A stretch of 64,000 nt of DNA from Pecten maximus (lineage: Eukaryota): NCBI RefSeq assembly GCF_902652985.1, contig NC_047031.1:30070001-30134000 (forward strand). The letters are read 5' to 3'. The notes under the pieces were generated by a model. That model worked only from the letters and a program-made list of their open reading frames with translations, did not search any database and was not told where the DNA came from. This document shows, piece after piece, positions 1 to 64,000 of this stretch. How positions within the stretch are numbered: the stretch's first letter is position 1; each line of letters begins with the position of its first letter. The position numbers were made by a program, and so were the translations under genes.

Positions 1-150
1 GTTCGAAACCTACGTGGGGCAGTTGGCAGGTACTGATCGTAGTCCGGTAGTTTTTCTCCGGGTACTCTGGCTTTCCTTCACCTCCAAAACCTGGCACGTC
101 CTTAAATGACCCTGGCTGTTAATAGGACGTTAAACAAAAACAAACCAAAG
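1..150 (+). mobile_element. tRNA-derived SINE, 3' part (V-domain-like core)
   Basis: B-box GTTCGAAAC at window start, core TTTCTCCGGGTACTCTGGCTTTCC, then TTAAACAAAAACAAACC tail; same family head at 49620-49718. Confidence 0.7.
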
Positions 151-2276
151 TATGTACATTTCTGTATGTGTTTTATATTATCGATATGTAATCCATTATA
201 AAGTTGTACATGTATGTATGTGTTTTATATTATCTATATGTATTCCATTATAAAGTTGTACATGTATGTATGTAACGTAGTGTATCATAGGATCTGTTGA
301 TGTCTATTATGAAAACATTCCTGTATTGACGCTTGCGGTGATATAGTATATCATTTATAAAAATGCCAAAATTGTCACTGTTTAGTCTGTCACGTTAAAT
401 TCCTGAAAATTAAAACCATTTACCATTTTTGCGGAAGCGCTGGAAGCCGAAAGCTACTTACCTGTCATTTCGAGTACCAGACAGACATTCTTTATTTCGT
501 CATTTACGACAGATAATGTCAATCAAATATTATAAATGTTACATTTCAATTTAAATTGATATAAGTATATTGTTCAACAAACATCAAAGTTAAGGTAATT
601 TGCCCAACTCTCTCACCATTTCCTGCAGATTCACAGACATATTTAACTTACATTTAGTTTCCCCATTCATACTCTTCCAATTGCACATTAGAGCGGTCTC
701 CAAGAAGAATATTACACTGATTTTTGTCGTCTAAGTTTGTGAACAAAATATAGGAGGGAACCATTTCTACATTCACCACAACATCCCTCATTAAATCACG
801 AGATTGAACATGTTTTGGACACTCTAGCAAAAAAAGAAATACGATGTCAGCGCTAGCCTTTCCACATACTTTACAAAGAACAATATCATGCTCAAAGACA
901 AATGGACATTCATTTATGCGATTTTCGTTGTGTACTCTAGTATGGGATTGGTTTTCTGCTTACAATGTAAGAATAGCTAAGTAATTTCCTCTGTTGTCTT
1001 TGTCTCCATTATAAATGAACATCGGGGTGTCCGTGGCACAGCGGTTACACACTTGCCTTTCACATAGGCGGTGCCAACAAAGGGGATTAATATATAAGTT
1101 GATATAACTTGTTTCGCAATTGTTGAAAAATAGACAAAGTTTACATATTTGTCTCCTTTTAAAATAGTTAAAATCTGTCGCAATTTTTTAATAAAGCGCT
1201 TCTACTTCCAGCATGAATTTGGCGGTACAAGTACAGTTCTTAAAAAATCCATTATGAAAGATTATATGTTAAACTCCTTAATGATGTTGAATACCTCTGG
1301 CATAAATTCTATTTGTACATCAAATAGAACATGAACTGACATGATCTTGTGATAAACAATGACTTCCACATAAACTGAGTACTTTCTAGACGCAACTTGT
1401 TTCAATTTTTTTTTCTTTAATTTAATATTTAAATTTCTACCTCACTCCAGATATTTAAAGCTCCTAAACGTTTTAGATGCATCATTACATCGCCAACAAG
1501 CTCTAATTCTTCAATAAATTTATCTGTATAACTGTTCCAAAGTTCGCTCTCATATGACACTGGATGTGTAACAGATTTAATAATGCTAAAACTAGTAGCA
1601 GGATTAAATCCATTAGCATGAATACCAATGTAAATTAGGGAATTTAAAGGCGTGTTTAACAACTGTGAAATGGTTCTAAAACAGTTCCGGGCCTGGAAAT
1701 ATATGATATTAAAAATATCTAGACTGTCCAAGATGCGGAACACATTTCACAGGTCTGTACAAATGTAATATGCGTTGACATCAATACCTGGACAATTGCA
1801 CCGGAAGTGAGGTCATCACAGGTTACGGAAGGTTATTCGACATGTACATGTACAGTAGCTTATCTCCCCCTTGCTTGGCCTAGTTGACCTTGTAAGACAG
1901 AAAAAGTTTATCTGTGCTTTATATAGGCGATGACTTCACAATGCACTTGTAACCAGGAGATAAGGAAGGTATATAGCGATGGGGACCACGGAGGGGAAAT
2001 AATATTAAACGGAAGTGATAAAAATTAGTTGTACTCCGTGATTATGTCGACTAAAATATGAAAAATATTTACGAAAATTACATTTCATCAAAAACATTCG
2101 GAACACATTTCTTAAGATCAATATTTCAAACATAGTTTAATTCGATATCCCTCGGTCTTTGACCCAGAAACGACGCACCGATTCAACTATTGAGTGTTTA
2201 CTACGTCCAGAACCTGCCATGCCGATTACGACCATGTGTCGCTCTACGTCTGATGACCGTCCATACAACCATTAGA

Positions 2277-5200
2277 ATGCATGTCGATATAATTTTAGGA
2301 TCATTTTTATTTTTTTCCATCACAGTTTTAATTGGTGAGTATGCTCCTTTTGATCAATGTTAATCGGTCTTTTGTGTATTGGGTTTAATGTACAGAATGG
2401 TTCACGGAGATTCTCTGACGTAAGGATCCAGTACCTGTTTTAATTACAATGTACTGTACTTATCAAACTAGGAAAGCATCGTTCCTCTCGGATTTTCAAA
2501 CCCGTTTTTTCATGATAACGTTTTCCCAAAGCTAGGCATCTGTGTAGTTTTATGACTGATAACATTGTATGATGACTTACCTAAGCATATGCGAATAAGA
2601 TTAATCGGTTTATAATCCGGTGAGAGTTATATATACATGTATATATATTTTTCAAAGAAGGCAGTTTGATACGAATATTTTCGTTTTAAAGTGATTTTTA
2701 TATGTATATATTCAAAATGTAACAGTATAGTCTAAATTAGAGCTGTCAATCGGACATGTTCTTGTGACGTCACAGGCGACCGTTCTCGGCGAATGAATAT
2801 AGTTTCTTAAAATAAACCCAAAATCAACAATTTTATTTTTTAACATTTTAAGCATTAGGTTCCACTGTGGGTACATTCACCTTTTATACAATGTAACTAC
2901 GTACTTGTTTACAAGTTACGGGCTTTATTAATCCGGTAGCAAGGATTTTCATGACGTCAAAATACATTAACATAATGACGTCATACAAGACATTGATTTT
3001 TCTATTTTGTTTGGTAAGGTTATTTAAGCATTGATGTCATTTTGTTTTAGTTTCATCGGAGTATGAAACAAATTTTGTTTGCAAACTGTATGAATGCGCG
3101 TAGCGGATTCTTACAGAAGTTTGCAAACAAAATTTGTTTCATACCCCGATGAAACTAAAACAAAATTGACATCAACGCTTATAACTAATTTTTGAAAATT
3201 ATTTTCTAATTCAAAACATGTTTTGTGTACAATTTTACTGGTTTTAAATGGGATTCTTTTTTTCTCAAATCAATACGCAACGTCGATTGTCGTATTGTGA
3301 CGTCACATTTTTCAAGCCATTCTCGGAATTTCTTTATAGAAGAATGAAAAGAATTTTTCGACCAATCACATTTGAGTATTTACCATGAAAACAATTTTTT
3401 TTTAATTATATGTAGATACAACGTCACTGTTTTGTCATTTTAATTGTCAATAGAAGAATGTAAGGCAAACAATCTTTTCGGGGTTGTTTTATTTCATCAA
3501 AATTAAGCAAATCAAACAAAAAATGCAAATTATCTCGAAAGATGATATTATTGAAGAATTTTGTTATTGCTTGAACGTTTGTACAGTGTTAATAAGTATC
3601 ATTTACATTTGAAAATTGTTTTCTCAGTTTTAAAAACTAATACAAAATATGAAATAATAACTACAATTTTGTAGTCGAAAACCTTTTTCCAGAATCTGTG
3701 AGTACCATTTGAGTTTGTTTAGCATACTGGATATTCCCAAAGCATTAATACATCCCAGCTTAAAATATGTTAACACTGATTTTGACCTTAACCTTGACCC
3801 AAAAATATCTGAAACTCAAATTTGTCAAAGATATCATGATCATTTATAATTGTGCGAAGTTTTATCAAAATCCCTCGAGGAATGAAGCCGCTGGAGTGCT
3901 GACAAACCTTGGCGTCCCCCGGTATTTCACCGTACGGAACTAATAACTCCAACGTGTAATCAACGCATAGCAAGAAAACTGTCAATATTTCGAGTATGTA
4001 AAATCAGAAGTACACGAACTTTTTTTTTTTCTTTTTTTTTTTTAATTATTATTATTTCGTTTCAACCAACAGAGTGTTACCCTGAGAGGAGATTCCTGGT
4101 CTCGTCGCCTGATAAACAAAGGCTGTTTTGTTTCCCGCCCATCACCTACTGTCATTTACATTGTACTAACGGGTATATAAACACACCAAATGGCTGTCCA
4201 GTTTGTCAGTGTCGCTCTGCATCCCAAGGTAAATATGTTCATGATTTATATACATATGTAACAGGAAAGGAGAAAATGTAGCGGCCAGACCGGGGTTCGA
4301 ACCCGGGACCTCCGAACACTAGCCGGATGCTCTACCAATTGAACTACCGGGTCACCCATGATCGACCCAGTCCAGTCCCGCTACACATATATTAACATCT
4401 CTCCCTTCTTCAGCTTTGTAAACTCTCACTGCGAATATATTAGCATATACGCGGTGAAAAAAGGCTCGGCGGATTAAAAAGCGCGGGAATCGGAATAAAA
4501 TTATGACGTCGTCTATTTGTGACGTTACCGGAACATGAACTAGACGGTGCCATCTTGAAAGGACTGATCAACGCAATTTTAGCGTGTTCTCCTGTTACCC
4601 GATGATCTCTGAACAAAAATCTAACGTCAAGTGAGTATTTCAGTTTAGGTTTTGACAAAATACTCACTTGCCGAGTTATTTCATATCGCACAAATGTAAG
4701 AGAAATAAACGAAATTTATTTCCCTATATAGGCAAATTTTGATTTGGACGGTAATCGTTCATAGTCATTGAAACGTCATTTACATATTACATCGATTGAT
4801 AGTATTGCGATGAACTTACCAGGTAATGATCAGTGCTCACGTTTATACAACCAGCATCCTAAAGCCAAGAGCTAATAGGTACAGATAATTGAAAACATAC
4901 CTGTATTGAAGATTATTTTGACACTTATTCCGCATATTCGCTGATGAATGATAATCCATTGTTGTGTACGGATATAAAATTACGATCTCTCTGGAATGCG
5001 GAATATTATGCGTTATATCAACCAACGAGGTAATAAATTAGTGTATTAAATTTTGACGTTTTCATGTCAGGCGCAAAATAAGCCAAAACATAGCCTTATT
5101 TAAAGTATGTCGATTTTTCTTTGGCCCTATGACATGACATGACATGACAGAGCAAGTTATAGTTTTTTTTCCGAAGGTAAAAACTTTTTTTTAATAAAGA

Positions 5201-8200
5201 CTGGTTAACATTTCAGAACCTTTGTCGGCTTCGTCGTCTGTCAATAGATTATATACATCTGAAATAAATTACAGTGTGTATATGTCATTGACATAAATTT
5301 AGCATGAATAGAACACTTCTTATCACACAACTTGCCCCTTCTACCATTTAATACGGCTATGTCATAGCATAATTGTGACGTCATAAGTACGGTATGATGT
5401 CGCAATAACTATTTGACGTCGCATGGTTGTCTCTGTGGAGAAATAATTACCATCCAAGTCGGAATTCGTTTGGAATATATCGAAATTGATTTGAGAGTTT
5501 TAGCTTCTATTATCATAGATACGAGTTAAATGATAAACAGAATCTTATACTGGTGACTTTCTTATATGAAATTCTTAAAGCTTCTAAACGCCCATGACAA
5601 ATAAATCCTAACTTCACATGACAAAGCTTCTTATGTAAAATCCTCCATTTTGGGGGTGTTAGGTATGATAAAAGACAAAATTAATACTGTACATCTTAAA
5701 TCCTAAATGCAGCTGCATCGTTTATGTCGACCTTTCAGATATATATTCAACGTTTTCTTCCTCTGTAGGTGTTACTGCTAGTTCAATACCACTCCGTCCA
5801 CAGGCCCCTCAAAGTTATGTTCCAAATTCACAATCATCCGGCTCACTATCATCTGGGCCGTTTACATCCGGGTCACTAACATCCGGGTACAACATGTTCA
5901 CCAACCCGTGCCAGCCACAACATATGTTCTGCTCACTAACGTGTCCACATGGCTTCCTTACCGGAAATAACGGTTGTCACTTCTGCTTCTGCGCATCAGC
6001 ACCCCAAGGTAAACTTCCTGTTAGTAGTGTTGATACAGGAAATTATAAATACGAATATCAATATAGGAAAAGGTTTACTTCCGGTAGAGATATGATTCTT
6101 CGCACTTATAAAATTAAGTAGGGAGTAACTTATGATCTTTCGTTATTGTTCAAAAGTTTGAAGATAACACTACAGAACACAATCAGATTAGTATAGTGTA
6201 TATGAAATTGTCAAGAGCGGGTCTAAAATATTCTTTTTTGACTTGAAATTTTAAAAATGGCAATTATACGAAGATTTCAAGAAGAATTCCATAAAAAGTA
6301 ATAATAGAGCTATAACAATCAATCGATTCCAGGTTGGTCACACAACTTTACCAGAAACAGCAAACCAGTAGCCATATTGAGCATTGCTTAATCCATAAAA
6401 AGCGTAACTGGCAACCATTCTTTCAACAGTCTTATTTAGCCTATATAAGCTTATGCAGTTTCGGCTTCATTGTATTTTATATGTGTATGCATATAACAAA
6501 TTCCCCGAAGATGAAACATAAAGGTACTAATATGAAATAGGCCACGGCTTCTATATCATGTAGCAGGAACAATAGCGCCACTCACAACTACATCCGGGCC
6601 ACTCAGTAACCTAGACAACCCATGCGTGGCCAGTCAACAACACTGCGGACTTGTGTGTAAATATGGTTATTTGAAGGGCCCCTCCAACTGTAACTATTGT
6701 CTGTGCGCCCCTCCTGGCCTCGTTTACACCTTCAATACCACAGGTAACACGTGACTTGTAATATTCGAGTATCTTATTTGAATTTGCAATATTATTCTTT
6801 TTATCTTTGGTATAATTTACGGCGATCGCTGTTACAAACAATTGTACATGTATTCCCCCTGTTATGGTTGTATCGTCGGCATCAAAGATTGATGATCATG
6901 ATTAAAGGGCATGAACAATTGGTGCGTGGGAGGGTTATTTATTTATTTATTTAGTTATTTATCCATTTATTTATTTCTATATATTCAATCTGCCTTTGAT
7001 ATTATTCTTTATTGCTTTATTGTTATGTTTGACAATTTGAAATAACAAGGATTCGCTTTCTGATTTTGAATATTGTAATATTTTTTTCTGACTCAACGAT
7101 CATCTAATTTCAGTCAGTTTAACTTCGACAATTCCAACCACGAGCCCGACCCCTTCGGGCGTCATCCTGCCCGACCCCTGTATTCCGAATCAACCCATTT
7201 GCGCAATGACATGCGCGAACGGATTCGTAAAAGGACCACAAGACTGTCAGTACTGCTTGTGTGCGCCCTCTACCACCGTTACCACTACTACCATCAGTAT
7301 TACGACAAACCGAACGGCTCAAGCAAAACGTAAAACTATGGATGTTTGCATTGGTCATGTAATTGAAACTATACTCTGGTTTATTAGAAAAAGAAAAGTT
7401 AATTATTACATTTGTATATCTAAATTCGCACATAGCATTCCGTCTCTTCGCGTCAAGGTACATTTGTATAACTGAATATGTGATTAAGTTTATCAAGATT
7501 TCGTGACAATCGTTTATAAAATTGAACTCCGAAAAGCGAAAGCGCTAAAATTATATTTATACTTTAGCAAAAGTGACCTAATTTTATCAGAGCGGTTAAT
7601 AAATGAACTCTTGCAAGAAGGACAGCTGTAAAGAATAAAGTTTGAATGTTTATTTCTGGTAGTTTTTTATCCCTCAATATTTGTCTCTTTTACACAGCAG
7701 CGCCTAGTCATGATTCACACAAGAATTCCTCCATGACGTCACTTCCTGTACCAAGCACTGTCAGTCCCGACGTAGCGAACGAGTGTATCATAGCGACGAC
7801 TATCTGCCAGCTCAAGTGTTCAGGGGGGTTTATGACGGACCCACAACACTGCACCTTCTGTGTATGTAAGGACGAAATGTATAACAAAAGTAAGTCTAAA
7901 CAGACGGAAATACACGATTAAGTATAAAGCATTAAAATGATATTTCTATTTTTTATCTGTTACCACGTTTACAATGTACTTAAACTCAAGATGACAATTT
8001 AAATTAATTGAATTTTAAAGTTGGATAAACATGATGAAGAAACTTCAAGTTCAGTTTCAAATCGAAGAAGCAACTACAATGAATGGTGACGTCACGATTG
8101 TAAAAATAGTAATGAACTAATCAGAAATAGAGGTATGATTTAAGTTATCAAATTATTTTATATTTAAAGCCGGGATCCCTAAGTCTGATGAGCCGATGAT

Positions 8201-8309
8201 CCTGCTTCAGAATCCGTGTGTAGAGGGAATGGATACTTGTAGGATTTTCTGTATGGCCGGCTACCTCCGAGGACCAAAGAACTGCCAGTATTGCGCATGT
8301 CGACATTAA
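2277..8309 (+). CDS. Secreted antistasin-like cysteine-rich protein, 6 domains, 7 exons
   Basis: Exons 2277-2334 (MHVDIILGSFLFFSITVLI signal peptide), 4073-4228, 5769-6008, 6567-6743, 7114-7329, 7698-7889, 8170-8309(TAA). All introns GT-AG, phase 1, frame continuous. Exons 2-7 each hold C-x6-C-x3-C-x2-G[FY]-x5-C-x2-C-x-C with S/T/P-rich linkers. Confidence 0.85.
3026..3181. repeat. Palindromic MITE-like inverted repeat
   Basis: ~60-bp arms TAAGCATTGATGTC...TTTGCAAACT / AGTTTGCAAA...GACATCAACGCTTA around a short hairpin centre. Confidence 0.6.
4257..4385 (-). mobile_element. Solo LTR containing a tRNA-like sequence (Helenus-like TRIM, second family)
   Basis: TGTA...TACA termini; 4-bp TSD CATA (4253-4256, 4386-4389); minus strand has A box TAGTTCAATTGG, loop CTAGTGT and B box GGTTCGAACCC. 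Confidence 0.75.
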
Positions 8310-8649
8310 ACACAAGAACGTGTTTCCGCTTCCGGTTATATTTATAATACATTTTTAGAGCAGAATATTTGTATACAGAGAACTTTTCTGATATCGTACA
8401 TATCTCAGTTAAACAGTCGATAGCCGAAAATGTTATTGGAAAGGTACTTAGAACGATGTAGTGATACTTTATTTATTACGACGGTAAAGGTTTTTATAAA
8501 AATTTAAAGTCTTGTAGTTTTTATGTTGTTTTTAGTGTTTTGGTTTTGAGAACAGCTGATACTTTCCCGGAGAGCATGAAATAATCTCAGAAGTTTCCGG
8601 GAATACACGAAGATGGGTTAATGGTAAAGAATGAAACAGCATAGGTATA

Positions 8650-9140
8650 TGTAACCCTGGTAAATACTAGCCGCAATATACCGCTCGGCTAGGGAGATCT
8701 TCTCTTTAGCTCGATCGGTTGAGCGTAAGACTAATAAACCAGAGGTCCCGGGTTCGACCCCTAGCGGAGGCAGTGATTTAAATTCAATTAATCATGCGCT
8801 CTGTTACATTGGCGCCCATGTAGGGACTCGGGAATGATACTCATCGCTGCTTGCGAAAGCATCGCTGTTACCCCTGGAAAACTCGAGGACGAGTTCTTTC
8901 CTGGAGGGGGAGTATGTAACCCTGGTAAATACTAGCCGCAATATACCGCTCGGCTAGGGAGATCTTCTCTTTAGCTCGATCGGTTGAGCGTTAGACTAGT
9001 AAGCCAGGGGTCCCGGGTTCGATCCCTAGCGGAGGCAGTGATTTAAATTTAATTAATCATGCGCTCTGTTACATTGGCGCCCATGTAGGGACTCGGGAAT
9101 GATACTCATCGCTGCTTGCGAAAGCATCGCTGTTACCCCT
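8650..9140 (+). repeat. Left TRIM block: LTR-A, internal, LTR-B, PBS and partial internal
   Basis: 265-bp period direct repeat. Confidence 0.9.
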
Positions 9141-10092
9141 TATTACCTAAAGTATCCAACTTTTCCAACAACAACTCCATTTTGGTATTCATGTCTTTTT
9201 CAAGAGCATGAAACCTTTCCTCTAATGACTTACATTCAGAACTGGTCACCGACTCACTTTGCACTGCATGCTGTCGGGCCTTAACTCCCTTAGAGGTTGA
9301 AGAAGATGCACTGTCCTTAGAAACAGTGTTCTGTAAGTTGATCTCTTTATCAACCATCCTAATCTCTCTAAGGAGTAGGTCAAAATCTTTGATGGTATCA
9401 TATTTGTGCCTTGTCTGACTTTTTAACCTGTCAGATGACAAAGAGGTCCAAAATTTGTGACGCAGAAGCTCACTTTTTGAGAATGGATCCAAATATCCAT
9501 GTTCTACTGCAACATGCAACATGGACTCAAGGCGACAACCAAAATCTGTTACAGACTCATCAGGCTTTTGAAAAGAATTAAAAAACTCCTGCATTATCAT
9601 GCCATTAGTACTTACATCCCCGAAGAAGTTGTCTAGCTTGGAGAGTACTAAGGTGAGGTCTGGGCTATTTCCCAACGACATCAGCCTCCGACGTGCTGTG
9701 CCGCGCAATGATCTGCGAATCGCCTGAGACAAAAGACTGTCCGTAATTTCTGGGTCGTCTGTGAGGCACTGAACCTCAAAACGCCATTCCCTATAGGAAA
9801 CATCCCCCTTAACCGGAGGATCTTCCCCCGAAAATTGAGGTATCTTGGGAACCTCTCGAGCTTTCACCAAATAGCTCTCATTATTGTCAAGGTCTGGCTC
9901 ACCCCTACAGTAACCAGTATAGGGAGTACTGGTTCCAACAAAACCATCACCAAAACCAGGGATTTTCTCCTTTTTGGGAGTAATATCATATTTCCCTGTG
10001 GCACTCAGAGTTTTAATCATTTCCATTTCTGACATGGTGATGTTCTTGCCATCTGGTTTGTCATTAGCAACAGCTTGCTCATTATCAGTCAT
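9133..10092 (-). CDS. Ty3/Gypsy Gag (PNMA-like capsid), C-terminally truncated
   Basis: PKIPQFSGE..KGDVSYREWRFEV, AIRRSLRGTA, FFNSFQKPDESVTDFGCRLE motifs; no zinc knuckle; stop codon supplied by TRIM internal sequence. Confidence 0.85.
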   Translation of the reverse strand: MTDNEQAVANDKPDGKNITMSEMEMIKTLSATGKYDITPKKEKIPGFGDGFVGTSTPYTGYCRGEPDLDNNESYLVKAREVPKIPQFSGEDPPVKGDVSYREWRFEVQCLTDDPEITDSLLSQAIRRSLRGTARRRLMSLGNSPDLTLVLSKLDNFFGDVSTNGMIMQEFFNSFQKPDESVTDFGCRLESMLHVAVEHGYLDPFSKSELLRHKFWTSLSSDRLKSQTRHKYDTIKDFDLLLREIRMVDKEINLQNTVSKDSASSSTSKGVKARQHAVQSESVTSSECKSLEERFHALEKDMNTKMELLLEKLDTLGNKG

Positions 10093-10353
10093 GCTTACAA
10101 TTACAAATTTAAATAAGATATACCAGTGTAAAACTATAGCACTATAAAATCAACAGTGATAATATACCTACACCCAACACCAGTAAATGATGACCGAGTT
10201 GACCAAGTGATTGGGGATCCCCTACCTACAAGGCACTCGACACCGGGCACCGGTAATAAGTGACGTAGTACATAACACTGAACAAAATATCTACATGTAT
10301 TTAAGAATGGAAACAAATATATGACAGTGAATGGCGTAAATTAAATAATCAGT

Positions 10354-11106
10354 TTACACACAAACTGTCAAAACCGATACAATAAACTTTTTTAGCCAGC
10401 AACGAGCTAACAAAGCCCCAGGATGAATACCATCCTTGTACAGTTTAAAATTGACAGACACCCTATAACTCCCCTGGGCCTTTGTTTTTCTGTACCTGAG
10501 GAGGTCAACTCTCAACAAAGGAGAGGTTACCCCCAAGTCGAAATTCAACGATTTGAGGAAATCATTCAGGAACAAAAGCTGTTCCCTGAGACTAACTTCT
10601 TGATCCTGAAATGACTCAGGCTCAGAATGACCTTTATAACGATTCCACTCTATGATAGAATAGGGTGGTATCTCCACAAATACTAACCTCACAGAGGGAT
10701 ACAAAGAGATAAATTTCTTGAACTCTGTTATATAGTAAAACAAATATGATTGGGCACTCTCAAAAGTTGTGTGACGTAACTCAATAAATGGGCCACGCTT
10801 AGTTGTCAGGTCGCAAGTACCTAACCACACATAGAGAGTAATATGACTGTGTAACTGTACAAGTTTGGGAATATTCCTATGTAGCCAAGGTAGATAATCC
10901 GCAAACCTAGCACCAGCTTTTGAAACAATTTCGAGATCTACACCCAAATTCCTAGCAATATCTAAATTTCTACTCAAAGAAAACCCTTTGCTAGAAGTTA
11001 TTATAATAGGCTTACTGACTAGTTTTACATTTTTACAGTCAATAGGTTTCTCAATATATTTCTGTAATTTTGAATTCATACCAAAGCTGAAATAAATATT
11101 GTACAC
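10354..11106 (-). CDS. SGNH/GDSL hydrolase-like ORF of the Gypsy fragment
   Basis: Block I-like IIITSSKG, block II SKAGA, block III VWLGTCDL, block V DGIHP; intronless, upstream of gag; true start uncertain. Confidence 0.75.
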   Translation of the reverse strand: MYNIYFSFGMNSKLQKYIEKPIDCKNVKLVSKPIIITSSKGFSLSRNLDIARNLGVDLEIVSKAGARFADYLPWLHRNIPKLVQLHSHITLYVWLGTCDLTTKRGPFIELRHTTFESAQSYLFYYITEFKKFISLYPSVRLVFVEIPPYSIIEWNRYKGHSEPESFQDQEVSLREQLLFLNDFLKSLNFDLGVTSPLLRVDLLRYRKTKAQGSYRVSVNFKLYKDGIHPGALLARCWLKKFIVSVLTVCV

Positions 11107-11253
11107 AAGTTACTCACATGCCAATCTTCATACTTTACTGTACTTAAATATTAAACTGTACACTGACTGCAACCAGCCCCTGCCAAACTGGTACCTGGCT
11201 GAAAATCAATACATACTTGTAACTTATCTGTACTGAATGCATATAATCTACAC

Positions 11254-11857
11254 CACAGGTCCTAGCCTCGTCTGTCAATACACCCAATATATAATCAAGG
11301 TCAATAACTCGATCGGCATAGATAACCCACCTAATTTCAGGAAAATTGTAATTGTAGACAAACCATCGAAGATGTGCCGCTGGTAATGGTCTCAATCGAC
11401 AGACAAATGTCCCCCCTTTAATTTGGTATATAATTCACTATATATATAGTCATAGAACTATCACTAGACGTCACAAAACATCGAAAATTAGTCAGATTTT
11501 ATTTAGTCGGACACTCATCTGTCCAGCGAATAACACGAAATGTCTCTAGAGAGTAGCTTCAACAGTACCGCATGTCAGCACTCCAGTCTCTAAACGATGA
11601 AACTTAGGCAGGAAACAAACTTACTTGCACATGTGTTCCTATCTAAAAATTACCCTGTTGCTCGCCTCTGGCTTTTGTTGATAACGCATCGCTGATTTTA
11701 TGCCTGAAGCCGCCATGTTTTCCGCTGTGTAAGAAGTTGTTATCTCAACGCTGATTGGTTCGTTATTTTCAGGTAATTCGACCTTCACATTCGCTAATTC
11801 TCTCGAAACTCTCGGGGTTTTTCATATCACAATCGCTAAACGGAAATCGTATCCGAA
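11254..11857 (+). repeat. Left terminal inverted repeat (604 bp)
   Basis: Reverse complement of 26630-27234. Confidence 0.95.
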
Positions 11858-12120
11858 TTATAACAACAAACAAGCAGAAGCAGAGCAGCATGTGCGATTT
11901 GTATTTCCCATCACTCTACAGGTTTATCAACTTCAAATACGAAATAATTTGTCATAAATCATGACTTTGTATATGTAAAGTACAAAATGTTAGCATCCTT
12001 ACAGTGGAAAAGGTAAGATGCATCGTAAAAACACCTTTTAGTAGCACGGTGCATCTACTGTCCGTGATCTAAATACAATGTATATAGATTTGTACTGTGA
12101 CATGCACACTGTTCTCAAAA

Positions 12121-15100
12121 ATGAATTTAAAACAGAAGGAAGCCTATGATATTGCCATCGCAGTCCACAATTTATACATAGGTGGATCAGCGGGAACTGG
12201 CAAGTCCTTTCTGATTTCAGAAATAGAAAACGGACTCCGTAAAGCAGACAAAAGTGTTCATATCACGTGTACAACAGGGATAGCTTGTGCAAATTTTAGC
12301 AATGCGATGACAATTCACAGATGGGCTGGCATAGATGACGGTCGATATTCATCCAAAGAAATTGCTACATTGATCAAGGAAACCCCCAAACACAGAGACA
12401 CTTTAGAACGATTGATGAAGGCTGACACACTAATAATAGATGAAATAAGCATGCTTTCAGATAAGCTTTTTCAGCAACTGGAGGAAGTATGCAGCCTGAA
12501 AAATCCAGATGTTATCTTTGGTGGTATACAACTTATACTCTGTGGCGATTTCAGACAACTCCCACCTGTTCCTAATGTACAATACAATGATGAAGGTAAC
12601 TTCTGCTTTCAGTCAGAACTATTTCAAACTGCTGTTCCTCATCGTGTTATATTATGTGACATAATCAGGCAACAAGACCAGACCCTTATTAAAGCCATCC
12701 AAGAGGTCAGTGAAGGGGTTGAACTGACAGAAGAATCATTAACCCTTATTAACTCTATGGAGAGGCCATTACCAACAGGGCCTCCTTCTGTTAAGTTGTT
12801 TGCTACTAATAACCTTGTGGATGACTATAACAGAAGGCGTATTTTGAACTGGAGGGGAGAGTTGATTGAGTACTCTGCAGTTGATACTGGGGATAAAAAA
12901 CATCTCTCAAAGATACTGGCTCCACAAAAACTTTGGTTGAAGGAAGGTTGTCCAGTTGTGCTCCTTCGCAATTTTTCCAAAGTTCTTTACAATGGATTGC
13001 AGGGATATATTGTTTCACTGGGGAAAGATGGACCTGTAGTGGACTTCGGATCATTAGGTGTACATAGGATAACAAAAATTAAGTTCACAGGTAAATATAA
13101 GATGCTTAAAGTTGAGATGTCAAATGAAATTCATATGATCTTGATAACAGTTATTCATATGTACTAAAACACTTGTATACATGGGTTTTAATTTGATGAT
13201 AGAATGATCATAATTGCTTAATTATTAATAATTAATCATTACAAAATAATGTATGTTATCATGTATATATAGATTATCCATAATTAAATAACTACTCAGT
13301 TATTCTGTTTTACTTATAAATAGCCCAATCTATTTACACACAATCTGTCAATACAACAATGCCCAAGTTCTATTGAATCTAGTTTGGGAAACAAATATTA
13401 CTGAAAGCCCAAATGTATTGATGACACAGTTCACAGTACTTATAATGATTACAATGTACATACATTATAATGATATTGATTACACATACATTGCATGTAT
13501 TTATGTTCATTTAGTATTTAGTCCTGTCATTGGAAAGAATGTGGCAGAAAGGATGCAGTACCCATTGAAGCTTGCCTTTGCCCTGAGTATCCACAAGGCC
13601 CAAGGAATGACTCTGGATAGGTATTATATGTTCTAAAGAAAAGGAAAAAAAAGTGATCTCATTTCATTTCAAAATATTTTATATCAAGTAATTAGTGTTT
13701 ATACATTTAAATAAAGTTATATAAATAAATGGATTAGACAACAGGCTAAGCCTATAGTGGTCCTTTCCAAGAAATCTGGTTATCTGATTGTTGTAAAAGA
13801 GAAGAAACAATGAGAAATAGAAAGATATGTATTATATAGTATTGCAATACACAAGAAAGATTAAATGCAGAAGGATGTAATTGATCTATATTAGGAGAAG
13901 TTTTTCATTAGAATAAAATGTAGAAAGGATAAAGAAGAAGATAAAGAAAAGGATTTCGAAGTAATAATAAAGAGAGTTCAATCAGATATAAGGAGAAAAT
14001 ATTACATACAAACAAACATACATACATTCACAAAGGCTCATATTCATTCACAACATTCACAAAGGCTCATATTCATTCACACATGTATACTTATTGCTTA
14101 CATATATATACATATGAATAAACATATGTAGGCATGTATTACATAACAATGCTAATCTTTTTTTTCTGTAACTAATTTTTTTATTTTTACATCATAAATC
14201 TTGTAGTTTTCTTTAAGTACTCACTTGAATGAAATAGAATAATTTGATTAATTTCATTTGACTTGTCTCATGGTGTCATGCATATATATGTTAAGTAAAT
14301 ATATTTGTAACTATTAGTTGATTTATGTTGGATTAAATTGATATTTTTCCAAGATAATGTTGCTAAACATTGCGTAGAAAAATGTCTGTATTATAATGTT
14401 TTGGACTACATGCACCTGCTATAAAGTGCTTTTTATAAGTACAATGTAAACATCATTGAATATGATATAATAGTCAGTTAAACTTTACACACTTTATAAA
14501 AATTCTTATTTCAGAGTAGAAGTTGACTGTCGCAACATATTTAAAGCTGGTCAGCTAGGCGTTGCCATGGGAAGAGTTAGGAGTGCGGCTGGGCTTCGTA
14601 TCCTGAATTTCAATCCGAGTGTTTGTATTCAGCAGCCAGATATCGTCCAGACCTTCATTGACACACCGTCTCGAGAACTTGATGACAGTCTACACTGCTG
14701 TAATGCTATCAGGTATTCAAATTGCCATAGATATTATATTTACATCCATTACACTGTCACTGATACACACTACCATATTAATTTCACATTATTTTTGGGC
14801 CTTTGTGGTCCATTGAAATATCCCGACACTTTATCACTAGCCATACATCTTTGGGTTGTGAGTTCAACACATACTTGGTTCAATGTTCAATGTTCAGTGG
14901 TTTTTCTCTGGGTACTCTGGCATTCCTGCATCTCCAAACCAGGCGAGTACTGAAATGACCATGGCTGTTAACAGGACTTCAGAAAAATTATTAAAAAAAA
15001 TTATTTCACGTTAGTGTTGCACTGCACATCTGATGATACAAAATCGTCAAATATACACCATTCACACATCAATATAATTACATTCTGATGATTTTAATTT

Positions 15101-18100
15101 TCTGTGAATCAGCTGGCTTGTCCTGGATTTTCCTTTTTTGGGTCTTCAAGGGATTTGGATTTTGGAACGCGTATGATAAAGCAGCATTGTTTTTGCCAGC
15201 ATTTGCTTTCGTAGATACAATATTTTGACCAAGTATGATATTATTCAGTGTTCTTCGGTATTGAAGGGCATTTGGGTTTGTGTTTGCACCATTGAATGTT
15301 GATCTCTGCTGATTAAACTCATTTTCTATAGCATCTGAATTGACTAAACATGGTGTTATAGATATTGAGTCACTGCCTGATGTAAGCTTAGAACAAAGTT
15401 CTACAAATCCAATTACACATGCCTGCAAATCTTCTATACATTGTGAAGACATTAGCATATGTGCCTTGACCTGTTTTGACAATGACGAATCTGATGTTAT
15501 TGTAGATTTCCAGTCAATAAACCAGCTTAGAGCTTCTTGCAGTACTTTAAGTCTCTCATCATCGTTGGTTTGAATTGGTCTTCTATCCCGAAATATACTT
15601 ATCAGCTTAGACGTTTGTCGAATAAGCTGAATAGCCCCGTTCAACACTTCCCCTTTCTTGCCAAGAGATGCTTGGTACTGAAGAAAGAGATGAAGCATTT
15701 CATTGTTCAGCACTTCTTCAGCGAGGTGGTTTCTCATTTTCATTTGTGAACTTGGAAAGATGTGTTCATTTGTTAGACTTCTGTGGAGAGAGAGGCCATT
15801 TTGTTGGTCCCATCTGTAGCACTCTATCCACATCTGCCATTGAATTTGGGTACCATCTTGAAGTGTCAATAATCTTGTTGACTCCTTTGAAACTCCACTT
15901 TTCATGATATTATTTCTGATTTTCTTGATAGAATGAGAGAAATCCATCATAAAAATAACCGATGTATTGAATCTACATGGACTAGGAACACATACAGATT
16001 CCTCAACCAGGCGATGCTGCAAGTTTATATGCATGAAGGATCTGTTGCATGGTGCTCCATCCATGCAAGTATAGGCAACTTGGAACCCATACATTCCTAG
16101 CCAATCCACAGCATCCCAAAATAAAACATGGAGCTGTGCTGCTTGTACTGTCGTTGATAAAAAATGTGCAAAAGGGAAGCGAAATCCTGTTACACCCAGA
16201 AAAATCAGCTGAAGTACATGAGTTCCTAATGTCTTTTCTTTCTTGCCTGATTTGAGGACCTCACACATGTTTCCTTCTTGACCTAGGTCAGTAAATCCAA
16301 GGAGTTCCACGACGTCACCATTCTTGGTTATCTGAATGTCACTCTGTATAGCCATCTCGTCTAGTATAACACCACCAATCATACCAGCGGAAGAAATATT
16401 TAGCCGCTTTGCCTCACTATACATCCAATGAAATATCTCCTCTTTGAACCCTACTTCATGCTTCACATTGTTTTTATACAAAATCAGTAGGGAAGGTGAT
16501 GGAAGCATTAATATGCCACTGTTTCTTAACATACAGTATCCACTTGGACTTCTTGTGAAGAGTTGAAGGCAAATTGAAATCAATACTTGACTCCATCTTC
16601 TACCACGGGCATCCTTTCCACAGTTATTGGCTTGACTTATTAAAAGTTCAAGCATGTTTTCTGGTGCATTTGGAATTAACTTTTGAAATTGCTCCCTAAG
16701 AGTAAGAGTAAGTTGAGGACTTGAATTTTCTTGTGTGGTATTCTCTGTTTGTGACCCAAATGTCATTTTTTGGCATACTCTACACACTTGAGATCTGTGA
16801 ATGAATCCAATTACTTTGACACAGTTAATTGATCTTAAATGTTTCTCGCATTTGCCATCACTGTCTTGCCATGCATCAAGGATGTGGAAACGACTACATA
16901 CTATATTTTTGTCAATAGCGATTCCTTCACACAGTCTAATTGAAGTCACCTGTTTACAGACCAAATCTAAATCACCAATGAAACTATTATCTATTCCAAT
17001 GCTTTTCAAATCAATGTCTTTCGTCCCAATGACCATCTGCCAGCTTCCGTCTTTATTGAAAGTTATATCTTTATAGACAGTGTTTCCATTTGAAATGTGA
17101 GGTGTTGGATATGACCATTGAATTTTATGTTCTGTTTTTTTAGTCAATATAAAACCAAGTGGTAGGTTAGTTACTAGTTCTTCTGGTGTTATTTTTCTAT
17201 CCCTTTGGAAAGAGTTGGTAGATAATGATAGTCCAATATAAATAGTTTGTTTCAAAGATCCAATATGTTGTCTTGTTTTCTTAACATTGGGGTACAACTG
17301 TGTAACATATCGAGAAAACAGTTGTGGAGATGTAACATCAGTTTCTTTATAGCCAAGATCCGTTATTTCCAAGCGATATGTCTCAAACAAAACATTTGCC
17401 GATACAGTGCCTTCTTCTATCAATCTTGAAAACATCCTGAAAATAGAAAGATGAGCAATTTAGTTAATAAGCCTTTAATAATAACCTACAAACTGTAAAC
17501 ACATTTGTACTGTTGGTCTTTTTATGTTTACTTTATATTTATATCATACACACCTTAACTCCTTCACACAAATATATATACACACAAATAAACGTCATGA
17601 CATATTCGAGACTGTATATAATGTGTTATCTATCCCCGATATATTTGATTTCAATTGTATATACAGTACGAGGAGGGTGATTTGGTACTCAAACGCTCAC
17701 AGCGCGTTTGCGCCCGTCGAGCGATGGGGATTAAAACCCCGCTGCAATCCCGCCGTAATCCCGCGCAAGCGATGTCGCTGTGATCCCGCTCACGCAGCGA
17801 TTCCGCTCTGACAAGGCAGCAACCCCGCTCAGCCAGCGATTCAGCTCCGGAAGGTCTGCAAACCCGCTCAGACAGCGATCCCGCTCCGGCGGGCCAGCAA
17901 ACCCGCTCAGCCAGCGATCCCGCTCCGGCGGGCCAGCAAATCCGCTCAGCGAGCGATCCCGCTCCCGTAACATGGACACAAGAAATCCTGCAATCTTTTT
18001 TTTTTTAATATAACGATGAATAAGAAGGCACTCATATTTATTTCATCAGAAACGTTCGCAGATTGTAATGTAATGTTTACAAAATGTGTTTCGTATCCAC

Positions 18101-18797
18101 TTGCTTGACTTGTTTTCTGCTTGTGTAAGTATCAAATCAGGAAAAATTTGGTTGCGCGAGTAATGAACTTTAGTTTAACAAAAAATGCATTTTATGGATC
18201 TTAAAGTATAATCATAGAAAAAGGTTAAACACAAAGTTATTTTTTAAACAACATCTTGTATCTAAAAATGTTCATACGGAGAGTTAGCGTAGTGCAAAAT
18301 GCAAATGTACATCTGGTTTTAATTAGATTGAGTACTCTGATATATTTCTAAGTTGTTTTGTCTTTTTGGTGTACATTGTACATACAGTACATGTACATGT
18401 TAGCTGGATCGTATGAAAGAGGAACATGACGCAATTTGGCCTGATTCGACCTAAAGGTGACCATTTTCAAATAAAAGGTAGTTCTCAGATTTGATATTCG
18501 CTGGTGTCAATAACATGGGGGGAAACATAGTTGTTGATGAAATATTTAAGTTTGGATGTCAATTAGACAATTAGTTTCTTTGATATAGGCAGGATTTGAA
18601 ATGTGGTCGAATTATACGATCGCCAGCCGTTATGTAGCCATGCCCGTTTGAGTTACCTACAAATGTATTCAATGCTCGGTAAAAGTTGTAGTATGCACAA
18701 TGCACGCGCAATGTACAGGGTACCGAGACAGTTATTCGACGGCTGGCGAGTGGCAGTATACACTGATACATGTAGGCTTAGTTTGTTGTCCAACCCA

Positions 18798-18836
<39 letters not shown>

Positions 18837-21800
18837 TATGTAATTTTCTGAATGAAATATTTGAATTGAATTGTGGTCATCCTTATCATTTACGTAAGCT
18901 GAGCCGTAAACTTATTAATCTGTATATCACCCATTTGATAGGTAACCAGTCTTGACATTTTTCTTAAAATGAAAACACATTCGTTTTAAACAACCGGACC
19001 CAAAACGTATGTCTCATATATACATTATACATATACATGTGTATGTGTTTGTTGAAACAAATACATGTACATGATTTATTACGGATAATGTTGTTGTTAT
19101 GATAAGTATTGTGTGTATATATAAATATAAGTAAATTGTATATGCACGTTTGGGTAAAATATCCAAGTTCGTCCTTATTAAAGTAATATGAAGATCAATA
19201 AATAAGTGTATCACGATATCGATCTACTGTATATAGGCTATGCCTGATGTCTAATCTTATTGACTTAACATCTCGTCAATAAGATGTGTTGAAATTAAAA
19301 ATATGGATACTGAGTGTTCTATTTTCTTACGAAACCTGACATAAATAGTTACCCTGGTTTTTTTATTTAAACATATTTTTATTGTAATTTATATTATATA
19401 AGAGATTTGGCAAAAACCACCTTTCCCGACACAAGTATACATGAAAAAATACAGCAAGATGGCATAATATAATATTTTAATATAATATTATTTTTAACAT
19501 TTTTACAAATTGGTTTGAGCGGGAGAGAGAGAGGAGGGGGAGTATATTTAAAGATATAGTGAAAGTAATTGCTCTTATTTCAATACATTAAACCAATACG
19601 TACATATTATAAATGTATAACTTTCAACAATACAAATTACGTACCTAATTTAAATCTGAAATATATATATGATTTAAGAATGATTAATACAACTATCATC
19701 GCATACGGATTTAATGGGTTTTACTTCCGCTATTATGGCCTCAAAAGGAAAACGGCAGGTGCCTTATTCTAAAAGACCTAAATGTAAGAGGTGAGATACA
19801 GGTAAACAGGGAAACATGGCGCATACCGCTAAATCCTTATGTAACAACATTCTGCCCGCAGGTAAAAAAAAACCGTAGGGGTCCGATGGGGGTCACTGCG
19901 ATACAGGTATACTCGCTATTGTAATCAAAATATGTGATTGGCAGATGTTAACAGCAGGTGAAAACATTTCTATAACGGTAACTACACTGTACACGACCGG
20001 TATTTGTCCTGTGTATAGAGGATTTATCTATATCACATTGATTAACTCCAATCATGATTTGTAAATGACGCGATTTTAACCACGTGGTCTCCATACAGTT
20101 TTATTTGGATACTATAACACATGGAAATGTGTTACATGAGGAACATTAACATTGTATCACACGTACATATATATGAATATTCATAGGATTATTTTACATA
20201 CACGTAATCAAAGAAGAGATTTTTTTTAGAAAAAAAAAGACAAACCATTTAGAACTTCGTTTATAATTATGAACTTTTAACAGACCTTTTAGTTTAGTTT
20301 TATTTGGATTTGAGCGGTAATAATTTAGAATAATACAGATAATGATACTCATCTCCTACATTTTCTGAAGACAGGGTTCATATCTTCTCCTGAAAATCTT
20401 TGTTACCTACCAGTTTCAATTGAAAATTTCAATTACATGTACGTACACTGTGTATCAAATACAGTTACAGTTAATCTAATCTCAGGCTTCATCGGACATA
20501 AAATGGACAATGGTCAATAGCTCGGTGAAGGACGAAATACTTCAAATTGTTTGGGTGTTGGGTCTTGATAATAATGGTGACTTTCGCATAGTCAGTACGT
20601 ATTTTTTTTACTTCCGAAATAAAAAGGACCGGAAATATTCCCATCTTGTCGATATAATTGATTAAAATATGTTTAAAATGTGTTTTTGTTGACGTTTTTA
20701 TCACATACACATGATAGATGACACCAATGTATTGTTTTTCTCACAATAAAGAAAGAATATTGGACTACACACACAATCATTCTGTGGTCTATATAGTTTA
20801 AACTGTATTTTATTTGACAATTTCCATTTAACAGTATATATACAATATAAGATATACATACATACATGTACATACATACTATAATGCTCTGTCTTGTAAT
20901 CAAAGATCGCACTACATGTATTTCTTTGTCGGCAAAAAGAGATTGGAGAGGCAATCGATTATCCTTTACAAAAGTGTTCGATATCTCACATAATAATATT
21001 GTACCAGACTGCTAAAATGGTAACACTCTTTCAATTATTTATTAGTCTTGTGGGTATACATCTCATCAACATCATACGATTACAAAAAATATAATTCAAG
21101 TCAGCTCGAGTAGAGCATTGCACTTGTGACGATTTTTTTTCTGAGAACATAGTAATTAAATGATTAGCTACTATAGTTGGGAAACTATTAGCACTGATTT
21201 CGATATCTACCGGTAATATGCATGTAAGTGTATGTCCGTGATATAATTATCCATGCAAGAGATGTCCCCGATGGACACATAAATAATGATAGTAATAAAA
21301 ACACAATATTTTTAGGCCGTGTATTTAAAACTTCGAAATGTTCAAATAATTGTAAAGTTTATGAATCTTACTACAGAAATTCAAAGATAATTTTCTCAAA
21401 CAGACATGTTGCTAGCTAAATACTTCAAATGACTATGTGGAAATAAGTCGAGATCAAAATAACGAGCCCCTTATATGTGGCCTCTCCGAGGTCATGCACA
21501 AAACGCCATCTATACAAAGGTCAGCTAAATCAGAATTGTAATAATGCTGCCTTGGACATGTGGCTCGTTGTCCACTATTAAAATGGTTACCGGATTGAGC
21601 ACATTTCCGTGTTCCCCATATCCCACTCGAGATTCACAAAAATTCTGACCAAGATCCGACCGTCCTAGGTACTCTAGAAATGATCACAAAACCGCCTTTT
21701 GACCCGTCTCCAAGTTCCGTAAGAATGAAATAATGCTACTGCGGACACTTGGTTCATTGTCCACCATTAACCAAAAAGATTACATTTTCGTTTTTCCAAA

Positions 21801-24748
21801 GAAGACAGTCACAAGTTAGTAGTCACAGGATACATTTACAATGTATTGACTCAGCTCCTAACACTAAATGACGACTATATCCAATATTACTGGATTTATG
21901 ACTCGTGAGTGTTCTTGCACATGCATGAAAAAAGTCTATTTAAACTTTAATAATTACAATATTTCCCTACAAATAGTTTTTATCAAAATGGGCTGAAATC
22001 AAGTACACTGTCATACTGTTCATCATTGTAGATATTATTCAACTTATAACAACGATTGCATTTGCAATGCATTACACATATGAATTTGTATCTCATGGTA
22101 ATTAAAGTATAATTAATCGACATCAGGCTGTTGAAAGTCTACCGTCATTACTGATTGAGCGGGTCCTATTCAATTCCGCTCGAGCGGGTCCGCTACAAGT
22201 CCGCTCGAGCGGGCCCGCTACAAGCCCACCCGGCGAGCGGGTCCGATACTAGTCCGCTCAAGCCCGCTACAAAACCGCTCAAGCCCGCTGCGAACCCGCT
22301 CAAGCCCGCGCCCGAACCTGCTGCCAATCCGCTCGAAGCCCGCTCAAATCCCGCTCAAATCCCGCTGCAAACCCGCGCAAATTCTGAGCGGAGGGCTGCG
22401 CGGGTCAACGCTCTGTGAGCGTTTGAGTACCAAATCACCCTCCTCGTACTGTATATATATGTAAGTTAATTTGTCATATCAATGTGTACATATACATTAT
22501 ATTTGTCTGTATTTCTTACCACCTGTTGTTACTAAGGAGAAGACTTAGATAGGCTATCCTATTGACTTTCTTTCTGTGTTAATAAAGTTTGTTGATATTG
22601 AAGTTGAATAAAGAAATGATAAAAGTTTGTATGAACTTAAACATAACTTTTGGTGTATATATAGAAATGTTATTTTTTTAAACATATATACCCCTGTAAC
22701 CTTCAAAATGGTGCAAGGTCATTTCTTTCATCATACATTATCCATAAACAAGGATTTAATGCATTTTTGTTAAGAGATTTTAATGGAAAATGTTCAGCTG
22801 GTAGACCTTGGGGAGTCAGACATTTACTGTAAAATTTATAATAATTATCACCAATTTTTATTCTTTTTAATTTTTCAGACAGGTGTCCATGGATTGGCAG
22901 ACCATATTTGGGCCAGATGACGACGACGATTTCATTGTTGATGGGAATCTCGGATGTGAAGGTGAAGCAGAAACAGAAGAGGAAGATGAAGATACTTTTG
23001 ATGATGACTTCAACAAAATCATTGTATCTGACAGTGTATTCTCAACTGATGAACTATCTGAGTATACTTTGCCGGCTTCATTTGACCCAGGGGCTCTCCT
23101 TCAAACAATGCGATCAAAGCATGAAGCCACAGCTATACAAACGGAATCAAATGAATTGATTGACCATTTGCTGAAGTTTCATGTTGAGAGGGTTGCAGAC
23201 TTCTGCAAAAAACAATTCTTAGTTTTGTCTGCATTTATGGAAGACCTCAACGTCACTGCCTCTGGTTCAGTAAAGTCTGAGGCTCTTTGTCATTTTTATG
23301 AAAAATGCAATCGGCATCAAACAAGCCAGGAATACCTCTTGACTGCCATGATACTGTTTCAAGACCTGCCCATACATTCTGATGCCCAAGCCCACATCTG
23401 CTACAAGTTGGCAGTGGAGGTAAGGAAGTTCTTGCTTCAGGAGAAGGTTGACCTCTTCCAGACAACCAAGAAATCCACTTACCAGAGGTTTGTGACCAGT
23501 GCATCAAAAGCGAGGATCCGTTATGTTGGTGGGTATTGTATCAGTAAGGTCAGATATCGCAATCTGCAGCTTCAGAAGACAAGAGCAACCAAAGTCAGCA
23601 TTGAAGACCAGCAACAGTATGAGGAATCAACAATGGCAATCAACATACTGGATGCTTTAAGGGAGAATGAGGTTGTGTTGGAAAAACATTCTGCTCTTCC
23701 TGAAACATTGGTTGATGTCATCAGGAAACAAAATGTAAGCAGGGGGTTAACTCAGATCAGAGATGAACTATTCTTATTTTTCATGAAGCTGTGTGAACAT
23801 TGTCTTACAAACCTGACTGATCAACATCTCCATCAACACGGTCAACATCTCCACAGTCAATGCTTTAATGTAATCATGGGGAATATTCAACTTTACGAAC
23901 AGTTTCTGAAAGTTGTCAAGACAGTGCCTATGAAAAGTTTTTCTTTGTATGAAAATACATGTGATGTGGGTTCATCAGTCGTTGAAGACATTCTCAATAA
24001 ACTCACATTGGAAGTCTCTGTGACCGAGTGTATTTACAAGGATATTGTTGAGAAGTTTGTCATGGTGATGCTTAATCAATTTAGGAAAGACCTGCTTCAA
24101 GCATTTTCAGTGGAGAAAACATTAGCTCACAGAAAGCAAATTTTGATCAAGAAATCAAAACAAAGTGATATTCAGGGAACAGTCAGCTTTGATAGTATCA
24201 GTAAAGATAACTCCATAGGTAAAGATATGTCACACAATTTACTGAAAGGTTTACTTCTCCAACAGAAAGATGTTTTGAAGTCATTTACCAAGACCAACCT
24301 CCAAACATTATGCAAGGCATACTCTCTGAAGGTATCAAGGGTTTATACAAAAGCAAAATTAATGCAGGACTTGAAAGCAAGGATACTCGCCAGTAATGCC
24401 ATGCCAAATCCAAACGTCATTCACCATGACACAGAATCCAAGATGGCAGAGACAACTACTCTTTCAGAACCTCAACCAGGACCAAGTTCTGCAGCAGATT
24501 CTTTTGAGGACACTCAGAAAGAACCTAAAGGTACCTCGACTGAAGAGGATGAAGCAATGCTTCAAAAAGATCCTGAAGAAGAGGAAGTCTGCAAAGTTTG
24601 CAATAAAGTTGGTAGTGTATTGTATTGGATATACTGTGAAAGCTGCTCTAAATGGCTACACAGGAACTGTGCAGGGCTTCGTTCAAAAAAAAAGTGGGAC
24701 AATGCAAGACAAGAAGGAGTAAAGTTTTTCTGTAATGACTGTCAATAA
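12121..24748 (+). CDS. PIF1-family SF1B helicase fused to acidic tract, P-transposase-CTD-like region, SAP-like motif and PHD finger (~1047 aa, 4 exons)
   Basis: Exons 12121-13090, 13515-13620, 14515-14712, 22879-24748; GT-AG, phases 1,2,2 all in frame (3144 nt). Motifs GSAGTGKS, TIHRWAGI, IIDEISML, GDFRQLPPV, LKEGCPVVLLRN, QYPLKLAFALSIHKAQGMTLD, GQLGVAMGRVRS; C-terminal C4HC3 PHD. Confidence 0.8.
14795..14980 (+). mobile_element. Degraded SINE inside the P element
   Basis: GGTTTTTCTCTGGGTACTCTGGCATTCC and AAATGACCATGGCTGTTAACAGGAC match the SINE at 1-150. Confidence 0.6.
15078..17435 (-). CDS. P-element/THAP9-type DDE transposase (785 aa exon)
   Basis: ILDEMAI (D1), MDGAPCN (D2), DFSHSIKKIRN (DxxH..K..RN), KMRNHLAEEVL, SDAIENEFNQQR (E); acceptor TTTCTATTTTCAG one base before the ATG; no THAP domain seen. 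Confidence 0.9.
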   Translation of the reverse strand: MFSRLIEEGTVSANVLFETYRLEITDLGYKETDVTSPQLFSRYVTQLYPNVKKTRQHIGSLKQTIYIGLSLSTNSFQRDRKITPEELVTNLPLGFILTKKTEHKIQWSYPTPHISNGNTVYKDITFNKDGSWQMVIGTKDIDLKSIGIDNSFIGDLDLVCKQVTSIRLCEGIAIDKNIVCSRFHILDAWQDSDGKCEKHLRSINCVKVIGFIHRSQVCRVCQKMTFGSQTENTTQENSSPQLTLTLREQFQKLIPNAPENMLELLISQANNCGKDARGRRWSQVLISICLQLFTRSPSGYCMLRNSGILMLPSPSLLILYKNNVKHEVGFKEEIFHWMYSEAKRLNISSAGMIGGVILDEMAIQSDIQITKNGDVVELLGFTDLGQEGNMCEVLKSGKKEKTLGTHVLQLIFLGVTGFRFPFAHFLSTTVQAAQLHVLFWDAVDWLGMYGFQVAYTCMDGAPCNRSFMHINLQHRLVEESVCVPSPCRFNTSVIFMMDFSHSIKKIRNNIMKSGVSKESTRLLTLQDGTQIQWQMWIECYRWDQQNGLSLHRSLTNEHIFPSSQMKMRNHLAEEVLNNEMLHLFLQYQASLGKKGEVLNGAIQLIRQTSKLISIFRDRRPIQTNDDERLKVLQEALSWFIDWKSTITSDSSLSKQVKAHMLMSSQCIEDLQACVIGFVELCSKLTSGSDSISITPCLVNSDAIENEFNQQRSTFNGANTNPNALQYRRTLNNIILGQNIVSTKANAGKNNAALSYAFQNPNPLKTQKRKIQDKPADSQKIKIIRM
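17664..22451. mobile_element. Non-autonomous TIR element (Tc1/mariner-like ends), 4788 bp
   Basis: 39-bp perfect TIR CAGTACGAGGAGGGTGATTTGGTACTCAAACGCTCACAG, TA on both flanks, GC-rich CCCGCTC subterminal repeats, no long ORF. Confidence 0.85.
22879..24748 (+). CDS. Last exon of the PIF1 fusion gene (acidic, YVGGY region, SAP-like, PHD)
   Basis: 621-aa ORF preceded by acceptor TTTTTCAG; CKVC...CESC..WLH..C...C..C PHD at ~24590-24745. Confidence 0.85.
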
Positions 24749-24849
24749 ATTAGATTTAGAAATGTTAAAACTACCATTATTTCATAACAAATCAAACATA
24801 TTTTTCTGGATTCCAAATTGTGTGTGATATATATATATATATATATATA

Positions 24850-25575
24850 TAGTGTCACACTTTCTCAGTGTGTGTAATAAAGGAACAGTGTCATACTTCT
24901 AGTGTGTGTAATGGAGGAACAGTGCCACACTTCTAGTGTGTGTAATGGAGGAACAGTGCCACACTTCTTCAGTGTGTGTAATGGAGGGACAGTGCCACAC
25001 TTATAATGTGTGTAATGGAGGAACAGTGCCACACTTATAATGTGTGTAATGGAGGAACAGTGCCACACTTCTTCAGTGTGTGTAATGGAGGAACAGTGCC
25101 ACACTTCTAGTGTGTGTAATGGAGGAACAGTGCCACGCTTCTTCAGTGTGTGTAATGGAGGAACAGTGCCACACTTCTTCAGTGTGTGTAATGAAGGGAC
25201 AGTGCCACACTTATAATGTGTGTAATGGAGGAACAGTGCCACACTTATAATGTGTGTAATGGAGGAACAGTGCCACACTTCTTCAGTGTGTGTAATGGAG
25301 GAACAGTGCCACACTTCTAGTGTGTGTAATGGAGGAACAGTGCCACGCTTCTTCAGTGTGTGTAATGGAGGAACAGTGCCACACTTCTTCAGTGTGTGTA
25401 ATGAAGGGACAGTGCCACACTTATAATGTGTGTAATGGAGGAACAGTGCCACACTTATAATGTGTGTAATGGAGGAACAATGCCACACTTCTTCAGTGTG
25501 TGTAATGGAGGGACAGTGCCACACTTATAATGTGTGTAATGGAGGAACAGTGCCACATTTCTTCAGTGTGTAATG
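24850..25575. repeat. 34/36-bp minisatellite with 210-bp higher-order unit, preceded by (TA)n
   Basis: GTGTGTAATGGAGGAACAGTGCCACACTT + ATAAT/CTAGT/CTTCAGT variants. Confidence 0.95.
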
Positions 25576-26629
25576 AAAGAGCTGTGGTATACTTCCTCAT
25601 TGTAAGTAGATAGTTTCACATGCATGTACACTCACTTCTTGTGTTTAATAGATCTAGGGATGCAATATGGTGTAGCTAGTGTCATACTTCTTAAATGGTA
25701 TGTAATATATCTGATTTACACTAACACTATGTATATTTTCATATTGAACATTCAATCAATCTTTAATTTTTTTTCCATTTTATTATTTGTTCTGTATTGC
25801 TGCTGGTATTTACAGTTTCATAATGAACCTCCTGCTCTTGTTGAATTTTATCATTGGATGGGTTTTATTTCTCATTGCAATAATATTATATATATTGTTT
25901 CAAATGTTACAGTTTTGGTGTAAGCTGTTGATCAATGGATGTCTCATAACTAGTACTGTATATATGTTGATCAAGCTTATGGTGTGTCACATAAATCAGC
26001 TGGACAATCTTCATAAGTCACATGATCTGTACATGTTCAACAATGGTTGTCACATGACTTGTTTTCACATTGCGGCTTACATATCTTGCAGACTATTTTC
26101 TAGTTGTGTTTATATTTGGTATTATGGTCCCCATGAGGGAATAGACTATCTCCTCATGTTCATGAGTCTAACTAAAAGATGCGGTCCTCCGACAGATCTT
26201 GTTTTCAATTTTAAGTTCAGATAAAATTAAACTGCTGAACCATAAAACATGCTGTGCTATTATCAAATAAATAACACCAGTTAATTACTAAAAATTTAAA
26301 ATATACATAAAAAATCACTATGATAGCTATGGCCTGTCATAGGTCTAAACAATTCCCATCGGCCCTTTAATTAAGTTTGCTATTAAGTAACATAGTAATG
26401 ATGCATCTATATGTAATCAATCAAAGACATATAGTCATATATTTTTTGTCTGTAATATAATTTTTAACTCATGATTAATATCTGAAAATTCTTAACTGTC
26501 TCATGCCTATGATATAATGGTTTCCATAAATAATTAAGAATTACCAAGTGACAACTGCCATCCTTAAAGTTCGTCTGCTAAAAAAATTCCGCTAAATAAC
26601 ACCATTCGAAAAGTCCGCCAATTACATTG

Positions 26630-27234
26630 TTCGGATACGATTTCCGTTTAGCGATTGTGATATGAAAAACCCCGAGAGTTTCGAGAGAATTAGCGAATGT
26701 GAAGGTCGAATTACCTGAAAATAACGAACCAATCAGCGTTGAGATAACAACTTCTCACACAGCGGAAAACATGGCGGCTTCAGGCATAAAATCAGCGATG
26801 CGTTATCAACAAAAGCCAGAGGCGAGCAACAGGGTAATTTTTAGATAGGAACACATGTGCAAGTAAGTTTGTTTCCTGCCTAAGTTTCATCGTTTAGAGA
26901 CTGGAGTGCTGACATGCGGTACTGTTGAAGCTACTCTCTAGAGACATTTCGTGTTATTCGCTGGACAGATGAGTGTCCGACTAAATAAAATCTGACTAAT
27001 TTTCGATGTTTTGTGACGTCTAGTGATAGTTCTATGACTATATATATAGTGAATTATATACCAAATTAAAGGGGGGGGCATTTGTCTGTCGATTGAGACC
27101 ATTACCAGCGGCACATCTTCGATGGTTTGTCTACAATTACAATTTTCCTGAAATTAGGTGGGTTATCTATGCCGATCGAGTTATTGACCTTGATTATATA
27201 TTGGGTGTATTGACAGACGAGGCTAGGACCTGTG
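26630..27234 (-). repeat. Right terminal inverted repeat (605 bp)
   Basis: Reverse complement of 11254-11857; ends ACCTGTG followed by TSD. Confidence 0.95.
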
Positions 27235-27242
27235 ATCTACAC

Positions 27243-27944
27243 ATAGAACATTAAATCCTATACACATAAGAACCAAAACACACATAACATTACATAATAT
27301 AGGCACAAGTAGCCGATAAACACATAGTTGTCAAAGTGTCTGTTTCAGTCGTGAATTTGTAAGTAACATGAAAGCAAGTGGGAATTTGTAGATGGTTAAA
27401 TAGACGAATAGTAATAGAAAAATGAAAAGATGGAAAGTACGCTACGCGCTAAGAAAAGTCGAATTTATGAATATGACAAAGCCGAAACGCGAAGCCTGGC
27501 AAGCTGACAATACCTCAGCTCGCTCACAATCTCCTACCTACGGTCACCCTACATACTTACGCACTCCTCCCGAACTAATTAGACAACACAAAATACAATT
27601 ACACAAATGTCAAAAAAGTCACAAAATCGCCATCTCTCTCAGATTCCGTCGACGAGGAGTCCGGATCTCCACCACTAAGCGAACAAAATCCTTCTCCACC
27701 GCACATCCATGATGTTTATGCCGGAAGTCAGGTTCTTTACCGCTGGGCTCGTTCGACAAGGAACATAATGTTACCGTCTGACATTGTGTAGTCGCCGCCT
27801 GGTTTCAATACTGTATGATTATCAAACCACGTTGGGCGCCATTTTGTCACCGGGGTGTGGAAATATTACCAGAGACAGAAGTAGTTCGTTTGATTGGTTA
27901 ATATCAGATCATAAAACCAGGCTTCTATATGGCGACAATTCAAC
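27243..27944 (-). mobile_element. Gypsy 5' region: LTR 3' remnant, tRNA-Lys PBS, leader (continues at 11253-9141)
   Basis: Minus strand ...GTGACA AAA TGGCGCCCAACGTGG (PBS 27827-27841), complementary to the tRNA-Lys(CTT) 3' end; co-oriented with SGNH and gag ORFs. Confidence 0.75.
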
Positions 27945-28388
27945 TCTTTCCTGGAGGGGGAGTATGTAACCCTGGTAAATACTAGCCGCAATATACCGCT
28001 CGGCTAGGGAGATCTTCTCTTTAGCTCGATCGGTTGAGCGTTAGACTAGTAAGCCAGGGGTCCCGGGTTCGATCCCTAGCGGAGGCAGTGATTTAAATTT
28101 AATTAATCATGCGCTCTGTTACATTGGCGCCCATGTAGGGACTCGGGAATGATACTCATCGCTGCTTGCGAAAGCATCGCTGTTACCCCTGGAAAACTCG
28201 AGGACGAGTTCTTTCCTGGAGGGGGAGTATGTAACCCTGGTAAATACTGGCCGCAATATACCGCTCGGCTAGGGAGATCTTCTCTTTAGCTCGATCGGTT
28301 GAGCGTAAGACTAATAAACCAGAGGTCCCGGGTTCGACCCCTAGCGGAGGCAGTGATTTAAATTCAATTTATCATGCGCTCTGTTACA
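27945..28388 (+). repeat. Right TRIM block: PPT, LTR-B, internal, LTR-A
   Basis: Direct repeat of the 8650-9140 units. Confidence 0.9.
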
Positions 28389-28964
28389 TATATATTTACA
28401 TGATCCTCGTTATCAAGACAAATACAGTAAAGCTGTAATGGGAAATAACGAAATAAAAGCTGAAAAATATTGTACTAATCGCCAGAAATATTCTGACGTC
28501 ATTAATATGTTTAACATCAATTGACAATATAGGTCGTGTGGATTCTTATAGAAAACTAATCCTACACTGTGTGAATTATTGAAAAGGTTTCTTGGTGGTT
28601 TAATCACATTCTATTTCCTCTAAAATTCGCAGGGTGACTGTTATCGGGTCACCGTAACGTAAATATGATGTAATCTACAGTGGACAGCGTGGTCAGTCAA
28701 GTCGTGGTCATCTCGAGTCCAGGTGGAGATAACCTGCGATATTAACTTCACGAACTCGCGCACCTGCTAAAATAACCCGATCAAGTGGACAACGATGTCT
28801 GTCGTTATCATCCAACTCTCTTATAACAGGAGTTAACAGCGTTTATCATTTCTGTCATAGAGCCAGTATATATGGTTCAGTTTAGTTTCGAATATCAAAA
28901 CATTTGTTTTGAAATCACTTAACGATCCGACTTGACAGGCTCCAGGGCTGTTTATCTTTTCGAT

Positions 28965-29884
28965 ATGAAGGAGACCATAGTTTTTGCGATGGCGGTTCTC
29001 GGAGGTAAGGTTTTGAACTCTTAACTCATATTTTCCTATAAAAAATAAAATAAAAAGGGATTTGTTTAGGAAGTTAGTATTGCTGTACATTTATATACCA
29101 CGTGACTTACAATAACGTACTGGACGGACACTATTTCACTCTACAGAATGTCCTACTATTTTCTATAAGAATTGGTTTTGACTCAGTTGCTGAAGGTTTC
29201 TTCATGGACGGGTTTCAAGGAGGTCACTTTGGACCAGGAAGTTTTCATTCGGCGTACTCGGGTTGTGTTGGTCTTCACCACTACTGTCCAATCTCTCCTA
29301 ATCTGTGTCCGAACGGATTCGCCAAGGACACACACGGATGCCCACTATGTCATTGTGCGGAAGGGTCAACGTCCACAGGTAAGTGATGACGTCGCTGATG
29401 ACAAAGACATCAATCCAAAGCATCATCGCAAATGCCCTCACTGAATGTTATGGTTACAATGTAGCATTTACTTCAAGGAATTAAAAATTGCAGTCGTGAT
29501 ATTTTTTATATGACCGTTCCAATCTCCACGTGCTATGGAGTCGTTTTCATAGCGTCATTTAAAGTATGACGTCATTCCTTACAGATCCGGCACAGCAGAC
29601 AGTACACCATCATATTCATAACGCATGCATTCCAAGCCAGGCGAGCTGCACGTTGGCGTGTGACGTATACGTGAAGGGTGGTACCGGATGTGAATTTTGT
29701 ATGTGTGACCACAGCCATCAGACCGACAGCCCGACTACAACCATTGCTGGTAACATGGCAACACGCAACATCCTGGTTAAGATTTTAGCTTCCTATTTCA
29801 TCATACTTATGAAGTGTTTGTTGTCGTATTTCAACCCATCAATCATATTTTGGATGCAGTTTTTCAGTTTCGTTTAAATATATC

Positions 29885-29918
<34 letters not shown>

Positions 29919-30520
29919 ATTGTAACGCTTTGGATATTATATATTTTCTTTCTTTTCTCACCGTTCTGTCTTTCTATGCTTTCTATGATCTTTTGCGCGA
30001 GGACGTTAAAGTTAAAAACAACGTGAATCATCATTTCAATCATACTGAATCTAGTTATACATGTAGTTATTTTAGTATTTTATCCAACGATGTACAACAT
30101 AACTAGATAGAGACACGGGTAACTTATCACAGCGTTAACTTATCACAGCGTTAAATTTTATTCCTCTTTCCTACTTGTATAGGTATTGTTTGTTTTTCGC
30201 ATCCAAAGTATTGTCAGAAAATATAGTCTCGGCTTTGGAGGGAACATGGAAGAATAGATTAGGGATCCGTGCCAGATAGCTGAATCTTTAAACATCATTA
30301 ATAATGATTTCTCACGCGTGTTTCAGCAAATACAACAGATGAGAAGGTATCATCTACCGAAACCCCAACCGCAGAGCTTCCGACTTCTACCGGAAAAGCT
30401 ACAACTGCGTCCCGCGACTGCGCACTAGCTACCCAGATCTGTATCGCTCAGTGTGGCGGGAAATATCTAGTGGACCCCAACGACTGTACTTTCTGTGTGT
30501 GTAGGGCCGACATCGGCTGA
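28965..30520 (+). CDS. Secreted antistasin-like protein paralogue, 3 domains, 4 coding exons
   Basis: Exons 28965-29004 (MKETIVFAMAVLG), 29187-29378, 29585-29749, 30327-30520(TGA); all phase 1, GT-AG; CPNGFAKDTHGCPLCHC, CDVYVKGGTGCEFCMC, CGGKYLVDPNDCTFCVC. Confidence 0.8.
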
Positions 30521-32502
30521 GGTGAGACTCTGACAGATCAACTGACAGAAGGTCAGCGCCTGCCTAATGTCAAGGTCATAGAATATATCTAGTTTTTCTA
30601 TCAAGGTCAACACATGTCAAGGTCATTATGCCAAGCATCTGATTGTGAAACACAAAGACAATTATCTCATGAAAGCATCACTTTCTTAGTTTCAATGTCA
30701 CCATGTACATCATGCTAAGGTCGTTACACGTTCAGAAATATGCTTTTGTTTCTTTAGGATATACATCGACGTAGTTTTAATGTTCATTTTACAAGTCTCT
30801 GGTTATTCAAAACACTGTGTTGTTGTCATATATGTATATGAAGGCAATAGAATTAAGCGAAAATTAATCAAACATCAAATTACCTTTAATGTGTGTTTTT
30901 ATTTAAAAACAATAGAAGATTGAGATAAACATTGTGTATACCTGTACACCGGAAATTGGTACTAAGGAGGTGGGTTACTACACACAGACAGGTTTTACAA
31001 AGGTTTGCAGTGTTTTGAACGTTTACACCGTTTACAGTACTATCCCTTTCCAACCTTTATATATGTGATATTAAGACTCCTATATTTGCCATTTTCTCAA
31101 CAGATATATATGTAAGTACTGGAAACCTGTTGTATGGTACCGCAATCACAGCGGGAGTTGACGACGAATCACGATAGTGGATCATTAACATCTCCCTGGC
31201 TACACACTTCATGTTATTTGAATGTACATGTATTAGGGTATATAAGTTTGTATGTATACCCGATGCCTTTATAACGTTATGCGTACTTTTCTTGACAAAA
31301 TAAAAATGATCAAGCAAGATCAACCCTAACCCTCAAACAAAACATTGGATCCGACTTGTTTATAACTTTCTGGTCTCACACTTGTGTACGAATTTGTCAA
31401 ACACATGTGTACCAACTAGTCAAAATGCATGATGATTATCATCAGAGAAACTCCAAACATCCCTTATACAACTGTCGCTATGATTGTGGAGCTAGGCAGC
31501 ATGTGTCGATTTTAACACCAATGTTTGTCAAGAAATTGTATAATACAATGGCTCAAAGAATCACATATGGATCACATGTGTAACATGTTTGAAAGGGAGT
31601 GTAGCCACACTATGTACGGTGTAATACATAAAATGCTGCATCAGCAACGTTTTGCAAAACCTAGCTGTGTGTCCTTAGTTTTCGACATGCTAAGTATAAA
31701 TTTCTGGTGTACTGGTGTACAAGGTGATGGGAGAAAGGATAAATGACTTGTTAAAACATCAGAGAGCTTGTGACAGAACATCCTTTTATGCAAAAAGGCC
31801 AGTCCTCTCAATGTCGTACAATTTGCAGATGGTATTTAATATCATTAATTACCATAGTTCAACTTAGATAACCTTCCATTTAGATGTAAGACAGCTTTGA
31901 TATCAGCACATATTGTAGATAATAATTTTCTTTCATTTTCAGCCCATGTGTTCTTCAGAGTTCTCATGCTATGTCACAAGAGTATAGCTTTGTTATTATT
32001 TATTCTGATAAATTTTGTAAACATGATGAATAAATTTAATAATTGTTCAACATTTGATCTTTTTTCGATGTTTTCACTTAAAAAGACCCTTTTCTAGCAT
32101 TTTAAGAAATTCTTTTTTTCGGAAACCTCACGGTATTAAATAGAACTTGGCTTCAACGCGTGAGGAAACCCTATTTTTACATAATGTTGGTGATCTTTAC
32201 CTACGCAGAATCGCTCTCCCCCTCTTCGTTTTGTCCCCCAAGGGAGGTGAAAAAACCGGAAATTTTCATGTTATCGCTTCGCGGACTTGCCTACAAATGA
32301 TTATCATCTCTTCATCACGTAGGGCGAGATAAAAAAAAAACAAGTTTATGTTACTTTCGCTTCGCGGGATGTACTAACGAAGACAATCGTCTTTTCGTGT
32401 CGTAGCGATGGAGTGAATGTTATCGCCTTTTTTGCGGATATCGTGATCACCGAAGCACGATTCTCATTTTGATTTATCAGAGTTACTTCCCTTTCGTCAG
32501 TA

Positions 32503-32960
32503 TAGGACTGAGACCACAATTAAGTACTTCTGGGTTCAGGCCCCACGAATGAAGTCCCCTCAAAAATGTATGTATTTCAGGAAAACAAATCAAATGCCTC
32601 TTTGAACTTGATTTCTGTTGATGAATTTAATGTGGATTTATAGTAGAGATGTCAATCTAGGTTTTGTGATGTAAAATAATAATATTGATCATTTATTATG
32701 TGCTCCAGGACCCTGTGTGATGAGTCCTACTTTGACCTCTACCCTTGACCCGGATGTATATAATCCACGTTGGTGACACATTTTGACAGCTATCTCAAGA
32801 AAATGCCGAACATGCTGGGTTGAAACTTTTATATTTTGCTTCTCAGATGTTGGTCTTGGGCAGGTGAGATGGAAAGTTGCATATGAGATTTTGGGAATTT
32901 ATTATGAATTTTAATGTTATAATGAAACATATAGCGAAGCTAATTGTGGTCTCGGTCCTA
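32503..32960. mobile_element. MITE with 20-bp TIR and 4-bp TSD AGTA
   Basis: TAGGACTGAGACCACAATTA / TAATTGTGGTCTCGGTCCTA; AGTA both sides; sits within an older hairpin (ATCAGAGTTACTTCCCTT / AAGGGAGATAACTCTGAT). Confidence 0.7.
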
Positions 32961-33533
32961 AGTATAGTGCACCGACAGAGTGAGACGAAGGGAGATAACT
33001 CTGATAGATCAGAATGTGTTGTCTCACGCGGTGGGCGAAATTACGATGCCTAGTGGGTCAAAATACTTAAAACAACAGGGGGATCATATAATGTCGCTAA
33101 ACATCAACTTGCTTTCGTTTCCTTATTTCGTTCGGACGCTACAAAAATGTCACCAATGATGTAAATTAAGGTCGAACGACTGGTATACAATACTTTATTC
33201 TAATTTTAAATTTGTTTCTTTCAAGAAAAAATATTTACAATTGTGTTACAAAAGAAAACTTGCATTGTAGGTAAGTTTTCATAAGTTGGAAAAATAAGAT
33301 ATGACGCAATACTGCACTTTGGACTTTTACATGTATTCTATAAATTCATGTCATGTTGATATTATTAACATAGTAACACAACTGACGAAGGAAGACAACT
33401 TTATGACTCGTGCTCTGACCGGGTCTCGAACTTTCAACGGAGAGAATCGCTCGATTGACCAGTCTGTTCCATTCTGTCTTTGTCGGAAACTCCATAAGAT
33501 TCGTGTTAAGATGTCCAATAAGTTAGTATTTGG

Positions 33534-33790
33534 TCAGAATAGTGACAATATCGGAATAAATCTTTCTTGTGGTTTCATTCTTAAACCTTCGGGTGCCATA
33601 AAATATTGATTCGTATACGTGAGAAAAAACAGCTGTACAGTGTATTTACTATCTAGTGAGATTAGTTTCTGTAGGGGAAAAAAAAGCTTCTTCTTGAAAA
33701 TTTCAACTTCAATTCTTGTGAGACCAAGAATACTTTCAACCATATCGGAGCGGGTAGATTTACGGACGTTTAGTATGTGTTTCACTACAT
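33534..33790 (-). pseudogene. Old non-LTR retrotransposon ORF2 fragment
   Basis: KHILNVRKSTRSDMVESILGL resembles the post-RT region of LINEs. Confidence 0.45.
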
Positions 33791-34131
33791 AGTGTTAAAA
33801 CTGTCGGATAGACTCAATGTCCGAAATGGTCAACTGGGACCAGTGTTCACAGCTGTAGAGAATCGAGGGAAAGATCTTTCTCTGTACAATTTTACCTTGA
33901 TAAATGGGCCGATGCCACACGTACACGTATTAAACTTTTTAAATTCAAAATATAGCGTGCAATAAACTTCAGCCTGTTTTACATGCTCGGTCAATACGTT
34001 CTTACTTCGGTAGTGATGTACTAAATAGCGTGCCGAGGTGAACGTGAGATGGTTTGGGACTCGATCGCCACTTTGCCCTAGTAGCCATTTTGATTTGGGT
34101 CTCTTGGCACGAAAATTTCCAAAAATTAGGA

Positions 34132-35642
34132 TTCAGATTCAGATATGTTTATTAAAGTGTCACGTATTGATACATAAAATATACATAAAATACAAGCATA
34201 ATTTCATTAAAAACGTTAAAATGCATCAACACCCAGCCATATTTGGCTTATGAGACACTACTGCAGTAAAATCTTGAGAGTCAATTAATATTAAGACTTA
34301 TTGATAAAAAGTTTTGTCTTCTTTGGTACATATCAAACAATAACCTGGCGACGTCTTTTTGCAAATTATCTTCTTTCATAAGAAATATTAATTTATCTTT
34401 GCTGTTTAAAGCATTAAAATTCTGTAAATTAGCTTCTGCTTTATTAAAAACTAAAAGTCTCAAGTCAGAGTAAAAATCGCAATCAATAAAAAAGTGAGTT
34501 TCATCCTCAACATGATTTGATGTACAATATATACATTTCCTTTCTTGTAAAGGAATTATTGGCCTGGCGTATCTACCCGTTTCTATAGCTAATGGCAGAG
34601 AACCACTTCTAAAATTAGATAAAATTCTTCTGTGTGATCTATTTCTAATATTTTTAACATAAAAACTTGTACTAATTTCATTTTTATATAGGCGGTAGGT
34701 ACGCAACTTATTACCTTTTACACGGTTACTATCATTAAAAAGATCATTTCTCCAATCTATCTGATCTCGATTATCCAATATCCGCTTAATATCACGAAGT
34801 TTACATTAAGTCGAGCGTTGACTGTTCATTACATCAGATAATCCAAAACTGTGTATAATAGCGTCACATTTTCTTCTCCAAGAGTTAGCAATATGGTCTG
34901 TAGCATTATATATAGTTTTAGTTAAACGGGGTTCTTCCGCACCGTGTAGTCGTAGACGTAGACGTAGTACTTCAATAATTTGCTTGTGATGTGTCGACAT
35001 GAATCCCATAACGCCTCGACTTGCTGTATTTGAAGAGTTTTTCGAAGATCCTAGAAATAATCTACACGCCTTATTCTGTATATTTTTCACATGTGTCCAT
35101 TTCGATATTCCCCATATTCCAGCACCGTAGTAGAGTACAGGTTCCACGAGGTTACGATATAATTTTTCAAATACATCAAAGGAAAACCCTCCACTTGAAA
35201 GGAACTTAATATATAAAGCAGATAGTGCCCTGCTCGCTGATTTAGTAATATTTTGTTCTGTATATTTGAAGTCCATAAATTCATTAAACGTTAATCCTAG
35301 ATAACGGTACGAGGTTTCGTAATCAATACGTTGATCTCCACACTTAAATATGTAGTTTGATCTGGGTGAATTTTTTCCCCTGAAGTGTAAAACTTAAAAA
35401 GTATTTATAGACATCCTCCACTTGCGACACCAGGAGTTAACAACATCCAACATTTTTTGTAGACTTATTTCATCTTCAGCAATTAATGCAATGTCATCTG
35501 CATATAGTAATATTGCTAGATTTTGTCCATTTATACTCGTTCCACAATTCAAAGAGTGGATTTCGTCGACAATGTCATTAACATATATAGAAAAAAGTGT
35601 TGGAGACAATTTACAGCCTTGTTTCGCTCCGAATTTAATAAA
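34132..35642 (-). mobile_element. 5'-truncated non-LTR retrotransposon (RT and C-terminal Cys/His motif), disrupted
   Basis: GAKQGCKLSPTLFSIYVND, LLYADD, LAIETGRY..ERKCIYC..VEDETHF..C; AATAAA + (CTGAAT)n tail; 11-bp TSD AAAAATTAGGA (34121-34131, 35643-35653). Confidence 0.85.
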
Positions 35643-36109
35643 AAAAATTAGGACGGGAGATTTGGAATTATTGAGGGAGAATTTCCACGTAGTGCTGTGC
35701 TCTTAACCAATGTCCAGTATGCTCTGGACAGCGGACGGAGAGCGGCTGGACAGCGGCCGGAGAGACAGAAATGAAGGTAATGTCCTCAGCCAGTGTGGGA
35801 TTTACAGCGAGCGTCGATAGAACTTAACTCCACAATTTGACGTCCTGTGAGTGCAATGGGATGTCATATCATCAAATATTTATATAGTTGAAAAATGAAA
35901 ATCATAGCACCAGGAATGTTTGCCGTTGTCTAGTCGATTATTGGTTGAATGCTACACATTTGTTAAATACTTATGATTCATATTACGCTTTTTGATGACA
36001 GTTTTAATTGTAGACATGAAAATACGAGAATTTAAAACTTAATTAACTTTCATTTAACGCCATGGAACAAAATAACATCATCCAACGGACTGTATCAAAA
36101 TCCCACGTA

Positions 36110-63205: not shown

Positions 63206-64000
63206 CCTGGTCTGTATTCTTTGATAAAACATACCGTCGAACATCGTTATCTCAAAGTTAGTGGGTCAATGAAAAAAACTTTTTCGATTTAACCGAGAAC
63301 ATTTTATATAGAATTAGTACAGATGGAACTGTTTACTTCGACTTAAACATGGTCCTCGGATTATTAGAAATCGAAATAACGAGAGTTGCTTTCTTGTAAT
63401 GTGATATACTGTCTTATAAATATCTTATAATCATCTCTTGTTTGAATATTTACTTATTTACGTACATGTATTTTATGTAAATGCAGATGTTGTGATAAGA
63501 ATATGATACGGAAATAAAGAACATTGTACTAGATGTACATTGTATTGCATTTTATCTTTATTTTCCGATTACCGTCTCCAAATGAAATCTGACAAATTAT
63601 TAGAGAAAGAAAACTCAACTTTGAACATAGATCGTACTCAGACATATGTATGATTCAATATTATATAATGTATGTTAACTATAGTTGGCCACCAGTTAAA
63701 AAACCTAAAAACCACACGCTTGTAACTAAAGTGTGGACATTCCATACAGTTGATTATTATCTCAATCTAGTTAAAAATAGACTTGTTATTTCCACTCCTC
63801 TACGATATTCTACTATACACTGCAAAACTTTCAATAGAAATCCAACAAACCTGATATTCTTTATAAATGATAAAAAGGCAACCCACTTTCAGGCACTGAC
63901 CATGTTTGGAAAACTATACAATATATATAAATAAACATAATGATAATAAAGCATTGTACTGTGTAATATTATTTACAAGTTACCAACCGAAATAAAAATG

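What the first reader, a model, noticed from the sequence alone, without database searches (positions are those of the whole stretch)
9133..27944. TRIM has captured the antisense 5' end of a Gypsy element with open SGNH and gag ORFs
Seen: removing the P element and one TSD joins 9141-11253 to 27243-27944 into ~2.8 kb of minus-strand Gypsy (LTR remnant, Lys PBS, leader, SGNH, gag). It replaces ~19 bp (GGAAAACTCGAGGACGAGT) of the TRIM internal region, keeping TRIM PBS and PPT intact, and gag takes its stop codon from TRIM sequence. Both PBSs start TGGCGCCCA. Inference: either a 3.75-kb gag-carrying semi-autonomous TRIM, a recombination footprint identifying the TRIM's helper Gypsy, or an antisense source that silences the helper.
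Basis: partly seen in the sequence, partly recalled or inferred. Interest (0 to 1): 0.7.

Follow-up and report, generated by a model that had tools for sequence, protein, structure and literature searches.

The report
One-off chimera exposes LTR introns
A 2.8-kb piece of a young jumping gene sits backwards, at this one place only, inside a tiny tRNA-derived retrotransposon array; it lacks exactly an intron-like segment that this group of jumping genes carries in its terminal repeats, so it likely passed through spliced RNA, and it is likely a dead accident rather than a new mobile element.

Summary
Anatomy confirmed: 2,815 bp of antisense Gypsy (LTR end, PBS, SGNH-fold ORF, gag) lies in a four-LTR TRIM array and is split by a later P-type element. 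The TRIM is a Helenus (tRNA-like LTR, 4-bp TSD).

The gag junction occurs once in the assembly; gag is antisense, promoterless and 48 residues short; T-runs would stop Pol III read-through. The TRIM PBS matches tRNA-Lys(TTT), the donor's matches Lys(CTT), and many sister families fit as helper equally well.

Such LTR introns, just upstream of the poly(A) signal, recur across this Gypsy clade: sibling copies lack them precisely in 10 families, and 12 of 50 scored elements are intron-less. A second intron-less fragment of the donor family has a 328-bp flanking duplication and no TRIM.

Verdict: a one-off microhomology-joined chimera from an RNA-passed donor; whether it formed on the chromosome or in a particle is open. 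Splicing is not shown in RNA. This scan noted LTR introns before in another animal genome (e1-8148826).

The parts
8646..8649 (+). Left copy of the array's 4-bp target-site duplication (TATA)
   Evidence: right copy 28389-28392
8650..8808 (+). Helenus LTR1, haplotype A (159 bp, TGTAAC...GTTACA, tRNA-Thr-like core)
   Evidence: haplotype A only here and in LTR4
8809..8914 (+). Internal region 1 (106 bp): PBS 8810-8830 for tRNA-Lys(TTT), PPT at its end
8915..9073 (+). Helenus LTR2, haplotype B
   Evidence: identical to LTR3
8895..9140 (+). Left copy of the 246-bp identical repeat flanking the insert (PPT end + LTR B + first 67 nt of internal region); 9137-9140 is the 4-nt microhomology with gag
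9133..10092 (-). Truncated gag (319 aa; parent 367 aa), PNMA domain; stop codon from TRIM sequence
10354..11079 (-). Open SGNH/GDSL-fold ORF (241 aa from ATG)
9141..11253 (-). Gypsy piece, 3' part (leader end, SGNH, gag); 1 mismatch in 2,113 bp to the nearest full-length copy
11254..27234 (.). P-type DNA transposon inserted later into the Gypsy leader; 605-bp TIRs; 8-bp TSD at 11246-11253 and 27235-27242
27243..27944 (-). Gypsy piece, 5' part (LTR remnant, PBS, leader)
27827..27841 (-). Gypsy PBS, 15/15 to tRNA-Lys(CTT)
27845..27944 (-). LTR remnant = donor LTR 416-442 joined to 555-626; the 112-nt GT-AG segment is absent at the joint 27917/27918
27945..28190 (+). Right copy of the 246-bp repeat; 27945-27946 is the 2-nt microhomology with the donor LTR
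27965..28123 (+). Helenus LTR3, haplotype B; tRNA-like stretch 28015-28087
28124..28229 (+). Internal region 3, identical to internal region 1
28230..28388 (+). Helenus LTR4, haplotype A, 2 differences from LTR1

Best explanation
This is a single-copy chimera in which a 2.8-kb piece of a young Gypsy element, lacking exactly the intron-like segment of its LTR and so likely copied from spliced RNA, was joined backwards into a Helenus tandem array through 4-nt and 2-nt microhomologies, likely by a template-switching repair event at this chromosomal site, and it is likely immobile. Shown: anatomy, parent family, microhomologies, 246-bp identical flanks, precise absence of the GT-AG segment, uniqueness in the assembly, later P insertion. 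Inferred: (a) the array came first as a multimer whose outer LTRs were made alike by reverse transcription; (b) the donor was a spliced RNA, or a cDNA or provirus with an intron-less LTR, a common product in this clade (12 of 50 scored elements); (c) a 3' end in the TRIM internal region primed on the donor in gag, copied towards the LTR and rejoined the TRIM one unit back (246-bp duplication) or, equivalently, 19 nt further on in a four-LTR array; (d) the unit cannot be transcribed end to end by Pol III and its ORFs have lost the donor's U3. The one-off, immobile, intron-less-donor part I put near 0.9; the chromosomal setting near 0.55.
For: Left junction 1 match; intron-less joint 2 matches against 14 for the unspliced acceptor; haplotypes A and B 2 matches each, all in this window. 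The deletion is GTAAGT...TAG; 11 of 71,270 possible 50-199-nt deletions in this LTR have such ends. The same precise loss is seen between sibling LTRs in 9 further families. The only other intron-less piece of the family (C1:23.42 Mb) is also a fragment with a long flanking duplication, 328 bp, in non-TRIM DNA. Outer-alike, inner-different LTRs also occur in an uninterrupted trimer (L032: 1 against 6-7 differences). LTR1 and LTR4 differ at 2 of 159 sites while the 246-bp flanks differ at none. 15 runs of 4 or more T lie on the TRIM strand of the left half, none in the TRIM itself.
Against: Timing does not separate array from insert: p = 0.15, pooled p = 0.06-0.37; the p = 0.014 test used the gag side alone and I do not rely on it; one of the two LTR1/LTR4 differences is a common family variant (10 of 47 LTRs). 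The C1 fragment ends exactly at the LTR terminus, so it looks integrase-made on one side, unlike this insert, and is only a partial analogue. The trimer pattern is clear in 1 of the 4 complete trimers examined (L032, L033, L039, L047). No uninterrupted A-I-B-I-A array exists in the assembly. No RNA contig showed the joint (0 joints in 26 contigs laid from 4 runs only guessed to be RNA). No raw or long read was available for the junctions.
Confidence: 0.55

Rival explanations
1. Capture during reverse transcription in a shared particle: plus-strand synthesis on a Helenus multimer jumped onto Gypsy RNA (or minus-strand synthesis onto Gypsy cDNA), came back, and the 3.75-kb product integrated once. 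The donor family would then be at least one helper of this Helenus.
For: Both partners are substrates of the same kind of machinery: LTR start 10 of 11 letters alike, same PPT end, 4-bp TSDs. The donor is RNA-passed. One clean TATA TSD bounds the whole unit. PBS type flips between Lys(TTT) and Lys(CTT) within family F096, so primer type is no barrier. Deletions with inserted fragments during retroviral copying are recalled from Pathak and Temin 1990 (not read here).
Against: TRIM PBS is Lys(TTT), donor PBS Lys(CTT); at least 7 other families among 40 loci read carry a Lys(TTT) PBS, three at 18/18; PPT and LTR ends are clade-wide. LTR1 and LTR4 differ at 2 sites while the inner repeats do not (not significant). 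Antisense capture needs an unusual switch.
Confidence: 0.33
2. A mobile, gag-carrying semi-autonomous TRIM of 3.75 kb (TR-GAG-like).
For: Size under 4 kb, LTRs, PBS, PPT and TSD intact, both ORFs open.
Against: One copy; gag antisense to the TRIM, 48 aa short, without U3; T-runs at 9161 and 9196; open frames are expected at 99.9% identity to the parent; now split by 16 kb.
Confidence: 0.03
3. A retained antisense source that silences the donor family.
For: The insert is antisense to a likely Pol III unit and near-identical to young copies.
Against: Pol III would stop within about 20-60 nt of the insert; the locus is very young, so no sign of retention can be read; the donor family has LTR pairs 99.5-100% alike, i.e. 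recent insertions.
Confidence: 0.05
4. Misassembly joining two repeats.
For: Both partners are repeats; no bridging contig was among the 32 pieces shown of 15,530.
Against: Microhomology at both joints, private LTR haplotypes arranged A-B-B-A, private variants in the insert, a nested element with its own TSD, and one outer TSD.
Confidence: 0.04

Closest known systems
Helenus / TRIMp3 (Kojima 2024, PMC10886601; parts 1-4 of 6 read, supplements not opened)
   Same: tRNA-like LTR core with box A and B motifs, Thr-type anticodon position, short internal region with PBS and PPT, tRNA-Lys primer, 4-bp TSD, tandem arrays; Gypsy helper inferred there from PBS likeness.
   Different: No cargo capture appears in the parts read. 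Whether this family is among the 51 bivalve families named there was not checked.
TR-GAG (Chaparro 2015, PMC4350172; abstract and section list seen)
   Same: Under 4 kb, LTR-bounded, carries gag but no pol.
   Different: TR-GAGs are families with one gag ORF; this is one copy with two antisense ORFs and a truncated gag.
Aberrant one-ended proviruses with long host duplications (PMC5041404; passages read)
   Same: Truncated element DNA flanked by duplications of hundreds of bp; fits the C1 fragment well.
   Different: The window insert has no LTR terminus at either joint, so integrase made neither.
Spliced LTR transcripts of maize elements (bioRxiv 10.64898/2026.05.08.723830; passages read)
   Same: Canonical introns inside LTRs.
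   Different: There shown in RNA as LTR-contained transcripts; here seen in DNA as precise loss in integrated copies of an animal Gypsy clade, at a fixed place before the poly(A) signal.
Foamy virus R-region splice donor (Schrom 2013, PMC3694450; abstract read)
   Same: A splice donor inside the LTR upstream of the poly(A) signal.
   Different: Here donor and acceptor both lie in the LTR, and whole-intron loss is inherited; no functional test.
GDSL/SGNH ORFs of bdelloid LTR elements and of CR1/L2/RTEX LINEs (PMC5408684; passages read)
   Same: SGNH-fold accessory ORF in a retroelement.
   Different: In the bdelloid LTR elements it is ORF3; here it precedes gag, and block I reads TSSKG and block III GTCD.

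Membership tests
Helenus (TRIMp3) | Two LTRs with PBS and PPT, unit under about 1 kb | tested here: met
   159-bp LTRs, 106-bp internal region; monomer 424 bp
Helenus (TRIMp3) | tRNA-like sequence in the LTR with box A and B motifs | tested here: met
   Rfam tRNA model aligns end to end at 28015-28087 with TAGCT and GGTTC in place, but only 17.5 bits, E 0.78, below gathering; ARAGORN calls no gene
Helenus (TRIMp3) | 4-bp TSD in animals | tested here: met
   TATA/TATA
Helenus (TRIMp3) | PBS complementary to a tRNA 3' end | tested here: met
   21/21 to genomic tRNA-Lys(TTT)
Helenus (TRIMp3) | Transcription by Pol III | not testable with these tools
   No raw RNA reads; no T4 run in LTR-I-LTR
TR-GAG | Under 4 kb with LTR features | tested here: met
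   3,750 bp without the P element
TR-GAG | Single ORF coding for gag | tested here: not met
   Two ORFs, both antisense to the LTRs; gag truncated
TR-GAG | Multi-copy family with signs of mobility | tested here: not met
   One copy
Ty3/Gypsy (donor) | LTRs, PBS, PPT, short TSD, gag and pol | tested here: met
   8.86-8.88-kb copies, 626-bp LTRs, 4-bp TSDs, PNMA-type gag, long pol frame
Ty3/Gypsy (donor) | Domain order PR-RT-RH-IN and RT tree placement | not tested
   Order read by eye from the translation; no domain scan or tree was run on pol
SGNH hydrolase | Fold | tested here: met
   Model pLDDT 90.5; Foldseek 88 matches at E<=0.001, top hits GDSL/SGNH, E 2.4e-07
SGNH hydrolase | Catalytic S, G, N, H residues | tested here: inconclusive
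   DGxHP invariant in 13 of 13; SSKG in all 10 rows that reach it; block III GTCD lacks N; activity untested
U2-type spliceosomal intron in the LTR | GT-AG ends with T-rich tract | tested here: met
   Acceptor before the poly(A) signal in 14 of 18 family representatives, 1.9 expected from shuffles; 3 of the 4 misses proved to be intron-less copies
U2-type spliceosomal intron in the LTR | Precise loss after passage through RNA | tested here: met
   10 families
U2-type spliceosomal intron in the LTR | Spliced reads in RNA | tested here: inconclusive
   Contigs only, low cover, no joint
P-element superfamily (nested element) | TIRs, 8-bp TSD, TNP-like transposase | tested here: met
   PF21787 E 3.8e-12; THAP domain and tree not tested

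The most novel reading that the evidence does not exclude
The LTR intron of this Gypsy clade is a built-in poly(A) switch and copy filter: U1 on the donor blocks the poly(A) signal in the 5' LTR, the acceptor 8-36 nt before the signal promotes it in the 3' LTR, and about one new copy in four loses the intron during reverse transcription and leaves few or no descendants, which is why the intron persists across families whose gag proteins are only 34-67% identical. The window insert is one such intron-less product, and it may have been caught in a particle shared with Helenus.
Probability: 0.35. Interest if true: 0.75.

Novelty: new variant of a known kind. Interest (0 to 1): 0.45.

Why it matters
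The chimera itself matters little: one young, immobile copy. It does warn that PBS likeness, the main published clue to the helpers of animal Helenus, cannot single out a family here, because many families fit and PBS type can flip within a family. The by-product matters more. Introns are expected to vanish from elements that copy through RNA; this clade keeps one or two in every LTR while losing them exactly in about a quarter of copies. That gives a natural system, readable from assemblies, for asking how identical LTRs choose between starting and ending a transcript and where minus-strand transfer happens.

Tried and rejected
Sequencing runs: no RNA holder listed. Four runs guessed to be RNA gave 26 contigs on the parent 5' region, no joints, and cover of LTR positions about 261-626 including the unspliced donor and acceptor; uncovered parts carry no weight. 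Four DNA runs were swamped by TRIM contigs and no junction-bridging piece was shown. 'Insert starts at the transcription start': not shown; an Inr-like TCATTC with a DPE-like word at +28 lies at LTR 336-341, about 75 nt upstream, but such pairs appeared in only 2 of 9 families. 'Only intron-less copies integrate aberrantly': rejected; 8 of 12 intron-less elements have a perfect 4-bp TSD, 2 have one mismatch, 2 none (flanks read). L137 (5' LTR intron-less, 3' LTR not) has no TSD and may be a recombinant of two copies, so I draw nothing on reverse transcription from it. Exon-copy 'self-renewing' intron layout of the fungal notes: absent, shared suffix 1-2 nt in 7 of 7 introns. My first strict intron scan found 2 of 18 and was too strict; one search used looser rules set after seeing the sequences, with a shuffle control. 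The shared-site count was dominated by offset windows and was ignored. Single-sequence fold (pLDDT 43), PDB sequence searches and Pfam did not identify the SGNH ORF; two homologues with stops were dropped from the alignment. The protein Atlas was unavailable. Searches found no paper on inherited LTR introns in bivalve or other animal Gypsy elements; one search listed none on an SGNH ORF upstream of gag; subscription journals and Repbase were not searched.
Full report
Observation. The window is G000:C17:30070001-30134000. Self-comparison shows four 159-bp LTRs (8650-8808, 8915-9073, 27965-28123, 28230-28388), a 246-bp identical repeat (8895-9140 = 27945-28190) and 605-bp inverted repeats at 11254 and 27234. 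The array is bounded by TATA on both sides, the nested element by ATCTACAC. The two minus-strand pieces are contiguous in three full-length copies of 8.86-8.88 kb with 626-bp LTRs 99.5-100% alike within a copy, and partly present in a fourth. The gag-side piece differs from the nearest copy at 1 of 2,113 sites, the leader side at 3 sites and one gap in 676. The event is therefore very young, and open frames need no selection to explain them. The nested element came last, since its TSD lies in the Gypsy leader and the parent copies lack it.

The TRIM. Its LTR holds a tRNA-like stretch with box A and B motifs and AGT at the anticodon position (weak score). With 4-bp TSD, PPT and a tRNA-Lys PBS this meets the description of bivalve Helenus in PMC10886601. 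Tandem arrays are common among the copies fetched. LTR1 and LTR4 share four variants, LTR2 and LTR3 are identical, and neither haplotype occurs elsewhere in the assembly. Outer-alike, inner-different is what a multimer moved as a unit should show, and one uninterrupted trimer shows it clearly (L032).

The joints. The gag joint has 4 shared letters, the LTR joint 2. Neither is an LTR terminus, so integrase made neither. Gag loses 48 residues. A stop within three codons arises at 38 of 265 possible positions.

Mobility. The left junction pattern, with one mismatch allowed, has one match. The intron-less joint, 27 nt from the right junction, has two, the second outside any TRIM. On the TRIM strand the left half has 15 runs of four or more T, the first 21 nt inside the insert, while the TRIM has none; by established Pol III behaviour read-through would stop there. 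The donor's U3 is gone. The semi-autonomous and antisense readings have little left.

Helper. Genomic tRNA genes settle the PBS question: the TRIM matches tRNA-Lys(TTT) over 21 letters, the donor tRNA-Lys(CTT) over 15, and the cross-matches are 9. A gag search scored 150 of 414 candidates; of 40 loci read upstream, 26 had a Lys PBS and at least 7 families were of the TTT type, three at 18/18. PPT and LTR ends like the TRIM's recur across families. Against my own argument, family F096 has two TTT copies and one CTT copy, so primer type does not exclude the donor. The helper is likely in this clade; the chimera does not name it.

The missing segment. The insert joins donor LTR position 442 to 555; the 112 letters between start GTAAGT and end in a T-rich tract and TAG, 15 nt before ATTAAA. 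Eleven of 71,270 possible deletions have such ends. The family has 14 matches to the unspliced acceptor and 2 to the joint. The second joint belongs to a 1.34-kb 3' fragment that ends exactly at the LTR terminus and is flanked by a 328-bp duplication, like the one-ended proviruses of PMC5041404. The two differ at two LTR sites, so they are separate products.

The clade. An acceptor-like site precedes the poly(A) signal in 14 of 18 family representatives against 1.9 expected (rules set after seeing the sequences). I then fetched 60 elements by gag position. Ten could not be scored (7 without a usable 5' end, 2 interrupted, 1 without a sibling). Of 50, 38 carry the segment and 12 lack it. The first 40 included four copies already seen to be intron-less; in the last 20, picked without knowing their state, the count is 4 of 19. 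For five families (F068, F081, F084, F400, F095) the intron is inferred from motifs alone. Exact GT-AG loss between siblings was seen in F072 (131 nt), F070 (172), F069 (142, twice), F083 (359), F080 (144), F087 (372, exact in the 3' LTR, one changed letter in the 5'), F088 (289 and 316), F092 (198 and about 230) and F096 (177), plus the donor family: ten families. Intron interiors are unrelated between the 7 families compared, while position is kept, 8-36 nt before the signal. In the three families with two intron-less copies these are not each other's nearest relatives (in F096 the three distances are nearly equal), a weak sign of independent losses. Eight of 12 have perfect TSDs, so intron-less cDNA integrates normally.

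Mechanism. Shown: structure, uniqueness, donor, precise loss. Inferred: passage through spliced RNA, which could be splicing in the 5' R, or splicing in the 3' R copied after early strand transfer; the start site is unknown, so the insert need not be the RNA's 5' end. Inferred: a template switch at microhomologies. I favour the chromosome over the particle narrowly (0.55 against 0.33), on the C1 analogue and the two outer-LTR differences, neither decisive. For the intron's persistence the likeliest cause is selection through poly(A) control, as with the foamy virus donor (PMC3694450, abstract); this is untested.

SGNH ORF. An alignment of 13 natural copies gave a confident model (pLDDT 90.5) matching GDSL/SGNH hydrolases. 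SGNH ORFs are known in other retroelements (PMC5408684, passages).

Novelty. Helenus, TR-GAG, aberrant insertions and spliced LTR transcripts in maize (passages) are in print. Searches found no account of inherited LTR introns with recurrent exact loss in an animal Gypsy clade; PMC12786077 (passages) and PMC6934838 (part 1 of 5) added nothing on it. The scan's own notes hold a like finding in another animal genome (e1-8148826) and exon-copy variants in fungi; I saw them after searches had established the pattern, they are unchecked, and the exon-copy layout is absent here. Unopened supplements of PMC10886601 may already name this Helenus family. Verdict: the chimera alone about 0.25; with the LTR-intron result 0.45; new variant of a known kind.

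Noticed in passing
G000:C1:23421345-23422685 (L028/L029): 1.34-kb 3' fragment of the donor family with an intron-less LTR ending exactly at its terminus, a 162-nt internal deletion at a 7-nt repeat, and a 328-bp host duplication.
   Followed up: yes
L149-L160 (families F088, F092): LTRs with two introns each; intron-less copies L152 and L158 lack both; L151 lacks the second exactly and the first inexactly.
   Followed up: partly
L146-L148, L113, L123, L158: PBS sequences vary within families towards a full tRNA match; family F096 has both Lys(TTT) and Lys(CTT) PBS copies.
   Followed up: partly
window 11254-27234: 16-kb P-type element with 605-bp TIRs carrying a PIF1 helicase ORF (12088-13167 +), a transposase-like ORF (15078-17459 -) and a PHD ORF (22871-24748 +).
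   Followed up: no
L011-L018, L048-L053: Many donor-family insertions lie in or near tandem repeats (30/60, 44/88 and 110 bp units), hinting at a site preference or at purging elsewhere.
   Followed up: no
L015/L016 (C10:37.74 Mb): A donor copy whose SGNH-gag part is replaced by about 4.9 kb with a 1,008-aa ORF and a frame that by eye resembles a tyrosine recombinase, possibly a DIRS-like element.
   Followed up: no
L105 / L067 (C17:24.76 Mb): An older donor-family copy with a Lys(TTT)-primed Gypsy of another family nested in it.
   Followed up: no
L068-L106: The SGNH ORF upstream of gag was found in 21 of 40 loci, all from families with gag about 50% or more identical to the donor; none in the more distant ones.
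   Followed up: partly
window 43670-47326 +: Single-exon 1,218-aa Toll-like receptor ORF (LRRs and TIR).
   Followed up: no
window 52627-55492 +: Somatomedin-B-like and secretin-family 7TM frames, probably one adhesion GPCR gene.
   Followed up: no
window 42449-42897: Perfect 225-bp tandem duplication.
   Followed up: no
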